IMG/VR virus record: IMGVR_UViG_3300049491_000383
Coordinates: 72,080 to 136,079 of that record
DNA: 64,000 nt
DNA from: a virus
Reading direction: 5' to 3' (one strand)
Below the pieces are notes generated by a model. The model was not told the origin of the DNA. It made no database searches and was given only the letters and a program-made list of their open reading frames with translations. Both the position numbers and the translations under genes were made by a program. Positions 1 to 64,000 of this stretch are shown in pieces; position 1 is the first letter of the stretch; each line of letters begins with the position of its first letter.

Positions 1-913
1 TTGCATTCAGCAGTTCCAGCTTTGCTTTGATGCTGTTGATAGTCAGCGTGACGTAACTAAGTTGTTCTCTGGATGCAGCAAAGTCCAGATCGCCGATTCC
101 AAACTCCAAAACAAGGCCGCATTCGAGCAAGCTGGCAACACTACCAATGTTCTTGCTAGGATCCGGAATGTTGTTCAACGGATAGGCAATGTTGCCCATC
201 AGCGCCATGCTGGCGTCGTGGTTGTAACCGCTCTTGGTGCGATAATGCACACCAGGAACAATATCCTTTTCCACATATTCGATGTTGCGGTGGTTGAATG
301 ATTCCACACCAGTGATAATCGGCTTCTTGTCGAACCATGCAAATACGGTATGTGCTTCGTTACGGAAGGACTGATAATCGTTGCGATCGGTAACGCTGAA
401 CTTAACTTCGACTCCGTTACCTTCGGTGGTGTCCGAAACAGCCATTTCCGCGATAGACGGGACACCGGATTCGTTGATGAATGCACTATAAATGCGTTGC
501 TTGCCGTCCTTGATAGCAGTGACGGTAAAGTTTTCCGTGTAACTGAAGGGTGACTTGGAACCAAGGCCCAGGGCGCCAATAAACGCATTGGAGTCAGTCT
601 TGGTAGATTCAAAATAGGTGGTGTAAATGTTGACAACCTGATTGGCGTCAAGTCCCATACCAAAGTCCTTTACCGCAAACCACGGCTCAAGGATGGTGGG
701 AAGATGTACTTCAAAGGGAACATCAGCCTTACCTGCGCCAACGTGGCTGTCTACTGCATTGCAGGAAAGCTCACGAATAATAGCGCGGATTTTGTTGGAG
801 TAAAGTCCGTCCGAAAGGATCTTAAATGCCTTAGCGGAATTGCGGATCTTGAATTCACCGGTAGTGCCCACATTGGACAGAACTACCTCATTTACGTCAG
901 CTGCAAGCTTCAT
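1..913 (-). CDS. rIIA: rIIA-like protein with GHKL/Hsp90-type ATPase N-terminus; runs off the window edge
   Basis: Manual translation from ATG at 913: MKLAADVNEV...AFKILSDGLYSNKIRAIIRELSCNAVDSH...KDFGMGL...YTTYFESTKTDSNAFIGALGLGSKSPFSY, typical of T4 rIIA. Missing from the ORF track because it is truncated. Confidence 0.85.
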   Translation of the reverse strand, partial: MKLAADVNEVVLSNVGTTGEFKIRNSAKAFKILSDGLYSNKIRAIIRELSCNAVDSHVGAGKADVPFEVHLPTILEPWFAVKDFGMGLDANQVVNIYTTYFESTKTDSNAFIGALGLGSKSPFSYTENFTVTAIKDGKQRIYSAFINESGVPSIAEMAVSDTTEGNGVEVKFSVTDRNDYQSFRNEAHTVFAWFDKKPIITGVESFNHRNIEYVEKDIVPGVHYRTKSGYNHDASMALMGNIAYPLNNIPDPSKNIGSVASLLECGLVLEFGIGDLDFAASREQLSYVTLTINSIKAKLELLNA

Positions 914-948
914 TGTGTGTCATCTTTCTGTGTTAACAATGTCTCTCT

Positions 949-977
949 ATTATGTATGTGTTACAGATCTATGTCAA
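949..977 (-). promoter_or_regulatory. sigma70-type promoter upstream of rIIA
   Basis: TTGACA-17 nt-CATAAT on the minus strand. Confidence 0.65.
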
Positions 978-1039
978 CTGGATAAATAGTAGTCTATGCG
1001 GAAATAGTTCCACATATTAGAGTAAAGGAGAGGCCCATT

Positions 1040-1456
1040 ATGGGAAGACCTATTCAGAAAAAGTGGTTCGGTCCATCCGCTACAGCCGGTAACCAAATCG
1101 TCGTAAATGGTGTGCGTTGGGCAGACAACACAACATCAACAAGTGCCTACATTGTTAAGCAAACAGGTTTCAACGCCTATGTTGTAAGCAATGGTACAAA
1201 GAATGAAATCGTATTCATGGTAAATGCAAACGCAGTTGGAGCATTGCTTCCGGGCCAGTGTTTCATTACAGCAACACCGTTCGGTGGTGCAGCACTTCCA
1301 TGCTACAAGATTGCACAGTTCCGCGTTGATATCTTCAACGTAGCAAATGCAGTTCCACGTGAGACAGGAGCTCCAGTTCCTGATGGAACAACAAGCTATA
1401 GCTGGTCAACCCAGCCTGCTGTTGCACCTGGACAAGCAGATTTGAACTTGGCGTAA
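1040..1456 (+). CDS. hypothetical protein, probably a virion structural protein
   Basis: 138 aa, strong SD (AAGGAGAGG), GATAAATA late-type motif at 981 and its own terminator. Confidence 0.6.
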   Translation: MGRPIQKKWFGPSATAGNQIVVNGVRWADNTTSTSAYIVKQTGFNAYVVSNGTKNEIVFMVNANAVGALLPGQCFITATPFGGAALPCYKIAQFRVDIFNVANAVPRETGAPVPDGTTSYSWSTQPAVAPGQADLNLA

Positions 1457-1472
1457 TATCCACAGTCAAAAT

Positions 1473-1495
1473 AAAAGGGCCCTTGCGGCCCTTTT
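1473..1495. terminator. bidirectional rho-independent terminator
   Basis: AAAAGGGCC-loop-GGCCCTTTT between convergent genes. Confidence 0.75.
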
Positions 1496-1512
1496 CCTTT
1501 TGGAAGATTAAT

Positions 1513-1833
1513 CTACCGTTCTTTCATTACTTTACGAATAATGTATTCGTCGTTTGGACTGTATGTCTTCATCTTCTTTTCTAGACGATTCATAAAGTCA
1601 AAATCCGGAGCTATAAAATAATAGTCTCCGGATTCTTCTTTAGCTTTGCTCATGATTCCTGCTAGAACACAAATTAGATATTCTGCTTCATCTGTAAATG
1701 TAATTGTTGCTGTTGATGGTTGTCCATCAAATGACAATGATGAATTCTTAATGCCATGGCAACGCATCAACCAGCCGATGAGTTCTAGCTCTCTGGTCGG
1801 TACTTTGACTTTTCTTTCAAAAATTGTTTCCAT
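1513..1833 (-). CDS. hypothetical protein
   Basis: 106-aa ORF. Confidence 0.55.
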   Translation of the reverse strand: METIFERKVKVPTRELELIGWLMRCHGIKNSSLSFDGQPSTATITFTDEAEYLICVLAGIMSKAKEESGDYYFIAPDFDFMNRLEKKMKTYSPNDEYIIRKVMKER

Positions 1834-1841
1834 TGTAGTTT

Positions 1842-1916
1842 TGGTCCCGCTTGCAGGAATCGAACCTGCGTCTAAGGTTTAGGAAACCCCTATACTCTCC
1901 ACTGTACTAAAGCGAG
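1842..1916 (-). tRNA. tRNA-Arg(CCT)
   Basis: Cloverleaf, loop TT-CCT-AA, T-loop TTCGATT, 3' CCA. Confidence 0.9.
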
Positions 1917-1921
1917 TTATT

Positions 1922-2011
1922 TGGAGGAAGATAATGGAATCGAACCATCCCCTGTTCTTCACAAAGGGCCGAGTTTTCGAGGCTCGTTATCGCCCAGCGA
2001 TGCTATCTTCC
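1922..2011 (-). tRNA. tRNA-Ser(CGA), atypical (possible 8/4 fold)
   Basis: Acceptor GGAAGATA/TATCTTCC, D-stem ATCGC/GCGAT, loop CT-CGA-AA, long variable arm, CCA. Confidence 0.75.
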
Positions 2012-2131
2012 AGTTAACTATTTATCCCAATTCGAAGAGAATTTCCTGCAACAAGTGAAGCCATACAAATCCGTTGATTATCGCTAGTATAACTATCGCT
2101 GCAAGTAACGCAAACCATTCAAGACCCGACA

Positions 2132-2302
2132 TTATCTTCTCTCGTCGTAGTCATGGTCTCGATCGAACTGTTCTTCTCGGTCCCGCTGGTGTTTTCTTTC
2201 CGCAGGATCGTCTTTCTTAAATCTTCGAGGACCTCTTTTTGTATCCTCGTAATCGTCATCATCGTAATCGTAATCTTCGTCTGACGGTGATCTTCTTGGC
2301 AT
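2132..2302 (-). CDS. small, highly charged (D/E/R-rich) protein
   Basis: Manual ORF MPRRSPSDEDYDYDDDDYED..., 56 aa with SD. Confidence 0.5.
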   Translation of the reverse strand: MPRRSPSDEDYDYDDDDYEDTKRGPRRFKKDDPAERKHQRDREEQFDRDHDYDERR

Positions 2303-2311
2303 ATCCTCTAA

Positions 2312-2545
2312 TTAGTTTTTAGCTAATTCCTGTCTAAGTCCAGTAAATCCGCCAGGTACAAGTTGTCCATCTTTGAAAATTTGTGGAACAGAACGTACCT
2401 TGCTTCCAACCCTTTCTTCCAAACTTCTCATATTTGCAGTGTCGTCGATGTCGATATAATCGTATTCGATAGATTTCGATTCACAGAGTGAAACTGCCTG
2501 CTTACAAAAGGTGCACCATTCCGCACCATAAATCTCAATCTTCAT
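2312..2545 (-). CDS. glutaredoxin
   Basis: CTFC active site, SVPQIF and GGF motifs. Confidence 0.9.
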   Translation of the reverse strand: MKIEIYGAEWCTFCKQAVSLCESKSIEYDYIDIDDTANMRSLEERVGSKVRSVPQIFKDGQLVPGGFTGLRQELAKN

Positions 2546-2594
2546 AGTAATATCTCCTTGGAGTATTACTTATCTCATCATACGCCATGACAAA

Positions 2595-2623
2595 ACTATA
2601 CAGATATCGTTGTTGCTTGTCAA
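2595..2623 (-). promoter_or_regulatory. sigma70-type promoter
   Basis: TTGACA-17 nt-TATAGT. Confidence 0.6.
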
Positions 2624-2832
2624 TCAATGACAGACATGAACTCTAAAGTGCCATCCGGGTATTCAAAAATACCAATTGTCTCCACCTTTCTTCCCGGGAA
2701 TGGGTTTCTTGCTGGAAATTCCGCCACCTTCAAAACGATTACATTCTTGCGGTATGTTTCTGTAATTTTAATAATTGTGCCCTTAAAGCCGTTGAATGAG
2801 AGTCTTCCGCCCTCTCTGAAAAATGATGCCAT
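2620..2832 (-). CDS. hypothetical protein
   Basis: 70-aa ORF in operon. Confidence 0.5.
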   Translation of the reverse strand: MASFFREGGRLSFNGFKGTIIKITETYRKNVIVLKVAEFPARNPFPGRKVETIGIFEYPDGTLEFMSVID

Positions 2833-2833
2833 G

Positions 2834-3355
2834 TTATCTCGGATATAATGTTACTATGGGTGTCCACAATGTACGATTCTTCATCTCAGTTAAATCTTTG
2901 ATGTAGAGTGCCACTTCAGTTGGATCCATCTTAGTTGCGTTAATTTGTTGAACACGTGGAGTATCTATATACCCGGGCTTCACTAACATAACCTTACACG
3001 GTTGATATGCTTGCTGCAACTGGAGACAAGCATCTTGTAACGCTCTTTTCTGCACATTATATGGTCGTGCAAAATTTGGATTATAATCGGCTGCGTCAGA
3101 CCCGATATTTACTATTAACTTTTCTTTATCCTTCCACTGTTCCCATAATTCGTAAAGGAGTGTTGTCTGTTCCCAACCTAAATCAGCATTGTTGATGAAA
3201 ATATCACAATCCTGAATTGTCAGGAACATTCGTTGTCTATTAGCACGAAGACGTAGATCAAATCCATTAGTCCTTGAAAACCCAATTACATCTGTATACA
3301 GGTTGGATAACTCTTTTCCAATGCCACTTGTGTGGCCAGTTATTGCAATCCTCAT
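2834..3355 (-). CDS. short-chain dehydrogenase/reductase-like protein
   Basis: ITGHTSGIG, FINNA, YxxxK (YNVQK), PGYIDT. Confidence 0.85.
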   Translation of the reverse strand: MRIAITGHTSGIGKELSNLYTDVIGFSRTNGFDLRLRANRQRMFLTIQDCDIFINNADLGWEQTTLLYELWEQWKDKEKLIVNIGSDAADYNPNFARPYNVQKRALQDACLQLQQAYQPCKVMLVKPGYIDTPRVQQINATKMDPTEVALYIKDLTEMKNRTLWTPIVTLYPR

Positions 3356-3912
3356 ACTGGTTTCTTGAGTTCTAATAAGGAACTAAGATCGTCTAGAACT
3401 AAATGTATTCTACGATTCCTACTACCATTTACAAATGTATGTTTCTTTCGTGTATCCACAATATAAAGATTGCCATCACAGGGAATGTGATAGAAGGATG
3501 CATCTTTTGGAAACAAAAACAAACAATCGGGATTCGTATCTATCACATAATGATAGCGCATAGATAAATCACCGTGTATGGTATAGCACTTAGGACCATC
3601 CATGGTCATAATTCTAAATCGTCCAATATTAGGTATAGACTGATACATTTCAAATAAGGATGTCGATTTGAATGCTTCGTTGAAGATTGTAAAATCCCTT
3701 TCTTCAAACTTGAATTCTTTTGATTCGTAATCAAAAATAGACCCGGTACACTCTAGTACCTTTTCTTCCATCGATAGCTCAAGAGTCTTTGGAGAATGAG
3801 TTAACCCAATCTGCGGTAAATTAAACTCTTCGATAAGAGTTAATGTATCTTTCTTAATTCTTTCAAAGTCGAATTTATACTCGGGTAGTTTTGTTACTAT
3901 GCGAGGATTCAT
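3352..3912 (-). CDS. 2OG-Fe(II) oxygenase / Asp-Asn beta-hydroxylase-like protein
   Basis: HGD...H.FVN...RIHLV double-stranded beta-helix signature. Confidence 0.65.
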   Translation of the reverse strand: MNPRIVTKLPEYKFDFERIKKDTLTLIEEFNLPQIGLTHSPKTLELSMEEKVLECTGSIFDYESKEFKFEERDFTIFNEAFKSTSLFEMYQSIPNIGRFRIMTMDGPKCYTIHGDLSMRYHYVIDTNPDCLFLFPKDASFYHIPCDGNLYIVDTRKKHTFVNGSRNRRIHLVLDDLSSLLELKKPV

Positions 3913-3913
3913 C

Positions 3914-3988
3914 TGGTGCCCCTAGCAGGAATCGAACCTGCATCTAATATTTCGGAAATACTTATTCTATCCATTGAACTATAGGGAC
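3914..3988 (-). tRNA. tRNA-Arg(CCG)
   Basis: Cloverleaf, loop TT-CCG-AA, CCA. Confidence 0.9.
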
Positions 3989-4443
3989 GTTGTCTGCCTT
4001 GCGGATTCTAGATATATCTCATCATATTTCCTACGATAGGATCTAGTTCCTTTGCCCTTATTTCTCCCGGCAAATGTTGGAGTCTGTGAATGGCAGTTTG
4101 GACACAGGAGTGTTAAATTTTCTTCCTTACTGTTAAGTCCATTACCATCAATGTGTTCTAAGGTAAGTGATAATGGTAAGCCTCTCCAGTCGGAAATACC
4201 ACATCCAGTACATTTATTCTCAAATTTTTCTTCTATATATCGACGTATATGTCTACTTATTCCATAAATTACATCACCGGTAATCGATCCGGATTTCCAT
4301 TGCTCTATGAAAATCCTGTGTTCTTCATCCTTTTGACATTTCTTACTGCAATATAAATTTGCATTACCGTGCTTAAAGTAATTCTCTTCATTACAATACA
4401 AACATCTATATGTTTTCTTACTTCCCACTATTCCGGTTGGCAT
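3979..4443 (-). CDS. HNH homing endonuclease with N-terminal Zn finger
   Basis: CxxC/YCSxxC, LEHIDG...N..NL.LLCPNCH. Confidence 0.9.
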   Translation of the reverse strand: MPTGIVGSKKTYRCLYCNEENYFKHGNANLYCSKKCQKDEEHRIFIEQWKSGSITGDVIYGISRHIRRYIEEKFENKCTGCGISDWRGLPLSLTLEHIDGNGLNSKEENLTLLCPNCHSQTPTFAGRNKGKGTRSYRRKYDEIYLESARQTTSL

Positions 4444-4484
4444 AAGGTATTACTCCTACTACAAAGTAGTATTTATACCTTTAG

Positions 4485-4558
4485 TGGTGCTGGATGAGAG
4501 AATCGGACTCTCGTTCTTTCTTTACGAGGGAAATGTAATGCCACTATACTAATCCAGC
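4485..4558 (-). tRNA. tRNA-Thr(CGT)
   Basis: Loop CT-CGT-AA, variant T-loop TCCGATT, CCA. Confidence 0.85.
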
Positions 4559-4713
4559 TTATCTTCTTCGGTAACCTGTTCTACAAGTTGCTGCCACCAG
4601 TTCTCAATTGAACCGTATTTTAATTTCCATGCTGTGTGATCTTCCGAACCTTCAACCATATTTACCGATCGGTTGACAGACATGGCCCACTCGGGAATTT
4701 CTTCTTCTGGCAT

Positions 4714-4953
4714 TTATTTCTTACTTGCTGCTATCATTAATGCTGCAATTCTTGCTGCCTCATCTTCGGCATAAGTTCCGTTGCGCTTTTTCAATTCAAT
4801 TAATTGTTCCTTGACCCACAAAGGAAAGTGTGATCCGGATAAGTTATTTATATCCTCTTCGGAATAATTTTCTATGTTGTCGATTACTTCCTGCTGTGCA
4901 GGTTTCTTCTTCATTTTCTTGAAGAACTTGTCCGGATTATAGAAACTACGCAT
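4714..4953 (-). CDS. hypothetical protein
   Basis: 79-aa ORF. Confidence 0.5.
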   Translation of the reverse strand: MRSFYNPDKFFKKMKKKPAQQEVIDNIENYSEEDINNLSGSHFPLWVKEQLIELKKRNGTYAEDEAARIAALMIAASKK

Positions 4954-4979
4954 CTCTATATTTATGACATAAATATTGT

Positions 4980-5453
4980 ATGCTCTTCAAATATTTAAGT
5001 CTACCAAAAATCCCGGACGAATTACTTCTTCACAACGAAGAAGATTTTACCGAGATGGAAAACATCTTCAAAAATAAAGGTTCCAGATTCTATAAACAAC
5101 ACCTTGTTACCAATCCGGAACTAAAAAAATTCATTGAGGACATTTTTGGCTGTCCCTGTTTCTGCACTTATCAGGTAATCAAAAATGGCATACCAGTACA
5201 TAAAGATTCAGGAAGAACTGAATGTATCAATTACCTAATTACCACAGGTGGTCCCGATGCAGCACTGGACTTCTACAATAATAGATTCAAGGTAGAACAT
5301 TCAGAAAAATTACCTGCCCATGTATGGCATTGGCTTAATGTTTCCGGACTACACGGTGTGTCGGGCCTAACATCAACACGGATTTCAATATCTATCGAAT
5401 TACGCGGTGAAAGTAATGTACTTGCACAAACCAGTAACGATTCCATTCTCTAA
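4980..5453 (+). CDS. 2OG-Fe(II) oxygenase-like protein
   Basis: HKD...H.V...R signature. Confidence 0.6.
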   Translation: MLFKYLSLPKIPDELLLHNEEDFTEMENIFKNKGSRFYKQHLVTNPELKKFIEDIFGCPCFCTYQVIKNGIPVHKDSGRTECINYLITTGGPDAALDFYNNRFKVEHSEKLPAHVWHWLNVSGLHGVSGLTSTRISISIELRGESNVLAQTSNDSIL

Positions 5454-5976
5454 AATACTCATTGACTTAACGGAAGAATATCTTAAGGATATGAATTCTG
5501 AAATGCTCTATGTTAAGGTTATTCCATTACCTAATATAGTACGAGATGGGATTAATGAATACCTACGAAGTAAAAATGTAGGAGATATCTTATCAGCACT
5601 TGCATTCAAGAGAAAGAATGTAACTGCATCCTATGTCTACAGCCATATTGATTGGTCATCAAAATGGGGAATAATGAATTGTTCTGTTGTTATTCCCACC
5701 TCGGGCCTGGGTGGGCAAGTCTGGTATGACGGCGATTACGATTTCAAAGGTGAGCAGGTCGCGGGTGCAAACGGTCTTGTTGATTACGGGAAGATAACCT
5801 GGAATGGGGTTGGTAATCTTTTAGAATCAGCAGATATCGTTGATGGACCGGAACTTGTTAGGACCGATCTTCCACATAATGCGTATTGTGATGGAAACGG
5901 ATATCGCACAACCTGCACAATTCGTTTTCACGGAAACGAAGACTTTGATACCTTATATAGGAAACTTAGTACCTAA
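5407..5976 (+). CDS. 2OG-Fe(II) oxygenase-like protein
   Basis: HID...PHNA...R.TCTIRF. Confidence 0.55.
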   Translation: MKVMYLHKPVTIPFSKILIDLTEEYLKDMNSEMLYVKVIPLPNIVRDGINEYLRSKNVGDILSALAFKRKNVTASYVYSHIDWSSKWGIMNCSVVIPTSGLGGQVWYDGDYDFKGEQVAGANGLVDYGKITWNGVGNLLESADIVDGPELVRTDLPHNAYCDGNGYRTTCTIRFHGNEDFDTLYRKLST

Positions 5977-6442
5977 TCTTTGTTTCATCAAACTCAAAGT
6001 AATATACGTTTCCATACCCGTATGCATTACTCATGAATTTATTACCAATGCAATCTGTATCTTTGTAGAAATACATCTTACCTTCATACATAAAAATAAT
6101 CATTAGGTAATCTAATTGCTTGATTTGGACTATGCGCTTATAGTCTTCAAACTTCTTATCGACTGTAAAACACTGCTTACCCTTAAATGGATAGAGTGAT
6201 GATTTCACTTTTACATCAACTGCAAATCTACCTTTTGGAGAGCCGGGTTTATTGTAAACACAGAAATCCGGTTGTATAACCTTTCCTTCTGTGCCTATCA
6301 TACGAGGCCCATATCCGTCGCCGTGGACTTGGCTTCGCGTATCTTCAACCAGACCGAAGTTCTTTATCAGATATTCAAAAACTGCATCTTCACCGGCTAT
6401 GCCGATAGCAAGGCTTTCCTGAAATTTATCGTCCGTTGACAA
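5966..6442 (-). CDS. PD-(D/E)XK nuclease-like protein
   Basis: G..GE, PDF...DVKVK. Confidence 0.6.
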   Translation of the reverse strand: MSTDDKFQESLAIGIAGEDAVFEYLIKNFGLVEDTRSQVHGDGYGPRMIGTEGKVIQPDFCVYNKPGSPKGRFAVDVKVKSSLYPFKGKQCFTVDKKFEDYKRIVQIKQLDYLMIIFMYEGKMYFYKDTDCIGNKFMSNAYGYGNVYYFEFDETKIRY

Positions 6443-6908
6443 TTATTTCTCTCGCTTTCATAAGCACAACACCAAGAAGATTCTGTCCATCCCACTGTGT
6501 CGGATCAGTTGCACGTGGATCGTTCTGTGTCATACCAATTCCCCACACCTTGTCATAGGGACTGGCTTCAACAATGATAGAATCACCAGTATCAAGCATG
6601 CAATTCAAACTGTAGGTATCTTGTGTGAATTTTGAAACAAGTGCCGGGACCATGATTTCTTGGCACGCGGCCATCCAGACTTCTTGATCAAACCCACGAA
6701 CCTGACGACCGAGGAATTTCTGTTTGCGTGGATGAGCCTGTTCCATAATCATTTCAGCAACATCAATGTCTTTGAAGAGCATTGCCTTCTTGTACATCAT
6801 ATATTGTTCGGAACAATTGTATCTGTGTCCTTCGTGATCAAAGGACTGTGGATACCAGTTGGAGAATGGGCTGTCAGATTCCCAGAAGAATGTGAATTTT
6901 TGTGTCAT
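6426..6908 (-). CDS. NADAR family protein (YbiA-like)
   Basis: FSNWY, SEQYMM..KA..F.D, K.LGR, VEASPYD.VWGIG, G.NLLG..LM; likely start MTQKF at 6908. Confidence 0.92.
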   Translation of the reverse strand: MTQKFTFFWESDSPFSNWYPQSFDHEGHRYNCSEQYMMYKKAMLFKDIDVAEMIMEQAHPRKQKFLGRQVRGFDQEVWMAACQEIMVPALVSKFTQDTYSLNCMLDTGDSIIVEASPYDKVWGIGMTQNDPRATDPTQWDGQNLLGVVLMKAREIIVNGR

Positions 6909-7101
6909 AGTGCTGATGCAATAAACATGACAACTGAAATTACTGAAAGAACTGCGGTAGCAATTGCTCCCCAGATCATCATAAATCCCCAAACAGTTTC
7001 GTAGTTGCCGACTTTGTTAACCATGTATAGGCCGAAGAAGGCCACAACCAAGGCGATAACAATCAATATTGCTAATATCATGTGTGTCTTTCAAAGTGAA
7101 A

Positions 7102-7175
7102 TGGTCCCTCGTGAAGGAGTCGAACCCTCCGAACCTGGTTTAGAAGACCTGGTGCCAAAATCCGTTGGACGAGAG
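7102..7175 (-). tRNA. tRNA-Arg(TCT), atypical D-arm
   Basis: Loop CT-TCT-AA, T-arm and CCA; D-stem abuts the acceptor stem. Confidence 0.7.
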
Positions 7176-7182
7176 AAATGTA

Positions 7183-7257
7183 TGGTAGGACTTACAGGGT
7201 TCGAACCTGTGACCTTCACAATGTCAATGTGATATTCTACCGCTGAAATAAAGTCCT
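7183..7257 (-). tRNA. tRNA-Val(GAC)
   Basis: Cloverleaf, loop TT-GAC-AT, CCA. Confidence 0.9.
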
Positions 7258-7483
7258 ATATTCTATTTACCTGATACGTGTCTTTGATGTTGTTATGAAA
7301 GAAAAAGCCTTTCGACGGTGCTTTCAACCAACGCTCAAATATTGTACGACTAATACCAGGGATTGAATATGAAATGCCGTTTGACAATCTCATAGTCAAT
7401 ACCTTGTTGGGTCTATTATATGTTAGATCGGAAATCCAGGCCGACATCACCTGCTTTTCATTAATGACTTCCGATGCTCTCAT
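7256..7483 (-). CDS. KTSC domain protein
   Basis: SAWI..Y...L...Y....F...L.APSKG.FF...IK..Y. Confidence 0.75.
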   Translation of the reverse strand: MRASEVINEKQVMSAWISDLTYNRPNKVLTMRLSNGISYSIPGISRTIFERWLKAPSKGFFFHNNIKDTYQVNRI

Positions 7484-7943
7484 TTCTTAAATATTCAACA
7501 AACCTATAATTATAGTTTTCGTTGCTCCCTGCTAGTGTACTATTTATCTTCCACTTTGTCAAGTCGATGCCAGGGAAAAATACATCGGCTTCAAAGTCTT
7601 GGTCAATGTGTGTAATGACTAACTTAGTTGCCAAATCAATTGTCTGTCTATAAATCGATGCACCACCAATCACCACAAGCTCATTGTAACAATGCTCAAC
7701 AGACAATGCGGATTCAATATCTTTTGCAACTACCACACCCATCATTTCCTGATGTGTTACAACAATATTCTTACGTCCCGGGAGTGGTCTTCCAATGCTT
7801 ACAAAAGTATTGGAGCCCATAATAACTACCTTACCCATTGTGTAAGACTTAAAATGTTTCATATCCTCCGGAATTTTCCAAAGAAGCTGATTTTTGAGTC
7901 CTAACTCATTATTCCGCCCAATAGCGGCGATAAGGGTAATCAT
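7461..7943 (-). CDS. folA: dihydrofolate reductase
   Basis: LIAA, W.IPEDMKHFK, IMG..TF.SIGRPLPGRKNIV, VIGGA.IY, D.FFP. Confidence 0.95.
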   Translation of the reverse strand: MITLIAAIGRNNELGLKNQLLWKIPEDMKHFKSYTMGKVVIMGSNTFVSIGRPLPGRKNIVVTHQEMMGVVVAKDIESALSVEHCYNELVVIGGASIYRQTIDLATKLVITHIDQDFEADVFFPGIDLTKWKINSTLAGSNENYNYRFVEYLRNESIGSH

Positions 7944-8146
7944 AGCGGCCAGCGAACATCCTTGATGTCGTCGGACTTAAGATCCTTCAGAATCTGGCGT
8001 TTTACCGGACCTAAACTCTGAATTAGCTCACCGGGCTTTGCATGGTTGTTTGTCGAGCTCAATACGTGATGCATCATAGCACCCTCGGCTAATTTCTGCA
8101 TTACTTCCTTAGCTTGATTACGCTTTGTCTTCATTTGAATCCTCAA
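7940..8146 (-). CDS. hypothetical protein
   Basis: 68-aa ORF in operon. Confidence 0.45.
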   Translation of the reverse strand: MRIQMKTKRNQAKEVMQKLAEGAMMHHVLSSTNNHAKPGELIQSLGPVKRQILKDLKSDDIKDVRWPL

Positions 8147-8414
8147 CCATTTCCCTTAGCTCAGTAAGGTTTGCTCTAAGATGCTTTAGTTTTTCAACCA
8201 GAAGCTCTGTAATCTTAACTAATGCTTCCATGGGAGGATACATTTTACGAATAGTATCACATTCAAGTTGAATCATTCTCATAGCTGCACGATTTTGAAT
8301 TGGTGCAGCCATGATTGATGCATTCAAATATTCTGTGCGCCGCCTCTCGAACTCAGCAGGGTCGGTTTCGTAAAGCCTTGACCATTCATCAAAGTTGAAT
8401 TTATCCATAGACAT
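8118..8414 (-). CDS. DUF3135-like hypothetical protein
   Basis: FDEW..L...DP.EFE..R pattern. Confidence 0.5.
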   Translation of the reverse strand: MSMDKFNFDEWSRLYETDPAEFERRRTEYLNASIMAAPIQNRAAMRMIQLECDTIRKMYPPMEALVKITELLVEKLKHLRANLTELREMVEDSNEDKA

Positions 8415-8426
8415 AGTGTAATATAT

Positions 8427-8957
8427 TTAGCCTAGGAAGTCAATAATCTTACCGACTGCGTCTCTGCCAGTTTCGATAATATGATAAGGAACTCCTTGAC
8501 TATTTAACATATTCTTAACGTCAATATCAAGTTCCTTAGCTTCATCCTCTGTCTGGAAACGACCTTTAGGATTGTAGGGCTTATTACGTACTAGGAAAAT
8601 ATTCAAGTTGTCATATATGTTGTATGCTTCTCGAATAGCTGTGCGCAATGAAGGGATTGGAAAATCGTCGGGCATATAGATTAGCCCAAGGAATAAAGGA
8701 CAGTCGGTAACGATTACATCTACATCCTGAGCGCATCTACGCAGGCGGAAATGTTGCTTACCGAAAATATATTCCTGTGCTTGGAAAACTTTGGGGACAC
8801 CTAAATGGTTTGTTCCAAATTCCCATGCTTTATCTTTTGCGTACTCTTGAACGTATTCGCAGTTTACACCACGAAACTTTAGCTCAGCAAAAACCGCCGC
8901 AGCGGTTGTTGATTTGCCTGTACCCGGACCACCATACAGATTTATTACCTTAGTCAT
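8427..8957 (-). CDS. P-loop kinase/ATPase (NadR/AAA_28-like)
   Basis: GGPGTGKST, EYAKD, GRFQTEDEA. Confidence 0.8.
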   Translation of the reverse strand: MTKVINLYGGPGTGKSTTAAAVFAELKFRGVNCEYVQEYAKDKAWEFGTNHLGVPKVFQAQEYIFGKQHFRLRRCAQDVDVIVTDCPLFLGLIYMPDDFPIPSLRTAIREAYNIYDNLNIFLVRNKPYNPKGRFQTEDEAKELDIDVKNMLNSQGVPYHIIETGRDAVGKIIDFLG

Positions 8958-8973
8958 TACTGACCTTTCACAA

Positions 8974-9063
8974 TGGAGGAAGCAGTGAGATTCGAACTCA
9001 CGGACCCGATTAAGAGTCGCTAGTTTTCAAGACTAGAGCCATCAGCCGCTCGGCCATACTTCC
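8974..9063 (-). tRNA. tRNA-Ser(TGA)
   Basis: Type II cloverleaf, loop CT-TGA-AA. Confidence 0.92.
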
Positions 9064-9068
9064 ATTTT

Positions 9069-9167
9069 TGGTAGGAGAACTTGGAATCGAACCAAGGACG
9101 TGCCCCTATCTGGGGCCACGGAGTGCCGGTGTATAAGGCCGGTGTTTTACCACTAAACTATTCTCCC
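9069..9167 (-). tRNA. tRNA-Ile(TAT) with long variable arm
   Basis: Loop CT-TAT-AC, ~28-nt variable region with GCCC/GGGC hairpin, ACCA end. Confidence 0.8.
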
Positions 9168-9330
9168 GAATACTTTACTTCTTTGCTTTGAATGCTGCCC
9201 ACTTTGCTGCAATTGCATTCTGAACCATCTTTGCCCAGAACGGTTGTGGGAAGTTCCATCCAATAAATGCACCAAGTGCAATCCATACTAATGTCATGAT
9301 AAACTCCTAGCACAAAATTGTGCTTAGTAT

Positions 9331-9609
9331 TTATCCTTTTGCAATTTTCCTGGCTGCAGAAATCTCGTTTTGGAACTCTTCTCTATTTCTAGCAAACAGA
9401 TCCCTGACTTCATCTCCAGTTAGTTCCCTGAATCTTCCGTCGGTCCATTCACTGTATGGACGAATCCATGCTTCTCGATCAAATGGCCAAACATGATTAT
9501 ATACAGTCCAGAGACTTTTGTCAACGGTACTCTTTGCCTCTGGCACAAGAACTTCATAGACACCACCATACCGGTGTTGGTAATATTTGTATACTTGTGG
9601 TTTTGTCAT
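9331..9609 (-). CDS. DUF1653-like protein
   Basis: YQHRYGGVYEVL...WIRP..W.DGRF. Confidence 0.65.
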   Translation of the reverse strand: MTKPQVYKYYQHRYGGVYEVLVPEAKSTVDKSLWTVYNHVWPFDREAWIRPYSEWTDGRFRELTGDEVRDLFARNREEFQNEISAARKIAKG

Positions 9610-9806
9610 TTCTTGATCGGGGTTGCAGGTGTGATAGTAACCGCACTGGCTGCCTGTGCAGGAGCAATAGCCTTCTGTTCCTTAACTTCCGGTTTTGGAT
9701 AAACTTTGATTGTTGGAATCAATCCGAGATCCTTGATAGGAAGTGTTGGTTGTGTTTGGGCAAGGGAGCAAACAGGAATCAATGCAACAATTAGAAAATA
9801 TTTCAT
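9606..9806 (-). CDS. small secreted hypothetical protein
   Basis: Signal-peptide-like N-terminus. Confidence 0.45.
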   Translation of the reverse strand: MKYFLIVALIPVCSLAQTQPTLPIKDLGLIPTIKVYPKPEVKEQKAIAPAQAASAVTITPATPIKK

Positions 9807-10546
9807 TATTGATTAGGTACAACTGTTGTATCTCTCCTTGGTCCGGTTAATGGTGGTAAATCAGTACGTTTTCCATCCCAATTTACTCCGTTGCATAATT
9901 GGTATGTGGTGGAACCAATTCGTGCATTTGCACAAAGGTCTGCAAGCTGAGCTCTAATTTGAGCATTCCTTGCCTCGACTGCAATTTTTCTATCATTAGC
10001 AATATTGAATTGATCAAAATTGCTCTTCATAGTATCGGAAATTTGATTAATTCGATCTGTTTGGCGCTTGATAACATCACGAATTGGAGCAAGTCTTGAA
10101 CGATCTAAATCTGTTACCATACCACGGATGGTTGCATCCCCGGATGATTTCATGTTGTTGATTCTTGCAGTGTAGGTTGCATTCATTGACATACACCAAT
10201 CATATCGAGCCTGCGGCAATTGACCGGTGCAACCAAACCCGTTGTATTCTGCCACTACTGCATCAATGCCAGCTTGTAAGGCTGCCTTCTTATCGTCAAT
10301 TTCTTTCTGCGCTACCACTGTAGCAGAAGCAAGGTTCTTATTCTGTTGATCTCTATTATCAGCCAGTACCCTGTTTTCCTTCATCAGGCGTTCATTTTCA
10401 AGAGTAAATCCCGAAAGTGTTCCTTGTAATGAAGTTGATTCCTGCAGACCGGCGCTTAAATCCGACATAAGGCTCGGAACAGTTACCTGCGAATACGCGG
10501 CAACAGATACAAAGCAGAGTGCAATCAGGGACATTTTGAATTTCAT
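9806..10546 (-). CDS. secreted coiled-coil hypothetical protein
   Basis: Signal peptide and heptad-rich body. Confidence 0.55.
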   Translation of the reverse strand: MKFKMSLIALCFVSVAAYSQVTVPSLMSDLSAGLQESTSLQGTLSGFTLENERLMKENRVLADNRDQQNKNLASATVVAQKEIDDKKAALQAGIDAVVAEYNGFGCTGQLPQARYDWCMSMNATYTARINNMKSSGDATIRGMVTDLDRSRLAPIRDVIKRQTDRINQISDTMKSNFDQFNIANDRKIAVEARNAQIRAQLADLCANARIGSTTYQLCNGVNWDGKRTDLPPLTGPRRDTTVVPNQ

Positions 10547-10565
10547 AAGTTCACCTTTGTGTGTA

Positions 10566-10639
10566 TGGAGCGGGATAGGAGAATCGAACTCCTTTGACTA
10601 GCTTGGAAGGCTAGGACACAACCAATATGCCAATCCCGC
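10566..10639 (-). tRNA. tRNA-Gly(TCC)
   Basis: Loop CT-TCC-AA, U73, CCA. Confidence 0.92.
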
Positions 10640-10640
10640 G

Positions 10641-11801
10641 TTATTTAAGATATTCTTTTAGATACTCTTCTGTTCTCTCAGCTAATACTGGATCAAAAGT
10701 AACATTCTGTAAGAAGCTATTAAACTGCTCAATTGTATTTAGTTCTTTCTGATCCAACAATTTTTGCAATCGGTCGTTAATTTCAATTCGGGCCATTTGA
10801 TCAACTATACCCGATTTCATCGAAGTTACATCAGTCTCAGAAATCGGGTTGATGTCAAATGTTATACCCTTAAACCCTTCTTGTCTAAGCTTCAATACAT
10901 ATTCCATTATATCTCTAACATTCATATAATTCATAATATTCATTGTGAACTTTATGATAATATTAGTATTTGGGTATTGTTTTCTTCTTTCCTGTAAACC
11001 CGACACAATGATCTTAAAATTTCGATCCCAGAGATTCCAGTTTAAATATTTGCGTGTTGGATTTTCACCAATTGCATCAAGACTACACATTAATACGATG
11101 TTAGGATGCTTATCAACAATACCATTTAGGATACCAAGTACGGCAGATCCATAAGATAGATTTGTAATAATAGAAATATACCTATTAGAATCAAATGGCA
11201 GAGCCATCATAAAATCAATGCAATCTTGGTCAAGCATTGGTTCACCACCAGTTACTTGCACGTTTTTAAGCAAGTTTACATCAAGTATATCGTGTATTCT
11301 TCTTGCTTCTGCAGGTCTTACTGCAATGCCTTTGAATTTAGTAAATCTCGATTGCTGATCTTCCCACATCGATGATACAGTCGGGTAGCAATAAACGCAC
11401 ATCAATTGACACTTGTTTGAAAATGCAATTTCAGCATTTCTAACAGGTTGATATACATCCAGATTTTTCCAATCTAATGGTCTACTGTCGTGGTGTGAGT
11501 GGCGGCGCCTGTATGATGGACCACCATCGTCGTCAATTTTCCAGCAAGAAGTGCATTGCGCATTCCTCTTGTTATCCTTAATGTCCCGACGAAGTTCAAT
11601 AAACTTCTTATTCAGTACACCTGTAACAGGATCAATTGGACTTGAACGAACTTTACAACAGGGAGAAACACTGTTGTCATAGAGATGAATCTGAGGCAAT
11701 CCAGTAAATGGAATTGTGCAACGATTATCTTGTGTCATAAATGTGACCCCATTGCCTTGTTCCACACTTCCCGTAAGTAGGAGGCTAGAGGGGGCATTCA
11801 C
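10641..11801 (-). CDS. radical SAM protein with N-terminal twitch/SPASM-like Cys domain
   Basis: CQLMCVYC, VTGGEP, N-terminal C..PF, CC and C..CW. Confidence 0.85.
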   Translation of the reverse strand: MNAPSSLLLTGSVEQGNGVTFMTQDNRCTIPFTGLPQIHLYDNSVSPCCKVRSSPIDPVTGVLNKKFIELRRDIKDNKRNAQCTSCWKIDDDGGPSYRRRHSHHDSRPLDWKNLDVYQPVRNAEIAFSNKCQLMCVYCYPTVSSMWEDQQSRFTKFKGIAVRPAEARRIHDILDVNLLKNVQVTGGEPMLDQDCIDFMMALPFDSNRYISIITNLSYGSAVLGILNGIVDKHPNIVLMCSLDAIGENPTRKYLNWNLWDRNFKIIVSGLQERRKQYPNTNIIIKFTMNIMNYMNVRDIMEYVLKLRQEGFKGITFDINPISETDVTSMKSGIVDQMARIEINDRLQKLLDQKELNTIEQFNSFLQNVTFDPVLAERTEEYLKEYLK

Positions 11802-11850
11802 CTCTTAATGCAGATGCTTTTAGAAACGATGCGCATCCACAAAATGAATT

Positions 11851-12051
11851 CTATACTACCAGTATCTGGTCTTCTGTCAGACCAATATCAACGCCTGTGT
11901 CAAGTTCAATGAGTTTATTCAGTGATGGCACAATGTCTTTTCTTGCTTTTTCTTTGTCCTTACTTGCAACATAGAAACCAGGAAAATCATCACAGATATA
12001 TATATGCCATCCATCAGTTTCCTTATGTTGAACTAGGACGGGAAAGTTCAT
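11851..12051 (-). CDS. HicB-like small protein
   Basis: W...C.DFPGF......E.A pattern. Confidence 0.4.
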   Translation of the reverse strand: MNFPVLVQHKETDGWHIYICDDFPGFYVASKDKEKARKDIVPSLNKLIELDTGVDIGLTEDQILVV

Positions 12052-12287
12052 GCAACCGAATTCCTAATGTCTTGTGCTGTACGGATTTCGTCTGCTTGAC
12101 GGATTAGGAATCGACCAAGTTGCTCAACCTGAGTAGGTGTTAGAAACATTTCACTACATCCACGAATTTCTTCGGGAAGAACGTGACGATCAAACTTGAC
12201 ATAAACCGATTCGGAGTACTCGTCGCTTTCGCGAACAGTTACATCGATTGTGAATGTCGGATTTGCATTAATTCTGAGTTGTGCCAT
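12048..12287 (-). CDS. hypothetical protein
   Basis: 79-aa ORF. Confidence 0.5.
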   Translation of the reverse strand: MAQLRINANPTFTIDVTVRESDEYSESVYVKFDRHVLPEEIRGCSEMFLTPTQVEQLGRFLIRQADEIRTAQDIRNSVA

Positions 12288-12304
12288 TTTGATTCCAAGT
12301 TAAT

Positions 12305-12380
12305 TGGTGCCCCCGCCATGATTCGAACACGGGACCCCCGCATTACAAGTGCGGTGCTCTACCAGCTGAGCTACAAGGGC
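12305..12380 (-). tRNA. tRNA-Thr(TGT)
   Basis: Canonical cloverleaf, loop CT-TGT-AA. Confidence 0.93.
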
Positions 12381-12433
12381 ATATCCTTATTTAGTATCTT
12401 ATTTTACAGCATTGTTCTTATATGGTCAAGCAC

Positions 12434-13255
12434 TCAATTAATTGAGCAAACTGCGCTCTTGGCCTTGTTAGCGCTCTTGGTCCGCGAGGGCCAAATTGTA
12501 TCTGCAAATTTCGCCTGTTTTGGCATAGGAAACACAAGCTTAGAGTCCTTTTGTACCTGTGCCAAGCTCGTCACAAATTGGTTCAACGAACCTTTTCCAG
12601 TTTCGTGCTTAAATTCAAACACAATAACTTCGTTGGTTTCAAGATCGACCAAAATCTTGTAGAATCCGTTTGGAACAGTTACCATGCTAGTACCGATTGT
12701 CTTATCTTGAGCTCTATTATAGACTGGGCCAGCATAGATTAGAATCCTGTGATCGCGATTAACTGCCCACGCGCGTGTCTGGGCTTCAAGCTTACTCCAA
12801 ATTCCGCGATTGAATGCTGGCAACTGTGGAGTCATGTTTGAAAGGATAAAACTTTCACGAGCTACTTCTGGATCCCAACTCATGTCTGCCGAGTTAGCAA
12901 TGTGACCCATATCATATCCGGATTTACTGTAATCCTTAACTTCTGCACGTTTATCTGCTGGAAGTGATCGATCAGATTTGAATGCACTTAGGCGCTTTTC
13001 GCAACCGGTTGCATTTGCTGGAGTAAGGACATAGGCAACCCACTGTGGGATCTTTGCCTTGTTATCGTGCTCAAGGAAATACGCTTTTCTGCAAATTAGG
13101 GTTGTATCCTGTTTTGCACCTGTTGGTTGACCAAACGGAACCTGTGCAGCACATTGCTTCACATCCAATGGATCTGACTGTGATTGTGCATTGGCTGTTG
13201 AAGCGAACGCAACTAGAATGGTAAGGAGTATATTTTTGATCATAAAAAAGCCCAT
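12434..13255 (-). CDS. DNA/RNA non-specific endonuclease (NucA/EndA family), secreted
   Basis: Signal peptide, SGYDMGH, SNMTPQ...FNRGIW..LE. Confidence 0.9.
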   Translation of the reverse strand: MGFFMIKNILLTILVAFASTANAQSQSDPLDVKQCAAQVPFGQPTGAKQDTTLICRKAYFLEHDNKAKIPQWVAYVLTPANATGCEKRLSAFKSDRSLPADKRAEVKDYSKSGYDMGHIANSADMSWDPEVARESFILSNMTPQLPAFNRGIWSKLEAQTRAWAVNRDHRILIYAGPVYNRAQDKTIGTSMVTVPNGFYKILVDLETNEVIVFEFKHETGKGSLNQFVTSLAQVQKDSKLVFPMPKQAKFADTIWPSRTKSANKAKSAVCSIN

Positions 13256-13305
13256 GTGATAATATACGTATTTATCACAGGGGCTGTCTACCTGGAGCGG
13301 GCAAG

Positions 13306-13494
13306 TTATTTCTTAGCAGGTGCTGCTACTTTCTTTGCCTTTTTTGCCTTCTTGACTTTCTTCTTTGCTGGTGTTGCCTTCTTGGCAGCGACAGCAGATG
13401 CTGCCTTTGCTGGTGCGGGTGCTACTGGAGCAGCAGCTGATGCACCAAACGACACTGCTAGTAGAACTGCAAGTGCTAATAGTGATTTCTTCAT
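13306..13494 (-). CDS. small secreted Lys/Ala-rich protein (Asr-like)
   Basis: MKKSLLALAVLLAVSFGASA followed by an AKK-rich tail; the ORF-track start overlaps a tRNA. Confidence 0.6.
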   Translation of the reverse strand: MKKSLLALAVLLAVSFGASAAAPVAPAPAKAASAVAAKKATPAKKKVKKAKKAKKVAAPAKK

Positions 13495-13511
13495 ATAATT
13501 CCTTTTTGTTA

Positions 13512-13587
13512 TGGAGCGGGTAAGGAGGCTCGAACTCCTGACATCTTGCTTGGCAAGCAAGCTCTCTACCAACTGAGATACACCCGC
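13512..13587 (-). tRNA. tRNA-Gly(GCC)
   Basis: Loop TT-GCC-AA, U73. Confidence 0.92.
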
Positions 13588-13603
13588 GGCAATCTATATT
13601 TAT

Positions 13604-14002
13604 CTAGTATAACGGAAGTCCCAATGATTTGCGACCTCTACCCTTATTTGCCGCACCACGATGTGGTGATTGACTGTGACAGTTGGGGCAGATTAGGCGA
13701 ACATTAGATGGTTTATCATCTGCAGAATTTCCATCAATATGATCAACCTCAAGTGTGATAGATTTCCCTAACCAATCAGTTACTGTGCAACCTTCATTTT
13801 CACAATTATATCCACGGTCTTTTGTAAGATATTTTCGTATGGTGGGACGATCAATCTTCTTTTCTAATGTCCCCGAATACCAGGCCTCTTTGTGTAGCTT
13901 TGATTTGTGCAATCCTCTGCATGTATTTGAACAATACTTTCCAGAAAACTGATGTGGAGAATATTCAAAATCTTTTTGACAATTAAGACAAGTAGCTTCC
14001 AT
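13604..14002 (-). CDS. HNH homing endonuclease
   Basis: YCS..C, LEVDHIDGN...N.RLICPNCH. Confidence 0.9.
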   Translation of the reverse strand: MEATCLNCQKDFEYSPHQFSGKYCSNTCRGLHKSKLHKEAWYSGTLEKKIDRPTIRKYLTKDRGYNCENEGCTVTDWLGKSITLEVDHIDGNSADDKPSNVRLICPNCHSQSPHRGAANKGRGRKSLGLPLY

Positions 14003-14095
14003 GGTAGAGTCCTTTTGATTTATTTATCACTCTACCGCACTCACTCAGTCGAAAAGGAGAGTCTCCAGACTCTCCTGCTCTACGCTACCGACCTC

Positions 14096-15529
14096 TTAGA
14101 AGTCGTAACGCTGGACCATGACGGTCTTCAGCATGATGCTGATCGGTGTCATTTCTTCACCACCTAGCACTGACTTAACAATGCTTGGAGAGAAGCCAGA
14201 CACAAGAGCTGCACCAGCCTTGTTATAGGTCACCGGGCTGTTACCGGCGCGGCCGTTCAAGTTCCAGAATACAACCTGCGGTACCTTGTACCCTGCAGCC
14301 TGATATTCCTTCTCGATGAACTCCATCGCCGATACGCTAACCGGGCCGCCGCCTGTCGAGTAACGACCGCTCTTACCAGTACCACCCGAAGTGATGCACT
14401 GGTCGAATTCCATGTCCGACAAGATCAAGACCTTTGTCGGCATTTCCTTCTGCGGAACCTTACCCTTGATTGCGGCAGACAAGATTAACTTGAATACTGC
14501 ACCCAGGTCGGTGTTCATTCCCCAATCCGAACGTTCCATCTGGTTGAAACGCTGTTCCAAAGTACCAGACAACTTTACCATCTGTGGCGAACCAGAGAAA
14601 GTAACGAACTGATCCTTGAACACACCACCCATACGCTCGGAAGTGTACAGGCCAAGTGATACAGCTACGTCCAGCGCAGTTACGCTACCGGATACGGCCA
14701 CACCGCTCATCGAGCCCGAAACGTCAACAACCGGTAGGATGTTTTCGTCAGAACCTTCCAAGTAGTTAGGCAATGCCTTCCACTGTGCGTTTGCAACAGC
14801 CTTGTCACCGTTACGAAGCGAACGGATCACATCGTAAGGGTACGCAACCGAAGCGTTGATCTTGGCTTCACCAGATTCCAACTTCTCCTTGTACTTTGCG
14901 TAACCGGCCGGGTCGTGCTTCAAGAATGCCTTCTGGTAACGACCAGCAGCAACTGAAGGAACGTGTGGGTACACGATTCCAGTCCAGTCCTGAGCGCACA
15001 TCTTCTGTTCAACAGTGTTGGACAGACCGACCAAAAGCTTACGGTAAGCCTTAGGAGTCAACTTCATGTACGAACGGATCTTGTTGGCTTGTTCGCCCTG
15101 ACGCGGCATCCACTTCGCGCACAGACCGTCTTGCACGTCGTTCAACGCGAAAGCAATCATGCGCAGAGCATCACGCTCCAGCACAGTACCAAAAGTCATC
15201 AAGACGTCGTCCCAACGACCAAGTTCGGGAACCTTCACCAACAGGCGTTCTGCAAGCTTCGGCTCGGAACGGATTACGTAACCGAACAGCTTACGGAAAG
15301 TTTCACGCTCACCCGCACCACCACGTGCGTCACGAGCCCATTCAAGGACACGGATCGCAACTTCGGAGTCTTCCACCAAAGCACCTGCGAAAGTGCTTGT
15401 GATGTCCTTACCACGGCTTGCACCGGCCAAGAAGAAGAGGTCCACGTTCTTGTTCAAAGACGAGGAGTTTGTAACTGCGCCGTTGGAAGTTACTGCGGAT
15501 GCGTTTACGGCTTCAAATAGTGTTGTCAT
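14096..15529 (-). CDS. DUF2828-type Ro60/TROVE-like protein with C-terminal vWA domain
   Basis: T.NGA...SS...VDLFF, RD.RGG.GER, GRWDD, AKWMPR, MIDAS DVSGSM, TDL..VF, SDMEFD, VFWNL, VSGFS. Confidence 0.85.
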   Translation of the reverse strand: MTTLFEAVNASAVTSNGAVTNSSSLNKNVDLFFLAGASRGKDITSTFAGALVEDSEVAIRVLEWARDARGGAGERETFRKLFGYVIRSEPKLAERLLVKVPELGRWDDVLMTFGTVLERDALRMIAFALNDVQDGLCAKWMPRQGEQANKIRSYMKLTPKAYRKLLVGLSNTVEQKMCAQDWTGIVYPHVPSVAAGRYQKAFLKHDPAGYAKYKEKLESGEAKINASVAYPYDVIRSLRNGDKAVANAQWKALPNYLEGSDENILPVVDVSGSMSGVAVSGSVTALDVAVSLGLYTSERMGGVFKDQFVTFSGSPQMVKLSGTLEQRFNQMERSDWGMNTDLGAVFKLILSAAIKGKVPQKEMPTKVLILSDMEFDQCITSGGTGKSGRYSTGGGPVSVSAMEFIEKEYQAAGYKVPQVVFWNLNGRAGNSPVTYNKAGAALVSGFSPSIVKSVLGGEEMTPISIMLKTVMVQRYDF

Positions 15530-15546
15530 TTTGTTTTTCCTTTATC

Positions 15547-15666
15547 AGAATCAGTTTTACTTTGCCTGCTGCTCTACCAACTGAGCTACCTCACTATTTC
15601 TAGTGAAGGCGGGACTCGAACCCACGACCGTCTGGTTATATTAAGTTTTGTTGCGGAATTGATTCT
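15547..15666 (-). ncRNA. YrlA-like circularly permuted tRNA mimic closed by the CMGCAA helix (family member A)
   Basis: AGAATCA-ATTCCGCAAC...T-arm GTGGG-TTCGAGT-CCCGC, acceptor stem closed by GAAA, D-arm GCTC-AGTTGGTA-GAGC...TGATTCT. Confidence 0.8.
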
Positions 15667-15724
15667 TTATTATAGAGAGGTATTCGATACAACTCAGTGT
15701 TCGGATACATCCATAAATAAAATC

Positions 15725-15823
15725 AGATTAGCTTTTGGCGAGTTTTTGCTTTCCCCTCCGGAAAGGTTCTTTGACCCGAAGGCCAAATAGTTCATGGTTT
15801 TATTTTGTTGCTGTAACTAATCT
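15725..15823 (-). ncRNA. CAGCAA-helix RNA with two internal hairpins (member B)
   Basis: AGATTAG-TTACAGCAAC...TTTGGCC-TTCG-GGTCAAA, CTTTCC/GGAAAG...CTAATCT. Confidence 0.7.
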
Positions 15824-15845
15824 TTAGTGTTTGCAAGTGTCTACT

Positions 15846-16226
15846 TTATACTTCTTCCACAATCTCGTCAATGAATTCAGTTACGTATCCGGGGTTTGGG
15901 CAACTTACAGCCGGGTCAACAAGAATTGTTGCTCCAATTGTAATCTCTTCATCGTCGGAATCAACCAACTCATAAGAGATATAGTAACCACCGGTGCCTG
16001 TAAACGAATGCCATTCATCGGGGAGTTCAACCTTGAGTTGCTTCTCTTTGATGATTACCTTAGCATTATTCATTGCACCCCTTCGAATCATCTCCTGAAT
16101 GCTTTTCATTACATCAAAAACATTCTGGGGTTCCGAAGGCCATTTAGTAACGCTCGTATTCTTCTCCCAAATAAAGGCTGCGGCCTCGTGTAAGGCTGCG
16201 AGAGGATACGATACATTAACAATCAT
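15846..16226 (-). CDS. hypothetical protein embedded between family RNAs
   Basis: 126-aa ORF. Confidence 0.55.
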   Translation of the reverse strand: MIVNVSYPLAALHEAAAFIWEKNTSVTKWPSEPQNVFDVMKSIQEMIRRGAMNNAKVIIKEKQLKVELPDEWHSFTGTGGYYISYELVDSDDEEITIGATILVDPAVSCPNPGYVTEFIDEIVEEV

Positions 16227-16251
16227 TGTGCTTCTTTCTAAAGTAGAAAAC

Positions 16252-16511
16252 AGAGTGATGTCAGGGACAAACTTTTCATCCGGAGATTACTAACTTTGCT
16301 AAGAGAGCCTAACCCCTCGTTCGAACCTTTTACATCGTCCTAGGATGTTTGCTGTACGTAACATCTGGTTTCAACGCCATGCTTCTTGAGGCTATAGCTC
16401 CACCAGAATTACTAATGCACACCTTCAACGGGTTGCCCCTCCACTATGCATCTTTTAACCAGCGCCATGATACGGATTTTACGCCGTGAATTGGTTTGCT
16501 GTATTCACTCT
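16252..16511 (-). ncRNA. large CAGCAA-helix RNA with two nested motif copies (member C)
   Basis: Outer AGAGTGA-ATACAGCAAA...TCACTCT; inner GATGTTA-CGTACAGCAAA...TGACATC. Confidence 0.65.
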
Positions 16512-16529
16512 TTGTATATAACAAGTCTT

Positions 16530-16559
16530 ATTATATAGTGTGTTTACTTATCCCGTCAA
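16530..16559 (-). promoter_or_regulatory. sigma70-type promoter for the RNA/DUF2828 operon
   Basis: TTGACG-18 nt-TATAAT. Confidence 0.6.
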
Positions 16560-16597
16560 CCTAAAACCGTTGCGATAATAGGTCAAAAATGACGGTT

Positions 16598-17344
16598 TTA
16601 TTTTTGCGATTGGACGTGTTGTAACTCTTTGTCAATGAAATCTGCACCACGCTTCAAAAGCCGCTTATAATCCGGAGAATTATTTTTATCTCGGAACATG
16701 CCTGCTACGTCATGTACTTCTAATTCATACTTGAGCATTTTGTGTGCCTTGTTTCGTGCCTCAATCTGTGGCAGGGCTGCAAGACGTTTGATCTTTGGTA
16801 CAAGAGAATTTAGGACTTGGACAAATCTAGCATTTATTTCTGCAGGCTGCGCCAGATACTTCATATCTGGAGCATAAGGATCGTTCTTCGACTTTCTATA
16901 TTCTTTATCTTTAGGAGTTGAATATCGCTTACTTGCTGCTACTCTGTATTCAGATTTAACATCGTCCAACATGTGTCTAAGTTCATGAGCTATCGTAGAC
17001 TTCATGAAATCCGATGATAGATAATCAGAGTTAAATATCATTGATTTAGTATTTGCATCCCAGAGGCCGCCAGGTGCATCTTTAGTGCCCGGATTTTCTT
17101 TTCTGACACGATCCAATAATGCAGAGTCGGACATGATGACAATCTTTATGTCATCTATTCCCTCAAATGGTGTGTCGAGGATTTGCCCAATCTTCCCTAC
17201 ATACAATGTTTCAGTATTTTCGTCGTCCCAATCTAAATCCTGATCTGCATATTTTTGCAGGAAAGAATAAAGCGGGTCAGCTAGGGAGATTAGTGCCCTA
17301 TCTTCTTCTGTAGTTTCAACTAGGAATAATTCTTGCAGTCTCAT
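16598..17344 (-). CDS. zincin-like metallopeptidase-motif protein
   Basis: HELRH motif and Y...P.EINAR. Confidence 0.55.
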   Translation of the reverse strand: MRLQELFLVETTEEDRALISLADPLYSFLQKYADQDLDWDDENTETLYVGKIGQILDTPFEGIDDIKIVIMSDSALLDRVRKENPGTKDAPGGLWDANTKSMIFNSDYLSSDFMKSTIAHELRHMLDDVKSEYRVAASKRYSTPKDKEYRKSKNDPYAPDMKYLAQPAEINARFVQVLNSLVPKIKRLAALPQIEARNKAHKMLKYELEVHDVAGMFRDKNNSPDYKRLLKRGADFIDKELQHVQSQK

Positions 17345-17375
17345 AGCGTATCCTTGATACGCTATTTATCACAAA

Positions 17376-17762
17376 TCAGGTAACAGCAACACCACGAAGA
17401 ATGTCAAACTCGTTTGGACGAAGTTTGAGTTCAATCATGATATCGCGGCGCTCTTCGTCTGTCTTTTTGATCCAGGCAGTCATAGACTTTTCATCACCAC
17501 GCATATAGGATGGCATATTGCCATCAATCCATTTAGCAAGGTCCTTGAAACTCCTACCGCTCCATGAACTATCAGCTCGTAGTATGGCTGTCTGAAAGTT
17601 ATTCTTCAGCACTGCTTCCAGAAAGCTCCCTGGTGGCAATCCATAAGCCATGTAGTTCCACAATCCTTCCCGAATAGCATCTGGAACAGAATCAAAATAG
17701 GCAAATGTTGCCGTAAATTGCGGATGGATTGATCTGTAGTCCATAAGTGGCCTATATTCCAT
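17376..17762 (-). CDS. hypothetical protein
   Basis: 128-aa ORF (Y...G.PPGSFL.AVL.N). Confidence 0.55.
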   Translation of the reverse strand: MEYRPLMDYRSIHPQFTATFAYFDSVPDAIREGLWNYMAYGLPPGSFLEAVLKNNFQTAILRADSSWSGRSFKDLAKWIDGNMPSYMRGDEKSMTAWIKKTDEERRDIMIELKLRPNEFDILRGVAVT

Positions 17763-17939
17763 TAATGGATCTTGAATCCAGTAAGGTTAAGCAACCAGCC
17801 AAGAACGTAGAGCAGGGCCAACAATGGCCACGCAATTCCGAGCAGTAACGAGTCCTGTTTGGAGACAGAACTCTCGCGTGTGCGGTAAGCAACGATTCCA
17901 CCAATCAGAAAATAAATCAACAGTGCAGTTAAAATCATA

Positions 17940-19025
17940 TCAATCCTCTTCCTTTAATAGGAATTTGTTGCTGATGGTTTTGAAACTAAAACCACCATCC
18001 ATTCTCTTGTAAACAAGACCTTCACGAATCGCATGCTTGATGCTAGGACCTTCTGCAAATGCAAGCAACTTATCCACATCAAACAACCCGAATTCATACA
18101 ATGGAACATCCATATGCAGAACAGGGACATGATGTACCATCTCGCGATTTACACCTCGTGCCCAAAGCTCATCCAAAATCAGATGACGTTCTCTCGGAGG
18201 TACATAACCACCTGTGGTAATATTGAAGATGTCAAACACAAACAATTTATGCGAAGCAAATGCCTCACGATTCTTCTGTATACCCGGGCCCATGAGCTCA
18301 GCTTGTACAGCAAAATCTCTGTCAAAAGAGCGCATAATATCGTGTAGCCCGCTGTCTACAAACATGCGTACCAAACTATTGTGCTCGTTTTTAGGATCAT
18401 CCAACTTCAGTTCCCAATTACGACCGCAAACACCCGGAACACCATCCTTTACAAATGCAGTAAAGGAAGTACCATCGAACTTCATGCTGATTTCGTAACG
18501 TGCATCCGCGTTATCAACAAAGATATCGCGCTTCATGTTTTGGCAACGTTCCTGATCAGTCTTTCGAATGAATGCAGGGAAGTTACCCTTCACTTGACCA
18601 GCAAGTTCTGTAGGAATGGCAGCTTCATACTTCTGGATATCCAACAAGTCAGATACGTCGGTGCCGACCATAAAGAACTCTGAAAGTTCCTGTCCTTCAT
18701 CTTCGTCGGAATCAATAAAGTCGTTGAAGAACAAATTCACAGGTAATGCAAGGCCCTGGCTGAGCTGACCACGCAACTTAATAGTCTTGATACGGAAACC
18801 CTCACGCTCTCCCATTCTCTTGGAGGAGTTTCTGCGCAAGATTTCGAATTCGGGACGGACAGGCAAATGGCTGTCGATTTCAAAGTAGACACACAAATCG
18901 CCCACATTGAATTCAGACTTCTTTACCACGCATTGCCAGCCATCAATTTTTGCCAGCTGAACTAAGTCCGCACCTTCGATAGGTAGCAGATCATCAATCC
19001 TACGTATTGTTGCAAGCTTTCTCAT
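17940..19025 (-). CDS. ATP-dependent RNA ligase, DRB0094/Rnl5 family
   Basis: N-terminal OB fold (I.GAD..., YFEIDS, KLRGQLSQGL), KTDQER, motif I KFDG, EGLVYK, SFK.IS. Confidence 0.9.
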   Translation of the reverse strand: MRKLATIRRIDDLLPIEGADLVQLAKIDGWQCVVKKSEFNVGDLCVYFEIDSHLPVRPEFEILRRNSSKRMGEREGFRIKTIKLRGQLSQGLALPVNLFFNDFIDSDEDEGQELSEFFMVGTDVSDLLDIQKYEAAIPTELAGQVKGNFPAFIRKTDQERCQNMKRDIFVDNADARYEISMKFDGTSFTAFVKDGVPGVCGRNWELKLDDPKNEHNSLVRMFVDSGLHDIMRSFDRDFAVQAELMGPGIQKNREAFASHKLFVFDIFNITTGGYVPPRERHLILDELWARGVNREMVHHVPVLHMDVPLYEFGLFDVDKLLAFAEGPSIKHAIREGLVYKRMDGGFSFKTISNKFLLKEED

Positions 19026-19053
19026 AAGACACCTATTTTACATTAGTACAAAT

Positions 19054-19083
19054 GGAAATGCTACCTTCCCAGGTAGCATTTCC
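19054..19083. terminator. strong hairpin, possible terminator or processing signal
   Basis: GGAAATGCTACCT/AGGTAGCATTTCC inverted repeat. Confidence 0.5.
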
Positions 19084-19296
19084 GGCGAGTTAATTACTCG
19101 TCTTCATCGTCTCGGTAGTTGCGATAAGGACTTGCGTATCGAGCGTCTACCAATACTCCGGGCTGTCTTGGGTCTCTTACCCAAATCGCATTTTCACAGC
19201 TTGCGGACCATTTACATTTGTTGCAACCACTCCAGAAGTTGTCTTCCCACATGGTTGCTTCATCTGTATTCCCACACTTGGGGCAACGAACGCCCA

Positions 19297-20220
19297 TTAC
19301 TTCTTCTTGGTAGCGACAGCCGGGGTCGGCAGGTCGTAGTAGGCCCACTTACCCTTGTTGGCTGCATCCACTTGTGCCCAGGCCGGGTGAGCGCCATCAG
19401 CATCTTGGAAGACACCGATGTTGTCATACACACACTTGCGGAAGCTGGCCAACATGCCAAGCTTGTCCGGAGTGTTGTAGGTACGTGTCACCAGCAGAGC
19501 TTCAGTGGCAATCGTGCCAACTGCGGTCGGGCTCAGCTTCGGATACGACAGCTTGTCAGCCACATACACAGTCTTCAGCAGTTCCACAGTCTTCGGCTGG
19601 AAACCCACGAGCTTGAACTCGGCACCCAGCGCCTTGACGTTGCCCAGGGGTTGACCACCAACCATCATCACGCCTTGCACTTGACCAGCTTTCAACAGGG
19701 CGAGAGCTTCATCATTGTCCTTGGCAGGAACAACAGTGTAGTTCACCTGACCTTGCAGCTTCACCAGCTGGGCGGTAATCATGGAACCACCTGCGGCAGC
19801 AACCTTCATGTTGGCAAGGTCTTCCACAGTATTGAACACAACTTCCTTGCCGCCGAAGCCAGCAACGCCACCACTCTTCAGACCCGAAGCCGACAACACA
19901 ACAACGTGAGCCGCTTCACGGTTGAAAGCAACCAGCGTCTTGATGTTGCCCAGGTCGCGGCCTTGTGCCGAAGCGAACAGTGCATCGGTCTGCATGAATG
20001 CAGCGCCAACTTCCTTGCCGCTCAGCTTGTCGAGGTTTTCCAGCGAACCGCTCGAAGGAACTTCGATCATCGCCATTTGGTCACCGCACTTTTCAGCAAT
20101 GTTGGCGAACAGCGCGTGGTAAGTACCCTTCGGACCACCAGTTGCCACCTTCACTTGTTGAGCTTGTGCGGCCATTGCACATACAGCCAGCACGGCTGCA
20201 AAAATCATCTTTTGTTTCAT
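19297..20220 (-). CDS. TAXI-family TRAP transporter solute-binding protein
   Basis: Signal peptide, VATGGPKGTYH, S.GSLENL, MQTD. Confidence 0.8.
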   Translation of the reverse strand: MKQKMIFAAVLAVCAMAAQAQQVKVATGGPKGTYHALFANIAEKCGDQMAMIEVPSSGSLENLDKLSGKEVGAAFMQTDALFASAQGRDLGNIKTLVAFNREAAHVVVLSASGLKSGGVAGFGGKEVVFNTVEDLANMKVAAAGGSMITAQLVKLQGQVNYTVVPAKDNDEALALLKAGQVQGVMMVGGQPLGNVKALGAEFKLVGFQPKTVELLKTVYVADKLSYPKLSPTAVGTIATEALLVTRTYNTPDKLGMLASFRKCVYDNIGVFQDADGAHPAWAQVDAANKGKWAYYDLPTPAVATKKK

Positions 20221-20398
20221 GTTACTCTTTCTGTGTTGAATGTGTTTAGTTAATCTTCAGGCCTTGCAACGCACCAGCATTGGGATCAACCTGTTGCGTA
20301 TTGCTCGTTGGATGCGGTGCGCTGTCATCGTATGTCAAAACATACACCGCAACAAGAATTGCCAGAACAAACAATGTTCCAAAAATTCGTGCTTTCAT

Positions 20399-21214
20399 TT
20401 AGCGACTCACTTTCTGTGTTTCGCGAACTTGCGTTACAGGGATCTCCAGTACCACAGATTCACTATGACCTAATTGTGCTGCAGGTTGGGCAGGCTTGTC
20501 GACCGCATCTACATCCAGGGCCGCTGCAACTTCAAGTTGAGCGAATGCCATGTTCATGGATTCAAAGACCGCATCACATGCTGTATCAGCCTTCAACTTC
20601 TCGAATGCATCACCAGTGTCCATACCAGCGGCACGGTTGGCTTCAATCGCGTCCTTGGACATTTCGTAATATGCCTTCATTTCTTCCAGCTTGTTGTCGC
20701 CGTCTTCCAGTGAAGTCTGTGCTTCGGAAAGCGCCTTCTTCTTGCGTTCAACCAAATCAGTCATACGTGCAAGTTGGGTCTCGAATTCATGGGCGCGGGC
20801 AGGATACTTCAATTTGAACTTTTCAACCTTGTCCTTGAAATTGGAGCGTGCAGTGATAGCTTGAGTTACCGAAGCCTTGAAGACATTGTATGCCTGCTTC
20901 TTTGCGATAAGCAATGCTGTCAATGTTTCAATTGGGTTCTGTTCCGCTGCGGCAGTAACCTTTTGAATGTGCTCAACCTTCTCAGCATCGATAAGGCGAT
21001 ACTTCCAGTTTGCAACCTTGAGTGCAAACCACGGAGAAAGCTGGACGAGGACAAATGCAATTGCGGCGGCAACGCCAAGACCTACCAAGCCGCCAATTGC
21101 CATGAAGATGAACGGCGCCACGATTAGGCCGATAACACCCATGCCAGCAAGGGTGGCGATAAGCTTCAGACGGTTGTGTTTCTGTTCAATCAATGCGGGA
21201 GTTTGTGTTTCCAC
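20399..21214 (-). CDS. membrane-anchored coiled-coil protein (PspA-like)
   Basis: Two N-terminal TM segments and a long coiled coil. Confidence 0.5.
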   Translation of the reverse strand: METQTPALIEQKHNRLKLIATLAGMGVIGLIVAPFIFMAIGGLVGLGVAAAIAFVLVQLSPWFALKVANWKYRLIDAEKVEHIQKVTAAAEQNPIETLTALLIAKKQAYNVFKASVTQAITARSNFKDKVEKFKLKYPARAHEFETQLARMTDLVERKKKALSEAQTSLEDGDNKLEEMKAYYEMSKDAIEANRAAGMDTGDAFEKLKADTACDAVFESMNMAFAQLEVAAALDVDAVDKPAQPAAQLGHSESVVLEIPVTQVRETQKVSR

Positions 21215-21279
21215 TGTATGTCCTTTCTGTGTTAGACCATCATACTATATAAGTATGTCAATCTTGTGTCAATCAAACC

Positions 21280-21363
21280 TGGTACCCCAACCCGGACTCG
21301 AACCGGGACGCCTCTCAGCAGCAGATTTTGAGTCTGCCGTGTCTACCATTCCACCATCAGGGC
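21280..21363 (-). tRNA. tRNA-Leu(CAA)
   Basis: Type II cloverleaf, loop CT-CAA-AA. Confidence 0.93.
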
Positions 21364-21731
21364 ATTTTGAATAACGTCTTGTGTGCGTATTTATTCGTTT
21401 CTCTAACTTCGTTGTGCAATAAATGTTCCCACTCAATGCCCAATTCTTTCAACTTAGCAATTGCTTCATCTCGTGTGACTCTGATACGGAATCTCTTATC
21501 GGTTTCACTGTGTTCGTAAGGAGCAACATATCCTTCAGTATGACTACGTTCATACATAAGACCTTCTTTTGCAAGCAATGAAAGGCAACGATGAATATGT
21601 CCTCGATTTTCGCCTGGAAAATGAAAGCAAAACTGTGATAGTCCAAAGCCAGAGCCATAGGCTGGATTATTTTGAAGTGCCCTGATTAGCAGCACCTCTT
21701 CACGAACTTTATCGAGGAGTTTTGGATCCAC
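21357..21731 (-). CDS. hypothetical protein (possible winged HTH)
   Basis: 124-aa ORF. Confidence 0.45.
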   Translation of the reverse strand: MDPKLLDKVREEVLLIRALQNNPAYGSGFGLSQFCFHFPGENRGHIHRCLSLLAKEGLMYERSHTEGYVAPYEHSETDKRFRIRVTRDEAIAKLKELGIEWEHLLHNEVRETNKYAHKTLFKMP

Positions 21732-21960
21732 GTTGCTTCTCTTGTTGATAATTTACATAGCTAGTGCGAAATGCGTCAGAGAGAAATGCATACAAAATTG
21801 TGCCCCAGAAAGAAAGGGCTGCAATTGTAAGCACGACTCCAATAATGACATGGACTGCGTAAGAAGCTCCAACAACTAATACAGTTACCAGCATACACGG
21901 AAGTATCAATGCAGGATCCCTACCAAATGCACGCTTAATAAGCCAACGAATGTGATCCAT
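21709..21960 (-). CDS. small membrane protein
   Basis: Two TM segments. Confidence 0.5.
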   Translation of the reverse strand: MDHIRWLIKRAFGRDPALILPCMLVTVLVVGASYAVHVIIGVVLTIAALSFWGTILYAFLSDAFRTSYVNYQQEKQRGSKTPR

Positions 21961-21961
21961 A

Positions 21962-22360
21962 TTAGAAGAGTGGCAGATTGCCAGTTATAAGGTTGATTTT
22001 GGCGGCGTCATCGGGACCGACGCCTACAGCAGTAAGTGTAGGCACGCCATTAAATTCTGTCAAGCCTGCATCTGTAATCAATGCTGTAGCGATACCCGCC
22101 TTCTTTGCTTGATTGTAGATTTCGGCAAGTTGGTCATCTGTTTCTACATAACAGGTAATCTTTGTAAACCTACCAATGATCCATTCATAGACAAAGGGAT
22201 TTTCAAGATTGATAACGAAATTCTGGCACTCGGGATCCATCCGACCAAGTGATAACAGGGCACCAAGACTTGCATGGGCACCCTGTGCAACATATTTTCC
22301 TGTTCGTAGATTTTGCGATTTAGGAAACTTCTTCATTACCAATACTTGCTTACTCGCCAT
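21962..22360 (-). CDS. pth2: peptidyl-tRNA hydrolase, Pth2 family
   Basis: KQVLV, GK.VAQ..HAS, KI, DAGLTEF, T.AVGVGP, ITGNLPL. Confidence 0.9.
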   Translation of the reverse strand: MASKQVLVMKKFPKSQNLRTGKYVAQGAHASLGALLSLGRMDPECQNFVINLENPFVYEWIIGRFTKITCYVETDDQLAEIYNQAKKAGIATALITDAGLTEFNGVPTLTAVGVGPDDAAKINLITGNLPLF

Positions 22361-22607
22361 ACAATGTCCAGTATATTTTGAATGCGTTGAAATCGTCTTC
22401 AGTTTCAAATTCTAAAGCATCAACGTCTTCAGGATTATCATTATCAATAATCGAGCCGTGATATTTCTTAATAGCCTTATCGAGTTCAAAATTCATTAAG
22501 GCTTGTTTATGCGTAGGTATATCTTTTGTAGTACACAAGACAAAGTTTCTCCACCAGACAGGGCAGGCGGAGAAACATGTGAACATGGTGAAGTCGATCT
22601 TCACCAT
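22350..22607 (-). CDS. hypothetical protein
   Basis: 85-aa ORF. Confidence 0.45.
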   Translation of the reverse strand: MVKIDFTMFTCFSACPVWWRNFVLCTTKDIPTHKQALMNFELDKAIKKYHGSIIDNDNPEDVDALEFETEDDFNAFKIYWTLYGE

Positions 22608-22614
22608 GTTGGAC

Positions 22615-23232
22615 TTACTTCAGTGCAGCAACAGCCGAGTCGTACACCTTGTGGTACACGCCGCGGAAGAACTTGGTTACCAGCAGTTGGATACCGTTGA
22701 TCAGGTCGCCGACGATGTTTTCCACCATGGAGAACGGCCAAATCATGATCCACGCAGTGATGGTGCCAAGCATTGCCTTCGGATGAAGTTGTGCCAGAAC
22801 ACGTTCCTTGTTGGAGGCACTGGTGTCACGGTTGGCTTCAACCACCTTCTCGGCGTGACGCTTGTATCGCCAGAAGCTCCAGAACAGGCCGATTGCAATG
22901 TAAGCAACAGCACCAATTCCAAGCGCGATCAGGGAGACGTTGAAGAACAGGTATGCGACGCCCATCGAAACCAACGCAGCAAACACAGCCCAGCCACGTG
23001 CGCCGTTGTGTTCAAACAAAATGCCAAGCACGATCAGCGCAATCAGCGCCGGCCATGTAAGCAGGAAGCCTGCAGCGAAGGCAAAGAGAGAAGCGAAGAA
23101 GCCGACTTCAACGGCAGTAGTGACAGCACCAACAACTGGTGCAGATGCTGCAACAGCCGGAGCAACCGTACCAGCGAATGCAGCCGATGCGCCCAACATA
23201 GCGGTCAGAGCCGCCAGAGATTTCTTAAACAT
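22615..23232 (-). CDS. multi-pass membrane protein
   Basis: Signal peptide and several TM segments. Confidence 0.6.
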   Translation of the reverse strand: MFKKSLAALTAMLGASAAFAGTVAPAVAASAPVVGAVTTAVEVGFFASLFAFAAGFLLTWPALIALIVLGILFEHNGARGWAVFAALVSMGVAYLFFNVSLIALGIGAVAYIAIGLFWSFWRYKRHAEKVVEANRDTSASNKERVLAQLHPKAMLGTITAWIMIWPFSMVENIVGDLINGIQLLVTKFFRGVYHKVYDSAVAALK

Positions 23233-23315
23233 GTGTATCCTTTGTGTGTTAATAAGTGAGCGCACCTATTGCGCCCACTAACTATAAGTGCAGTCGACCT
23301 TAATGTCAACGTGGT

Positions 23316-23705
23316 TTAGAATGCACCAGCCTTGTAGGACATTGTGGCTGCGGTGAAACTACGCTTCCACGACCACTCGTCAAGAACAAGTTGGTTGAAC
23401 ACGTCTTCTTCAACTTCAATAACATCCTCTACCGACAATTCCAACATACGGATTGCACGCTTGTAATCATTCTCGTAGGACACGGGTGCGCCGGGCATGC
23501 TCTTCATCTTCTTGAAGTCTTCCAGATCAGCAGTCTTGGCAAGCTTTACATTGCCTTGTGCAATCTGCAGTACCAACTTCTTGTAATCCTCAACGGATTC
23601 AACAAATTGTGCAACGTGTGTAATCTTGTTGGCTTGCACAATGGCAAGCAACTCAAGACGATTCATTTTGATGGCGTTCATAACATTCCTCGATGGGTTT
23701 AGCAT
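23316..23705 (-). CDS. conserved phage hypothetical protein
   Basis: Y.RAIRMLELSV...F.QLVLDEW.W; likely start MLNPS. Confidence 0.6.
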   Translation of the reverse strand: MLNPSRNVMNAIKMNRLELLAIVQANKITHVAQFVESVEDYKKLVLQIAQGNVKLAKTADLEDFKKMKSMPGAPVSYENDYKRAIRMLELSVEDVIEVEEDVFNQLVLDEWSWKRSFTAATMSYKAGAF

Positions 23706-23721
23706 ATTTGATCTTTCTTGA

Positions 23722-23814
23722 TGGCGGATGGGTAGGGAATCGAACCCTCGGCAGTTTTCACCACTCCACTTACTTTCCAAGTAAGGCTTGTATCCCAGAC
23801 AAGATACCGCATCC
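23722..23814 (-). tRNA. tRNA-Ser(GGA), atypical (8/4-like)
   Basis: Loop TT-GGA-AA, long variable arm, G73, bulged 8-bp acceptor with 4-bp T-stem. Confidence 0.75.
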
Positions 23815-23856
23815 AGATATGAAAGTATACACGAACGTGATACTTATGTCAACCTT

Positions 23857-24105
23857 TTAGCCAAGCAATGCTGCTACCAAAAGATACTCTTCTACTAACT
23901 CTATGTCGTTATTTATTCTTATTAACAGGGCATCAGCACGATGTTTCTGCCCCTGTCTAACCAATACTTCTGCTCTCGAAAGTTCAGTAACTTGGTGCTG
24001 AATATTACCAATCATCTTCTTTACATCAGCACCGTGAACCAAAGAGGATGCCTTTCGAAGCAATGTTACTTCGATTGGCGGCCAATCAAGACTGTTCTGA
24101 ATCAT
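23857..24105 (-). CDS. hypothetical protein
   Basis: 82-aa ORF. Confidence 0.5.
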   Translation of the reverse strand: MIQNSLDWPPIEVTLLRKASSLVHGADVKKMIGNIQHQVTELSRAEVLVRQGQKHRADALLIRINNDIELVEEYLLVAALLG

Positions 24106-24758
24106 CTGTTATTGATATCATTTATCGTCTTGGATAGAAGAATCAAATCTAACTTCAAAACCTCAACTTCGTAATCAGTTAGTTTCTTTGTTACGTGAAC
24201 TACCATGTATCCGGGAATATTATTTCCAAACACCGGAGGAATCGGAACTCGGCAAGACATTGTTAGTTTAGTAGCAAGGTCCGGCCAGACGCGAGCCAAA
24301 CCACCACCGGTAAATGGATCACAATGTGTTTCCCCGGTTATCAATGCAATTACCTGTGCATTATTCGAAGAATCATTCTTAATGAACATTGGCAGTGCGC
24401 CATCGCCTCCGTTAAGTCTTTCGTAGATGATCTTCTTTAGTTCATCACTGTTGAAGGCACGGTATATTGGAAGGCGCGTGTTCTTTTCAAATTGGAAGGT
24501 TAGAACTGTGAGATAAACCACCTCTGTATGCTTTCGCATAAAGATACCTATGGTTTGTTCCGATTCCGGTGGAATATGAACAAACGGTTTATTTCCAGTT
24601 GATGATTCAGACGAAAATAAAAACTTCCCTAATGCCGGTGCCTGAGTATATCCTATATATCCTATTAGTCCAAACATGATTAGAAGTCCGACAGCTAATA
24701 CCCTTTTAAAGGTTGCCTTTTCTAATATTGGTACTATAGATGCAAAAAACTTTTCCAT
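24102..24758 (-). CDS. single-TM protein with GAF-like domain, possible T4 T-like holin
   Basis: N-terminal TM and C-terminal C..P..G.. GAF-like region; weak inference. Confidence 0.35.
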   Translation of the reverse strand: MEKFFASIVPILEKATFKRVLAVGLLIMFGLIGYIGYTQAPALGKFLFSSESSTGNKPFVHIPPESEQTIGIFMRKHTEVVYLTVLTFQFEKNTRLPIYRAFNSDELKKIIYERLNGGDGALPMFIKNDSSNNAQVIALITGETHCDPFTGGGLARVWPDLATKLTMSCRVPIPPVFGNNIPGYMVVHVTKKLTDYEVEVLKLDLILLSKTINDINNR

Positions 24759-24847
24759 GAATCTCCGATGCACTAAAATTGTGCAACTATGTGGGTTTAT
24801 GCACATATTTATCGGATGTACTTGGATATACTCTGTAGGGATTTATC

Positions 24848-24932
24848 TGGTGCGGATAAGAGGACTCGAACCTCCACGCCTTTCGGCACAAGCACCTCAA
24901 GCTTGCGTGACTACCAATTCCACCATATCCGC
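24848..24932 (-). tRNA. tRNA-Leu(GAG)
   Basis: Type II cloverleaf, loop TT-GAG-GT. Confidence 0.93.
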
Positions 24933-24938
24933 AGGTGT

Positions 24939-25382
24939 TTATTTCTTATCTAGATAGGTGAATTCTCGCCTAAAATAAATTAGACTCATTACCCATCCTA
25001 TATTAACTAGATAATTTAGGATTACGGGCCAGGCTACTATAGGATTTAGAATAGCTAGAACAATAAGGGATCCGTAAAGAACAAATGTTCCCGACATTAA
25101 AAGATAGGCAATCTTCGAAATCTTTTCTTCACATTCCTTCTTACCATATGTACCGTAAATCAATGTAAAGGTCATCCCGACAATACACAATACCCAGAGC
25201 GCTATAATATAAGGAGAAAACATGGCGCCTATACCTGTAAGTGCCAGGGCTCTTTGAGAGGTCTGAAAACCAACAGTGAGGAAGAAATCCCAGGTTAGTG
25301 TTATTGTGAAGAGAACACGTAACATGATTAGCATTTTGTATGCTAATTCTTTCCAGACAATTTGATCTTCTCGTAGGTCCAT
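24939..25382 (-). CDS. membrane protein
   Basis: About four TM segments. Confidence 0.55.
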   Translation of the reverse strand: MDLREDQIVWKELAYKMLIMLRVLFTITLTWDFFLTVGFQTSQRALALTGIGAMFSPYIIALWVLCIVGMTFTLIYGTYGKKECEEKISKIAYLLMSGTFVLYGSLIVLAILNPIVAWPVILNYLVNIGWVMSLIYFRREFTYLDKK

Positions 25383-25411
25383 GATATATTTATCATTATG
25401 GATCCAAAATA

Positions 25412-25491
25412 TGGTTGCAGTGCCTCGAGAGTCGAACCGAGCTTTTCCCTGGCTTATGAGACCTGGTGCGTCTGCCGGACGCCCGCCTGCT
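25412..25491 (-). tRNA. tRNA-Met/Ile2(CAT), atypical
   Basis: Loop CT-CAT-AA, bulged T-stem, ACCA end. Confidence 0.65.
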
Positions 25492-25780
25492 ATTGATCAT
25501 GGAGTTGGGTGTCGCAGCAAAACAAACTCCAAGTCTTGCATAAGAATCGCCGGGCTTCGATTCACGCGCCGTACCCATTACAGGATGGTTGCCACCATTT
25601 AACCAGCATATCAATTTTACGTGAAAAATGACAAATATGTCAAGTGATAGTCGGTATCATATATCAGAGGCTGATTCACAGCTTCAAGCATCGTTAGAAC
25701 CTATTGCATATCACTCAACAAAAATAGTAATTGGTAGAACATATACCAATGGTGCTATTAACACTATCATAAAATAATTC

Positions 25781-25854
25781 TGGTTGCGTGGCCTCGGAAT
25801 CGAACCGGCCCTTAAGGTTATGAGCCTCACGTGCTACCATCACACTCGCCCGCA
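25781..25854 (-). tRNA. tRNA-Met/Ile2(CAT), atypical
   Basis: Loop CT-CAT-AA, bulged T-stem, ACCA end. Confidence 0.7.
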
Positions 25855-25858
25855 ATTG

Positions 25859-26077
25859 TTATTTTTCTATTATACTTGCACTTAGGACACGAGTCAACAT
25901 GGTTGTGACTTCGAGTCTAATTATTTGACTTTTCTTTAGATCTTTGAAATTTATTCCCGGTGTATTCGGATGAAGATGATAAACATTTCCATTGGACACT
26001 TTTACGTAGGCGATATTGTACCCTGCCGAGACTTCGACAACTTGCCCCTCAATAAAGAATGGACGTTCACCTGACAT
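25859..26077 (-). CDS. hypothetical protein (OB-fold-like)
   Basis: 72-aa ORF. Confidence 0.45.
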   Translation of the reverse strand: MSGERPFFIEGQVVEVSAGYNIAYVKVSNGNVYHLHPNTPGINFKDLKKSQIIRLEVTTMLTRVLSASIIEK

Positions 26078-26084
26078 CCACTAT

Positions 26085-26315
26085 TTATACTTTTTCTGAA
26101 ATTTTATCTCCGAACCGAAGTATTAATGCTGTCTCTTGTTCTGGTGTAACAAGGCATTCTAATGTGTCTTGATTGCTTAAAACTCGGCAGCCAGTTGCCA
26201 TATCGTTCAAATAAAAACTGCCGTTGTCAACAATATCAAGTCCAACGACATTCTCTTCAAGTATTTCAAAATACTCAGATCCAACATCGGAAAATTTAAT
26301 GTATAGTTTCTTCAT
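26085..26315 (-). CDS. hypothetical protein
   Basis: 76-aa ORF. Confidence 0.45.
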   Translation of the reverse strand: MKKLYIKFSDVGSEYFEILEENVVGLDIVDNGSFYLNDMATGCRVLSNQDTLECLVTPEQETALILRFGDKISEKV

Positions 26316-26320
26316 GTGTT

Positions 26321-26394
26321 TGGTGCTCTTAGCAGTAATCGAAACTGCGATACTATCGTACCAAGATAGTGTTATGCCACTTAACTATAAGAGC
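26321..26394 (-). tRNA. tRNA-Thr(GGT)
   Basis: Loop TT-GGT-AC, CCA. Confidence 0.88.
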
Positions 26395-26638
26395 GAAAAT
26401 GTAGAGCAGTGTCCGAAGCCGTTACTGCCGAGGCTATGAAGTGCGTCAAGGGCTATCTTCACAACATACTTATCTCTAAAGGGATGATAGACCGCAACTA
26501 TAGCGTGATCAAGGATAACTTATCCTTCGACATATCAAACTCATCAGATAAAATGTGGTAGGATATAATTCAATTTAATATTATATCACTGGCTTACGAG
26601 TGTAATTTCAAATAACTCAGAAAGCATACCACTAAAAC

Positions 26639-26851
26639 TTATTCCGGTGCTACGGCACCACGTGATCTACTGGCTGCGCCCTTATCGTTGTCCTTTGACT
26701 TGAGTGCTGCACGACGCGCGGCTTCTTCATGAAGTTGGGCGTCAATCATCATCCTCTTGAATGCACCCTTTTCGTGTGCATCCTTAAACGTTCCGAGAGC
26801 CAATGCAGTCTTGGTAGAACGCAGCATACGGAAGTTCTTATCTGGTGTCAT
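26639..26851 (-). CDS. hypothetical protein
   Basis: 70-aa ORF. Confidence 0.5.
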   Translation of the reverse strand: MTPDKNFRMLRSTKTALALGTFKDAHEKGAFKRMMIDAQLHEEAARRAALKSKDNDKGAASRSRGAVAPE

Positions 26852-27201
26852 GTTGTATCTTTCGTTTTAGGTGTGTTTTGTCTAATGTGCTGTCTAATCG
26901 TTATCGCTTGTTCTCGAAGAGCCTTTGTTCTCTTCTCCTGCAAGTCCTGTCTCTTGTTGGTCTCTAATATAGCACGCTGCATCTCTTTAAGTCTATCTCC
27001 AAAACCATCTTCTAGGGTCTTGGCCTTCATTTGATTCTGCGTGACTTCAATTATAACTGCATTCTGCATCGGAACAAAAGTCCTGGATTTAACTCTCCAA
27101 TCTTCTTCATCCAATGTAATTGTATCACCTATCGTGGGGACATGGCTTCCTTCACTAAGGAACAAATCTTCACCATATTCGTCAACGTATAATACTTGCA
27201 T
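26848..27201 (-). CDS. hypothetical protein with C-terminal coiled coil
   Basis: 117-aa ORF. Confidence 0.5.
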   Translation of the reverse strand: MQVLYVDEYGEDLFLSEGSHVPTIGDTITLDEEDWRVKSRTFVPMQNAVIIEVTQNQMKAKTLEDGFGDRLKEMQRAILETNKRQDLQEKRTKALREQAITIRQHIRQNTPKTKDTT

Positions 27202-27209
27202 CTTTTCCT

Positions 27210-27285
27210 TGGCTCCCCGACGTGGGCTCGAACCACGGACCTACGGATTAACAGTCCGACGCTCTACCGACTGAGCTATCGGGGA
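27210..27285 (-). tRNA. tRNA-Asn(GTT)
   Basis: Canonical, loop CT-GTT-AA. Confidence 0.95.
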
Positions 27286-27293
27286 ATTGTCTT

Positions 27294-27369
27294 TGGTGGA
27301 GGTGACAGGACTCGAACCCGCTACCTACTGCTTGCAAAGCAGCCGCTCTCCCAGCTGAGCTACACCCCC
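27294..27369 (-). tRNA. tRNA-Ala(TGC)
   Basis: G3:U70, loop TT-TGC-AA. Confidence 0.95.
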
Positions 27370-27374
27370 AAATT

Positions 27375-27743
27375 CTACTCGATAAGAAAACAAAGTCCGT
27401 TTTGGAAAACTAATTCCTTTGCCTTATCTATCCGTTTTCCATCACACACAAAATATGCAGCGGAATAAGGATTATAACTTACACAACCCTCTCTGTCAAG
27501 TAGTCTACTATTCAGAATAGGATATTTTTTAACAGTATATTTATCCGCTACGACGAAAGCATGCACGTTCTTCTGATGCTCTTTAAGAACTTTCTGCCTA
27601 CCCTTTTCATTGACCTTGAATTCTACATCCTCAGCGGTAAATGTAAAAGGTCTGTCAATTACCCTCCCATTATAACGTACAGAAAATCCCTTTGTTCTAA
27701 GGTTTCTATAAATGTAGTATCGCGCTTTCATTCTATCTCGCAA
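27375..27743 (-). CDS. conserved phage hypothetical protein
   Basis: YRNL...FSV...F.VNE.GRQ.V....KNVHAFV...YNPY. Confidence 0.6.
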   Translation of the reverse strand: MRDRMKARYYIYRNLRTKGFSVRYNGRVIDRPFTFTAEDVEFKVNEKGRQKVLKEHQKNVHAFVVADKYTVKKYPILNSRLLDREGCVSYNPYSAAYFVCDGKRIDKAKELVFQNGLCFLIE

Positions 27744-28132
27744 TGCATTGATACGGTTGTCAATCCTACACCGTTTGCAAGAACACCATTTTGTAATAGG
27801 TATTCTTTCTGCACACCGTAAGCTTCTCTCTCAAGTTCAATGATGTGCTGGCAGGTACGATGTGGCTTACCATTCTTTTCTTGCAGATAATGCACATCTT
27901 CATGAACCACAATAGACGCAGCAATCTGGTTACCTTCCACATCAAGTTTATCCCAAATATAAACAGTGTCGCCACCACGGAACCAACCTACAACTTTGCA
28001 GTTCGGGCTACCGCCACATGCTTCTTTGACAAAGAATTCTTTAGGCTTGAACTCTACCTTTGGTGGTTCGGCATTTGGGTAGCCACTTAAAGTGACTGCC
28101 CAAGAAAACAAAATTGAATAAAGCTCAGTCAC
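27728..28132 (-). CDS. HExxH-motif hypothetical protein
   Basis: VHEDVHYLQ...E.EAY..Q. Confidence 0.55.
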   Translation of the reverse strand: MTELYSILFSWAVTLSGYPNAEPPKVEFKPKEFFVKEACGGSPNCKVVGWFRGGDTVYIWDKLDVEGNQIAASIVVHEDVHYLQEKNGKPHRTCQHIIELEREAYGVQKEYLLQNGVLANGVGLTTVSMHCEIE

Positions 28133-28886
28133 GTTCGCCGGTTGCCAAATTAATGTGTTCTTCTTTCATCAGTACAACCCAATCATGCCCTGGTTCCCAG
28201 CCATCCATACGAATGCACTTTTGCAATGGTAGTGACGGTAGTTCCCAATAACCAAACTTTTCTGTGATGGTTAGAATCTTCTCTGGAATCTTGGATAGGT
28301 CAACGTAACGAAGCTTCCACGACGTATCATCTCCCCAAACGCATCCGCACAAGAATCCAAAATTGCAATACTGAAGACTAACAAAATCATCGCTTTCGAT
28401 TTCTGATTTGAATTCTTCTGGTTCCGAGTCACAATCTACATAGTAGGAATCATATGTATCATCCTTACCCTGTATATTCATTGTGTGCTTAGAATGCACA
28501 TACTGTGGAATATAGATTTCTGTCGGGCAAAATCCGTGAGCAGATTCATTCTCTCCGCACCAATCCTCGATTCGATCATCGTGCAATTTCATCACACGGG
28601 TGGCTGTATAGCTGGCACTGTAGAGTGCATACCATTCATTGTTTACTTGAAACGGATAGAAGGTCTGTGATCCGAAACTTGAATAGTTCCGAAGATACTC
28701 TCCTGTGAGTTTGTCATCTCTAAAGATTGAAACTTTAGTGGAGTTCCATGTCCCTGGTCTATTTTGTACTTGTGACAAAACAACCGAAAATGGAGTATGT
28801 GCGTATTTTTTGATTATATCGAGTTGCATATTAAAAATTAGGTGAGTGTTTTGCTGACCGGTCACTAAGTTACCTGCATGGCTCAA
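28125..28886 (-). CDS. hypothetical protein (start may be downstream)
   Basis: 253-aa ORF with GCVWGDDTSWK. Confidence 0.55.
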   Translation of the reverse strand: MSHAGNLVTGQQNTHLIFNMQLDIIKKYAHTPFSVVLSQVQNRPGTWNSTKVSIFRDDKLTGEYLRNYSSFGSQTFYPFQVNNEWYALYSASYTATRVMKLHDDRIEDWCGENESAHGFCPTEIYIPQYVHSKHTMNIQGKDDTYDSYYVDCDSEPEEFKSEIESDDFVSLQYCNFGFLCGCVWGDDTSWKLRYVDLSKIPEKILTITEKFGYWELPSLPLQKCIRMDGWEPGHDWVVLMKEEHINLATGERD

Positions 28887-29109
28887 ACGGTTTTCAACAA
28901 GATAAATTAATATCCAGCTACTTTGCCAGACCTTGCCGCGCTTTCATCCTATAGTGAATGTCCTATAGTTCTTTTGCCCATTTTCCCAACACCCGGGAGG
29001 AGACCTATTAAGAAAAGATTATAGGCTGGAGATCACTTTATCATTATGGTCCAACATAATCACCGGCAAGTCTCTTTCTTGGCTGCCCTTTACCCAATAA
29101 CAGTGTATG

Positions 29110-29733
29110 CTATTTACGACCAAAGCGCAATGACAAACCAAGTTTCTGGCCTTTGAACTTACTTGTACAATGTACCAATCTGTTGTCAAAAACAATCATG
29201 CTTGTAGGCTGAAATAGAAATGCTTCTCCACTCAACCCAAAATAACAATCAATAGGGTAGTGAGATAGATATTTCTTATGGAATTTCTTATCAATTGGTT
29301 TGTATGTGTGGTTTACAAGTTGCCAATGATCGCATGGTCGTCCAGGAACGCCAGTGTTTACTTCAAAATGGATAATATCGTGTGTTAGGCACCAAGTAAC
29401 TGAATCTACATACCAGGCTTGGTCAAACACCACAAGACTTGCTTGTTGTCCGCTGTATTCTAACGGAATTACTACATTGATTTCATTGCCCTGGCTAACT
29501 CTGTAATCAGTATGCGGAAGATAGGGTTGCGTGTGTTTGTAGAAATTTCCACTCTTAAATTCGAGATCAGTACCTAATGCTTTTTCACAATAAGGTAGAA
29601 CTAAAGACAACGAAAGGCCGGGGTCGGCCTTATTCATTGTTGATGTTTGATAATCACTACGAGAATTGTAATCTTTAATAACTTCGTCGATTACAATTTG
29701 TGGAATTATGTTTTGATGATATTCTCGTAGCAT
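29110..29733 (-). CDS. 2OG-Fe(II) oxygenase-like protein
   Basis: HTD...FD...HCTS...K.GLS. Confidence 0.6.
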   Translation of the reverse strand: MLREYHQNIIPQIVIDEVIKDYNSRSDYQTSTMNKADPGLSLSLVLPYCEKALGTDLEFKSGNFYKHTQPYLPHTDYRVSQGNEINVVIPLEYSGQQASLVVFDQAWYVDSVTWCLTHDIIHFEVNTGVPGRPCDHWQLVNHTYKPIDKKFHKKYLSHYPIDCYFGLSGEAFLFQPTSMIVFDNRLVHCTSKFKGQKLGLSLRFGRK

Positions 29734-29964
29734 AGGAATTAGTGCTATGGATGGTTAATCCTTTTCACTATTCATTTTACACGATCCCAAATCGTGACCT
29801 ACTGACTGGCTCGAGCGTCCGAGGCACTAGAATAGCAACAGCCTAACACGAGGCTGGCATGAATACTCCATGCTGTAGTTTTTGCCCCGTAAATCCGGCA
29901 ACCCGATACCAGTTAGACTCCGGCGGAGTATTGAGGGACCTTTACGGTCAACCATCCTCAAGAT

Positions 29965-30042
29965 TGGTCGGAGTACAAGGATTCGAACCTTGGACCCTCT
30001 GCTCCCAAAGCAGATGCGCTAACCAGGCTGCGCTACACTCCG
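29965..30042 (-). tRNA. tRNA-Pro(TGG)
   Basis: Canonical, loop TT-TGG-GA. Confidence 0.95.
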
Positions 30043-30236
30043 AATAAGGTATTTATGTTTCGCCGCGGTGTTTTCGAAGTACCAAAGCTAACGTTTCAAC
30101 TCACGTATCAATAGTGTTTTAAGATGCCATGATAAGGACACTCAAGATGTATAGACCTACGCCTATTACCGAGATTTAAGAGTGCTGCAATGTTACTCTG
30201 ACAGAAATTTTAACGTCCCCTGCCTGACGCGAAATC

Positions 30237-30312
30237 TGGTGGGCGATGAGAGATTCGAACTCCCGACCCGCTCCATGTAAAAGAGCTATTCTAACCGCTG
30301 AAATAATCGCCC
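30237..30312 (-). tRNA. tRNA-Val(TAC)
   Basis: Loop TT-TAC-AT. Confidence 0.9.
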
Positions 30313-30335
30313 AAATCTCTTAACTTACTTCTATT

Positions 30336-30596
30336 TTAACTTCTAAGTATCAGGACTGTCAAGTCTGGATCATCTAATGTTCCGGTCAATAAACGAACAG
30401 AACAGACAGTCTCCCTTCTTTCTTGTATTTCCCAGGTGCAATTTTTCCATAAAAATTCACCAACCGATTCATCAACAAATGTAGAACACTCTCCCCAAAC
30501 AACTCTATCCTCTACTACAGCGTCTGCTATAGCTGGTAGAATTTTTTGGTTAAATCCGTAACACTTAATGAATCTTAAATCTTGTGGCCAGGACAT
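30336..30596 (-). CDS. hypothetical protein
   Basis: 86-aa ORF. Confidence 0.4.
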   Translation of the reverse strand: MSWPQDLRFIKCYGFNQKILPAIADAVVEDRVVWGECSTFVDESVGEFLWKNCTWEIQERRETVCSVRLLTGTLDDPDLTVLILRS

Positions 30597-30898
30597 ATTA
30601 TGAATGTTGTAGTGTCGAAATCTTCAGAATGTGTGGGCTCATCGACTAAGCTAAGGGACTTGCACCCTATCCGATATACTATTTCTAGTAGTGACCATTG
30701 CTTCTGCTAGACATTTTCTACAACGAAATTTTTACTCAATAGCCGAAAGTTGATCAAGGGTGATCTTGTATCCGTTATACACAAAATAGGGGCCTGTATC
30801 ATCCACTCTGTGAGCGTCAACCTTCTCTGCTTCCGTCAATTTCTTAAATTCTTTTACGTCTTCTAACGATGCTTGTTCCATTTTTTTATCCTTATATC

Positions 30899-30951
30899 AG
30901 AATGCTTATTTTCAAATTACAAGTTTGATTTTTAGTTGCTGAACGCATTCT
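30899..30951 (-). ncRNA. CAGCAA-helix RNA with Thr(UGU) anticodon stem-loop mimic (member D)
   Basis: AGAATGC-GTTCAGCAAC...TCAAA-CTTGTAA-TTTGA...GCATTCT. Confidence 0.75.
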
Positions 30952-31255
30952 TCAAGACTTCGTAACTGCGTCGTCTGTATTTATCACATTTCTACGGTTA
31001 AATTAGAATGACTTAAACCGCTTTTTCACCAATTCTACAATGTACAAGGACTCTTAGAAATTCCAGATGTGCGCCGGATATTCGCCTGCACTCAATGGGC
31101 CAATTATTCCCACATACCAACCGCCAACTTATTACACAATTTAGATCAGCGCGATGGGCACTTCGATATAATCACCTCGGTCGATAACCGATACTAATTA
31201 GGGTGAAAGATTTATATCAAAACGTTTTGGTATCGGTCGGGCCGTACCGGTCACT

Positions 31256-31564
31256 CTAAACCTTTCTATCTATCCATTCTTCCCACTCTTTACAACCGGT
31301 GGGTGGACCATCAATTAAATCATCATCAAATGGGCCTTGATTTTCTGCTAACGCAATCGGCCCAAATGGAGGATCCTCAATGAACTCGACGTTACCATCG
31401 AAATCATCATCAAATTCAAAACCTGTTTCACCTACGTGATTCTTACCAACCCAATCCGACATTATAATAATCGGACCTGCAACTACCAGAAGGTAAACAG
31501 ACATCAATGCTGCACCAATGGGTGTAATACCACTGGATCTTAACATCCTGTAGTCATCGAACAT
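31256..31564 (-). CDS. hypothetical membrane protein with acidic tail
   Basis: 102-aa ORF with one TM segment. Confidence 0.45.
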   Translation of the reverse strand: MFDDYRMLRSSGITPIGAALMSVYLLVVAGPIIIMSDWVGKNHVGETGFEFDDDFDGNVEFIEDPPFGPIALAENQGPFDDDLIDGPPTGCKEWEEWIDRKV

Positions 31565-31830
31565 TAAAGCTTTACCTTGGTGTCGTGAACAATCAGTTCA
31601 ATCTTTTCACGGATGACAGGGACTTCAAAATTCTCAAACATTGCAACGGTCGAACGAAGTCTTTCCCACATGTCCTTATAGTCTTTAGAGTGCGATGTGA
31701 GGTAGAAAAAGTTCTTATCACCGAGCACTGGATCGCGAGCAATCTCGGATGTCTTCCAATGACAAAGTTTTGCAATGTTGGTGGCTGTTGCTGCGTCGTC
31801 TGTGGATACAGTAATGTGGCATTCAAACAT
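31564..31830 (-). CDS. hypothetical protein
   Basis: FECHITV...REKIE. Confidence 0.5.
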   Translation of the reverse strand: MFECHITVSTDDAATATNIAKLCHWKTSEIARDPVLGDKNFFYLTSHSKDYKDMWERLRSTVAMFENFEVPVIREKIELIVHDTKVKL

Positions 31831-32020
31831 TTTAGTCTTTCAGGTAGATTGTGGATTCATCTCTTGCAGTCTTAACAAGAAGTTCTCTCAGCACAGCAAG
31901 GTGACCAGAATCGCGAGTGTACTTCAATTCTTCTCTTTCAAATTTTTGACGTGTCTGGATGGCCTCGTACAACATCATTTGAAACGTGCTTCTATAGACT
32001 TCCATATGTTTCTTTCTGTG

Positions 32021-32104
32021 TGGTGCCCAAGGTGAGATTCGAACTCACAATCCTCGCGGCGCTGGCTTCTAAGACCAGAGTGTATCCCGTTCCACCACTT
32101 GGGC
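32021..32104 (-). tRNA. tRNA-Leu(TAG)
   Basis: Type II cloverleaf, loop CT-TAG-AA. Confidence 0.92.
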
Positions 32105-32514
32105 AATATTATGTCAAATCCCGAACTGAAACTTCTGTATCTGCCGTGACAAGTTCAATAGTGGGTTCAACCACATAGAACTGCCCATGTCCGTCCCGCC
32201 TGATATTTCCCATAATCTGCTGCGTAAGTACATCAACAGTTTCGGAAGCTCTCAAAGGAGCGGTTGCAGTTGTCAAGTTGTTCATTATAGATTCTATTCC
32301 TTATTTATGCAAGTTCACCAGCCGTGCTTGCGTTCTTCCTCTTCTTCCATTTCTGAAAGCATTTTTCGCCAGTTGTACCTGTTTCTTTCGTCACATTCTA
32401 CATCACCGCAAAGGGCAACGCTTGTATCGCCAAACCAAAATGCTGCTGGCTTTTTTCTGCACATGTCGCAAAGACCCTTCGGACCTGACCAACCTTTTGT
32501 TTGAATTGTTTCAC

Positions 32515-32709
32515 TCATAGTCCAGACCTTTCTACTTCAGAACGAATTTTTTCTGTTAGATTCGTAATGATAATAGCACCTTCTCTAATCTCAAACTCAA
32601 GTTCATCGCCTTCTATCCAACCATTCTTTTCAATGAGTTCTGGAGGAAATGGGAGAATCAATTCACCGTGCTCATCTTCCTCGATTGTCACTTCCCAAGA
32701 ATTGTTCAT
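32515..32709 (-). CDS. AbrB/MazE-like small DNA-binding protein
   Basis: G.LILPFP.EL....GW.EGD.LEF. Confidence 0.6.
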   Translation of the reverse strand: MNNSWEVTIEEDEHGELILPFPPELIEKNGWIEGDELEFEIREGAIIITNLTEKIRSEVERSGL

Positions 32710-33053
32710 TTTAGACCTGCTAGTTTTTCTATGTATGCTTTCGAAACCATTGGAGATATTCCCGACATTGCCATTGCCGAAGTAACATTCATCTCGGCTT
32801 GTTCGCCGCGACCCTGTTTCTCTTGATTTCTTAACTTCTCGACTACCAAGTCGGATTCATCGTATTCAAGTACAACTGTACCGGCAGGATTCTTTGAGTT
32901 TCGTTCTGTAGCATCCCTGACGAAGGTTAAGGCTTCGTGATACCTCTTGCACTTGGTTACTTTTCGCCAAATGGAAAAGAAAGATTTTTCATTCTTCCTC
33001 TGAATCTTATATGGAAGCAAATCATTATTGGTAGCAACAATTCTGTATTTCAT
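32706..33053 (-). CDS. hypothetical protein
   Basis: 115-aa ORF. Confidence 0.45.
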   Translation of the reverse strand: MKYRIVATNNDLLPYKIQRKNEKSFFSIWRKVTKCKRYHEALTFVRDATERNSKNPAGTVVLEYDESDLVVEKLRNQEKQGRGEQAEMNVTSAMAMSGISPMVSKAYIEKLAGLK

Positions 33054-33445
33054 CGCTCTAATATCCTGCGTGGCTTATTTGTTTTTCTAGAATAACGAAT
33101 AGTGGCCCACGTACCACTTCTTAATACTTCATTATCTGTTTTTGGAGAACCAATAAGAAAATCAGTCTCATCAACTATTTTATGATCACGGGCCAAATAG
33201 GGCAAGGGATCGCGATATTCATCACATTTCTTGAATGCTCTTTTCCCGTCTGATTGCGGGAGGTGACCTACAATCTTCACTTCAGGGAAGAATAGCCTGA
33301 CAATGTCGTGCGCATCGGCGTCTGCACCAATACAATCTCCGTGGTGAAATTCAGTCACACCAAGTTCTTCCAACTTTAGAACAAACTGTTCTTTCTGGTG
33401 TTGGCTCATTCCTGCTTGTGTACCTGTAAATCCTACCTTAGACAT
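33050..33445 (-). CDS. SLOG/DprA-like nucleotide-binding protein
   Basis: VGFTG, HGDCIGAD, RD..IVD, SGTWATIRY. Confidence 0.7.
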   Translation of the reverse strand: MSKVGFTGTQAGMSQHQKEQFVLKLEELGVTEFHHGDCIGADADAHDIVRLFFPEVKIVGHLPQSDGKRAFKKCDEYRDPLPYLARDHKIVDETDFLIGSPKTDNEVLRSGTWATIRYSRKTNKPRRILER

Positions 33446-33622
33446 ATCCGTGTATGCCTGCCAATTTCATTACTAAATAATCACCTTCTTCAAACTGACC
33501 AGCACCTTCACAATATTTGCACTCAACGTGAACTTCCGAGTATCCCCACGGGCGTTGATGTGCTTCCATTTGTTCACCGGATCCATCGCAGTCCGGACAT
33601 ACAACGTATTTGAGTTCTTCAG

Positions 33623-33877
33623 TCATCCGAATGTTATTTTGAATGCTGTGGCATCGTCTTCATTCCTGAAGGCATATTGAAGATACGTGAAATTATCTTT
33701 ACCCTTTCGGTATTGATAATTACCATCACCGGCGCGAGTCTTTAGCCAATAACGAACGCCAGGATTCCAGTCCTGGCGTTTCATCTTTACCTTGTACGGA
33801 AATTCAGACAAGGTCACGAAGTTCCAAATACATCTTGTGGTACTTTTCGATTCGCTTGACGTCTTTTTCGGTAACAC
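33623..33877 (-). CDS. hypothetical protein
   Basis: YAFRNEDDATAFKITFG, a C-terminal motif common in jumbo-phage proteins. Confidence 0.4.
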   Translation of the reverse strand: MLPKKTSSESKSTTRCIWNFVTLSEFPYKVKMKRQDWNPGVRYWLKTRAGDGNYQYRKGKDNFTYLQYAFRNEDDATAFKITFG

Positions 33878-34241
33878 CCTTCAAACGACGAATATCACTA
33901 TTATGACGCAAATCGGCAAGCTTCACACGGATAGCATCCGGATTGGCCTTAATCTTTGCCAAGTATTCGTCATTGGTTTCTCCGGGCACTTTTGTCATTG
34001 AGCGAATGCCTTCAATGACACGCTCGGAAAATCCCATCTCACGAAGCAGAGCATACGTAATGTTCTTGCGATCTTCAATCAGGTCATGACCTACAGCAAT
34101 TTGCTGAAGCTCGTCATCATCCGACTTCAGATAATGCATAACCTTCAGACAATGAAGCACGTAAGGAACACCACCCTTGTCATAGATGCCATCGAATTCG
34201 GTTGTAACCAAAACGATCATTTTGTTCAGGTTATGCTTCAT
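33804..34241 (-). CDS. RelA/SpoT-type HD hydrolase (small alarmone hydrolase-like)
   Basis: G.PY..H, HDLIED, VKLADLRHN. Confidence 0.8.
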   Translation of the reverse strand: MKHNLNKMIVLVTTEFDGIYDKGGVPYVLHCLKVMHYLKSDDDELQQIAVGHDLIEDRKNITYALLREMGFSERVIEGIRSMTKVPGETNDEYLAKIKANPDAIRVKLADLRHNSDIRRLKGVTEKDVKRIEKYHKMYLELRDLV

Positions 34242-34264
34242 AGAGTTCTCCTAGTGCTTACAGT

Positions 34265-34744
34265 TTAGCACTCAGAGTTCAATGTGTCAACAAGAACTTG
34301 GAAGGTGTATCTATCCGAGAAGAAACTAGGTGGCTTGATTTCGCCGTAATGTCGATACCAATCCGGACGTTGATTTAATCGTTCGATAATCCGATTAACA
34401 TTTACCTTGATTTCATCGGGCGTGGGAAACCAATCATTACCAATATGTTCATCCGGCATCTCATGTAAGAAGGCTTCGAACGCATTGAAATCTGATATGT
34501 TGAAGTTTCTCTTCTTTAATTCTCGAGTAAGATTTTGATGGCGAATATACAACCAGCCCATCTTATTGTAGAAGAATTTGACATGCCCGGTTGAAAGTGT
34601 GTACTTTGCAGGTATGTCAGCCATTGAAACTGCTTTGGCTAGATTCTTTCTAACCTTTGCCGGAATCATCTTGAGCTCGCGCCATTCGGCAAATAAATGC
34701 TGATCGGCTAAATCTTCGGGCGGAACTAAATTTACTCTTGTCAT
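34265..34744 (-). CDS. denV: pyrimidine-dimer DNA glycosylase / endonuclease V
   Basis: MTRVNLV...L.DQHL.AEWRE, GHVKFFYNK, RP.WYRH. Confidence 0.95.
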   Translation of the reverse strand: MTRVNLVPPEDLADQHLFAEWRELKMIPAKVRKNLAKAVSMADIPAKYTLSTGHVKFFYNKMGWLYIRHQNLTRELKKRNFNISDFNAFEAFLHEMPDEHIGNDWFPTPDEIKVNVNRIIERLNQRPDWYRHYGEIKPPSFFSDRYTFQVLVDTLNSEC

Positions 34745-34814
34745 ATGTTGGAACGAGGACTCGAACCTCGACTATTATAAAATAGGGACCGTGCTACCTT
34801 TACACTATTCCAAA
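34745..34814 (-). pseudogene. degenerate tRNA-like element without CCA
   Basis: D-arm and T-arm (CGAGG-TTCGAGT-CCTCG) intact, irregular anticodon arm. Confidence 0.5.
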
Positions 34815-34902
34815 CTAAAAAGTTACTGCGTAGAGACTCGAACTCTATATACCATCCTTACATGCACGAGTGCAGTGGAGGAGCATCCAAGGCAGTAATA
34901 AT

Positions 34903-34978
34903 TGGCGCGTTGTCGGGGGATCGAACCCCGTCACCTTCAGATTTAGAATCCGCCGCTCTCCCACTGAGCTAACAACGC
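34903..34978 (-). tRNA. amber suppressor tRNA (anticodon CTA)
   Basis: Full cloverleaf, anticodon arm GCGGA-TT-CTA-AA-TCTGA, G73, CCA. Confidence 0.85.
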
Positions 34979-35011
34979 ATGAGCCCATTTTACAGGCTCT
35001 TTCTCTTACTG

Positions 35012-35338
35012 TCAATAGGTGTGGCGATACAAATCCCATTTACGGAAAAATGCTCGTTCACGATCATTTATAACAGGTCGGGTACAGATTGCACTGTAAC
35101 CCATACCATTATCGGGTTCATAGAACATATAATGGTCGATTCCAGCACAATCAATCTTTCGTGAAATCATCTTCAAATCATCCTCATCTCTTGCGGAGAG
35201 AAGGATGAGACTTGAGACATCTTTATACTCCGAATGCGGAAGCATTTTGCCTGCTTCATGACAGGCATGTCCAAGTTGCACAATCTTCTGTTCAGGAGAA
35301 AGATCTTCCCGAATAAAAGTGTAGATGTATGAATTCAT
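35012..35338 (-). CDS. Pth2-like protein (PTRHD1-type)
   Basis: Y.FIR.DL...VQ..HA...FYEPD....SAI. Confidence 0.7.
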   Translation of the reverse strand: MNSYIYTFIREDLSPEQKIVQLGHACHEAGKMLPHSEYKDVSSLILLSARDEDDLKMISRKIDCAGIDHYMFYEPDNGMGYSAICTRPVINDRERAFFRKWDLYRHTY

Positions 35339-35724
35339 TTGATTCCCGCATTCTTTGTTGTCTTTGCTGCTTCGAGCAACTGCTTCATTTCGTCTTCATC
35401 CAACCACTTTGCAAAGTTAGAATACTTAATAGAATTCAATGCCGTCTCCAGTGCTCCGTAAGGGTATGCACCGTTCTCGAGCTTTACTTTGTTTGTGATG
35501 GGCTTGAAGGATCTATGCAGACGCGACTTTGCACCTTCGGGCACCTGTTCCTTACGGAGAGCTCGATAGACGCACAATGCGGCAATATCTTCTTTGGTTA
35601 CTTCGCGGGAGGCAGCAAGTGCTTTCCACTGTGGACGAATGTCCTTGATTGGCTTTGCAGCCTCCGGAGCTTGGGTTGTTGCTTCGGTCTTGGCCTCATC
35701 GGCCTTCTTCAAAAAGTTAAACAT
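35335..35724 (-). CDS. hypothetical protein
   Basis: 129-aa ORF with F.PITN..KL.NG. Confidence 0.55.
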   Translation of the reverse strand: MFNFLKKADEAKTEATTQAPEAAKPIKDIRPQWKALAASREVTKEDIAALCVYRALRKEQVPEGAKSRLHRSFKPITNKVKLENGAYPYGALETALNSIKYSNFAKWLDEDEMKQLLEAAKTTKNAGIK

Positions 35725-36152
35725 GATTTATTCCTTAAAAATTAGTTTGATTAGATAACAAAATTGCAATGCATACGATCAAACGTTTTTAGGAACTATC
35801 TTCAAAAACCTACATCATGGTAGTATTCTCCGTTGGTTAATAGATTACAGTGTAGTAGAACTTTTCGGGTATAAACCGACTGTGCAAGAGGCTTTCACCA
35901 TACACTCCTATACTACAACTGTATTTATGTCTTGAGTAAATTCTCCCGGTTCAAAGACGGGCGGGCAAGCCAGTGCTAATGCACTCCCCTAGCATACTCA
36001 AGACATAAACACAGATTATCACTTTTAATGATAACATAGATCCTATCCGGTATCGCGCTTGCCGGCCTCCTGTTTCCAGGCGAACACTTGTTCTAAAGGA
36101 TATGTGTTTATGAGCCACTACTTTAACAATAGTGGCTCTACCTGTCAACTGG

Positions 36153-37094
36153 TTAGACTATTTCCAAACCAGTACCGCATTCACTGCAAAATTTAGCATT
36201 CGCCTTATTCACGTGTCCGCATGTTGTGCATTTTTGCTTGGCTCTCGCAACCACTGGTGCAACAATATTGATTGCCCCGGCGCGGCCGGCCAAACGAAGA
36301 ATGATAACGTGGGATTGTGCTTCAGACTTGAATCCATAGACTGTGTGGAACTTTTGTTCAACCTTTGAACCTGGTACAGTAATACCGACATCATTGGTAA
36401 CAGTTACTTCTGCAGGTGCAGCAGTTTCTGTTGAGTCAAGTGTTGAGAAACTATCCATTGTTGCAGAGTTGTATGCTGCGTTTGATCCACTTACTGCATT
36501 TGCAGAAAATGTGGCATTCATTGCCTGGGCCATTCCGCCACCATCATCGACGGCACCACGAATATTTGCAGACTTTACCGAAGCTGATCCAAGTTTCACA
36601 TTGGACAGATTACCAGAGGTGCTCGATACAGAACCATAGTACGGACCGTTGAATGGTGGTGACCAGAACGACCTTCTATAGGTTGGATAATACCAATCAT
36701 CGTAATGATGATGAACTGTAGTGGTAACAACTGGTTCTTCTTGTTCGAACCAAAACTCAACACGGACAACGCCGTCATCCATCTTGATACCACGTGGGCC
36801 ATCTTCGATCTTTTGTGTGCGTTCAATGAACTTAAAGGCGTTGCCTTCGTCCATATTTCCGTTGCGGATAAAACGCTTCATTTCAACTTCAGCGTTTGCA
36901 TTCACAATAATATTTTCACCATCAAGGACATCTTGTCCATCGATGTGTAATGTGAACTTTGCTCTACGGGAGTTGAGGTTTTTAACTAGAACGCTGAATT
37001 CACTTCCAAACGGTAAGTGAACTAGGTCTTTTGCTTCTTTGAGAATTTTGCCGTTGGCCTTGATAGCCACGACGAATTTTGAATCGTACATCAT
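36153..37094 (-). CDS. hypothetical protein with C-terminal zinc ribbon
   Basis: LPFGSEF...IDG.DV; C-terminal CTTCG...FCSECG. Confidence 0.65.
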   Translation of the reverse strand: MMYDSKFVVAIKANGKILKEAKDLVHLPFGSEFSVLVKNLNSRRAKFTLHIDGQDVLDGENIIVNANAEVEMKRFIRNGNMDEGNAFKFIERTQKIEDGPRGIKMDDGVVRVEFWFEQEEPVVTTTVHHHYDDWYYPTYRRSFWSPPFNGPYYGSVSSTSGNLSNVKLGSASVKSANIRGAVDDGGGMAQAMNATFSANAVSGSNAAYNSATMDSFSTLDSTETAAPAEVTVTNDVGITVPGSKVEQKFHTVYGFKSEAQSHVIILRLAGRAGAINIVAPVVARAKQKCTTCGHVNKANAKFCSECGTGLEIV

Positions 37095-37200
37095 GTTTTC
37101 CTTTCTTACAGCACACTGAGTAAGTGCTCAATAGTTTAAAACTCAGTTAGGTACCCACTGTGGGCAAAACTATTTATCACCGGCACAAAATTATGCCAAA

Positions 37201-37222
37201 GAAAATGGGGCCGAAGCCCCAT
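37201..37222 (-). terminator. terminator after tmRNA
   Basis: ATGGGGC-TTCG-GCCCCAT followed by TTT. Confidence 0.75.
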
Positions 37223-37610
37223 GGTATTTTGGTTTACAAGGTATAACCTACCCCGGAGTCTAGTGTTTCTTAGGCAGCTAGGAGCATCATGTCGCTATCA
37301 GCCAAGGCTGAAAGGTCAAGAGCTGTCTCAGTTGTAATTGCGTTTGCTTTTACGGTTTGTGCTTGATTTACGGTCATCGCCTACCGTGTTGTCCACTCTC
37401 GTACTCTTTACCCCGTCGAATACCTGGTCCGCCCCATTATTAAACATACCGTGAAAAATTCGAATTCTCTTTCCTGCCCATACAACAGGTGACCGTCTTT
37501 AAGCTGGAGTCGAACCAGCAATAACCCATTCGATATGTTTAATGGTGGAGCGGGCGGGAATCGAACCCGCGTCCGGAACACTTTTCTGTTCGCTTCATAC
37601 AACAATAACT
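37222..37610 (-). ncRNA. ssrA: circularly permuted (two-piece) tmRNA
   Basis: The T-arm and ...CGCTCCACCA end (37543) lie upstream of the 5' end GGGGCGGACCAGGTATTCGAC (37435). G3:U70 is present. The tag ORF at 37347-37270 reads ANAITTETALDLSALADSDMMLLAA*. Confidence 0.9.
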
Positions 37611-37639
37611 AACTACTTTATAGCATTCTATTTATCTTG

Positions 37640-38149
37640 TCAACCATCCTGAAAGCAGATCTTATCCACTTTTACGTTGAATTCTAACTGTGCATGTGAA
37701 CGCACAACAAAGAAATGTATGCGATCGTTACTGATAGGATTTTCTGGATTTATTACCATATCACCTTTTCTCATACCTGCTTGATATGCGGGATAAAATT
37801 CAGGAATATGTGTTATCACATTTGTTTGCGGATTCCAAATAAATCCAACACCCTTATATGACTTATCCTTACCGTCACATACTCGTTCGTCTGTTTTATA
37901 GGTCGGCTTTGGAATTGGCAAATCACTCTTTAATGGAAGAAGATTATCAATAACGGGTTGCGGTTTTTCTTTTGGTAGTAACCTAACCTCTATACGCTTC
38001 TCTTCTTTTTTTGGAACTGTTGCTTCCGGAACAGGCGGAGTTGAAGTCACAACATACTTCTTTGGAAAATGTATTAGGTGATAAAACATTATCGTCGCAT
38101 GGATAGCGATTGATAAACTCAACCACGGAAGAATAGACTTTTTCTCCAA
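37640..38149 (-). CDS. membrane-anchored Pro-rich protein with PDZ-like domain
   Basis: TM S..IH, Pro-rich linker, Y.GVG...PA.QAGM..GD. Confidence 0.55.
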   Translation of the reverse strand: MEKKSILPWLSLSIAIHATIMFYHLIHFPKKYVVTSTPPVPEATVPKKEEKRIEVRLLPKEKPQPVIDNLLPLKSDLPIPKPTYKTDERVCDGKDKSYKGVGFIWNPQTNVITHIPEFYPAYQAGMRKGDMVINPENPISNDRIHFFVVRSHAQLEFNVKVDKICFQDG

Positions 38150-38159
38150 CTCGTTCCCC

Positions 38160-38828
38160 TTACCACATTAAATCGAAGTAACCTCTCATTACCTTACTAA
38201 CTGTAGCACTTGCACCAGTGTTGTGATCTTTTACACTATCATCCTGAAAACGATATGTACGGATCTTATCACCACGCATGCCAGATCCGACCTGTTGTTT
38301 ACGATCACTATCTAGGTTCTGTTTGAACTCTCTGCGTGCTTGTGAACTAAGTGTCTCTAGCAGTGCTTGTTTCGCCGATTCTAGGCTATTTTGCCTAGAA
38401 CGACATTGTGCTGTGGCAGTCTGGCCTGTAGGCAAATACGTCATACGACACGAATTTTGATGTTTATTTCTGTGTTGGCCGCCTGCACCTGTGCCGCTAT
38501 ACCATTCAATTCTAAAATCAGATTCCTTGTATTCTTCTACACGCAATTCGGGATCAGTGATCGCAACTGTTACGGTGCTGGTATGAACTCTGCCTTTGCG
38601 CTCTGTTGGAGGTACTCGTTGAATACGGTGACCACCTGCCTCATTCTGTAACTTAGATAAATCTGTGCCAACTACTTCTAAAAAGATTTCGCCCGGCACT
38701 TCCTTAACTATGCGATTGATTCAGCCGACTCTATCGCAGTGTCGTTGGTATGCTTGAGCAAGATCCATTGCGAATAGCTTGCTATCTTCTCCGCCTTCGG
38801 CGGCACGTATTTCAATAACTCTCTTCAT
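38160..38828 (-). CDS. prfA: RF1-like class I peptide chain release factor lacking domain 1, with in-frame TGA at codon 36
   Basis: SD GGAGG and ATG at 38828; EIRAAEGGEDSKLF...VG*INR; HRIQRVPPTE (PxT), GAGGQH, RSRQ.S, KIRTY.F. Confidence 0.85.
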
Positions 38829-38846
38829 ATTGCCTCCATAAAAACT

Positions 38847-38924
38847 TGGCGGGGCGTACGGGATTCGAACCCGTGGTCTCTGACGTGACAGGCCAGCGCA
38901 TTAGGCCAACTATGCTAACGCCCC
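38847..38924 (-). tRNA. tRNA-Asp(GTC)
   Basis: Canonical, loop CT-GTC-AC, G73. Confidence 0.93.
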
Positions 38925-38927
38925 AAA

Positions 38928-39266
38928 TTTGATTACCCTATAGCCGGGGTTCTGTGCCTCTTTCGAGCGACAATCATTCATCTACGGTATTTAGCCGTCC
39001 TCCCCAGGTTTCAATCTGGATCATAGGTGCCACAACCCGAACCCTCGGCGAACAGCGTCAACGAGTTCTGTTTGTGTTACTGCGGGATCGTTGTGGTACA
39101 AGCGTGTTATGAACGTATAGTGCAGGGTCTCATCGACCTGGGGCCACTCTATCCATTTCCTTATGGGCGTTCTATAGCGTATAACACTTCCACAGAGCGA
39201 TGAACCCTGTTCTATGCAGGCCCGAACTTCCTCTACCTTTCAGCAGCGATTGTCCAGGTAATCAAA
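38928..39266 (-). ncRNA. rnpB: RNase P RNA
   Basis: P1 TTTGATTACC/GGTAATCAAA, GACAATCGC...GAGGAAGTTCGGGC (CR-I), AGATGAATGATTGTC (CR-IV), ACAGAACCCCGGCTATA (CR-V). Confidence 0.88.
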
Positions 39267-39579
39267 TATTGTAATAATCAAACTTCTCTAGTCTTCTAAG
39301 TAACTCGTCTCTCAGAGCATCCAGTGCGTATGGGGCACGTGGTGGGGTCTGAACAGGGTCGTAATGATGAATTTTAACTTCATCCTCATACCATTCGAGA
39401 AGCTTTTTGCTTGTTTCATTTTCTATTGTCATGATTATTTGTTCGGTTGAGATACCACCGGGCGTCGACTAACGCCCTGCTGTATATTCACTCTCGGAAT
39501 GCAGTCCTAAAGCATGGAATCGCTACCAACCTAAAATGTAGTCTTAGCGGTACCTCAGGACTAAGTGTAGCTGTAATCG

Positions 39580-39849
39580 CTACTTGATGCAAGAATTCAG
39601 TGCAGCCAAAAGCTCTTCCTCGTATCCGAGATGTAACTTTCTATCTGCAAGTGTTGCCTTTGTCTTTTCAAAAACATCCTGATCTTCGGATAATTTGTCA
39701 AAACTAAACTCTGGCTTTGTTGGAACGGTAGCCTTGCAAGGCATTGCTACCGGAACTTCAACGCGCTGAATTACTGTGTTGATAAGTGGTGCATCTGTTG
39801 CACAACCTGCAAGAAACAATGCTGCTACCAATACGAGTTTATTTTGCAT
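39580..39849 (-). CDS. o-spanin lipoprotein (Rz1-like)
   Basis: Lipobox LAGC, Pro-rich, overlaps the i-spanin end. Confidence 0.75.
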   Translation of the reverse strand: MQNKLVLVAALFLAGCATDAPLINTVIQRVEVPVAMPCKATVPTKPEFSFDKLSEDQDVFEKTKATLADRKLHLGYEEELLAALNSCIK

Positions 39850-40225
39850 TTTTAATCTCCTCGTTAATTAGTTGATTAGCTGCATCGCATTTTGACACAT
39901 TCTGTGGGGAGACTCTTTTTAGAAGTGCATCTGCCTGTTTCTTAAAACTGTCAGCTTTGACTTTTGCCTTTGCGACTTCAGCAGCACCAGCTTTCTCGCG
40001 TGCGTCAGAATCGGCCTTTAGTTTATCAATCGCAGCATTTTGTTCTGTGATTGCACCTTGCAGACTCTTAACAGATGCCTGAGAAATAGCAAGCTCAGCA
40101 ACAAGATTTTTCTTCTCGGTTTCACAGTGTTTAAGCTCGGTTTTTATAAAAGCAATGTATATACCCAGGGCAACAACTATCACCCCGATGATAACATACT
40201 TATTTGTTAGCAATGATAACCACAT
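39839..40225 (-). CDS. i-spanin (Rz-like)
   Basis: N-terminal TM, coiled coil and C-terminal Cys. Confidence 0.75.
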   Translation of the reverse strand: MWLSLLTNKYVIIGVIVVALGIYIAFIKTELKHCETEKKNLVAELAISQASVKSLQGAITEQNAAIDKLKADSDAREKAGAAEVAKAKVKADSFKKQADALLKRVSPQNVSKCDAANQLINEEIKNAK

Positions 40226-40246
40226 AATAGAACCTCTTCGTTTCTA

Positions 40247-41017
40247 TTATTTATCAGATCCTAGACGTAATAGTGGGATGAAGATACGGCAGGGATCATA
40301 TTCCCACCATTTAGATCCGAAATCAAACTTAGCTGGGTATTTGTGATGATTATTGTGCCAGCCCTGTCCCCAACCTAAATACCCAAGTGGTACAAAGTTA
40401 GAACTGATATCATCTGTGTCAAAGTTTCTGTATCCAAGACTTGGCCAATGTCCAAAGACATTTACTGAAAAATCTTGAAGCATTGATATTGTTGCTGCAA
40501 TGCAGTATCCAAATAGAAGTGCTTTCCAACTTACAAGTCCAAGAAGGATAACAAATATCCATACAAGTTTGAAGTAATGTTTATGTGCAAATACGTGATT
40601 GGGTTTACGCAGTAGTTTCACAGCATATTTGTGATTCACAGATTGTGCTGTAACATGAAATATCCAACCAATAAATGCATACCATTTTCCCTTGTTAGGT
40701 GTATGTGGATCTTTTTCGGTATCGGCATGTGGGTGGTGATAACCCATATGTGTTGCTACCCAGGTGATTGAACTACTCTGGCAGGCAAGTGTTCCACATG
40801 TAAGAATAACATTATCAAGCCAAGGTTTCAATATATAACAACGGTGACTATATACTCTGTGAAATCCGGTAGCAATACCGAGCCCACTGAGTAATACCCA
40901 GAAGATAAAAGTAAGCAGGAGCCACGCATATGCCCCCGTTATTATCATTGTTGTAAGACCGATAATGCCCAATAGTGTTATCGGTAATACAATTAACCCG
41001 AAGTACCTAAAATTCAT
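40247..41017 (-). CDS. membrane fatty-acid desaturase (delta-9 type)
   Basis: His boxes HRVYSH, HMGYHH, WHNNHH; DPH.P. Confidence 0.92.
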   Translation of the reverse strand: MNFRYFGLIVLPITLLGIIGLTTMIITGAYAWLLLTFIFWVLLSGLGIATGFHRVYSHRCYILKPWLDNVILTCGTLACQSSSITWVATHMGYHHPHADTEKDPHTPNKGKWYAFIGWIFHVTAQSVNHKYAVKLLRKPNHVFAHKHYFKLVWIFVILLGLVSWKALLFGYCIAATISMLQDFSVNVFGHWPSLGYRNFDTDDISSNFVPLGYLGWGQGWHNNHHKYPAKFDFGSKWWEYDPCRIFIPLLRLGSDK

Positions 41018-41637
41018 AAAAATCCTGCTATTGGCAACTCCGTTGGTCTATGTTCAGACTTCAAAAACGCGCATCGTACAAGTGAATCAACCGGCATAAG
41101 TGTCCTGTTGAACAATATTTGCCAAGGAACAAGATAGATGCACTTTGTCTTGGCTGGTACAACAAACTCATTAACAAAATCGTATCTTTCTCTATTGTAT
41201 TTACTAAATGCAAGACGTCGGTATGTTGCCTCATACTTAAGATTAAACATAGAGAAGAATTTATATCTTCCATTATCTTCGTTATATTTGATTGCTGCAT
41301 CTAGGGCATATTTGATATGAGATTGATTCTTACTTCTAACTTGTGTCCAAAACCAATCCGGTGTTTCTACAGACTCATAAAAAGAAACGTAAGATGTAAT
41401 AATACCATCCTCGTCAAATGTTCCGAATGCTTTAAAGTTTTGAAGATTGGTAAGGTACGTATCGCAGAATACCGAATAGGCCATATATAGGAAATCCGGA
41501 TCTGATTTACTAAATGATCCGCTGGCATCGGGAGTTTCTTCCGATAACTTTACTCCCATATATTTGTTCCTGTAGAACAGATGAGCTATGGATTCCCGAT
41601 GTGTTTTATTTAATAGTTCAACTCTCATATTCACCAT
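41014..41637 (-). CDS. GNAT-like hypothetical protein
   Basis: FGTFDEDG..SY pattern; cluster context. Confidence 0.4.
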   Translation of the reverse strand: MVNMRVELLNKTHRESIAHLFYRNKYMGVKLSEETPDASGSFSKSDPDFLYMAYSVFCDTYLTNLQNFKAFGTFDEDGIITSYVSFYESVETPDWFWTQVRSKNQSHIKYALDAAIKYNEDNGRYKFFSMFNLKYEATYRRLAFSKYNRERYDFVNEFVVPAKTKCIYLVPWQILFNRTLMPVDSLVRCAFLKSEHRPTELPIAGFL

Positions 41638-42544
41638 TCAACATTTTAATTACAGTCTTTAATGAAATCCCGTCTAGGCTAGGTTCAAACCTCTTTGTTT
41701 GATCTAGCGAAATTCCCTTATATGCTTCATAATTGAATCCCAGAAGCCTTTCAAACCCGTGTGTCTTTTTCTTTACTCTTAGGCCAGGGTACAATCTACG
41801 AAGAACATTATTCTTTGTTGAGACTGAGCTTAGTTTATAATTGTACCTCTCGCTGAACAAATTTTGCATTGTTTCGTCTTCAAGGTAATACATAAGCAAT
41901 TCAGGAGTATAGGAAAACCACTCATTTACTAAAGGTATATTATACTTTTCTGAAAATCTCATTGCTGATGCGTCTTCATTTTCTCTAAATGTGTAGTACC
42001 AGTCAGTACCGAGTTTACTAACACCACGAGTAAATAGGGCTTCGCCGCCCATTACAGATGGCATACCTAATTTTAGAATGTGGTAATAAACAAGCAGGTA
42101 TGTTACCTGTGTGCATTGTATAGTTTTTCCAAACTCGGCGGCGGCGCCCGAATAATAAAAATCCTTAACATCGAAATCTAAGATTTCGAGATCAATACTA
42201 AGGTCTTTAGCAATTTCAATCGCTTCAAGAATATCGGGCGCATTGTAATCATCCTTAAATCTAACCGCTGCACATTTTGGCTTAATTCCAATATCAAGAA
42301 AATTTCTTAGTACAATCTCACTGTCAGTACCACCGGACAGGAAGATAACTAAGTCTTTCCCAAATTCATTATAGACAGAATCAGCGGTACGCCTTAATTC
42401 AGAACAATAATTACTTCGTTGATAATGATCAAAATCAATGGTGCCAAGCTGAACTGAAAACTTCTCAGATGCGTTCTCTCTATATCCGAACTCTCTTCCG
42501 CCAATAGAATAGCGTAAGTGATTATTCAGAGTATAATTGGTCAT
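41618..42544 (-). CDS. PP-loop (adenine nucleotide alpha-hydrolase-like) ATPase
   Basis: FLSGGTDSE motif. Confidence 0.7.
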   Translation of the reverse strand: MTNYTLNNHLRYSIGGREFGYRENASEKFSVQLGTIDFDHYQRSNYCSELRRTADSVYNEFGKDLVIFLSGGTDSEIVLRNFLDIGIKPKCAAVRFKDDYNAPDILEAIEIAKDLSIDLEILDFDVKDFYYSGAAAEFGKTIQCTQVTYLLVYYHILKLGMPSVMGGEALFTRGVSKLGTDWYYTFRENEDASAMRFSEKYNIPLVNEWFSYTPELLMYYLEDETMQNLFSERYNYKLSSVSTKNNVLRRLYPGLRVKKKTHGFERLLGFNYEAYKGISLDQTKRFEPSLDGISLKTVIKMLNGEYES

Positions 42545-42765
42545 TTCATTAACTGTAATAGATCACCAACTGTAAGTATTGGTGTGTCTGGATCGTCAAT
42601 TGTCACATTCATTTCGTCTTCGTAGGCCATCTGCAATTCAACAATATCAAGTGAGTCCAAATTTAGGTCACTTAGAAGTGTATCTTCAGTGAAGTTGGGA
42701 ACATCACCTCCCTGCATTTCAGCAATGGTCTTTTGTAGAAAACTTTTCTTTGAATCAAGGTTCAT
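42541..42765 (-). CDS. acpP: acyl carrier protein
   Basis: DLNLDSLDIVEL.M..ED, TVGDL; acidic, 74 aa. Confidence 0.9.
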   Translation of the reverse strand: MNLDSKKSFLQKTIAEMQGGDVPNFTEDTLLSDLNLDSLDIVELQMAYEDEMNVTIDDPDTPILTVGDLLQLMK

Positions 42766-42766
42766 T

Positions 42767-43294
42767 TTATTTCCTTAGCTGAACTACATATTGTTCAGTG
42801 TTGTAAACGGATTTTATACCGATGGGTTGAAATTGTCTGTAGATATCCGGCCAGTTGTTGAACAGTGCAGGTCTCTTTCCTTTTTCTGCCAAACAAAACC
42901 AGTCGTATATTGTCTTGTTATATTTATTGCAGGTTATCCACACTTTGTCAAAGTCTGAACAGGCTTCGAGCATTTTGGGTAAACACGTTTCTGCAAAAAT
43001 GTATTTTGCACGATGTGATTTTGAAATGAATGCTCTTGTTAAGACTAGAGCTGTAGAGTCATCATATTGATTCCATCCTGCACTTGCAAGATACTCTCCG
43101 TTCTCTTCCATAACGTAATACATTCCATTCTTGTATCTTCCATCTTTAAGTACATAAAATAGATTTGAATTTACTTCCGAGAATGTAGGGGAGTAATTTT
43201 CTATAATTCTCTCATCATCAATATTACTAAGTCCTTGCTTAAGGATATTGATCACATGCTCATTCGAAAGATCTTGAATTTCGTGTATGTTCAT
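42767..43294 (-). CDS. GNAT-family acyltransferase
   Basis: YY.ME.GEYLASAG, TRAFIS..HR.K. Confidence 0.6.
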   Translation of the reverse strand: MNIHEIQDLSNEHVINILKQGLSNIDDERIIENYSPTFSEVNSNLFYVLKDGRYKNGMYYVMEENGEYLASAGWNQYDDSTALVLTRAFISKSHRAKYIFAETCLPKMLEACSDFDKVWITCNKYNKTIYDWFCLAEKGKRPALFNNWPDIYRQFQPIGIKSVYNTEQYVVQLRK

Positions 43295-43324
43295 AGCCCA
43301 TATTTATACCCGGTAAATAACGAC

Positions 43325-44218
43325 ATGACTAACATTGAAACAAAGTTTGCACATAGGGCTAGAAAAATACTCAACTTCAAAAAGGCCTATCTTCAACTTC
43401 CAAACACACCCATAATGATGTTGGGAAAAATTGATGTTGCCAAGTTAACAGAATTTTTACAAAAGTTGCCTATGATGAAAGCATTCCCGAGTAGGTCAAC
43501 AGGATTCGCAAACATGTCCGAGTATCTAACAAAGAATGATTTAGATCCGGATTCACTCTATACAAGCGATGTTGCTCGCCAGTTGGACAATCTAATAGAT
43601 CCAATCTCCGACGAAGTCCGCAGATGCATCTCCCGTACACTTGATCACACCGTAATGATTGTTAGGGGAGTAATTGATACTATTGACGAGAACTCCTGCA
43701 TTATTCCGCACAGTGACGGATTTGTTTTTCACAAACTATCATTTCGCGTGCATATCCCGTTGTTTGTTACAGAAAAATCTATAGGTGTAAATTTTAATCC
43801 GTGGACCTGTAAACCCTATAGTTGGAAGATGGAAACTGTGGGCGGCATCTATCTTTTCAATAATTTTGAGCCACATACTGTTTCTGTACTTGACACCGGC
43901 ACTAGGGCACACCTAATATTTGATGTATCAGTTGGTGATTTAATTAGTGATTGTGATTCCGAAGGCGGGTATATTGAGGCAAAAAGAGTATTAGCAAGCA
44001 GGGGAGATTTGACTACAGATTCCTATAGCCCCAACACAATTACTCATACAGTTTCTAACTTTACAATTAGAAACAAATTGAGTTCTATCTATGCAGGATT
44101 AGAGCCAAAGAAAAGCCTGCTTGAGCAGGCTTCAATTGAATCGGTTGCAGAATCTCGTCTGTGGATTAAGCAACTTTTAAATTTTGAATTAGATAACGGA
44201 AACGTCAGGCATATCTGA
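43325..44218 (+). CDS. Asp/Asn beta-hydroxylase-like 2OG-Fe(II) oxygenase
   Basis: IIPHSD, RVHIPL, FNN..PHTV, R.HLIFD. Confidence 0.75.
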   Translation: MTNIETKFAHRARKILNFKKAYLQLPNTPIMMLGKIDVAKLTEFLQKLPMMKAFPSRSTGFANMSEYLTKNDLDPDSLYTSDVARQLDNLIDPISDEVRRCISRTLDHTVMIVRGVIDTIDENSCIIPHSDGFVFHKLSFRVHIPLFVTEKSIGVNFNPWTCKPYSWKMETVGGIYLFNNFEPHTVSVLDTGTRAHLIFDVSVGDLISDCDSEGGYIEAKRVLASRGDLTTDSYSPNTITHTVSNFTIRNKLSSIYAGLEPKKSLLEQASIESVAESRLWIKQLLNFELDNGNVRHI

Positions 44219-44779
44219 TTTAAAGGCTTTCTTTAAGGCCACATCATAGGGCTTTACTTTACCTGCAATCCATTGGTCGAGACCGTTAGTTGGAATTTCT
44301 CCTGCCTTAACAATCGCGTAGGTATGAATAGTATATTGCTTCCAAATCCTGGAAGTTTTCTTTGTCTTCTCCTGGGTCTGCGCCCATTCTAGCGGAAGCG
44401 ACCATCTAATAATTGTTCTTCCCTTTTCTTCGGCAAGTTTGATTGCTGCTTCCCATGCTTCGTCAAGCCCATTCTTTGAATAGTTCCATGGATATCTTGA
44501 TTTCGGGTTTACGGTCAGATAAGACATCAGCCAATCGCGCTCGCATGGTGTTGCAAATGTCTGCACCAAAACTGCGGAAAGTAGATTGCCATCAAAAGAA
44601 CCCCAGACAAAGTTCTTACCGTCTGGAGTTGTGACTAATAACGAAAGCTTAACAAAGGTTTCTCTAGCGTCTTCTAGCGAGATAGGATGAACTCCCATAC
44701 GTTTGCGGGAGAGTACAATTTCCTCAAGCTGCGGTAGTGAATCAACTTCAAGCAATCTTACTTGAAATTGATTTACCAT
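44189..44779 (-). CDS. GNAT-like hypothetical protein
   Basis: VWGSFDG..., AI.LAEEKG pattern. Confidence 0.45.
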   Translation of the reverse strand: MVNQFQVRLLEVDSLPQLEEIVLSRKRMGVHPISLEDARETFVKLSLLVTTPDGKNFVWGSFDGNLLSAVLVQTFATPCERDWLMSYLTVNPKSRYPWNYSKNGLDEAWEAAIKLAEEKGRTIIRWSLPLEWAQTQEKTKKTSRIWKQYTIHTYAIVKAGEIPTNGLDQWIAGKVKPYDVALKKAFKSDMPDVSVI

Positions 44780-45078
44780 TATACCTGTTGTCTAGTAATG
44801 CTGATGCTATTAGCCGAGCAGTATGCATCTCTATCAGCGAAGAATGTCGGAAGAGCTGCGTCTAGATCAGCCAAGAAGCCGTCGAGTTCCGTTTGATTTC
44901 CGTATTCTGCAACAGATGTGCAAGTAAGCATATCTCCGGAATATTCGTAAGAATATACAGGTGAATGCGAACTGTCAATCATAACTTGCTGAAATGCTGC
45001 TGCAACTGTTGGTGCCGAATCAAGATAAAACTTTACTTCGACTGCTGGACGAACATAAGTTGTGGTTACTGTGATCAT
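44779..45078 (-). CDS. hypothetical protein
   Basis: 99-aa ORF in cluster. Confidence 0.5.
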   Translation of the reverse strand: MITVTTTYVRPAVEVKFYLDSAPTVAAAFQQVMIDSSHSPVYSYEYSGDMLTCTSVAEYGNQTELDGFLADLDAALPTFFADRDAYCSANSISITRQQV

Positions 45079-45087
45079 TTTATTTCC

Positions 45088-45897
45088 TTAAATCAATTTT
45101 GCTGTTTTTACATTGGTAGCAAGACCAATTTTCTCTAACAGAGTGATAACAATAAAGCTAATGTCTACCTCTTTAGTAGATAATCCGAAACGTGCGCTGC
45201 CGGGATACTTGTGATGGTTATTGTGCCATCCTTCTCCAAAAATAGCTAATCCAAGAATTGGATTATTTTGACTCTTATCTGGCACTTCTTCAAAGTTTCT
45301 GTAACTCACAGAACTCTTTGAATGGCCAAACCAATTCAAGATATTACTTGCCAAAATTGACATGACTACTGGGATTACGAATACGTAGAAAAACATTGTA
45401 TAGCTAATGAGTGCAAGTACCAATCCAATTGATCCAAGAATCCCAAAATAGTATCTGTGCCAGAATCTAAAATATGGATCCCTGGCAATATCCTTAATAC
45501 CTTGTGCGCTAACTCTCGGGTATGCACCAAACAATGTTTTCCACACACTTGTTGGTGGATGTGGATCTAAATTCTTATCAGAATATCTGTGATGCTGACG
45601 GTGAGTCATAACCCACATAATTGGGCTGCCGGTACCAGCCATACACGCAAAGGTAGCAAATACTTTTTGGACTACCGGATGAAGCTTAACTGCCTTGTGA
45701 GTTAGTGTTCTGTGGTACGTAATACTTACGCCTAAACAGATAAAACAGAAATACAATACTAAAGAAGCGGCTATACCAATCCAACTAAATGCTACAGTAA
45801 ACGGAGATAGCAAAACTAAGATGAAAAGAAAAATATTGAAGGTAAGGAGAGTAGCAGGGTTGTTACCCTTAATGATTCCCTTAATTGTGTTGATCAT
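45088..45897 (-). CDS. second membrane fatty-acid desaturase (delta-9 type)
   Basis: HRTLTH, HRQHH, DPH.P, GEGWHNNHH. Confidence 0.92.
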   Translation of the reverse strand: MINTIKGIIKGNNPATLLTFNIFLFILVLLSPFTVAFSWIGIAASLVLYFCFICLGVSITYHRTLTHKAVKLHPVVQKVFATFACMAGTGSPIMWVMTHRQHHRYSDKNLDPHPPTSVWKTLFGAYPRVSAQGIKDIARDPYFRFWHRYYFGILGSIGLVLALISYTMFFYVFVIPVVMSILASNILNWFGHSKSSVSYRNFEEVPDKSQNNPILGLAIFGEGWHNNHHKYPGSARFGLSTKEVDISFIVITLLEKIGLATNVKTAKLI

Positions 45898-46715
45898 TCA
45901 GTTCTCCTTGTAGCATAATGCTCTTCAAGTCCTGTTTTTTGTAAAAATTCTGGTGAAAATTTGCCATCAACTCTAATAGAGAAAGTTGATGTATCTACAA
46001 TATCCGAACCGTGCCATGTGCCGTTATCAAACGTATTTATCACTCCGTTGGTATATTGTTTTTCAAAGTTCTCATCTAATACAAACATTTTCTTAATTTT
46101 CTTGGGTATGATTAATAAGAACTGGTCTTTTCTACTTTGTAAATCAGCGTAATCACAATGAACTTCGGTACACGTTCTACGCTCAGTAATAAAAAGCATC
46201 ACTCTGCCAATCTCACTAAAGGCTCCGCTATCTTCAATCCATTTACGGAGTTCCGGAAATAGCTCATACGCCTCTGTATCGTGATTCATTGCTGCGATAT
46301 GTTTTGCAGCAAACATTCCAACATAATTTTTGTAGGTTCTAAGTAAGAGCTTCTTGCCAAGCCCAATTGTGGGATATGCAAACTTTGTATATTCATAAAT
46401 TTCTCTATCGTTCAACCCTTCATTCTTTAGCTGATCAATCATACCAGACTCTTTCATTGCTCCCTGCTGATATACTGTGACCTCTGGTACTGTTTGATTA
46501 TAGAGAGCATATTTAGATCCAATAATAACTGGTTCCCAATACTTTTCTGCCTTCACCACTGATTTAATCAAATCGTGATGAATATTCTCAAGTCCTGCGA
46601 CATCAAGATATTCATCAAAATTTACTGTCCACTGCCCCTTAATCTTAAACGGCAGGGCTCGGCGATTAGCCAAGACTTGCTTGGTAGATAAGTCTGAGTG
46701 CATCTTCGTCCCCAT
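45894..46715 (-). CDS. 2OG-Fe(II) oxygenase-like protein
   Basis: IGRVMLF...HCD...WHG...SIRVDG.F. Confidence 0.55.
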   Translation of the reverse strand: MGTKMHSDLSTKQVLANRRALPFKIKGQWTVNFDEYLDVAGLENIHHDLIKSVVKAEKYWEPVIIGSKYALYNQTVPEVTVYQQGAMKESGMIDQLKNEGLNDREIYEYTKFAYPTIGLGKKLLLRTYKNYVGMFAAKHIAAMNHDTEAYELFPELRKWIEDSGAFSEIGRVMLFITERRTCTEVHCDYADLQSRKDQFLLIIPKKIKKMFVLDENFEKQYTNGVINTFDNGTWHGSDIVDTSTFSIRVDGKFSPEFLQKTGLEEHYATRRTE

Positions 46716-47376
46716 ATTTTTCAGTGATTTTATTTACATGGTACTTGTATTGATCCATAATTCTTGTCGGTGTATGATTCGTATCTTTTTTCCATAGTTC
46801 TGCATGTTTTTCTACATGCTCGTTTGCCATAATATCAAGTATGATATGTAGTCTATCATCTGTTCCATAATTAAATGCAGCGTGCGGAACAATATTATCT
46901 AAGTCAAAAAGATATCCCTGACGCATGTGATAATAGACAATTTCATAATCCTTGTCTGGAATAAAGTGAAAATTTCTACATCTGTTATTTGTCTTAAGGA
47001 CGCAATGTACTCTATGTGAAAGTTCATGATACAGGCGAGGATCTAAGTGTGGCAAGACCTGTGCGTTGACTGGTGAGAGTAAAACCTGCGATCTAAAAAT
47101 TGTGTGATTGTTGAAATGTGTATTAATCAACCAATCATACAAAGGGGAAAGTTGATACTTAAGTCTATCAACTGGTGGTATTAGACTTCCAAAATAATTT
47201 GCTGGCGTAAAGAAATCTGTTGTGGCATCATACCTAAACACCGCATTAAAGAATGCGTGTTCTTGTGTTTTGGAACTTTCGTCGTGCAAATCAAGTGTAT
47301 CTGCAACACCAATACAATACTGAATAAGATCTTCGGGAATCTTCCCCATTTCTATTGTCAGTTCAGGTAATCTCAT
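46666..47376 (-). CDS. Asp/Asn beta-hydroxylase-like oxygenase
   Basis: VLPHLD, RVH..L.TN, PHAAFN.G..DRLHIILD. Confidence 0.78.
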   Translation of the reverse strand: MRLPELTIEMGKIPEDLIQYCIGVADTLDLHDESSKTQEHAFFNAVFRYDATTDFFTPANYFGSLIPPVDRLKYQLSPLYDWLINTHFNNHTIFRSQVLLSPVNAQVLPHLDPRLYHELSHRVHCVLKTNNRCRNFHFIPDKDYEIVYYHMRQGYLFDLDNIVPHAAFNYGTDDRLHIILDIMANEHVEKHAELWKKDTNHTPTRIMDQYKYHVNKITEKYGDEDALRLIYQASLG

Positions 47377-47453
47377 GTTTCGCCATAATAGTATCTTATA
47401 TTTATCAAGCCAAAAACTTTGGTCCGATAAATACACAACCAGGAGGACAAGGC

Positions 47454-48764
47454 ATGTTTTGTAACACAGTTTGGAATGGTTTATACATTCTTCCCTACGG
47501 AGATATTAGACTCTGCTCAATCGGAAATAACCAAGATCCGACATTAGAAATGAATGCTGCAAGGGACAGAGATGGTAATATCATGAACATTCTGACTCAT
47601 GATATTAAAGAGATTATGAACTCGGATAAACATCGAGAAGTTCGTAGAGTCAACATGGCTGATCCAACTGCCTGGAGTCCACATTGCTCATGTTGTGAAA
47701 ATAGAGAGATTGTTACAAACTTCAATCGTGAACATAAAAATAAGAGTAGACGCATCTATCTTATGCAGGTAGACACAAATGGCGTTGCCTCTGAAAATGA
47801 TTTTCAAAACAAGGCCACAGAAGATGGTTCTGTAGATTGGTATCCACGAAGCCTGGACATTCGCTTTGGTAATTTATGTAATCAGAAATGTGTTATGTGC
47901 AGTCCAGAATTTAGTCACTTGTGGTATGATGATCAGAATGCATGGAATGAAAAGAAAGGCGTTAAGAAAATAGAATTTCATAATGGCCAACCGATGACAT
48001 TATTGAAGAATAAACATGATAAATGGATTCAGCCTACAGAAATGCAATGGTATGATGATCCGCGTTGGTGGCCAAAATTTGAAGAAATGATGCCACACCT
48101 ACGTCACATCTATATCACCGGTGGTGAACCAATGATTACACCGGGCCACGACACTATGCTTGATAAGCTTATTGAATCTGGTAATGCCAAGAATATTTTG
48201 TTAGAATACGATACAAATTGCAGTGTGGTAAATGACAAGATTGCTGGCCGTTGGGTCCACTTTAAGAAAGTTGACCTGCGTGGTAGTATGGATGCTATTG
48301 GTGCAGAGTATGAACTCATCCGTTCGGGCGGTAAGTGGGACCGCTTTGTTACAAATGTCAAGAAACTTAAAGAATACGAAAAAGATTCAAATAAGAAAAT
48401 TACACTGAGTGCGCTTACCTCTTGTGTTCAAACTAGCACAGCCTACAGCATTGTTGAGTCCGAAGAATGGTGTAAGTCTATCGGCATTGGTTATCATATT
48501 CGTTTCCTTGAAGGACCTCCACGTCATAGTGCAACAAATCTTCCAAGAGAGGCAAAGCTTGAACTCATCGAATACTATAGAAGTAAGGACACTGACAAAT
48601 CAAAATTGGTTGTTGCGTTTCTAAAGAAACAACTAGAATTGGGCGACACAAAACATATGAAGAGCTATATTGAATTTATGGACTTCCTCGATGTTCGAAG
48701 GAAGACAAATTGGAGAGAAACTCTTCCTAAGATTAGTGACTTGTTAGAAAGAACAATGAAATGA
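47454..48764 (+). CDS. radical SAM protein with N-terminal twitch domain
   Basis: GNLCNQKCVMC, YITGGEP; SD AGGAGG. Confidence 0.88.
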   Translation: MFCNTVWNGLYILPYGDIRLCSIGNNQDPTLEMNAARDRDGNIMNILTHDIKEIMNSDKHREVRRVNMADPTAWSPHCSCCENREIVTNFNREHKNKSRRIYLMQVDTNGVASENDFQNKATEDGSVDWYPRSLDIRFGNLCNQKCVMCSPEFSHLWYDDQNAWNEKKGVKKIEFHNGQPMTLLKNKHDKWIQPTEMQWYDDPRWWPKFEEMMPHLRHIYITGGEPMITPGHDTMLDKLIESGNAKNILLEYDTNCSVVNDKIAGRWVHFKKVDLRGSMDAIGAEYELIRSGGKWDRFVTNVKKLKEYEKDSNKKITLSALTSCVQTSTAYSIVESEEWCKSIGIGYHIRFLEGPPRHSATNLPREAKLELIEYYRSKDTDKSKLVVAFLKKQLELGDTKHMKSYIEFMDFLDVRRKTNWRETLPKISDLLERTMK

Positions 48765-49273
48765 CAAATCTGATTAGGCGTGTGGAAAAAGAGGATGCTG
48801 CAAAGATGCTCTCCGAAATTTCTACTATAGAAGATCTATTTGGTAATCATTATCGTGGAAACACCGCATACAAAGGCAGTGCTCTCGATGATGGGAAGTC
48901 CGTATGGATACACGAAGGAAAGCTCGATGATATTTTCCTTCTTGATGATAAGCTTCCCTTTGTATCTTCATACATTCGTGACACTCTAAATCTATTAGAT
49001 TCAAAGAAGGTGGGTCGTGCCTATGTCTACAATTTGGGTCCAGGACTCGAAATATTTGAACACGTAGATAGGCAACAATACTATCACATTACAAAAAGAT
49101 ACCATATCTACTTTGATGTCACAGATATTGAAATTAGACATAGTGGTCCTCCTGTTGAGTCGAATACCGTTATCTTTTTCAATCCTCTAGAACCACACGC
49201 ATACAAGAACAATTCAGACAAACCGCTAATCTTTATAGTATTCGATACTTACAATGAAACAAGAAATATTTAA
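48761..49273 (+). CDS. beta-hydroxylase-like oxygenase
   Basis: HVD..Y...RYH, PHAY.N...IFIVFD. Confidence 0.65.
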   Translation: MTNLIRRVEKEDAAKMLSEISTIEDLFGNHYRGNTAYKGSALDDGKSVWIHEGKLDDIFLLDDKLPFVSSYIRDTLNLLDSKKVGRAYVYNLGPGLEIFEHVDRQQYYHITKRYHIYFDVTDIEIRHSGPPVESNTVIFFNPLEPHAYKNNSDKPLIFIVFDTYNETRNI

Positions 49274-50150
49274 GGTACAAGAGCTGTATCCAAAAGAGGG
49301 AATGCTTGTCATTTGGTCATTGGGCAATTTCTGCCCATACAAGTGTACCTATTGCAGTCCGCACTATAATGATGGACGAGATCCATATCACTCTTTAGAA
49401 AATATTAATTCTACATTGGCTCTGATTCCAAAGCAGTCTAGGATTATATTTTCGGGTGGTGAGCCAACCTATCATCCTAACTTTGAAGAAATATTAGATA
49501 ACAAACCCGACCATTTTACATATGGTGTAATCAGTAATGGCGCAAGACCGTATGCGTTTTGGGAAAGGGTATTATCAAAACTATCACCAATCATTCTTAC
49601 ATTCCATTCCGAATTTGCAACACTAGATCGATTTCTAGAAACTGCAATGCTTTGCAAGCCCAGACTTCAGAGAATTAATCTAACAATGATTCCATGGATG
49701 TGGGAAGAGAGTGTGAATGCATATGAGACATTTACAAAATTCGGATTACCTGTATCTCCAAAACCACTTGTGAAAGATTTTGGATTTAAATCAAGTTCTC
49801 TAATTGATCAATACCTACCCGAACAGGTAGAGTGGATTAAGAGCAAGAACAACGACGGTGAATTAAAGTACATCGGGCTGTATAATTCAAAAGGCGATCT
49901 TCTAAAGAAGACTAATCCATCTGAGATGTTATCCTCTGGAGAGACAAACTTCCTCGGGTGGCAATGCCATACCCCATCAAAAACTTTGTACATAAACACC
50001 GACGGGAAAATCTATGACACCTCGTGCAAGCAGAGACGCCTTTTAGGCACAGTATCCACCGGTTTTACGCTACAAACAGACCCTGTCACCTGCCAGCAAG
50101 ACTTCTGCTGGTGTCACCCAGACATAGCTCCACTAAAAATCAAGCCATAA
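49254..50150 (+). CDS. radical SAM protein
   Basis: CPYKCTYC, FSGGEPT, C-terminal Cys cluster. Confidence 0.88.
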   Translation: MKQEIFKVQELYPKEGMLVIWSLGNFCPYKCTYCSPHYNDGRDPYHSLENINSTLALIPKQSRIIFSGGEPTYHPNFEEILDNKPDHFTYGVISNGARPYAFWERVLSKLSPIILTFHSEFATLDRFLETAMLCKPRLQRINLTMIPWMWEESVNAYETFTKFGLPVSPKPLVKDFGFKSSSLIDQYLPEQVEWIKSKNNDGELKYIGLYNSKGDLLKKTNPSEMLSSGETNFLGWQCHTPSKTLYINTDGKIYDTSCKQRRLLGTVSTGFTLQTDPVTCQQDFCWCHPDIAPLKIKP

Positions 50151-50180
50151 AAAAAGCTCGTTACCTTTCGATAACGAGCT
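50149..50180 (-). terminator. terminator for the minus-strand tRNA transcript
   Basis: AGCTCGTTA/TAACGAGCT hairpin followed by T7 on the minus strand. Confidence 0.65.
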
Positions 50181-50184
50181 AGAA

Positions 50185-50260
50185 TGGCACCCCGCTAGGG
50201 ATTCGAACCCCAACCGCGCAGCTTTGGAGGCCGGCATGCTGCCAATAACACTTGCGAGAT
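50185..50260 (-). tRNA. tRNA-Trp(CCA)
   Basis: Loop CT-CCA-AA, G73. Confidence 0.85.
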
Positions 50261-50265
50261 ATATG

Positions 50266-50340
50266 TGGAGCCGCCAAGAGGAATCGAACCCCTATTTGAA
50301 CGTTCGTAGCGTTCTGTCCTATCCGTTGAACGATGGCGAC
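50266..50340 (-). tRNA. tRNA-Arg(ACG)
   Basis: Loop CT-ACG-AA. Confidence 0.9.
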
Positions 50341-50358
50341 ATGTAATTATTTATGATT

Positions 50359-50433
50359 TGGCAGGGGAGGAAGGGATCGAACCTTCTAACCTGGTTTCAA
50401 AGACCAGTATGCATACCATTGCATATCACCCCA
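50359..50433 (-). tRNA. tRNA-Gln(TTG)
   Basis: Loop CT-TTG-AA, G73. Confidence 0.88.
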
Positions 50434-50444
50434 ACTGTATAGAC

Positions 50445-50501
50445 AGAATACGTTTTATTTTCAATTAAAAGTTGATTTTTTGAAATTGCTGAATGTATTC
50501 T
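50445..50501 (-). ncRNA. CAGCAA-helix RNA with Lys(UUU) anticodon stem-loop mimic (member E)
   Basis: AGAATAC-ATTCAGCAAT...TCAA-CTTTTAA-TTGA...GTATTCT. Confidence 0.75.
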
Positions 50502-50511
50502 TTAGAAAACT

Positions 50512-50748
50512 TTACTTTACGAAGTTGGGTTGACCTTCTCGGGCTTTCCACTTCAAATGGATCCATCCTTTTGGTACATAATGACTAATTCCAGTCTCGT
50601 CAAACAGACGATGACCTCCTGCACTAACCGATAACTTCGATGGCTTTGAAATTGTTACAACTTCTCCGCCAGGAAATGTGTATGAGCGGTAATCTTCGCT
50701 CGAAATATCTGAAAAGATATTGCTTGATTCATTAACAAATGGTGTCAT
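50512..50748 (-). CDS. conserved phage hypothetical protein
   Basis: Likely start MTPFVNES after SD AGGAGG; the longer ORF-track version overlaps a tRNA. Confidence 0.55.
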   Translation of the reverse strand: MTPFVNESSNIFSDISSEDYRSYTFPGGEVVTISKPSKLSVSAGGHRLFDETGISHYVPKGWIHLKWKAREGQPNFVK

Positions 50749-50831
50749 AAGACCTCCTAATTGATTAAAACACTTACTTGCCTTGGAAATCAAGGACGAA
50801 GTGTATTGAATCATATTTATCTGATTTCTAT

Positions 50832-50908
50832 TGGTACCCCTAGTTGGATTCGAACCTACAACCAACAGATTTTAAGTCTGTCCGCACTACCGATTAGCGT
50901 ATAGGGGC
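50832..50908 (-). tRNA. tRNA-Leu(TAA) with short variable loop
   Basis: Loop CT-TAA-AA, 4-5 nt variable loop, A73. Confidence 0.85.
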
Positions 50909-51093
50909 ATAAAAGATCAGTATGAGTTCGAATTTTGCTGTGAACCTGCAGCCGGTTATTCCACAGTTGAGGGCTATGCCTTGCCACAGATGCACCCCGG
51001 CTCGACAATATTCGACCAACCTTCCAGGAGCTTGCTCACAATGTCCTGGATAAAGCCCGGTGTGACTGTGTCTCCCCATACTGAAGGGCAAAA

Positions 51094-51185
51094 TGGAGGC
51101 CAGGGTTGGATTCGAACCAACGATGTATACCTGGGTAGTTTCCCGCTTTGCAGACGGGTGCGTTCGGCCGCTTTGCTACCTGGCC
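51094..51185 (-). tRNA. tRNA-Cys(GCA) with extended variable region
   Basis: Loop CT-GCA-AA, U73, ~20-nt variable region. Confidence 0.82.
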
Positions 51186-51335
51186 ATATTCTGACTGCTA
51201 ATGTATTAGACCGTTGCAGTACATATGCAACAGTATACCACCTGCATTGCAAGTGAGCAAGATCAATCTAATAACGTAGTAACTTCGTTTATAATCCGAC
51301 GTATACCACCGCTGTAGCACATACAGGTCGGCTTC

Positions 51336-51713
51336 TTAGGTTGCGTCTGCGCCCAATTCTTCCTGAAGCTTCTTGAACATTTTGATCTTGGATGCCTTAT
51401 CCTTTAGTTCCTTCTTGAACTTACGCTCAAGTGCAGCTTCTTCTCTCTTCTTTTTTTCCTCTTCGGCCTTCTTGGCTTCAGCGTTAGCAATTGCTAAGTA
51501 ATCCTTGAGGGTTCTTGCAACGAATGCCTTTGTATCTAACGGCTGTTCAAGAATTTGAAATCCCATTCTTGGTGCTGCGAATTGCAGAGCCTTAAACTCT
51601 TCATCAGTAACTGATTCCCATTCAGTAATGCTAGTTACAATCTTGTTGTAATCTTCACCATCATATCCAGAATAGAATTCACGTGATGTGATAATTGCAA
51701 TCTTGTGTGTCAT
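51336..51713 (-). CDS. hypothetical protein with C-terminal coiled coil
   Basis: Likely start MTHKIAII. Confidence 0.5.
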   Translation of the reverse strand: MTHKIAIITSREFYSGYDGEDYNKIVTSITEWESVTDEEFKALQFAAPRMGFQILEQPLDTKAFVARTLKDYLAIANAEAKKAEEEKKKREEAALERKFKKELKDKASKIKMFKKLQEELGADAT

Positions 51714-51801
51714 AGTTTTCCTTATATAGTCAGAGTGCGCTTTCTTTTCAAGATAATGGTTTGAAATTGTTTTAGGTTTGCGGTAAACACTCTTTAGAAA
51801 G

Positions 51802-51885
51802 TGGTGGGGCGTCCAGGTAACGATCCTGGCGGGCCGAAGCAACGGATTTACAGTCCGCTCCATCTCCTTAGTGGTCTACCACCCC
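51802..51885 (-). tRNA. tRNA-Tyr(GTA), atypical T-loop
   Basis: Loop CT-GTA-AA, variable arm, T-loop ATCGTTA. Confidence 0.8.
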
Positions 51886-51956
51886 GTATTGGTCAGCAGA
51901 ACGTTGCCAGCGTGGAGAAACATTGTCTATGAGAACAAGCGGTTCTACTCCAATAT

Positions 51957-52247
51957 CTATACACCATCTGCTTCAGCTATTGCTGCCATCAGGCATAATG
52001 CAAGAACTCTTCGCTTTTGGTTTGTTGGTTCCTTCGGTGAACCAAACGTTCCTCTATACAATGTATTATTGTATTTTTCATTTTGAAACAAGTAACACAT
52101 CGCCATAGCTTCCGGAATGTTGTAGTTGAAGAATTCCATTGACATGGGCTTCTTATATTTCACCATGTAGATAGCTGTGCAACAAAACAAAGCCTTTCCA
52201 GACTCCACTAGCTTTGCTGCTTCAAGGTATAGTGTACTTGTCTTCAT
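51957..52247 (-). CDS. hypothetical protein
   Basis: 96-aa ORF. Confidence 0.45.
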   Translation of the reverse strand: MKTSTLYLEAAKLVESGKALFCCTAIYMVKYKKPMSMEFFNYNIPEAMAMCYLFQNEKYNNTLYRGTFGSPKEPTNQKRRVLALCLMAAIAEADGV

Positions 52248-52421
52248 TTATCAATCTCAATGTCTTCGCCACGAAGTTTTGCAACTGTCGCAGCTTCTTT
52301 ACACTTCTTTGATTTACAAAAGTAAGTCCTTCCTATGCCCTTGCGATCATTTGGCTGCAAGGAAAACATATACTTTCTGCAATTATCACAGTGAACATCA
52401 ATTGTTCTGCTTGTCATATTA

Positions 52422-52497
52422 TGGTAGGCCCTGACAGCATCGAACTGTCATCACTCCGCTTAAAAGGCGGGTCTCTAGCCATTTGAGTTAAGGACCC
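52422..52497 (-). tRNA. tRNA-Lys(TTT)
   Basis: Loop CT-TTT-AA. Confidence 0.9.
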
Positions 52498-52506
52498 ATT
52501 GTATTG

Positions 52507-52581
52507 TGGTAGGACCGGGGAATTTCGAAATCCCGACCAACGGATTAAAAGTCCGCTGCTCTTCCTCTGAGCTACGATCCC
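52507..52581 (-). tRNA. tRNA-Lys(TTT), second copy
   Basis: Loop CT-TTT-AA. Confidence 0.88.
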
Positions 52582-52586
52582 TCAGA

Positions 52587-52883
52587 TTATTTCGATGGTT
52601 TAGTTAGGACTTCGTGTCCATCTCCTTGTTGTCCCGGTGTTGCCATTGTAGTTCCTTGTGACGCGATGCGCCTGTTAAGTAATTCTCTTAAATCTTTCAT
52701 GTTGCCTGCCTGTGCTCCGGTCATCCAATGATTAAGACTGGGTGAAAGATAATATGCAAGCTTTCTATATAGGTCGCTATCGCCTTCTGTCTCCTCAACA
52801 TGCTTCTGAAGAAGCAATGCATTAGACAGGGCAATACTGAGACTGTTCTCAATGTGATCGATATAATTCTTCACAACGTCCAT
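52587..52883 (-). CDS. hypothetical protein
   Basis: Likely start MDVVKNY. Confidence 0.45.
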   Translation of the reverse strand: MDVVKNYIDHIENSLSIALSNALLLQKHVEETEGDSDLYRKLAYYLSPSLNHWMTGAQAGNMKDLRELLNRRIASQGTTMATPGQQGDGHEVLTKPSK

Positions 52884-52895
52884 TGTAATCCTTAG

Positions 52896-52984
52896 TGGCG
52901 GATGATAGAGGATTTGAACCTCTGGACCGTTTATAGGTCGACGGTTTAGCAAACCGTTGCAATAAGCCTCTCTGCCAATCATCC
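52896..52984 (-). tRNA. tRNA-Ser(GCT)
   Basis: Type II, loop TT-GCT-AA, G73. Confidence 0.9.
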
Positions 52985-53135
52985 AAATTTTAAATCCTTG
53001 TAGGGAGTCGAACCCTGAGAGTATCAGTCTCTAGACCTTAGCCGTGTACCTACTAGATTTCGGGTTGCCTTTCTCTGATACATACTCGGCATGCGGTCCT
53101 ACTTCTCGTTCGGCGATCTAACAAGGACAAGTCTA

Positions 53136-53378
53136 TTATAGAGTCGTTGCTTTCTCAGAAGCAATCGACTCCAGATGCTTGCGAATGTAACGCATGAATA
53201 GCATCGCTTTATCTTCTCTTAGAAATACACCGTCTCCCACATCCTCAATAGGAACAGGGAACTCAAAACCATCAACTTCTTTGTCAAATGCCTCAACGCG
53301 GTAGAATAATTCTCCCTTGCGGTACATTACAAATTGAACACGGTTACCAGAGGCAACGTATGATTTTAAAGTTGGCAT
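53136..53378 (-). CDS. conserved phage hypothetical protein
   Basis: YRKGEL.Y...FEFPVP..D.GDG.F...DKA..FMRYIRK. Confidence 0.65.
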   Translation of the reverse strand: MPTLKSYVASGNRVQFVMYRKGELFYRVEAFDKEVDGFEFPVPIEDVGDGVFLREDKAMLFMRYIRKHLESIASEKATTL

Positions 53379-53500
53379 ATCTTTCCTTTATTATTGAATT
53401 CACAGCGCCAGGAATCGAACCTAGAGTACCAATATGAACGGAATCGAACCGTCTCTTCGGGCTGCGCGCGGTTCCCGGGCACCAAGCCTCACTGTGAAAC

Positions 53501-53577
53501 TGGCAAGGGATCTCGGACTCGAACCGAGGCTTTCATGGCTCAGAACCACGCTACTCTTCCCGTTAAGCTACTCCCCA
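53501..53577 (-). tRNA. tRNA-Gln(CTG)
   Basis: Loop TT-CTG-AG, G73. Confidence 0.82.
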
Positions 53578-53662
53578 ATTGTCTTTGGTGCCCCCGGGCT
53601 TACACCTACTACCTCATGTGGCCTACATGAGCGTTCTTCCATTCCAGGATGAGAGCATTATT

Positions 53663-53738
53663 TGGCATGCCTACGGGGAATCGAACCCCGCTTTACACCG
53701 TGAAAGGGTGTCGTCCTAAACCGATAGACGATAGGCAC
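53663..53738 (-). tRNA. tRNA-Glu(TTC)
   Basis: Loop CT-TTC-AC. Confidence 0.92.
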
Positions 53739-53744
53739 AATGTA

Positions 53745-53816
53745 TGGCAAGGGCGATGAGAATCGAACTCATTCCAACCAGGTTCAAAGCCTAGTGTCTC
53801 TCCAAGAGTCGCCCCA
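53745..53816 (-). tRNA. tRNA-Gln(TTG), compact D-arm
   Basis: Loop CT-TTG-AA; D-arm CTCT-TGG-AGAG. Confidence 0.75.
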
Positions 53817-53822
53817 ATTGTA

Positions 53823-53899
53823 TGGCATCCCCATTGGGATTCGAACCCAACTTTCCACCTTGAGAGGGTAGCGTCCTGAAACCACTAGACGATGGAGAT
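53823..53899 (-). tRNA. tRNA-Glu(CTC)
   Basis: Loop CT-CTC-AA. Confidence 0.9.
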
Positions 53900-53910
53900 A
53901 TAAATATATC

Positions 53911-54360
53911 GTGTTAAAACAAATAGATACAGATCCATTCATTGAATATCCAGAACTGCTCGACATCTGGCCACATAGGCGAGTCGAAATACTCCGTGAT
54001 GTACAGGATTGTTTGGAACATCCAGAACTTGAGCGAATGTTTCTAATAATTTACAACAACAAACCGGTAGGTATCACAGGTTATTACCAATATGATAACC
54101 AAGTCGGTCTAAACTGGCACGGTATTCTTAAAGAATACAGCGGGTATGGATACGGACTAGCAGCACTTAAGGAATTACTTCCTCTTGCCATTGCCCATTA
54201 TCCCAATGCTACATATCTAATTGAAGAATTACCTGCAATCTCTGAAAAAGAACTTAGTAGTTTCTTTCTAAAGGCCGGCTTTATGAAAACAAACATACTT
54301 GTTGATAAACCGTGGATCACAGACGATACCGATTGGATCGAATATCGTCTAAAACTCTAA
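53911..54360 (+). CDS. GNAT-family acetyltransferase
   Basis: PVGITG, WHGIL.EYSG.GYG, FFLKAGF. Confidence 0.75.
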   Translation: MLKQIDTDPFIEYPELLDIWPHRRVEILRDVQDCLEHPELERMFLIIYNNKPVGITGYYQYDNQVGLNWHGILKEYSGYGYGLAALKELLPLAIAHYPNATYLIEELPAISEKELSSFFLKAGFMKTNILVDKPWITDDTDWIEYRLKL

Positions 54361-54550
54361 TCCCAACCAAGCGTTACCTCTGTAACATACAGATGGCACA
54401 TGACGCTCTTATAATTCAGCCTAATTAGGAGGTTGGCACCATTTTTATAAGTGATGACTCCACGATTATATCGTTTATGTATGGCCATCCACGTGGGGAC
54501 CCGTACCTTGTCACCTACTTGAAATATGTGCCGTGCCATTGTTATCCTTA

Positions 54551-54621
54551 TGGACCCACCGGAGGGATTCGAACCCCCTACATGACGTTCGTAGCGTCTT
54601 GGCTATTCCAATAGCGGTGAG
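54551..54621 (-). tRNA. tRNA-Arg(ACG), compact D-arm
   Basis: Loop CT-ACG-AA; D-arm CTATT-GG-AATAG. Confidence 0.7.
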
Positions 54622-54893
54622 ATTAATAATATTTATCAAATACAGTCAGTTGACGTCTTTGCTTACTATAGTATTCTCTCTCAAGTCTGTCAACATCGGC
54701 TGCGTCTTGCGGATGGCCGGCTGTGATGTAAGCTTCCAGGTTGTGATGGTAGCTAGGCTCTGCGAAAATTTCTTTGATGTAAGCGATAAAGTTTGAAAAC
54801 ATAATGTGCTCCTTAGTATTGATAACTATTTACCAATATTTGCTGCATTGCAGCATTTATATCAGTATAAACACTAAGAACCACAAAAGTCAA

Positions 54894-54969
54894 TGGTCGC
54901 GTATGGTGGATTCGAACCACCGTATTCATTCTTATGAGGAATGCGCTCTAGCCTCTCTGCCAATACGCG
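54894..54969 (-). tRNA. tRNA-Met/Ile2(CAT)
   Basis: Loop CT-CAT-AA. Confidence 0.85.
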
Positions 54970-54980
54970 ATAAAATAATC

Positions 54981-55036
54981 AGGATACCTTTTTGCTTTTT
55001 TACAGAAAAGTTGATTTGGGTTGCGGAATGTATCCT
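54981..55036 (-). ncRNA. CCGCAA-helix RNA with Tyr(GUA)-like loop (member F)
   Basis: AGGATAC-ATTCCGCAAC...CTTTT-CTGTAAA-AAAG...GTATCCT. Confidence 0.7.
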
Positions 55037-55099
55037 TTAGAAACAGTGACCGGCTTTATCATTATATCAGATAGTGATTATAAAGCTCTCGGCCGAAAA

Positions 55100-55194
55100 T
55101 GGCGGATGGTGATGGATTTGAACCACAACCCTTTGGAAAGGGTCAAATATGATTCCAGTGATTTGCGTGCTTGCCTATCGCACTTCAACCATCC
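55100..55194 (-). tRNA. tRNA-Ser(GGA)-like, irregular anticodon stem
   Basis: GGATGGT/ACCATCC-G-CCA, variable arm ACCCTTT/AAAGGGT, CT-GGA-AT. Confidence 0.6.
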
Positions 55195-55197
55195 AGA

Positions 55198-55698
55198 TTA
55201 AAGACTATTACTTACGAAATAATCCCTTATGGTATTGTAGGTATGGGGCAATTTAAACCCTAACCCAAGAACATACCGTGTTTCACCTAAATTTAATACT
55301 GAATGAGTAGATTGAGTATTTAGCAGATACATTCCGCCGGGCTCATATACCAATTCTTCTATATTTTTCTTATTACTATGCTCTGCGTCTTCTCCATACA
55401 CCGTATGTGAGTGACCAGACCATATTTCAATGTTTAGTGCTGCTGTTCTATCTGCATCCACATGCCATTTATACCAATAATTAGCAGGTGTACGGAAAAT
55501 GTTTGATTTTACACCAAACTCTTTCATTATTTTGTCTACAACAGGATCAATTATAACACCCTGCGATATGTTAAGTACATCAAAACCATAACCAATGTTG
55601 TTCCAGGTATGATCTTTTGAGAAAATGTATTCCCTAACTTCGTTTAAAGATTGAAACTGTGAGTTGAGCTTGATGAAATTGTTATTCATATCTAACAT
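55198..55698 (-). CDS. 2OG-Fe(II) oxygenase-like protein
   Basis: WHVD..R.AALN, LLNT...HSV.N...RY. Confidence 0.6.
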   Translation of the reverse strand: MLDMNNNFIKLNSQFQSLNEVREYIFSKDHTWNNIGYGFDVLNISQGVIIDPVVDKIMKEFGVKSNIFRTPANYWYKWHVDADRTAALNIEIWSGHSHTVYGEDAEHSNKKNIEELVYEPGGMYLLNTQSTHSVLNLGETRYVLGLGFKLPHTYNTIRDYFVSNSL

Positions 55699-56242
55699 AC
55701 TTACTAAAAATTTCTAAACTCTCTGTAAGCGTTACCCAATTGTTATTCTTCTTAAAGAAAACACTTACACTCCATCGTTTCTCGTTGCTTGTGTTAAACA
55801 CTGCATGTGGAGTACCGGCATCTATCAGGCACCATCCAGATAATGCTTGTTCTTCTAGCTGAACACTATCTGCGAAATCAAAAGGTACATACACGGTACC
55901 GATAGCCGAATTCTTTGACACTTTATCTGCCCGGCAACGAGCATTGATGTCATACCAGCGCATTGTGCTACCAGTACCACCAATGACATAGTTAAGTTTG
56001 CTTCTACTTTCCCATTTATCTGGTAGTAGTGTGCCATCTATGTGACAACTTCTACTATTTGTATTAGGTTGCATATGAAATATCTCCATATGTCCTATAG
56101 TGAGTCCCAGATTCTGGAATAGTTTATGGATATCGGGGTGTATCTGTGTGTCAGTATCTAACCTAGTATGATATTGATCCTTTGGTAAATCTGCATTTAC
56201 AAAGGGAAACATATCTAGATTGATGTTGACACTATACTTCAT
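55682..56242 (-). CDS. 2OG-Fe(II) oxygenase-like protein
   Basis: HIDG, PHAV.N...RWSVS. Confidence 0.6.
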   Translation of the reverse strand: MKYSVNINLDMFPFVNADLPKDQYHTRLDTDTQIHPDIHKLFQNLGLTIGHMEIFHMQPNTNSRSCHIDGTLLPDKWESRSKLNYVIGGTGSTMRWYDINARCRADKVSKNSAIGTVYVPFDFADSVQLEEQALSGWCLIDAGTPHAVFNTSNEKRWSVSVFFKKNNNWVTLTESLEIFSKYVRYE

Positions 56243-57057
56243 TTATAAATCTTTGCGTGATCGAATGCAATTCTATGCAGAACACGCTCTTCCATATTCT
56301 CAAAATACCAACGCTTGTGAATACTTAACCATTGTTCAGAGATAACAATATCGCCATCTTGCCAATTATGATGGTACATGTATTTTTCTTGCAGTACATG
56401 TGCCTTAAGTTTCTCAAGTATAGTACGAAACTTAGTTTCTTCACAGTCCTTGAAGCCAAAGATTTGTAAGAATGGCAAAAATAACCCTGTCTCACCCTCT
56501 TCGTTAGTTTGAACTAGCTTAATTGGATTGTTTAGGTTGACGTGATCTTTGAAATATTCGGAAGTTGAGTATTGACCGTTCTTGTATCCACAATAGATTT
56601 CAATATCCTTAATCTGTTCTTTTAGCAATGGATGCAAATCACGATAACTCATGATGTTGTTTATCCAGCTTGTTCTAGAGCCGACAGTACCCTGTTCAGC
56701 ATAAAGCCAAATTAGGGGATTTCTTACAGGATTAGATGGTTGATTAGCGTGCCAATCAAGATCTTCTTTATGGCCAAACAGTCCTTCTTGGCCGTCAGCA
56801 TTCTTTTTACCTGTAACTCTAATGACATTGTCAGAGAGTGCTATGTGCTTTGCTCTCTCCATGTTGTTCTGTTGGACATTACCTGCAATTTTGCAGAATC
56901 TAACCTCATCATCTAGCGTTAGCGTCTGCTGCGGGAATACAACTACCATGTTCTTTACGGTTAGGCGGATAACCTCTCTTACTTCGTCTTCTGACAAAGT
57001 TCGAATGTCATCTCTAATGATTATTGTCCAACCATTCTCGTGTAGCTCAATCTTCAT
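56239..57057 (-). CDS. TauD/TfdA-family dioxygenase
   Basis: LDWHAN, H.WQDGDIVI, IHKR, R.LHR. Confidence 0.85.
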   Translation of the reverse strand: MKIELHENGWTIIIRDDIRTLSEDEVREVIRLTVKNMVVVFPQQTLTLDDEVRFCKIAGNVQQNNMERAKHIALSDNVIRVTGKKNADGQEGLFGHKEDLDWHANQPSNPVRNPLIWLYAEQGTVGSRTSWINNIMSYRDLHPLLKEQIKDIEIYCGYKNGQYSTSEYFKDHVNLNNPIKLVQTNEEGETGLFLPFLQIFGFKDCEETKFRTILEKLKAHVLQEKYMYHHNWQDGDIVISEQWLSIHKRWYFENMEERVLHRIAFDHAKIYK

Positions 57058-57259
57058 TCTTCATTCCCCATTTAATCTTAAGCCATACTCTTTCGTGTAT
57101 ATAATAATCAAGGCTTAGGAGAACATGAAGTGCGGTAGCAAAGCCTGCTGAGGCCATAATGCTTCCTGTAAATAAAAATGTCCAGAAGATAGTGAATAGC
57201 CAGGCAGTAAGCCTATAACTTATCATACGAGCAATTGTTCTCTTATGTGTTTCAATCAT
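57047..57259 (-). CDS. DUF2061-like small membrane protein
   Basis: ETHKRT.ARMISYR...YYIHERVW..I.WG. Confidence 0.75.
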   Translation of the reverse strand: MIETHKRTIARMISYRLTAWLFTIFWTFLFTGSIMASAGFATALHVLLSLDYYIHERVWLKIKWGMKNED

Positions 57260-57310
57260 AATATGCCTAAACAAATATTTATATGATGTGTTAACACGCG
57301 ATTTTGTTTC

Positions 57311-57384
57311 TGGTGCGGGCGGCGGGAATCGAACCCGCGAATGAACATTGGCAATGTTCGAGTATACCACTTACTTACACACGC
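57311..57384 (-). tRNA. tRNA-Gly(GCC) with A73
   Basis: Loop TT-GCC-AA; discriminator A instead of U. Confidence 0.82.
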
Positions 57385-57389
57385 ATATA

Positions 57390-57481
57390 TGGCGGAAGAA
57401 GGACGTGTCGATCGCCTACCGGCTCGTCACCGATACACCTGTTTTCAAGGCAGAGACTGAGGCCGCTCAGTGTCATCTTCC
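57390..57481 (-). tRNA. selC-like (8/4) tRNA-Ser(TGA)
   Basis: GGAAGATG/CTTCTTCC-G-CCA, 6-bp D-stem ACTGAG-CGGC-CTCAGT, CT-TGA-AA, long variable arm, T-loop ATCGACA. Confidence 0.72.
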
Positions 57482-57485
57482 ATAT

Positions 57486-57561
57486 TGGTACCTGGTGTAG
57501 GACTCGAACCTACATAAGTCATCTTGTAAGGATGGCGGTTAACCTCTCACACCAACCAGGC
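57486..57561 (-). tRNA. tRNA-Val(TAC)
   Basis: Loop CT-TAC-AA. Confidence 0.85.
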
Positions 57562-57569
57562 ATTGTTTG

Positions 57570-57642
57570 TCTACGTCATACGGGCTCCGATCCCGTGACC
57601 CCCGCCCTTGCCGGCGGTGCTCTCCCTCTGAGCTAATGGCGT
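57570..57642 (-). pseudogene. tRNA-like element with 6-nt anticodon loop and no CCA
   Basis: D-arm GCTC/GAGC, CCGCC-GGCAAG-GGCGG, T-loop ATCGGAG. Confidence 0.5.
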
Positions 57643-57675
57643 CTCTGTATAACTCTTCAACGAAGAGATAGTGAA

Positions 57676-57751
57676 TGGTGCCGCGGACTGGAATCGAACC
57701 AGTGACACATAACTTTTCAGGCTACTGCTCTACCAACTGAGCTACCACGGC
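57676..57751 (-). tRNA. tRNA-Phe(GAA)
   Basis: Canonical, loop CT-GAA-AA. Confidence 0.93.
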
Positions 57752-58020
57752 ATAAATTTTGGTGGACCTAAAGGTGTATAGGATAGTGACTTCTATGGGC
57801 CCATTGACTTGGTGGATAGTGCAGGAATCGAACCTAGCGAGCGCCCGTCGGCTTTCACAGTACCATACTAAATGGGAATCGAACCCAAATACTCTCCATT
57901 TACTACCCATAACTGACGGAATCTACGGGATTCGAACCCGCCACTCCCTATGTTGGAAGCTACTCCAAGACTTGTTCAGCATAGTGCGCCTAGGGCCGAA
58001 CTTATCACAGATCTCATAAC

Positions 58021-58097
58021 TGGTACCCCCGGTTGGATTCGAACCTACAACCATCAACTTTTGAGGCTGACCGCGCTACCAATTAGCGTACGGGGGC
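58021..58097 (-). tRNA. tRNA-Leu(CAA) with short variable loop
   Basis: Loop CT-CAA-AA; paralog of the tRNA at 50832. Confidence 0.85.
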
Positions 58098-58106
58098 ATT
58101 GAAATT

Positions 58107-58182
58107 TGGAGTGTACGATAGGAGTCGAACCTACATAAAACAGGGTTGCAATCTGTTCCCTAGCCTTTCGGGTCACGCACAC
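58107..58182 (-). tRNA. tRNA-Cys(GCA)
   Basis: Loop TT-GCA-AC, U73. Confidence 0.85.
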
Positions 58183-58302
58183 ATTGTAAGGCACCCGCCG
58201 GAGGGAATCTAACCCTCGATATATCCCAGCATCTAGGGACCTTGTTCATTTACAGCCGGAAGAGTTTGCTCCGGGCAATGACGACAGCATTGAAAACTAT
58301 TA

Positions 58303-58375
58303 GGGGTGACTAACGGGGTTCAAACCCGTACAAAGATCTTCACAGGATCTGATGCTTTCATTACATCATAGTCAC
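58303..58375 (-). tRNA. tRNA-His(GTG), no encoded CCA
   Basis: Loop CT-GTG-AA, C73. Confidence 0.7.
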
Positions 58376-58396
58376 ACCTAATAGCTCTTAGGTGTT

Positions 58397-58470
58397 TGGG
58401 GTGTCTTGGGGAATCGAACCCTCGCCTGCTGATTCACAGTCAGCTTTGCTACCACTACACTAAAGGCACC
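58397..58470 (-). tRNA. tRNA-His(GTG)
   Basis: G-1:C73, loop CT-GTG-AA. Confidence 0.88.
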
Positions 58471-58482
58471 ATTGAATAAAAC

Positions 58483-58598
58483 AGGTTCGCATTATACGTG
58501 CTACCACTACACTAAAGCGACGACCAACCTCGCTCCCAGGACTCGAACCTGGCCCTTCCATTTTCAAGATGAATAATTTTTGTTGCTGAAACGAACCT
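58483..58598 (-). ncRNA. circularly permuted tRNA(UGA) closed by the CAGCAA helix (member G)
   Basis: AGGTTCG-TTTCAGCAAC, TTCAT-CTTGAAA-ATGGA, T-arm CCAGG/CCTGG, looped acceptor GAGCGA/TCGCTT, D-arm, CGAACCT. Confidence 0.8.
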
Positions 58599-58615
58599 AA
58601 CGGTCGAAATAAATC

Positions 58616-58717
58616 AGGATGTTTGGCTTTGGACCAGGAGTCGAACCCTATTGCCATGCCCCCTCTGGGCTGGTCCGCTGAGTTTTGGTAGCGATTTTAG
58701 ATTGCTGAAACCATCCT
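58616..58717 (-). ncRNA. CAGCAA-helix RNA with T-loop domain (member H)
   Basis: AGGATG-GTTTCAGCAAT...GG-TTCGACT-CC...CATCCT. Confidence 0.7.
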
Positions 58718-58724
58718 TTAAACT

Positions 58725-58800
58725 TGGTACCCCAGAGGAGATTCGAACTCCCACACTTAGTTTCTAAGACTAATACGACTGCCAATTACGTCACCGGGGC
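58725..58800 (-). tRNA. tRNA-Leu(TAG) with short variable loop
   Basis: Loop CT-TAG-AA, variable loop GTGT. Confidence 0.85.
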
Positions 58801-58807
58801 ATATATA

Positions 58808-58884
58808 TGGTGCGGTAGGTGGGACTCGAACCCACAAGATTTAGTTTCTAAGACTAACACGTATACCAATTCCGTCACAACCGC
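58808..58884 (-). tRNA. tRNA-Leu(TAG) with short variable loop
   Basis: Loop CT-TAG-AA, variable loop ATCT. Confidence 0.87.
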
Positions 58885-58976
58885 ATAAAATTTTCGGAGT
58901 AGTGGCAGGGCATCCCCACTTGGAATCCCACATAATCCTGTTGGTCTGTTGTGTGGCCACACATCATTCCACGTCC

Positions 58977-59054
58977 TGGCTCCAGGAACTGGAATCGAAC
59001 CAGTCTAATCTTGGTTAACAGCCAAGCGGTTGACACCATGTCGCCTCTCCCGGA
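58977..59054 (-). tRNA. tRNA-Asn(GTT)
   Basis: Loop CT-GTT-AA, G73. Confidence 0.82.
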
Positions 59055-59128
59055 ATTGTATTTTCAAAGTAGGTACCCGTCTACCAGCCCACAGTGGACC
59101 CAATAGAACATCCTCGTATACTTCAATC

Positions 59129-59204
59129 TGGCCCGTTCTGCAGGATTCGAACCTACTTCATGTGCTCTTCAGGCACCTGCTATGACCACATCAGCTAAGA
59201 ACGG
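59129..59204 (-). tRNA. tRNA-Phe(GAA)
   Basis: Loop CT-GAA-GA; unusual C1:G72 and G73. Confidence 0.82.
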
Positions 59205-59209
59205 ATATA

Positions 59210-59286
59210 TGGCGGGCCGTGAGCGATTCGAACGCCCAACACGCAGTTTTGGAGACTGCTGTTCTGCCAATTGGAACTAACGACCC
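59210..59286 (-). tRNA. tRNA-Trp(CCA)
   Basis: Loop CT-CCA-AA, G73. Confidence 0.9.
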
Positions 59287-59365
59287 ATAATTTAGATTGG
59301 GCTTCACACCCACAATTGTCTGTTGCCTAGCGCATTGTTCAGGCTTACAGCTAACCCATCGATTT

Positions 59366-59441
59366 TGGCTCCGTGAGAACGATTCGAACGCTCCTCTTCC
59401 GGTTAACAGCCGGAGGTACTCACCGAGAATACGATCACGGA
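59366..59441 (-). tRNA. tRNA-Asn(GTT)
   Basis: Loop CT-GTT-AA, G73. Confidence 0.85.
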
Positions 59442-59442
59442 A

Positions 59443-59832
59443 TTATCTTATTACAAATTCATCATACTTCAAACTTTTTCCAAATGTGATACTATGTTTT
59501 ACCAGTATCTTATTTTTTGGAACTAATGCTTTTAGCTCTGTCTGGATATGATACAAAAATATCATATCCCAGTCTTGCATTGATGCATCCTTACATGTAG
59601 TGTTGGTACCATTGTTACCACCCTTTACATTTATTTCAAATCTTTCAGCGCCGGCATCAAATTGGCTACTTGTCTTTACTTGTACCTTAAATAATTTACT
59701 ATCTTTAGATACAACCAGATCCCAATCTTCGCTATCAGTTAACGGTATACATACGCCATAACCAGCTTTGGTAAAATATGCAATTGCCTGGCCGAGACCA
59801 GCGTTACCTTGCTTTAAACTATTTTGGAACAT
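59443..59832 (-). CDS. PD-(D/E)XK homing-endonuclease-like protein
   Basis: G..G...AI.YF...GY.V..P..D...WDLVV...KVQVKT. Confidence 0.8.
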   Translation of the reverse strand: MFQNSLKQGNAGLGQAIAYFTKAGYGVCIPLTDSEDWDLVVSKDSKLFKVQVKTSSQFDAGAERFEINVKGGNNGTNTTCKDASMQDWDMIFLYHIQTELKALVPKNKILVKHSITFGKSLKYDEFVIR

Positions 59833-60003
59833 ATAACTCCTGACTATAAGTCAGTTATTTATCACCGTTTGCATTGGAGCCCAATGGTCGTGTATACCGA
59901 TAGCGACGCGATTGTCGGGCATTGATTTGTCTGACATATATAGGAATTGAACCTAGTAGATCCTCTAGTCGGGGACCGGCCGCCATGCAATATGTCAATA
60001 CTC

Positions 60004-60074
60004 TGGCAGTGTATATAGGATTCTAACCTAGTCACCCTTCCGAAACAGGGCAGGTGTCCGCACGGAGATACACT
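60004..60074 (-). tRNA. atypical tRNA-like gene with 8-nt anticodon loop; identity unclear
   Basis: AGTGTAT/ATACACT-G-CCA, T-loop TTAGAAT, GCCCT-GTTTCGGA-AGGGT. Confidence 0.5.
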
Positions 60075-60082
60075 ATTGTTTC

Positions 60083-60156
60083 TGGTAGGTCCTAAAGGAT
60101 TCGAACCTTTGTGAATCGCCTATCAAGCAATCATTCTACCATTGAATTAAGGACCC
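60083..60156 (-). tRNA. tRNA-Ile(GAT)
   Basis: Loop TT-GAT-AG. Confidence 0.88.
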
Positions 60157-60161
60157 ATTAT

Positions 60162-60233
60162 TGGAGCGGGCGACAGGATTCGAACCTGCATCTTTCAGCT
60201 TGGAAGGCTAAACGTATTCCCTAAACCGCACGC
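60162..60233 (-). tRNA. tRNA-Gly(TCC), reduced D-arm
   Basis: Loop CT-TCC-AA, U73. Confidence 0.75.
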
Positions 60234-60359
60234 ATATACGTGCCAGGTGATTTATAACGCGATTCACTGACTCCCGCGACTTACGGATGGGTTCACATGT
60301 ACAAGGTTAACCCACCTATCTTATGTTCTTACCTAGCACCGAAGTGCCAGGATTTTGTC

Positions 60360-61388
60360 TTACGCTGGGACGTTAACCCAGATCATCAGGCCCATTCCCT
60401 TGGTCAACTTACGGTTAACCGACGTGGATTGCACGTAGATTTCGTAGTTGGCATGGTTGCCCGGAGCAAGCTTGACATCGCCGGAGTGCGGGAGGCCGAG
60501 CAGGTCGCGTGCATTGAAGCCACTGTAGACAGCACCGGACGTCTTGTCACGGATGGCAATCTGTTTGTAGCCCTGGACGGTTTCAGTCTTCTTCAACTCG
60601 TAGAACGCACAGCCCTTTGTAAAGGTAATGCCCTGGTCGTTGACGAAATCACGAATCTGTGCGCCATCATTGGCAGCATCCACTTCGTAGACTTCAACTT
60701 GCTTGGAGATGTCAACCAACTCGGTCTTCACTTCCTTCAGGGTCACATTGCTCAGGTCCGCGTAGAACTTGTCGGTTGCATTGATACCGCGTGCCTTGGC
60801 AGCATAAAAACCCTTGAAAGCACTCTTGGTCATCACAGTCGACGCAGCAATACCACGTTCCGATTGTTCCCATTCCTGGATGTTGCCTTCCGGAATACCG
60901 TATTGGGTAAGCTGATGCTTATAGCCCGCAGGTACTCGGAACACAAATGTCCAACGATCGGTCATTTGCAGCTTCTTGATCAGCTTCGCAATTGCCGGAC
61001 CGGTGTACTTGCGACTTGCATTTTCGCCACCGTCAGTTGTGGTGAACACCACAAAGGATACGCTGGGATCATCCGCATCGGGCACTGCCTGGAGTTGTTC
61101 AACCAATTCACCCACTGCATCAAACAGCGGAGTACCACGTCCACGAGCACTGTAGCTAGACTCCAGCAACGGCTTCAGTGCCGAAACAGAGGAGTTACTA
61201 ACGACAGTACGCACTTCATCAGTGCTGCCGTATCCAAGTTCGACCACAGTCACAACGGTATCAATACCGTGGGTGGCTGCTTCTTCCTTGATGGATTCAA
61301 TGTTTTCGTTGTAATCACGTGCGGCGTGGCGTGCAATGTTAGCCATCGAGCCGGAGTGATCTCGTGCAAGTCCTTGGTATACTTTCAT
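60360..61388 (-). CDS. vWA-domain protein
   Basis: MIDAS DHSGSM, TPLFDAV, TTDGGENAS; C-terminal VQSTSVNRKL. Confidence 0.85.
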   Translation of the reverse strand: MKVYQGLARDHSGSMANIARHAARDYNENIESIKEEAATHGIDTVVTVVELGYGSTDEVRTVVSNSSVSALKPLLESSYSARGRGTPLFDAVGELVEQLQAVPDADDPSVSFVVFTTTDGGENASRKYTGPAIAKLIKKLQMTDRWTFVFRVPAGYKHQLTQYGIPEGNIQEWEQSERGIAASTVMTKSAFKGFYAAKARGINATDKFYADLSNVTLKEVKTELVDISKQVEVYEVDAANDGAQIRDFVNDQGITFTKGCAFYELKKTETVQGYKQIAIRDKTSGAVYSGFNARDLLGLPHSGDVKLAPGNHANYEIYVQSTSVNRKLTKGMGLMIWVNVPA

Positions 61389-61455
61389 GTGTGCCTTTCT
61401 GTTTGATGTAGTGAATCTACCTCTACACTATAATACAGTTGGCTCTTTGTGTCAA

Positions 61456-61572
61456 TGGTGCCGCCGCCGGGAATCGAACACCGGATCTACTCCTTGTAAT
61501 GGAATTTAGATTGCTGTATGTATCCTTGACAGGATCACCTTTTTAGTTGTGTTGCCTTTACACTACAGCGAC
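61456..61572 (-). ncRNA. CCA-ending tRNA(UAC)-like RNA with the CAGCAA helix inserted between the D and anticodon arms (member I)
   Basis: GTCGCTG/CGGCGGC-A-CCA, D-arm, insert ATCCT-GTCA-AGGAT-ACATACAGCAAT, TTCC-ATTACAA-GGAG, T-arm. Confidence 0.78.
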
Positions 61573-61723
61573 ATTGATTGGAGTCCGTTTATACGCATTA
61601 TATGCAATACAGTGATAGGGAAAACGGATAAAAATTGGCCCCACGATGACATGATTACAGTGGTCAACAACAGGGATTGATTCAATCATCCTAATATGAT
61701 ACAGTGATCAGGGAAGACGATTT

Positions 61724-61799
61724 TGGTGGGTTCGCCCGGCATCGAACCGGGATCTCGCTGCTTAAGAGGCAGGACTCTAGCCATTTGAGTTACAAACCC
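61724..61799 (-). tRNA. tRNA-Lys(CTT)
   Basis: Loop CT-CTT-AA. Confidence 0.9.
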
Positions 61800-61813
61800 G
61801 TAACTAAGAAACT

Positions 61814-61904
61814 TGGCGGGCGCGTCACGGAGTCGAACCGGACTTTAGCGTATTTGGAGAACGCCTCATCAGACCATAAGCCTAATATAAAGCCTTAGTC
61901 GCCC
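61814..61904 (-). tRNA. tRNA-Trp(CCA)-like with expanded D region
   Basis: GCGT-T-CTCCAAA-T-ACGC, T-loop TTCGACT, G73 CCA; long D-region hairpin. Confidence 0.55.
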
Positions 61905-61909
61905 ATAAC

Positions 61910-61984
61910 TGGCATCCTGTACGAGAATCGAACTCGCCTGAATAGGTTGAAAGCCTACGGACCTCACCAGAAGTCAAACAGGAT
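61910..61984 (-). tRNA. tRNA-Glu(TTC)
   Basis: Loop CT-TTC-AA, G73. Confidence 0.82.
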
Positions 61985-62268
61985 ATAAATTTTGAAGTTG
62001 TTATCCAAACACACGAGGAGAATCGAACTCCCACACACGCCTTGCTGACGCCGCACTGCCATTATGCTACATGCTCATTTCTAAAGACCTACGTCAACAG
62101 TTACAGAAGAAACGTGGATACAACTATTAAAGTCAGTTGACGCTGACTATAATTCTTTGAATGCTATTTGCAGGGGAGTCGAACACGCCACCTTAATGTA
62201 TCTAGATTGGTAAACACACTAATGTACCGACCAGAGATCCAATCACCTCTATGCACGGTTGCAAAATC

Positions 62269-62343
62269 TGGTGGCTCAACTAGGAATCGGACCTAGGACC
62301 TACGCCTTATCAAGACGGTGCTCTGCCATTGAGCTACTGAGCC
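62269..62343 (-). tRNA. tRNA-Ile(GAT)
   Basis: Loop TT-GAT-AA; T-loop TCCGATT. Confidence 0.88.
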
Positions 62344-62469
62344 AAATTAATGTAAGTTTCGTTTGTGGTGTTGAATAGGCATTACGGCCTTGATACAAAT
62401 CTGCGCTCTCTGTGTCCGCGCATAAGCAACCCTTACGTTACCAACGTATCGAATAGTTGTATCATTGAT

Positions 62470-62543
62470 TGGTCAGGATACTCAGAATCGAACTGAGGCT
62501 TCCACGCTCCGAAGGTGGGATGATACCATTTCATCATATCCTG
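62470..62543 (-). tRNA. tRNA-Pro(CGG)
   Basis: C1:G72, loop TT-CGG-AG. Confidence 0.82.
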
Positions 62544-62810
62544 TTAAAACTTAGAAATCTTCTGAGACAGGTCCTTTGCTTCTTCTAGGATTCCCATTGC
62601 CTTAGGATCTTCTTTCTTTGGTTCTTCTTTCTTTACTTCTTCCTTCTTTGCTTGACCGCAGCAACCACACTTTTCAGTATGTTGAAGTGCTCTGGTATAA
62701 ATTTTCCAGAACGCAAATAGATTGCCTAAGACAACCATAAGAAGAGTAAAAATAGTAAACAATCCAAACATTAACGGTACGTACATAAGATATCTCCAAC
62801 TGGATATCAT
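62544..62810 (-). CDS. small membrane protein
   Basis: Likely start MISSWRYL; TM segment and charged tail. Confidence 0.45.
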   Translation of the reverse strand: MISSWRYLMYVPLMFGLFTIFTLLMVVLGNLFAFWKIYTRALQHTEKCGCCGQAKKEEVKKEEPKKEDPKAMGILEEAKDLSQKISKF

Positions 62811-62850
62811 ATTTATGTGTAAGCCGTTCCAGCTTAAAATTGTAGTTAAT

Positions 62851-62928
62851 TGGTCTGCGTGGCTGGGTTCGAACCAGCGGCCTCCGAGTTCCAAGCCCGG
62901 CCGTCTACCTGACTGACAATACACGCAG
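62851..62928 (-). tRNA. tRNA-Pro(TGG)
   Basis: Loop CT-TGG-AA. Confidence 0.88.
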
Positions 62929-63078
62929 TTATAAAATTCAGTAGATCCGTATCATTAGCGTTCGTGCTACGTGCCCAGTTACTTCCCTATCGTTTCAGGG
63001 TTCACTTATACTGAAATACATTTGTTTAGAAGCGTAGGGGGCGTCAAAAGCTGATTATACATTCTTCTAAACTAAAAT

Positions 63079-63153
63079 TGGTGCTCCGTGGAGGATTCGA
63101 ACCCCCCTCTCTAGACTACAAAACTAGCATTCTACCGAATGAACTAACAGAGC
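63079..63153 (-). tRNA. tRNA-Thr(TGT)
   Basis: Loop TT-TGT-AG. Confidence 0.85.
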
Positions 63154-63154
63154 A

Positions 63155-63562
63155 TTAATAACTTTTACCCTTGGCATATAGTTGGCGGCGATAATGTCGT
63201 CCATTACCATAGTTTTTCGCCTTATATGTAGGGGTCTTGCTATGGCAATTCGGACACAGAAGTTCTATGTTATCTTCCATATCATTCTGACTATTGCCAT
63301 CTTTATGTTCGAGTTCAAGTGTTATAGGTTCACCCAACCATGTATCATTATGACACATATTGCATTCACCAGCTTGTTTCTCAAACAAATATCTTTTCAA
63401 CCATCCGGGCGAGCCTGCTACACGAGTAGATTTTCCCGTAAGTTTCCATTCAGCTACACGAAGTTCGTATATAGCATCCTGTTGACATTTATGATTACAG
63501 TATTTTCCATTTGACCAGTTTGGTTTATGGACATCTTTCTTACATTGTTGGCAAATAAACAT
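63155..63562 (-). CDS. HNH homing endonuclease
   Basis: YCN..C, LELEHKDGN...N..LLCPNCH. Confidence 0.9.
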   Translation of the reverse strand: MFICQQCKKDVHKPNWSNGKYCNHKCQQDAIYELRVAEWKLTGKSTRVAGSPGWLKRYLFEKQAGECNMCHNDTWLGEPITLELEHKDGNSQNDMEDNIELLCPNCHSKTPTYKAKNYGNGRHYRRQLYAKGKSY

Positions 63563-63594
63563 GTCTTGCTAATATAATTGGCTAAGCTAAGCCA

Positions 63595-63623
63595 ATTATA
63601 TTACGTAGATCTTCTTTTGTCAA
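63595..63623 (-). promoter_or_regulatory. consensus sigma70 promoter overlapped by a 14-bp inverted repeat
   Basis: TTGACA-17 nt-TATAAT; TAATATAATTGGCT/AGCCAATTATATTA. Confidence 0.7.
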
Positions 63624-63629
63624 CCAAAT

Positions 63630-63704
63630 TGGCGCCGTAGACGAGAATCGAACTCGCTTGCATCCGCTAGACAGGCGGCGACCCTTCCAAAGAGCTACTA
63701 CGGC
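63630..63704 (-). tRNA. tRNA-Asp(GTC)
   Basis: Loop CT-GTC-TA, G73. Confidence 0.8.
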
Positions 63705-63749
63705 AAATATGTTGAGTATTTATATAGACGCTCTCCAGCGCCATTGTTA

Positions 63750-63820
63750 TGGTGGACCTGTGGGGAGTTGAACCCCAAGCGTCGCATTGCAAGTGCAATT
63801 CCTGACCCGTCAGCAAGCCC
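63750..63820 (-). tRNA. tRNA-Ala(TGC), compact D-arm
   Basis: G3:U70, A73, loop CT-TGC-AA; D-arm CTGAC-GG-GTCAG. Confidence 0.78.
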
Positions 63821-63967
63821 ATATTAAATTCCTAAGACTACCTGCAGGTAGTTGTCGTCTCGAGAGGGCGAGTTTTAACAAACCATACTTCACGTTAAAA
63901 CCAATGCCTGGCTTTCGCCGGCGGGCGCTACTTGGGACTCAAGCCCTTCGTCTATCTTAGGAAAGAT

Positions 63968-64000
63968 TGGTGGGTGCTATAGGATTCGAACCTATTCAGG
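63968..64000 (-). tRNA. 3' part of a tRNA, truncated by the window edge
   Basis: T-arm ATAGG-TTCGAAT-CCTAT and ...CACCCACCA. Confidence 0.75.

What the first reader, a model, noticed from the sequence alone, without database searches (positions are those of the whole stretch)
14096..19025. Candidate new system: Ro60/TROVE-like (DUF2828) protein, a family of CMGCAA-helix tRNA-mimic RNAs, and an RNA ligase
Seen in sequence: at least 9 minus-strand non-coding loci (15547, 15725, 16252 with two copies, 30899, 50445, 54981, 58483, 58616, 61456) share one architecture. Each has a 5-7 bp helix whose sequence differs between copies but stays paired (AGAATCA, AGATTAG, AGAGTGA, AGAATGC, AGAATAC, AGGATAC, AGGTTCG, AGGATG). 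The helix is followed directly by a conserved single-stranded TWCMGCAA and an A-rich linker. A covarying stem next to a conserved unpaired motif is the signature of a protein-binding RNA module. The cargo varies: whole permuted tRNAs, bare anticodon stem-loops or other hairpins. Three loci lie between a sigma70 promoter (16530-16559) and the DUF2828-type vWA gene, and a DRB0094/Rnl5-type RNA ligase is about 1.4 kb further upstream. Established: bacterial Ro60 (TROVE+vWA) binds Y RNAs through a conserved terminal helix, YrlA Y RNAs mimic tRNA, and Ro60 loci often sit with RNA-repair genes. The motif here is not the canonical Ro60/YrlA helix. Inference: the DUF2828 protein is a divergent Ro60 using its own set of adaptor RNAs, acting in tRNA repair or as decoys against host anticodon nucleases.
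Basis: partly seen in the sequence, partly recalled or inferred. Interest (0 to 1): 0.95.

Follow-up and report, generated by a model that had tools for sequence, protein, structure and literature searches.

The report
Phage Ro60-like protein with handle RNAs
A giant phage encodes a ring-shaped Ro60-like protein together with a family of small RNAs that share one short stem-plus-motif "handle"; the same handle sits beside this protein's gene in many unrelated phages and closely resembles the enigmatic Class I RNAs of social amoebae.

Summary
The window carries nine RNAs closed by a covarying 6-7 bp stem, (A)G...C(U)G, followed by single-stranded WCMGCAA. A tenth carries the same module as an internal hairpin.

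The DUF2828/DUF7788 protein folds as a full-length Ro60 look-alike: the top 12 listed Foldseek PDB hits are all Ro60/TROVE.

Covariance models find the same handle next to DUF2828 genes or in their tRNA arrays. This holds in FelixO1, KVP40, S13, CBB and in Listeria, Campylobacter, Mycobacterium, Staphylococcus, Bacillus, Enterococcus and Fusobacterium phages. Five DUF2828-free phages with tRNAs gave 0 matches.

Cargo varies: YrlA-like tRNA elbows, hairpins with anticodon-type loops, larger domains, or none (a bare hairpin touching the gene's ribosome site).

Rfam's Dictyostelium Class I RNA model picks out these elements full length but below threshold.

A structural likeness to Ro60 was already reported for a protein of phage Bas63, and the family is already annotated "Ro-like". 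I found no description of the RNA family, its range, or the Class I link.

Binding and function are inferred. No expression data were available.

The parts
14096..15529 (-). DUF2828 + DUF7788 protein (477 aa): Ro60-fold ring plus vWA domain with an intact DxSxS..T..D metal site
   Evidence: Pfam DUF7788 E 3.8e-51 and DUF2828 E 1e-26. PHROG 850 'RNA-binding protein' E 6e-150. AF2 model pLDDT 89.2. Foldseek top 12 listed hits all Ro60/TROVE. Invariant D269 S271 S273 T340 D372.
15546..15666 (-). Handle RNA with a YrlA-like tRNA elbow (T arm, capped acceptor hairpin, D arm). Helix AGAATCA/TGATTCT; its 3' G is followed by the ribosome-binding site of the DUF2828 gene.
   Evidence: Rfam YrlA hit at 15571-15629, 35.8 bits, E 7.9e-6, below the gathering score of 69. 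Aligned with 11 similar elements.
15724..15823 (-). Handle RNA, about 100 nt, helix AGATTAG/CTAATCT, cargo of two small hairpins. Orthologues in 8 related loci.
16251..16511 (-). Large handle RNA (261 nt), helix AGAGTGA/TCACTCT, with a nested second motif copy at 16349-16356. No Rfam match.
   Evidence: Orthologues of 126-274 nt in L010, L011, L012, L017, L020, L023, L025 and L031.
16530..16559 (-). Sigma70-like promoter (TTGACG-18-TATAAT) upstream of the RNA array and the DUF2828 gene
   Evidence: 11 of 12 positions; consensus match only.
16598..17344 (-). Conserved ORF (248 aa) of no known family, between the ligase and the RNA array
   Evidence: tblastn matches in 21 of the 51 loci searched, L009-L059. 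No Pfam or PHROG hit. Only viral clusters in the ESM Atlas.
17940..19025 (-). Rnl5-type RNA ligase (N-terminal OB fold plus adenylyltransferase domain)
   Evidence: Full-length match to Naegleria gruberi RNA ligase 5cot, E 5.4e-71. Found upstream of DUF2828 in 19 viral-contig loci and in CBB.
30898..30951 (-). Short handle RNA (54 nt). Inner hairpin TCAAA/TTTGA with 7-nt loop CUUGUAA, the same as the anticodon loop of the phage's tRNA-Thr(UGU).
   Evidence: RF01414 25.6 bits.
50444..50501 (-). Short handle RNA (58 nt). Inner hairpin with loop CUUUUAA, the same as the anticodon loop of tRNA-Lys(UUU). Best match to the Dictyostelium Class I RNA model.
   Evidence: RF01414 34.8 bits, model positions 1-56 of 56.
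51731..51793 (-). Short handle RNA (63 nt), directly after tRNA-Tyr. Inner hairpin with a 9-nt loop.
   Evidence: RF01414 20.7 bits.
54980..55036 (-). Short handle RNA (57 nt). Inner hairpin with loop CUGUAAA, the same as the anticodon loop of tRNA-Tyr(GUA).
   Evidence: RF01414 23.7 bits.
58482..58598 (-). Handle RNA with a YrlA-like tRNA elbow, helix AGGTTCG(T)/(G)CGAACCT
58615..58717 (-). Handle RNA with a 6-bp helix AGGATG/CATCCT and a T-arm-like cargo, directly after tRNA-Leu
61456..61572 (-). tRNA-shaped RNA in normal order (acceptor stem, D arm, T arm, ACCA end). The handle is an internal hairpin (ATCCT-GTCA-AGGAT) plus TACAGCAA, placed before a hairpin with 7-nt loop AUUACAA.
   Evidence: The same layout occurs in Cronobacter phage S13, L009 5896-6016.

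Best explanation
The locus encodes a phage ribonucleoprotein system of the Ro60/Y RNA type, built on a different protein clade and a different RNA handle.

The protein. The DUF2828/DUF7788 protein is a Ro60-fold ring (HEAT-like repeats plus a vWA domain with a complete metal site).

The RNAs. Its proposed partners all carry one portable handle with four features:
- a 6-7 bp stem formed by the RNA's 5' and 3' ends (5'-(A)G... and ...C(U)G-3');
- the single-stranded motif N1-2-W-C-M-G-C-A-A directly after the 5' strand;
- an A-rich tract before the 3' strand;
- an unpaired G after it.

The cargo. The handle carries exchangeable cargo: a tRNA elbow without an anticodon arm (YrlA-like), a small hairpin with an anticodon-type 7-nt loop, larger folded domains, or nothing.

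Expression. The RNAs would be made from the promoter in front of the DUF2828 gene, or inside the tRNA arrays, and cut out like tRNAs. Where the last handle touches the Shine-Dalgarno sequence of the DUF2828 gene, binding of the protein would feed back on its own translation.

Function. The particle most likely deals with tRNA-directed conflict. It would either offer tRNA parts as decoys or adaptors to host tRNA-cleaving defences, or bring broken tRNAs to the neighbouring Rnl5 ligase.

Shown here: the RNA structure by covariation, the fold of the protein, and co-occurrence and synteny of the two. Inferred: direct binding, processing, autoregulation and the biological role.
For: Fold. An AF2 model built from a 65-sequence alignment has pLDDT 89.2 and pTM 0.88. 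Its top 12 listed Foldseek PDB hits (ranks 1-13) are all Ro60/TROVE over 512-587 alignment columns, E 9e-9 to 4e-6, TM 0.48-0.63. The next hits are vWA-only proteins at E >= 0.017. A sequence profile of the family hits TROVE/Ro60 chains weakly at the metal site, E 0.014-0.046.

RNA structure.
- 40 of 54 motif instances have a perfect 7-bp partner, against 14.6% in a helix-swap control.
- In 9 short elements the 7 pairs are never broken, and 4 pairs show compensatory changes.
- In 18 elements from 5 phage lineages, 126 of 126 cells pair. Shuffles gave 63.7% and slid controls 32-38%. All 7 pairs show changes on both sides.

Association with the gene.
- 30 of 37 related viral loci carry the strict motif on the gene strand, and 1 locus has a hit on the opposite strand.
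- In five related genomes (four complete, one 62% complete) there are 33 hits on the gene strand, 5 on the other strand and 6 control hits.
- Model R1, trained only on this clade, finds elements beside the gene in FelixO1, Listeria AG20 and Campylobacter CPX. Six hits have E < 0.05, all on the gene strand.
- Model R2 finds untrained elements beside the gene in Staphylococcus BE02, Bacillus Thrax3, Enterococcus iF6 and Fusobacterium phiKSUM. Twelve hits have E < 0.05, all on the gene strand.
- R2 also finds elements in the KVP40 5' UTR, in L039 and L043 (10 of 10 on the gene strand), and six in gaps of the CBB tRNA region.
- Genome-wide, hits in FelixO1, AG20, CPX, Faith1 and BE02 all cluster at the gene, except one at E 0.08.
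- Controls: T4, T5, Bxz1, phage G and CcrColossus gave 0 R2 hits at E <= 0.1 in 1.22 Mb and 0 PF11443 hits. The positive control gave PF11443 in 5 of 5.

Bare hairpins. Forms of 39-43 nt end 1-3 nt before the ribosome site of the DUF2828 gene in 7 loci.

tRNA likeness.
- The YrlA model hits 15571-15629 at 35.8 bits. Published CcrColossus YrlAs score 30-42 bits.
- T and D arms are conserved in 12 elements.
- Anticodon-type loops: 9 of 32 short elements by automatic fold, against 0.9% of shuffles. Three window loops are identical to the phage's own Thr, Tyr and Lys anticodon loops.

Published hint. In passages of bioRxiv 10.1101/2024.10.10.617714, Bas63 gp130 is reported as Ro60-like by structure and as a counter to the ppl defence system. 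I did not check that gp130 belongs to the DUF2828 family. FelixO1 and other Felixounavirus records carry a DUF2828 homologue at about 42% identity, and from recall Bas63 is a Felixounavirus.
Against: - There is no evidence of transcription, RNA ends or binding.
- Pfam does not call TROVE on the protein. BLASTP against a true phage TROVE protein finds nothing significant.
- The elements in A3 were chosen partly because a partner strand exists, so the 100% pairing is inflated by selection.
- The handle is not always near the gene. L035, L040 and L044 show none at E <= 0.1 within the DNA held (up to 6 kb on each side; L040 ends just after the gene). ME3 has only one weak hit (E 0.024) 29 kb away, and Lak-A1 only a borderline one (E 0.11). 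CBB has none within 8 kb.
- Most elements lie in or beside tRNA arrays, so co-location with DUF2828 could partly reflect shared residence there.
- The Dictyostelium model also gave one 24.3-bit hit inside a T4 coding gene, and T4 lacks DUF2828.
Confidence: 0.72

Rival explanations
1. The handle is a processing or stability signal of phage tRNA-array transcripts, read by a host or phage RNase or chaperone. It sits near DUF2828 only because that gene also lives beside tRNA arrays.
For: - Most dispersed copies lie between tRNA genes, several directly after a tRNA 3' end.
- In CBB all six elements are in the tRNA region, 200 kb from the DUF2828 gene.
- The conserved ends (AG... and ...CUG) could mark cleavage sites.
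Against: - Five phages with tRNAs but no DUF2828 have no element.
- Faith1, BE02 and phiKSUM carry the elements right beside the gene with no tRNA array adjacent.
- Bare hairpins sit in the gene's own 5' UTR.
Confidence: 0.12
2. The RNAs are substrates of the neighbouring Rnl5-type ligase rather than partners of DUF2828. The terminal stem brings the 5' and 3' ends together like a nicked duplex, which the ligase seals to make circular RNAs.
For: - Ligase, orf248, RNA array and DUF2828 lie in the same order in 19 viral-contig loci and in CBB.
- The ligase is a full-length relative of Naegleria RNA ligase. That this ligase type seals nicks in duplex RNA is recalled knowledge, not a result of a call.
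- Permuted and unpermuted tRNA-shaped versions of the same module exist.
Against: - The annotated stretches around the gene in FelixO1, CPX, Faith1, BE02, Thrax3, iF6 and phiKSUM show elements but no RNA ligase.
- The conserved unpaired 3' G would leave an overhang rather than a flush nick.
Confidence: 0.08
3. The copies are a mobile or recombinogenic DNA repeat (miniature inverted-repeat element) with no role as RNA.
For: - Terminal inverted repeats and many dispersed copies.
- One relative (L010) looks like a deletion between two motif copies.
Against: - The inverted repeats differ between copies yet stay complementary; all 7 pairs covary.
- Copies are strictly on one strand, 33 against 5.
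- The internal parts are unrelated.
- The module is conserved across phages of four host phyla.
Confidence: 0.02

Closest known systems
Bacterial and phage Ro60 (Rsr, TROVE) with Y RNAs YrlA/YrlB. Sources: Chen et al. 2014, PMC4201824 (passages and Table S2 read); Thermus phage phiLo Ro60-Yrl1/2, PMC12135203 (passages read).
   Same: - A ring-plus-vWA protein encoded next to one to several small RNAs.
- Each RNA has a stem joining its ends, with a conserved motif on the 5' side.
- At least one RNA carries a tRNA-like T arm, acceptor and D arm module without an anticodon arm.
- The locus is linked to RNA ligases.
   Different: - The protein belongs to Pfam DUF2828/DUF7788, not TROVE.
- The RNA motif is WCMGCAA after a 7-bp stem, not GNCGAAN0-1G or CGAA.
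- CcrColossus, a true TROVE phage with six tandem Y RNAs, has none of these handles.
- Cargo includes anticodon-loop hairpins, and there are bare hairpins in the 5' UTR.
Dictyostelium Class I RNAs (Rfam RF01414). Source: Kjellin et al. 2021, PMC7919456 (abstract and passages read).
   Same: - A short stem joins the 5' and 3' ends, with structure conserved but not sequence.
- A conserved unpaired motif lies directly after the 5' strand. The Rfam consensus reads GaUcuC-CUUACAGCAA...GagAuC-UG.
- The near-invariant dictyostelid positions C6, C9, A10 and A11 correspond to four of the five phage invariants C, G, C, A, A.
- A conserved G sits near the 5' end, and the 3' end reads UG.
- The interior is variable and the length is about 55-65 nt.
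- The Rfam model hits the phage elements over all 56 positions.
   Different: - All phage scores (13-35 bits) are below the gathering score of 41.5.
- Class I RNAs are reported as unique to Dictyostelia, with their own promoter element, and bind the RRM protein Rnp1A.
- No link between Class I RNAs and DUF2828 or Ro60 is in the papers I could search.
- Many phage elements are much longer and carry tRNA-like cargo.
- Whether dictyostelids encode a DUF2828 protein could not be tested here.
Bas63 gp130. Source: PhageMaP preprint, bioRxiv 10.1101/2024.10.10.617714 (passages read).
   Same: The preprint reports a Ro60-like structure for gp130 and places its gene directly upstream of a tRNA array. 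The authors suggest that some of the 'tRNA genes' are Y RNAs. This matches the layout of the DUF2828 gene in FelixO1.
   Different: - I did not check that gp130 is a DUF2828 protein. That rests on recalling Bas63 as a Felixounavirus and on DUF2828 hits in other Felixounavirus records.
- In the passages I read, the preprint defines no RNA motif or structure.
- In FelixO1 the handle RNAs lie in the gaps between annotated tRNAs rather than being the tRNAs themselves.
- The preprint's supplements were not available to me.

Membership tests
Ro60 / TROVE protein family | Pfam TROVE domain (PF05731) detected by sequence | tested here: not met
   Pfam gives DUF7788 and DUF2828 only. CcrColossus gp139 does hit TROVE, E 1.2e-17. 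BLASTP between the two proteins gives best E 0.21.
Ro60 / TROVE protein family | Helical-repeat ring followed by a vWA domain, over the full length | tested here: met
   AF2 model pLDDT 89.2. The top 12 listed Foldseek hits are Ro60/TROVE chains aligned over 512-587 columns. This is a predicted model, not a solved structure.
Ro60 / TROVE protein family | Metal-ion site (MIDAS) residues in the vWA domain | tested here: met
   D269, S271, S273, T340 and D372 are invariant in 65 sequences. Assigning them to the MIDAS motif rests on general knowledge of vWA domains.
Ro60 / TROVE protein family | Binds adjacent Y RNAs | not testable with these tools
   Only synteny and co-occurrence are shown.
YrlA (Rfam RF02553) | Score at or above the gathering threshold (69 bits) | tested here: not met
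   35.8 bits over model positions 27-81 only. Published CcrColossus YrlAs also score only 30-42 bits.
YrlA (Rfam RF02553) | T arm, capped acceptor-like hairpin and D arm in permuted order, closed by a terminal stem | tested here: met
   for 15546-15666 and 58482-58598.
YrlA (Rfam RF02553) | GNCGAAN0-1G motif near the 5' end | tested here: not met
   The 5' part reads AGAAUCA-A-UUCCGCAA. The motif definition is from PMC4201824.
Dictyostelium Class I RNA (Rfam RF01414) | Score at or above the gathering threshold (41.5 bits) | tested here: not met
   Best is 34.8 bits, at window 50444-50500; the others score 13-26 bits.
Dictyostelium Class I RNA (Rfam RF01414) | Short stem joining the 5' and 3' ends, conserved in structure but not in sequence | tested here: met
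Dictyostelium Class I RNA (Rfam RF01414) | Conserved 11-nt motif directly after the 5' strand of the stem | tested here: met
   The phage consensus N-N-U-W-C-M-G-C-A-A aligns to CUUACAGCAA of the model. C, G, C, A, A are invariant in 18 elements.
Dictyostelium Class I RNA (Rfam RF01414) | Length 42-65 nt | tested here: inconclusive
   Four window elements are 54-63 nt; six others are 100-261 nt.
Dictyostelium Class I RNA (Rfam RF01414) | Found in Dictyostelia, with the DUSE promoter element | tested here: not met
   These are phage genes. A sigma70-like promoter or tRNA-array context applies instead.
Rnl5-type RNA ligase (Naegleria / Deinococcus type) | N-terminal OB fold plus adenylyltransferase domain, full-length similarity to NgrRnl | tested here: met
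   Pfam PF21189 plus PF09414. 5cot E 5.4e-71 over residues 1-361. The name 'Rnl5' is recalled.

The most novel reading that the evidence does not exclude
The phage handle RNAs and the Class I RNAs of dictyostelid amoebae are one ancient RNA family. It would be the Y RNA equivalent of the DUF2828 branch of Ro60-like proteins, a branch present in phages, bacteria, plants and fungi.

On this reading:
- Dictyostelids encode a DUF2828 protein that binds Class I RNAs through the stem plus the CUUACAGCAA motif.
- The phage versions use the same handle to display tRNA parts, either the elbow or an anticodon loop of Thr, Tyr, Lys and others. These would act as decoys or adaptors against tRNA-cleaving host defences.
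- That role would explain why the Ro60-like gp130 of Bas63 is reported to counter a defence system.
Probability: 0.35. Interest if true: 0.95.

Novelty: new variant of a known kind. Interest (0 to 1): 0.86.

Why it matters
DUF2828 proteins occur in at least 710 of 50,697 deposited phage records, including FelixO1-, KVP40-, A511/P100-like and cluster L phages. They form thousands of protein clusters: 6177 at E <= 0.001. I found no study of the family under that name.

A defined, searchable RNA partner would turn an 'RNA-binding protein' label into a testable particle. It would also give the reported anti-defence phenotype of Bas63 gp130 a molecular handle.

The finding extends the Ro60/Y RNA principle to a second protein clade with its own recognition code.

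The resemblance to Dictyostelium Class I RNAs bears on an old question. These abundant RNAs were first reported in 2004, their function is still unclear, and they are thought to be confined to social amoebae. The resemblance offers a concrete candidate protein partner and an origin to test.

Many of these elements lie in unannotated gaps of phage tRNA arrays. At least two tRNA-shaped ones are annotated as odd tRNAs, in S13.

Tried and rejected
- Single-sequence AF2 fold of the protein: pLDDT 35, unusable. Replaced by the alignment-based fold.
- phmmer of the protein against PDB sequences: nothing meaningful.
- Megablast of the locus against deposited phages: no match.
- Expression: no RNA holder listed among 24 public runs that hold the stretch or part of it. 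Read laying was therefore not used, and this says nothing about expression.
- Rfam at gathering thresholds over the whole window: only tRNAs and a permuted tmRNA.
- The strict pattern AGRNT... was too narrow outside the clade. In FelixO1 it gave one hit inside a coding gene and missed the real AGACC-type elements.
- The idea that TWCMGCAA is a promoter or MotA-like box on the other strand: dropped, because all genes and elements are on one strand and the stems covary.
- A possible sigma70 -10 box directly before 15666: rejected, because its spacing to any -35 box is wrong (by eye).
- orf248: no family from Pfam, PHROGs or the ESM Atlas.
- A Dictyostelium DUF2828 protein: not found and not testable. 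The 'longer' protein search returned plant and fungal members only. The Atlas gave only viral and bacterial clusters. Avesson et al. 2011, which lists the Class I pull-down proteins, is not held.
- Earlier scan notes, searched by place and by sequence: nothing.
- Anticodon-loop mimicry outside the clade (FelixO1, Listeria, by eye): no clear 7-nt anticodon-type loops, so this feature is not general.

Full report
**Setting.** The window is the last 64 kb of a 136-kb viral record that CheckV rates 35% complete. Related complete genomes are 362-385 kb with terminal repeats, so this is a jumbo phage. ARAGORN finds 56 RNA genes, all on the minus strand: 55 tRNAs and a permuted tmRNA. No deposited phage is close at the DNA level.

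**The observation.** TWCMGCAA occurs 23 times against 9.3 expected. The copies that matter share a longer context. The pattern AGRNTNNNTWCMGCAA occurs 10 times in the whole record, all on the minus strand and all in the window, with no control matches.

For nine of them the 6-7 nt before the motif have an exact complement 30-245 nt downstream, always followed by G. The helices are AGAATCA, AGATTAG, AGAGTGA, AGAATGC, AGAATAC, AGAGTG(T), AGGATAC, AGGTTCG and AGGATG.

The locus ending at 61456 has a different topology. It is a tRNA-shaped RNA with a 7-bp acceptor stem and an ACCA end. The handle is an internal hairpin followed by TACAGCAA.

**Covariation.** Across the window and 37 related viral loci, 40 of 54 distinct motif instances have a perfect 7-bp partner. 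A control that swaps helices between instances gives 14.6%. Most of the remainder have a 6-bp partner plus G.
- In nine short elements the seven pairs are never broken, and four show compensatory changes.
- In 18 short elements from five phage lineages, 126 of 126 cells pair. Shuffles gave 64% and slid registers 32-38%. All seven pairs change on both sides.
- These 18 were picked partly because a partner exists, so the percentage is inflated. The motif-first count is the fairer figure.

**The protein.** The 477-aa product of 14096-15529 hits Pfam DUF7788 and DUF2828 but not TROVE. It also hits PHROG 850, 'RNA-binding protein'.

Folded with 64 diverse relatives it gives a confident model, pLDDT 89.2. 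Its top 12 listed Foldseek matches in the PDB are all Ro60/TROVE proteins aligned over the full length. They include Xenopus, human and Deinococcus Ro60 and the Thermus phage phiLo Ro60. After them come only generic vWA domains. The residues of the vWA metal site are invariant. I therefore read it as a Ro60 paralogue that sequence methods barely connect to TROVE.

The family is very large: 6177 clusters at 50% identity. It is present in 710 deposited phage records, and plants and fungi have it too.

**Prior art on the protein.** Some mycobacteriophage records already call it 'Ro-like RNA binding protein'. A 2024 preprint reports that Bas63 gp130 looks like Ro60 by structure and counters the ppl defence. 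It guesses that some neighbouring tRNA genes are Y RNAs (passages read). That gp130 is a member of this family is my inference, not something I checked. Bas63 is a Felixounavirus from recall, and other Felixounavirus records carry a homologue at about 42% identity.

**Does the RNA go with the gene?**
- In 30 of 37 related loci the strict motif lies on the gene strand, usually just upstream. One locus has a hit on the opposite strand.
- In five related genomes, four complete and one 62% complete, the counts are 33 on the gene strand, 5 on the other strand and 6 controls.
- Model R1, trained only on four window elements and five from distant metagenomic relatives, finds elements beside the DUF2828 gene of FelixO1, Listeria phage AG20 and Campylobacter phage CPX. 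By eye and by script the same module stands beside the gene in KVP40, S13 and mycobacteriophage Faith1.
- The broader model R2 finds untrained elements beside the gene in Staphylococcus BE02, Bacillus Thrax3, Enterococcus iF6 and Fusobacterium phiKSUM, in the KVP40 leader, and in L039 and L043.
- R2 also finds six elements that fit intergenic gaps of the CBB tRNA region.
- All hits below E 0.05 are on the gene strand. Genome-wide scans place them only at the gene, apart from one hit at E 0.08.
- Five phages with tRNAs but no DUF2828 gave nothing in 1.22 Mb: T4, T5, and the TROVE-bearing Bxz1, phage G and CcrColossus. The PF11443 positive control worked.
- Against generality: L035, L040 and L044 show none in the DNA held around the gene. 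ME3 and Lak-A1 give only borderline hits. CBB has none near the gene.

**Anatomy of the handle and cargo.** The consensus is a 6-7 bp stem, then one or two nucleotides, then W-C-M-G-C-A-A. The cargo follows, then an A-rich tract, then the 3' strand, then G. Cargo falls into five classes:
- Bare 39-43 nt hairpins whose 3' G is followed at once by the ribosome site of the DUF2828 gene, in seven loci. KVP40 has a similar leader. This suggests autoregulation.
- RNAs of 54-69 nt with an inner hairpin. Four of these are in the window.
- RNAs of about 100 nt with two small hairpins.
- RNAs of 110-132 nt with a T arm, a capped acceptor hairpin and a D arm, as in YrlA.
- RNAs of 183-274 nt with a large unknown domain.

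S13 and the window also hold tRNA-shaped versions in normal order, with the handle as a hairpin in the anticodon region. This supports the view that the handle is a portable unit.

**Anticodon-type loops.** In the short class many inner hairpins have a 4-5 bp stem and a 7-nt loop of the form Y-U-NNN-A-A. An automatic fold finds this in 9 of 32 elements, against 0.9% of shuffles; by eye it is about half. Three window loops, CUUGUAA, CUGUAAA and CUUUUAA, equal the anticodon loops of the phage's own tRNA-Thr, tRNA-Tyr and tRNA-Lys. I did not see this clearly in FelixO1 or Listeria, so it may be specific to the clade.

**Comparison with known RNAs.** Canonical Y RNAs use a GNCGAA/CGAA motif, and the Rfam YrlA consensus shows it. 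The handle here is different, and CcrColossus's six canonical Y RNAs have none of it.

Unexpectedly, an Rfam scan at permissive thresholds matched the short elements to RF01414, Dictyostelium Class I RNA. The matches cover all 56 model positions. The best is 34.8 bits against a threshold of 41.5. Across five phage genomes, 12 of 14 matches at E <= 1 fall on elements I had defined independently. The five control phages gave two matches, one of them (24.3 bits) inside a T4 coding gene.

The Rfam consensus, GaUcuC-CUUACAGCAA...GagAuC-UG, has the same layout. The positions that Kjellin et al. report as almost invariant (C6, C9, A10, A11) correspond to four of the five phage invariants. Those authors describe Class I RNAs as unique to Dictyostelia and of unclear function.

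I found no paper linking Class I RNAs to Ro60 or DUF2828. I could not test whether dictyostelids have a DUF2828 protein. I saw that note only after and did not test it.

**Neighbours.** The ligase at 17940-19025 is a full-length relative of Naegleria RNA ligase. The order ligase, orf248, RNA array, DUF2828 recurs in 19 viral-contig loci, and a ligase lies two genes upstream in CBB. Listeria AG20 has RtcB and an RNA ligase within 5 kb. The CBB homologue is annotated as a structural protein. If that is right, it would suggest delivery with the virion.

**Verdict.** The structured RNAs are real and the protein is Ro60-like. The two travel together across phages of Proteobacteria, Campylobacterota, Firmicutes, Actinobacteria and Fusobacteria. 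Binding, processing, autoregulation and the tRNA-conflict role are inferences. I rate the system as a new variant of the Ro60/Y RNA kind. The possible kinship with Class I RNAs is the most novel open reading.

Noticed in passing
window 34903-34978 (-): A tRNA with anticodon CUA (ARAGORN labels it 'Pyl'), that is, an amber-suppressor-type tRNA. It might point to TAG reassignment or suppression in this jumbo phage.
   Followed up: no
window 37179-37635 (-): Permuted (two-piece type) tmRNA gene carried by the phage: Rfam tmRNA_permuted, 115 bits.
   Followed up: no
window 57572-57642 (-): ARAGORN calls a tRNA with a two-base anticodon. It may be another tRNA-like RNA rather than a true tRNA.
   Followed up: no
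window 16598-17344 (-): A 248-aa ORF with no family. It matches 21 of the 51 loci searched and always lies between the RNA ligase and the handle-RNA array. It may be a further component of the system.
   Followed up: partly
window 15846-16226 (-): A 126-aa ORF sits inside the RNA array, between the 261-nt and the 100-nt RNAs. It is present in only 4 related loci, so it looks like an insertion.
   Followed up: partly
L009 5896-6016 and 6026-6138 (Cronobacter phage S13): Two genes annotated tRNA-Ser (121 nt) and tRNA-OTHER (113 nt) are tRNA-shaped RNAs. Their anticodon arm is replaced by a hairpin (CAAAC/GTTTG) followed by UAUUCAGCA, an unpermuted version of the handle RNAs.
   Followed up: partly
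L050 7944-9458 (Pectobacterium phage CBB, CBB_183): The DUF2828 homologue is annotated 'structural protein' in the record, which hints that it is packaged in the virion.
   Followed up: no
L010 683-808: In this relative the large handle RNA is only 126 nt. The first motif runs straight into the sequence that follows the nested second motif in the window, as if the two motif copies had recombined.
   Followed up: no
L083 553-604 (-) = T4 132052-132103: The Dictyostelium Class I model gives a 24.3-bit match inside T4 gene 31.2. It contains ACAGCAA and a 4-5 bp stem but no CUG end. Probably chance.
   Followed up: partly
window 10641-14002 (-): Downstream neighbours of the DUF2828 gene are an HNH endonuclease, a non-specific DNA/RNA endonuclease (Endonuclease_NS) and a radical SAM protein, interleaved with tRNA genes.
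   Followed up: no
L053 9425-9805 (mycobacteriophage Faith1): Three handle RNAs, the middle one tRNA-like, lie between a hairpin that looks like a terminator (by eye) just after the Ro-like gene and a strong terminator-like hairpin. They form a compact non-coding unit in an unannotated 370-nt gap.
   Followed up: partly

What the first reader, a model, noticed from the sequence alone, without database searches (positions are those of the whole stretch)
15725..16511. Two further family RNAs in the same operon, one with nested motif copies
Member B (15725-15823) carries a cUUCGg hairpin and a second hairpin inside the helix. Member C (16252-16511, about 260 nt) has an outer helix AGAGTGA/TCACTCT and an inner GATGTTA/TGACATC, each followed by TACAGCAAA, plus a CTGGTT/AACCAG-closed middle domain. 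C could scaffold two protein copies. The RNAs flank a 126-aa unknown ORF that may be a third component.
Basis: partly seen in the sequence, partly recalled or inferred. Interest (0 to 1): 0.7.

Follow-up and report, generated by a model that had tools for sequence, protein, structure and literature searches.

The report
Phage Y-like RNAs beside Ro-like protein
Two small folded RNA genes in a giant phage are real and conserved, and they belong to a family of RNAs that probably dock on the neighbouring Ro60-like protein, much as Y RNAs dock on Ro60 in bacteria and animals.

Summary
Both elements exist at the stated coordinates, on the minus (gene) strand. B (15725-15823) and C (16252-16511) are conserved structured RNAs. 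Across 44 distinct B and 40 distinct C-core sequences from related uncultured phages, the closing helices, internal hairpins and one loop-to-3'-strand pseudoknot in each RNA are kept through compensatory changes.

Both carry the same 5' module: a closing stem followed by UWCMGCAA. At least 7 further RNAs in the window share this module, as do RNAs beside DUF2828 genes down to 43% protein identity.

The neighbouring DUF2828/DUF7788 protein has a full-length Ro60 (TROVE ring plus vWA) fold. My reading is a phage Ro-like RNP with an array of Y-like RNAs, which is a new variant of a known kind.

- The inner GATGTTA/TGACATC helix is not supported.
- The CTGGTT/AACCAG closure is not supported either.
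- The second TACAGCAAA copy occurs in this phage only.

C's middle domain is an optional insert with two k-turn-like arms. The 126-aa ORF is a real gene, but it is present in only 14 of 35 relatives. Nothing here shows expression or binding.

The parts
16530..16559 (-). sigma-70-like promoter upstream of C (TTGACG, 18 nt, TATAAT)
   Evidence: 11 of 12 hexamer matches. Relatives show TTGACA..TATAAT at the same place. A consensus match only, with no transcript data.
16252..16511 (-). Member C, 260-nt structured RNA
   Evidence: Orthologs in related loci. Consensus structure and pair counts.
16505..16511 (-). C closing helix P1, 5' strand (AGAGUGA). It pairs with 16252-16258.
   Evidence: 7 pairs, 100% of cells paired, 3 pairs with changes on both sides.
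16495..16503 (-). C family motif UACAGCAAA directly 3' of P1
   Evidence: Present at position 12 in 13 of 13 C orthologs as NNC[ACU]GC[AC]A. Same spacing as in 8 other window RNAs.
16358..16494 (-). C middle domain, an optional insert: a small hairpin (16487-16472), k-turn-like arm 1 (16452-16414) and k-turn-like arm 2 (16412-16358)
   Evidence: Absent in L001 (127-nt C). Helices covary in the 6-sequence subgroup. The k-turn reading rests on a recalled consensus.
16348..16356 (-). Second UACAGCAAA copy at the junction between the insert and the core
   Evidence: Only in the window among 12 long C sequences. Relatives have CAAC(R)AAC there.
16332..16348 (-). C hairpin P2 (ACAUC, loop CUAGGAC, GAUGU)
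   Evidence: 98.4% paired, 3 of 5 pairs with double changes. The loop may pair with GUUC at 16326-16323 (all four pairs in 31 of 38, mostly one-sided changes).
16303..16318 (-). C hairpin P4, whose loop GUUAGG (16313-16308) pairs with CCUGAC (16265-16260) to form a pseudoknot
   Evidence: P4 is 96.9% paired with 4 of 4 pairs compensatory. The pseudoknot pairs in 240 of 240 cells, with 3 pairs showing double changes. It was not part of the search model.
15846..16226 (-). 126-aa ORF, an accessory gene between C and B
   Evidence: Homologs at 32-67% identity, always between C and B, in 14 of 35 distinct stretches. No Pfam or PHROG family.
15843..15871 (-). Weak promoter-like site upstream of B
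   Evidence: 9 of 12 matches. Some relatives have TTGACA upstream of B. Weak evidence.
15725..15823 (-). Member B, 99-nt structured RNA
   Evidence: R1 model hits of 82-118 bits in relatives. Pair counts.
15808..15823 (-). B closing helix 5' strand (15823-15816, pairs with 15732-15725) followed by the motif UACAGCAA (15815-15808)
   Evidence: P1 is 98% paired, with A-U to C-G in 9 of 44 sequences.
15770..15787 (-). B variable hairpin P2 (UUCG loop in the window)
   Evidence: A hairpin of different sequence sits at this place in 15 of 15 orthologs folded.
15737..15765 (-). B H-type pseudoknot: hairpin CUUUC/GAAAG (15765-15761 with 15753-15749), with loop GGAGGG (15759-15754) pairing to CUCGCC (15742-15737)
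   Evidence: the hairpin is 99.5% paired. The loop pairing has 4 of 6 pairs with double changes (G-C to A-U in 8 sequences) and one conserved A.G position. It was not part of the search model.
15548..15666 (-). Member A, a family RNA with a permuted tRNA-like core (outside the finding; gives context)
   Evidence: Rfam YrlA scores 35.8 bits, below the cut-off of 69. R2 scores 24.9 bits.
14096..15529 (-). DUF2828/DUF7788 protein, 477 aa, with a Ro60-like fold
   Evidence: Pfam. AF2 model pLDDT 78.7. Foldseek hits 12 Ro60/TROVE chains at E 7e-10 to 9e-5, full length.
16598..17344 (-). 248-aa conserved phage protein, a constant upstream neighbour of C
   Evidence: tblastn hits directly upstream of C in the close-clade loci. 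Only a faint metalloprotease lead.
17940..19025 (-). RNA ligase (PHA02142 OB fold plus RNA_ligase), upstream on the same strand
   Evidence: Syntenic in 19 loci, including the 47%-identity clade L024/L025.

Best explanation
B and C are stable non-coding RNAs transcribed on the minus strand: C from a strong sigma-70-like promoter, B perhaps from its own weaker one. They are two specialised members of a phage RNA family built like Y RNAs.

Each member has a terminal 5'/3' helix whose sequence is free but whose pairing is kept. The helix sits between AAAG on its 5' side and CUG plus a U-rich tail on its 3' side, and the single-stranded element UWCMGCAA follows its 5' strand directly.

I infer that this shared module is the docking site for the neighbouring DUF2828/DUF7788 protein, a ring-plus-vWA protein with the Ro60 fold. 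The variable interior of each RNA would then be its cargo or adaptor:
- A: a tRNA-elbow mimic.
- B: an H-type pseudoknot with an A-rich linker.
- C: a pseudoknotted core, plus in most phages an inserted domain with two k-turn-like arms.

By analogy with Ro60/Y RNA particles, the RNAs would gate the ring or tether it to other factors (host exoribonuclease, the syntenic phage RNA ligase) for RNA surveillance or repair during infection.

Shown here: the RNAs' conservation and structure, the shared module, the genomic linkage and the protein's fold. Inferred: transcription, RNA ends, binding and function. My odds: about 0.9 that B and C are functional structured RNAs, and about 0.6 for the whole statement including docking on the Ro-like protein.
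For: Structure:
- B, 44 distinct sequences: P1 98% paired, hairpin 99.5%, pseudoknot with 4 compensatory pairs, 0 of 500 shuffles (the MAFFT-only version is).
- C core, 40 distinct sequences: 98.2% paired, 14 of 20 pairs compensatory, pseudoknot 240 of 240 cells.

Family:
- Model R2 was built from 10 small members and none of A, B or C. In the 137-kb record it finds 7 hits, all on the gene strand and all in the window, including B (38.3 bits, E 1e-4) and A (24.9 bits, E 0.05).
- The 5' module pattern gives 9 hits, all on the minus strand and including C, against 0.40 expected. The pattern was derived after seeing 8 of them.

Linkage:
- In 25 DUF2828 loci, 56 of 57 R2 hits lie on the DUF2828 strand. 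32 of 50 non-training hits lie within 700 nt of the gene, and 22 of 25 loci have a hit.
- Module-bearing RNAs abut DUF2828 genes of 43-51% identity.
- B's invariant core occurs in 21 IMG/VR stretches, and all 21 contigs carry DUF2828 on the same strand; in L055, the one checked for position, the gene lies downstream of B.

Protein:
- Full-length Foldseek matches to Ro60 of Thermus phage phiLo, Xenopus, human and Deinococcus.

Precedent:
- Phage phiLo Ro60 binds two Y-like RNAs encoded upstream of its gene (PMC12135203, passages read).
- YrlA-type RNAs lie within 4 kb and on the same strand as TROVE proteins, and share a short 5' motif (PMC4201824, passages read).

A-type members resemble YrlA below threshold: 35.8 bits here and 40.1 bits in L033.
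Against: - There is no evidence of expression, RNA ends or binding.
- The shared 5' motif is not the GNCGAA-type Ro60-binding motif. The protein matches no TROVE Pfam model and no Ro60 by sequence.
- R2 could not bridge C, giving only a 10-bit partial alignment at E about 1 and 21-22 bits for two C orthologs. C's family membership therefore rests on the shared 5' and 3' ends read by eye and on the post hoc pattern.
- 18 of 50 non-training R2 hits lie more than 700 nt from DUF2828, and 5 of the 7 R2 hits in this record lie 14-37 kb away among tRNA genes. The module does not need to be adjacent to the gene.
- 3 of 25 loci had no hit: L031, L035 and phage KVP40.
- The A8 and A10 alignments were fitted to the model structures, which favours the modelled helices, though not the pseudoknots.
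Confidence: 0.6

Rival explanations
1. The shared stem and flanks are a processing or stability cassette (release from polycistronic tRNA-region transcripts, protection of the ends). The RNAs would act on their own, for example as tRNA-part decoys or sponges for host factors, without the DUF2828 protein. Adjacency would then only reflect the gene order of the tRNA region.
For: 5 of the 7 R2 hits in this record lie among tRNA genes, 14-37 kb from DUF2828. 18 of 50 non-training hits are more than 700 nt from the gene. The flanks AAAG and CUG plus U-rich tail are conserved outside the helix. Earlier scan notes list YrlA-like mimics in phages with no recognised Ro60 (not checked here).
Against: Module-bearing RNAs cluster next to DUF2828 across 43-87% protein identity: 32 of 50 hits fall in about 17% of the flank space. 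B's core is found only in DUF2828 contigs, 21 of 21. The Ro60 fold of the protein predicts exactly such RNA partners.
Confidence: 0.2
2. One reading: C holds two nested copies of the protein-binding module (an outer and an inner helix, each followed by UACAGCAAA) and carries two protein copies, with the 126-aa protein as a third component.
For: Both 9-mers and both helices can be drawn in the window sequence. Phage phiLo Ro60 binds its two Y-like RNAs with different stoichiometries and can dimerise (PMC12135203, abstract and passages). The ORF sits between C and B wherever it occurs.
Against: The inner helix is 73% paired and competes with P1 and the pseudoknot, both 100% paired. The second motif copy is in 1 of 12 long C sequences. 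The ORF is absent from 21 of 35 distinct stretches.
Confidence: 0.08
3. B and C are cis-acting leaders (riboswitch or attenuator) that control the downstream ORF or the DUF2828 gene.
For: C follows a promoter and precedes the 126-aa ORF in the window. B holds a GGAGG run inside a hairpin loop.
Against: In 16 of 35 relatives C is followed within 44-69 nt by B, with no ORF between. Family members also stand alone among tRNA genes. No Rfam riboswitch matches. The GGAGG run pairs in a covarying pseudoknot and has no start codon at a suitable distance.
Confidence: 0.05
4. The elements are DNA-level repeats (miniature mobile elements with terminal inverted repeats) and not functional RNAs.
For: Many copies exist, each bounded by short inverted repeats with conserved flanks.
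Against: Between copies and between orthologs the inverted repeats change sequence but keep complementarity, G-U pairs included. 56 of 57 hits are on the gene strand. Internal hairpins and pseudoknots covary.
Confidence: 0.03

Closest known systems
Bacterial Ro60 (Rsr) with YrlA/YrlB Y RNAs, e.g. the Salmonella rsr-yrlBA-rtcBA operon (PMC4201824, passages read; Rfam RF02553)
   Same: Several small RNAs are encoded next to and on the same strand as a Ro60-fold protein. Each has a terminal stem plus a short conserved 5' motif and a variable interior. One member (A) has a permuted tRNA-like core. An RNA ligase gene lies in the same block.
   Different: The protein is a DUF2828/DUF7788 type, not a TROVE Pfam member. 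The motif is UWCMGCAA, not GNCGAA. B and C have no tRNA-like domain and match no Rfam family. The ligase belongs to the RNA_ligase family, not RtcB. The setting is a large phage with 55 tRNA genes and a tmRNA.
Thermus phage phiLo Ro60 with Yrl1 and Yrl2 (PMC12135203; PDB 9KOP, 9L5Y)
   Same: A phage-encoded Ro60 with two Y-like RNAs just upstream of its gene. It is the best structural match of the window's protein (E 7e-10, TM 0.54-0.55).
   Different: 18% sequence identity. The phiLo RNAs were picked by a CGAA motif and a stem-bulge-stem shape. Here there is a different motif, pseudoknots, k-turn-like arms and a much larger family.
Metazoan Y RNAs (Y1, Y3, Y4, Y5)
   Same: Paralogous small RNAs that share a protein-binding terminal stem and differ in the interior.
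   Different: No sequence or motif similarity. The metazoan stem has a conserved sequence with a bulged nucleotide, whereas here the stem sequence is free and the adjacent single strand is conserved.
Multi-copy Y RNA arrays noted earlier in this scan (e1-7023091, e1-5268164; AI notes, not checked here)
   Same: One scaffold carries different cargoes, in arrays beside Ro60 and an RNA ligase.
   Different: Those are TROVE-type bacterial loci with tRNA-mimic cargoes. B and C carry pseudoknot and k-turn-like cargoes in a phage.

Membership tests
Y RNA class (Ro60-associated small RNAs) | Encoded close to and on the same strand as a Ro60-fold protein | tested here: met
   B and C lie 200-1000 nt upstream of a protein with a full-length Ro60 fold. 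The linkage is kept in relatives.
Y RNA class (Ro60-associated small RNAs) | The 5' and 3' ends form a terminal stem that is shared by paralogs, with a variable interior | tested here: met
   Covarying P1 in B and C. Shared module in at least 9 window RNAs.
Y RNA class (Ro60-associated small RNAs) | Known Ro60-binding sequence (GNCGAAN0-1G in bacteria; the GGUCCGA helix in animals, as quoted in PMC4201824) | tested here: not met
   The conserved element next to P1 is UWCMGCAA. There is no YrlA or other Y RNA match over B or C at E up to 10.
Y RNA class (Ro60-associated small RNAs) | Physical binding to the Ro60 protein | not testable with these tools
   Needs pull-down or gel-shift experiments.
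YrlA (Rfam RF02553) | tRNA-like domain (T arm, closed acceptor stem, D arm) and a score above the gathering cut-off of 69 bits | tested here: not met
   B and C give no match and no tRNA-like call. Neighbour A scores 35.8 bits and L033's A-type 40.1 bits, both below the cut-off.
Ro60/TROVE protein family (the neighbouring gene) | HEAT-repeat ring plus vWA domain | tested here: met
   The AF2 model (pLDDT 78.7, pTM 0.70) aligns over 504-578 columns to 12 Ro60/TROVE chains at E <= 1e-4. Lower rows are vWA domains.
Ro60/TROVE protein family (the neighbouring gene) | Sequence match to Pfam TROVE or to solved Ro60 proteins | tested here: not met
   Pfam gives only DUF7788 and DUF2828 at E <= 0.01. 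phmmer against PDB sequences finds no Ro60.
H-type pseudoknot (B and the C core) | A hairpin loop pairs with a downstream strand, kept through compensatory change | tested here: met
   B: 4 of 6 pairs with double changes. C: 240 of 240 cells paired, 3 pairs with double changes in 4 cells. Neither pairing was in the search models.
k-turn (C middle domain) | A helix, a 3-nt bulge, then tandem G.A pairs opposite a GA on the other strand | tested here: inconclusive
   The sequence signature GGA-[helix]-NNN-GAA is present in 5 of 6 (arm 1) and 6 of 6 (arm 2) subgroup sequences, and the flanking helices covary. Similar signatures appear in L010 and L009. The consensus is recalled, not taken from a tool, and the 3D kink cannot be tested here.
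RelE/ParE fold (126-aa ORF) | Beta-alpha-alpha-beta-beta fold matching solved toxins with a clear score | tested here: inconclusive
   Model pLDDT 69.3. Foldseek finds nothing at E <= 0.001. In the VIA-align wide search 10 of the top 15 rows are ParE/RelE/YoeB-type toxin chains, at Z 6.3-4.1. This is below the level the tool calls reliable.

The most novel reading that the evidence does not exclude
The DUF2828 Ro-like protein and this RNA family would form a phage 'tRNA-part display' particle. One docking scaffold would present separate pieces of tRNA:
- Elbow mimics (A-type members).
- Anticodon-stem-loop mimics. Small members carry 7-nt loops that read as U33-NNN-A37 with UUU, UGU, GUU, GUA and others. 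UUU, UGU and GUU are the three tRNAs cut by the PARIS nuclease AriB.

B and C would be the non-tRNA adaptor or regulatory members of the family. The particle would decoy or sense host anticodon nucleases and couple to the syntenic RNA ligase for repair.
Probability: 0.15. Interest if true: 0.85.

Novelty: new variant of a known kind. Interest (0 to 1): 0.62.

Why it matters
Ro60/Y RNA particles are known from animals, bacteria and a few phages, always with TROVE-type proteins and one recognisable RNA motif. DUF2828 proteins are widespread in large phages, where they are annotated only as 'RNA-binding protein'.

This locus gives that protein family a concrete and testable set of RNA partners:
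- a different docking module;
- a large family, with at least 9 members in 64 kb;
- two members whose cargo is not a tRNA mimic but a pseudoknot (B) and a pseudoknot plus k-turn-like arms (C).

The locus sits in a block with an RNA ligase, 55 tRNA genes, a tmRNA and a peptidyl-tRNA hydrolase. It may therefore bear on how giant phages protect translation from host RNA-targeting defences.

Full-text searches for DUF2828, Ro60 with phage and Y RNA, YrlA with bacteriophage, and anticodon stem-loop mimics or decoys found no description of these RNAs. Rfam 15 has no match.

Tried and rejected
- **RNA runs:** The look-up of sequencing runs (kind rna) listed no RNA holder.
- **Rfam over B and C:** at the gathering threshold and at E up to 10, nothing appeared except chance-level snoRNA rows on the opposite strand.
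- **phmmer of the protein against PDB sequences:** no Ro60. The fold search was needed.
- **My own stem-plus-motif regex scan of the genome:** uninformative. It gave 6 minus-strand and 5 plus-strand hits against about 1.9 in shuffles, and recovered only 2 known members.
- **A first pattern with the wrong spacing:** 0 hits.
- **The loose 8-mer WCMGCAAM alone:** only mildly enriched, 29 against 17.6.
- **R2 on C:** it cannot span C's long interior.
- **KVP40 (L040):** no model hit, although its 90-nt upstream spacer holds UUACAGCAA and a T-arm-like hairpin. Not pursued.
- **The 126-aa ORF:** Pfam, PHROGs and the ESM Atlas gave nothing usable.
- **The 248-aa ORF:** only faint metalloprotease-like leads.
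- **Pairing of the AGCAA motif with UUGCU in C's insert:** RNAalifold draws it, but it never varies and is broken in the window, so I set it aside.
- **The search of earlier findings by place and by sequence:** nothing returned.
Full report
**Setting**

The window is the last 64 kb of a 136-kb linear virus record. It carries 55 tRNA genes and a permuted tmRNA, all on the minus strand. Genes around the finding are also on the minus strand. In transcription order the block is:
- an RNA ligase (17940-19025)
- a 128-aa ORF
- a 248-aa ORF (16598-17344)
- C
- the 126-aa ORF
- B
- a third RNA, A
- a 477-aa DUF2828/DUF7788 protein (14096-15529)
- an HNH endonuclease
- tRNA-Gly
- a non-specific nuclease

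**Observation**

Read on the minus strand, B (15823..15725) closes with AGAUUAGU/GCUAAUCU and holds a UUCG-capped hairpin and a second hairpin. C (16511..16252) closes with AGAGUGA/UCACUCU and contains UACAGCAAA twice. So the coordinates and the drawn features are correct.

Folding energies alone are not striking: z is -2.26 for B and -1.66 for C. No Rfam family matches either element.

**Relatives**

The DUF2828 protein retrieved 37 IMG/VR loci at 41-87% identity and 78 metagenome loci. BLAST and covariance models found B and C upstream of the gene throughout the clade with roughly 72% identity or more.

**Member B**

Results agree between a MAFFT alignment of 14 sequences and a model-based alignment of 52 hits, 44 of them distinct.
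- The closing helix pairs in 98% of cells. It shows A-U to C-G in 9 sequences and three pair types at its inner end.
- The CUUUC/GAAAG hairpin pairs in 99.5% of cells, with two compensatory events.
- The hairpin loop GGAGGG pairs with CUCGCC six bases downstream. Four of these six pairs show double changes, including G-C to A-U in 8 sequences, and one A.G position is kept.
- That pseudoknot was not in the search model, so its support does not depend on the fit.
- None of 500 shuffles reaches the observed scores, and slid partners drop to 30-53% paired.
- The hairpin between the motif and the pseudoknot changes sequence freely but is present in 15 of 15 orthologs folded.

B is therefore a closing stem, an A-rich strand starting with UACAGCAA, a variable hairpin and an H-type pseudoknot with an A-rich linker.

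**Member C**

In 13 full-length orthologs the outer helix pairs in every cell, with three compensatory pairs. A model of the 3' core found 48 copies, 40 of them distinct. In those:
- 98.2% of cells pair and 14 of 20 pairs show double changes.
- The loop of hairpin P4 (GUUAGG here) pairs with CCUGAC just before the outer helix in 240 of 240 cells, with three covarying positions.
- A second loop-strand contact (GGAC with GUUC) is plausible. All four pairs form in 31 of 38 sequences, but mostly through one-sided changes.

One relative (L001) has a 127-nt C in which the family motif runs straight into the core. The 137-nt middle domain is therefore an insert.

Within a six-sequence subgroup the insert folds into a small hairpin and two long arms. 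Each arm carries GGA on one strand and a three-base bulge followed by GAA on the other, around a capped helix. I recognise this as the k-turn signature from memory and could not test it.

- The inner helix GAUGUUA/UGACAUC pairs in 73% of cells. Its 3' strand overlaps the outer helix and the pseudoknot.
- Its 5' strand belongs instead to arm 2. AACCAG pairs with UUCUGGU (97.6% paired, 5 of 7 pairs compensatory, 0 of 500 shuffles).
- AACCAG does not pair with CUGGUU (86% paired, 165 of 500 shuffles as good).
- The second UACAGCAA sits at the insert-core junction only in this phage, 1 of 12 long C sequences. Relatives have CAAC(R)AAC there.

**The family**

The B model gave weak extra hits, all on the gene strand. 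On inspection these share the following layout:
- AAAG
- a 6-8-bp helix of free sequence
- UWCMGCAA
- an A-rich strand
- a variable interior
- the return strand of the helix
- CUG and a U-rich tail

A model (R2) was built from ten small members and none of A, B or C. It finds seven hits in the whole record, all minus-strand and all in the window. They include B (38.3 bits), A (24.9 bits) and new members at 54970-55043 and 58605-58724.

R2 cannot span C. C matches the family at its two ends and in the fixed-spacing 5' pattern, which gives 9 hits against 0.40 expected, all minus-strand. I wrote that pattern after seeing eight of the nine.

**Linkage to DUF2828**

In 25 non-redundant loci:
- 56 of 57 R2 hits are on the DUF2828 strand.
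- 32 of 50 non-training hits lie within 700 nt of the gene.
- 22 loci have at least one hit. L031, L035 and KVP40 have none.

Module-bearing RNAs abut DUF2828 genes of only 43-51% identity, for example five in tandem upstream in L033. B's invariant core occurs in 21 IMG/VR stretches, and all 21 contigs carry DUF2828 on the same strand.

Against a strict operon view, five of this record's seven R2 hits lie far from the gene, among tRNA genes.

**The protein**

Pfam sees only DUF7788 and DUF2828, and sequence search of the PDB finds no Ro60. An AlphaFold model from 15 homologs (pLDDT 78.7) nevertheless aligns over its full length to twelve Ro60/TROVE chains. The best is Ro60 of Thermus phage phiLo (E 7e-10), followed by Xenopus, human and Deinococcus Ro60. 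Lower rows are vWA domains.

From passages read, phiLo Ro60 binds two Y-like RNAs encoded just upstream of its gene (PMC12135203). Bacterial YrlA RNAs lie within 4 kb of TROVE genes on the same strand and share a short 5' motif, GNCGAAN0-1G (PMC4201824). Jumbo phages are noted to carry TROVE proteins (PMC7824862, one passage).

Member A's core matches Rfam YrlA at 35.8 bits, and the A-type RNA of L033 at 40.1 bits over the whole model. Both are under the cut-off of 69.

**Mechanism**

I read the shared stem plus UWCMGCAA as the docking module for the Ro-like ring, and the interiors as cargo or adaptor domains. The module's position matches that of the Ro60-binding module of Y RNAs, but its sequence differs. 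B and C would be the counterparts of Y RNAs that lack a tRNA-like domain.

Their partners and purpose are inferred only from context: the RNA ligase and the 248-aa protein are syntenic, and the region is rich in translation-rescue genes.

**The 126-aa ORF**

It is a real gene, with 28 invariant residues among four homologs at 32-55% identity. When present it always lies between C and B. It is found in 14 of 35 distinct C..B stretches, and in 16 others the gap is only 44-69 nt.

Its model (pLDDT 69) gives no Foldseek match at E <= 0.001. A wide structural search puts ParE/RelE-type toxins on top at Z 6.3-4.1, which the tool itself rates as inconclusive. I treat it as an accessory gene at an insertion hot spot, not a core component.

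**Limits**

- No RNA data were available.
- Binding is untested.
- The model-based alignments lean towards the modelled helices.
- C's family membership has no E-value.
- The k-turn assignment is recalled, not tested.
- Supplementary tables of PMC4201824, which list phage YrlA loci, were not opened. They might include DUF2828-type phages.

Noticed in passing
window 50434-50508, 30888-30958, 54970-55043 (minus strand); L030:5938-6010, L033:3785-3858, L033:3350-3422, L032:3753-3827, L034:5544-5615, L024:3913-3983: Small family members (65-80 nt) carry one hairpin with a 7-nt loop shaped like an anticodon loop: U at position 2, A at position 6. The loops read UUU, UGU (twice), GUU, GUA (twice), UUC, GCA and GAU. 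UUU, UGU and GUU are the three tRNAs cut by the PARIS nuclease AriB (PMC12409363, abstract). This may be chance in AU-rich loops.
   Followed up: partly
window 58478-58601 (minus strand): A second YrlA-like RNA: T arm, closed acceptor-like stem and D arm inside a GGUUCG/CGAACC closing helix, with UUUCAGCAA after the 5' strand. The B model found it at 25.4 bits.
   Followed up: partly
window 61380-61540 (minus strand): The ninth hit of the 5' module pattern is followed by a T-arm-like hairpin and a GCACCA end, but has no clear return strand. It may be a degenerate or different family member.
   Followed up: no
L001:1652-3687: In this relative the DUF2828 match spans 2036 nt and a single-frame translation of the whole span shows 11 stop codons. 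The gene seems interrupted, for example by an intron or a homing-endonuclease insertion.
   Followed up: no
L003:3694-3834, L011:3016-3156, L022:3105-3272: A further conserved family member of about 140-160 nt (closing helix GGRUAG/CUAUCC) sits between C and B, or replaces B, in some relatives.
   Followed up: no
L040 (Vibrio phage KVP40, NC_005083.2 169720-169810): The 90-nt spacer upstream of KVP40.0300, a DUF2828 homolog annotated as 'RNA-binding protein', holds UUACAGCAA and a T-arm-like hairpin on the gene strand. It got no model hit. KVP40 is a cultured phage in which the idea could be tested.
   Followed up: partly
window 34903-34978 and 37179-37635 (minus strand): ARAGORN calls a tRNA with anticodon CUA (labelled Pyl, i.e. 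an amber suppressor-type tRNA) and a permuted tmRNA. A gene with release-factor domains (RF-1, PCRF) lies at 38160-38699.
   Followed up: no
window 16598-17344 (minus strand): The 248-aa protein directly upstream of C is conserved at that place in nearly all close relatives. It belongs to phage-only clusters with no named family, and has only faint metalloprotease-like leads.
   Followed up: partly
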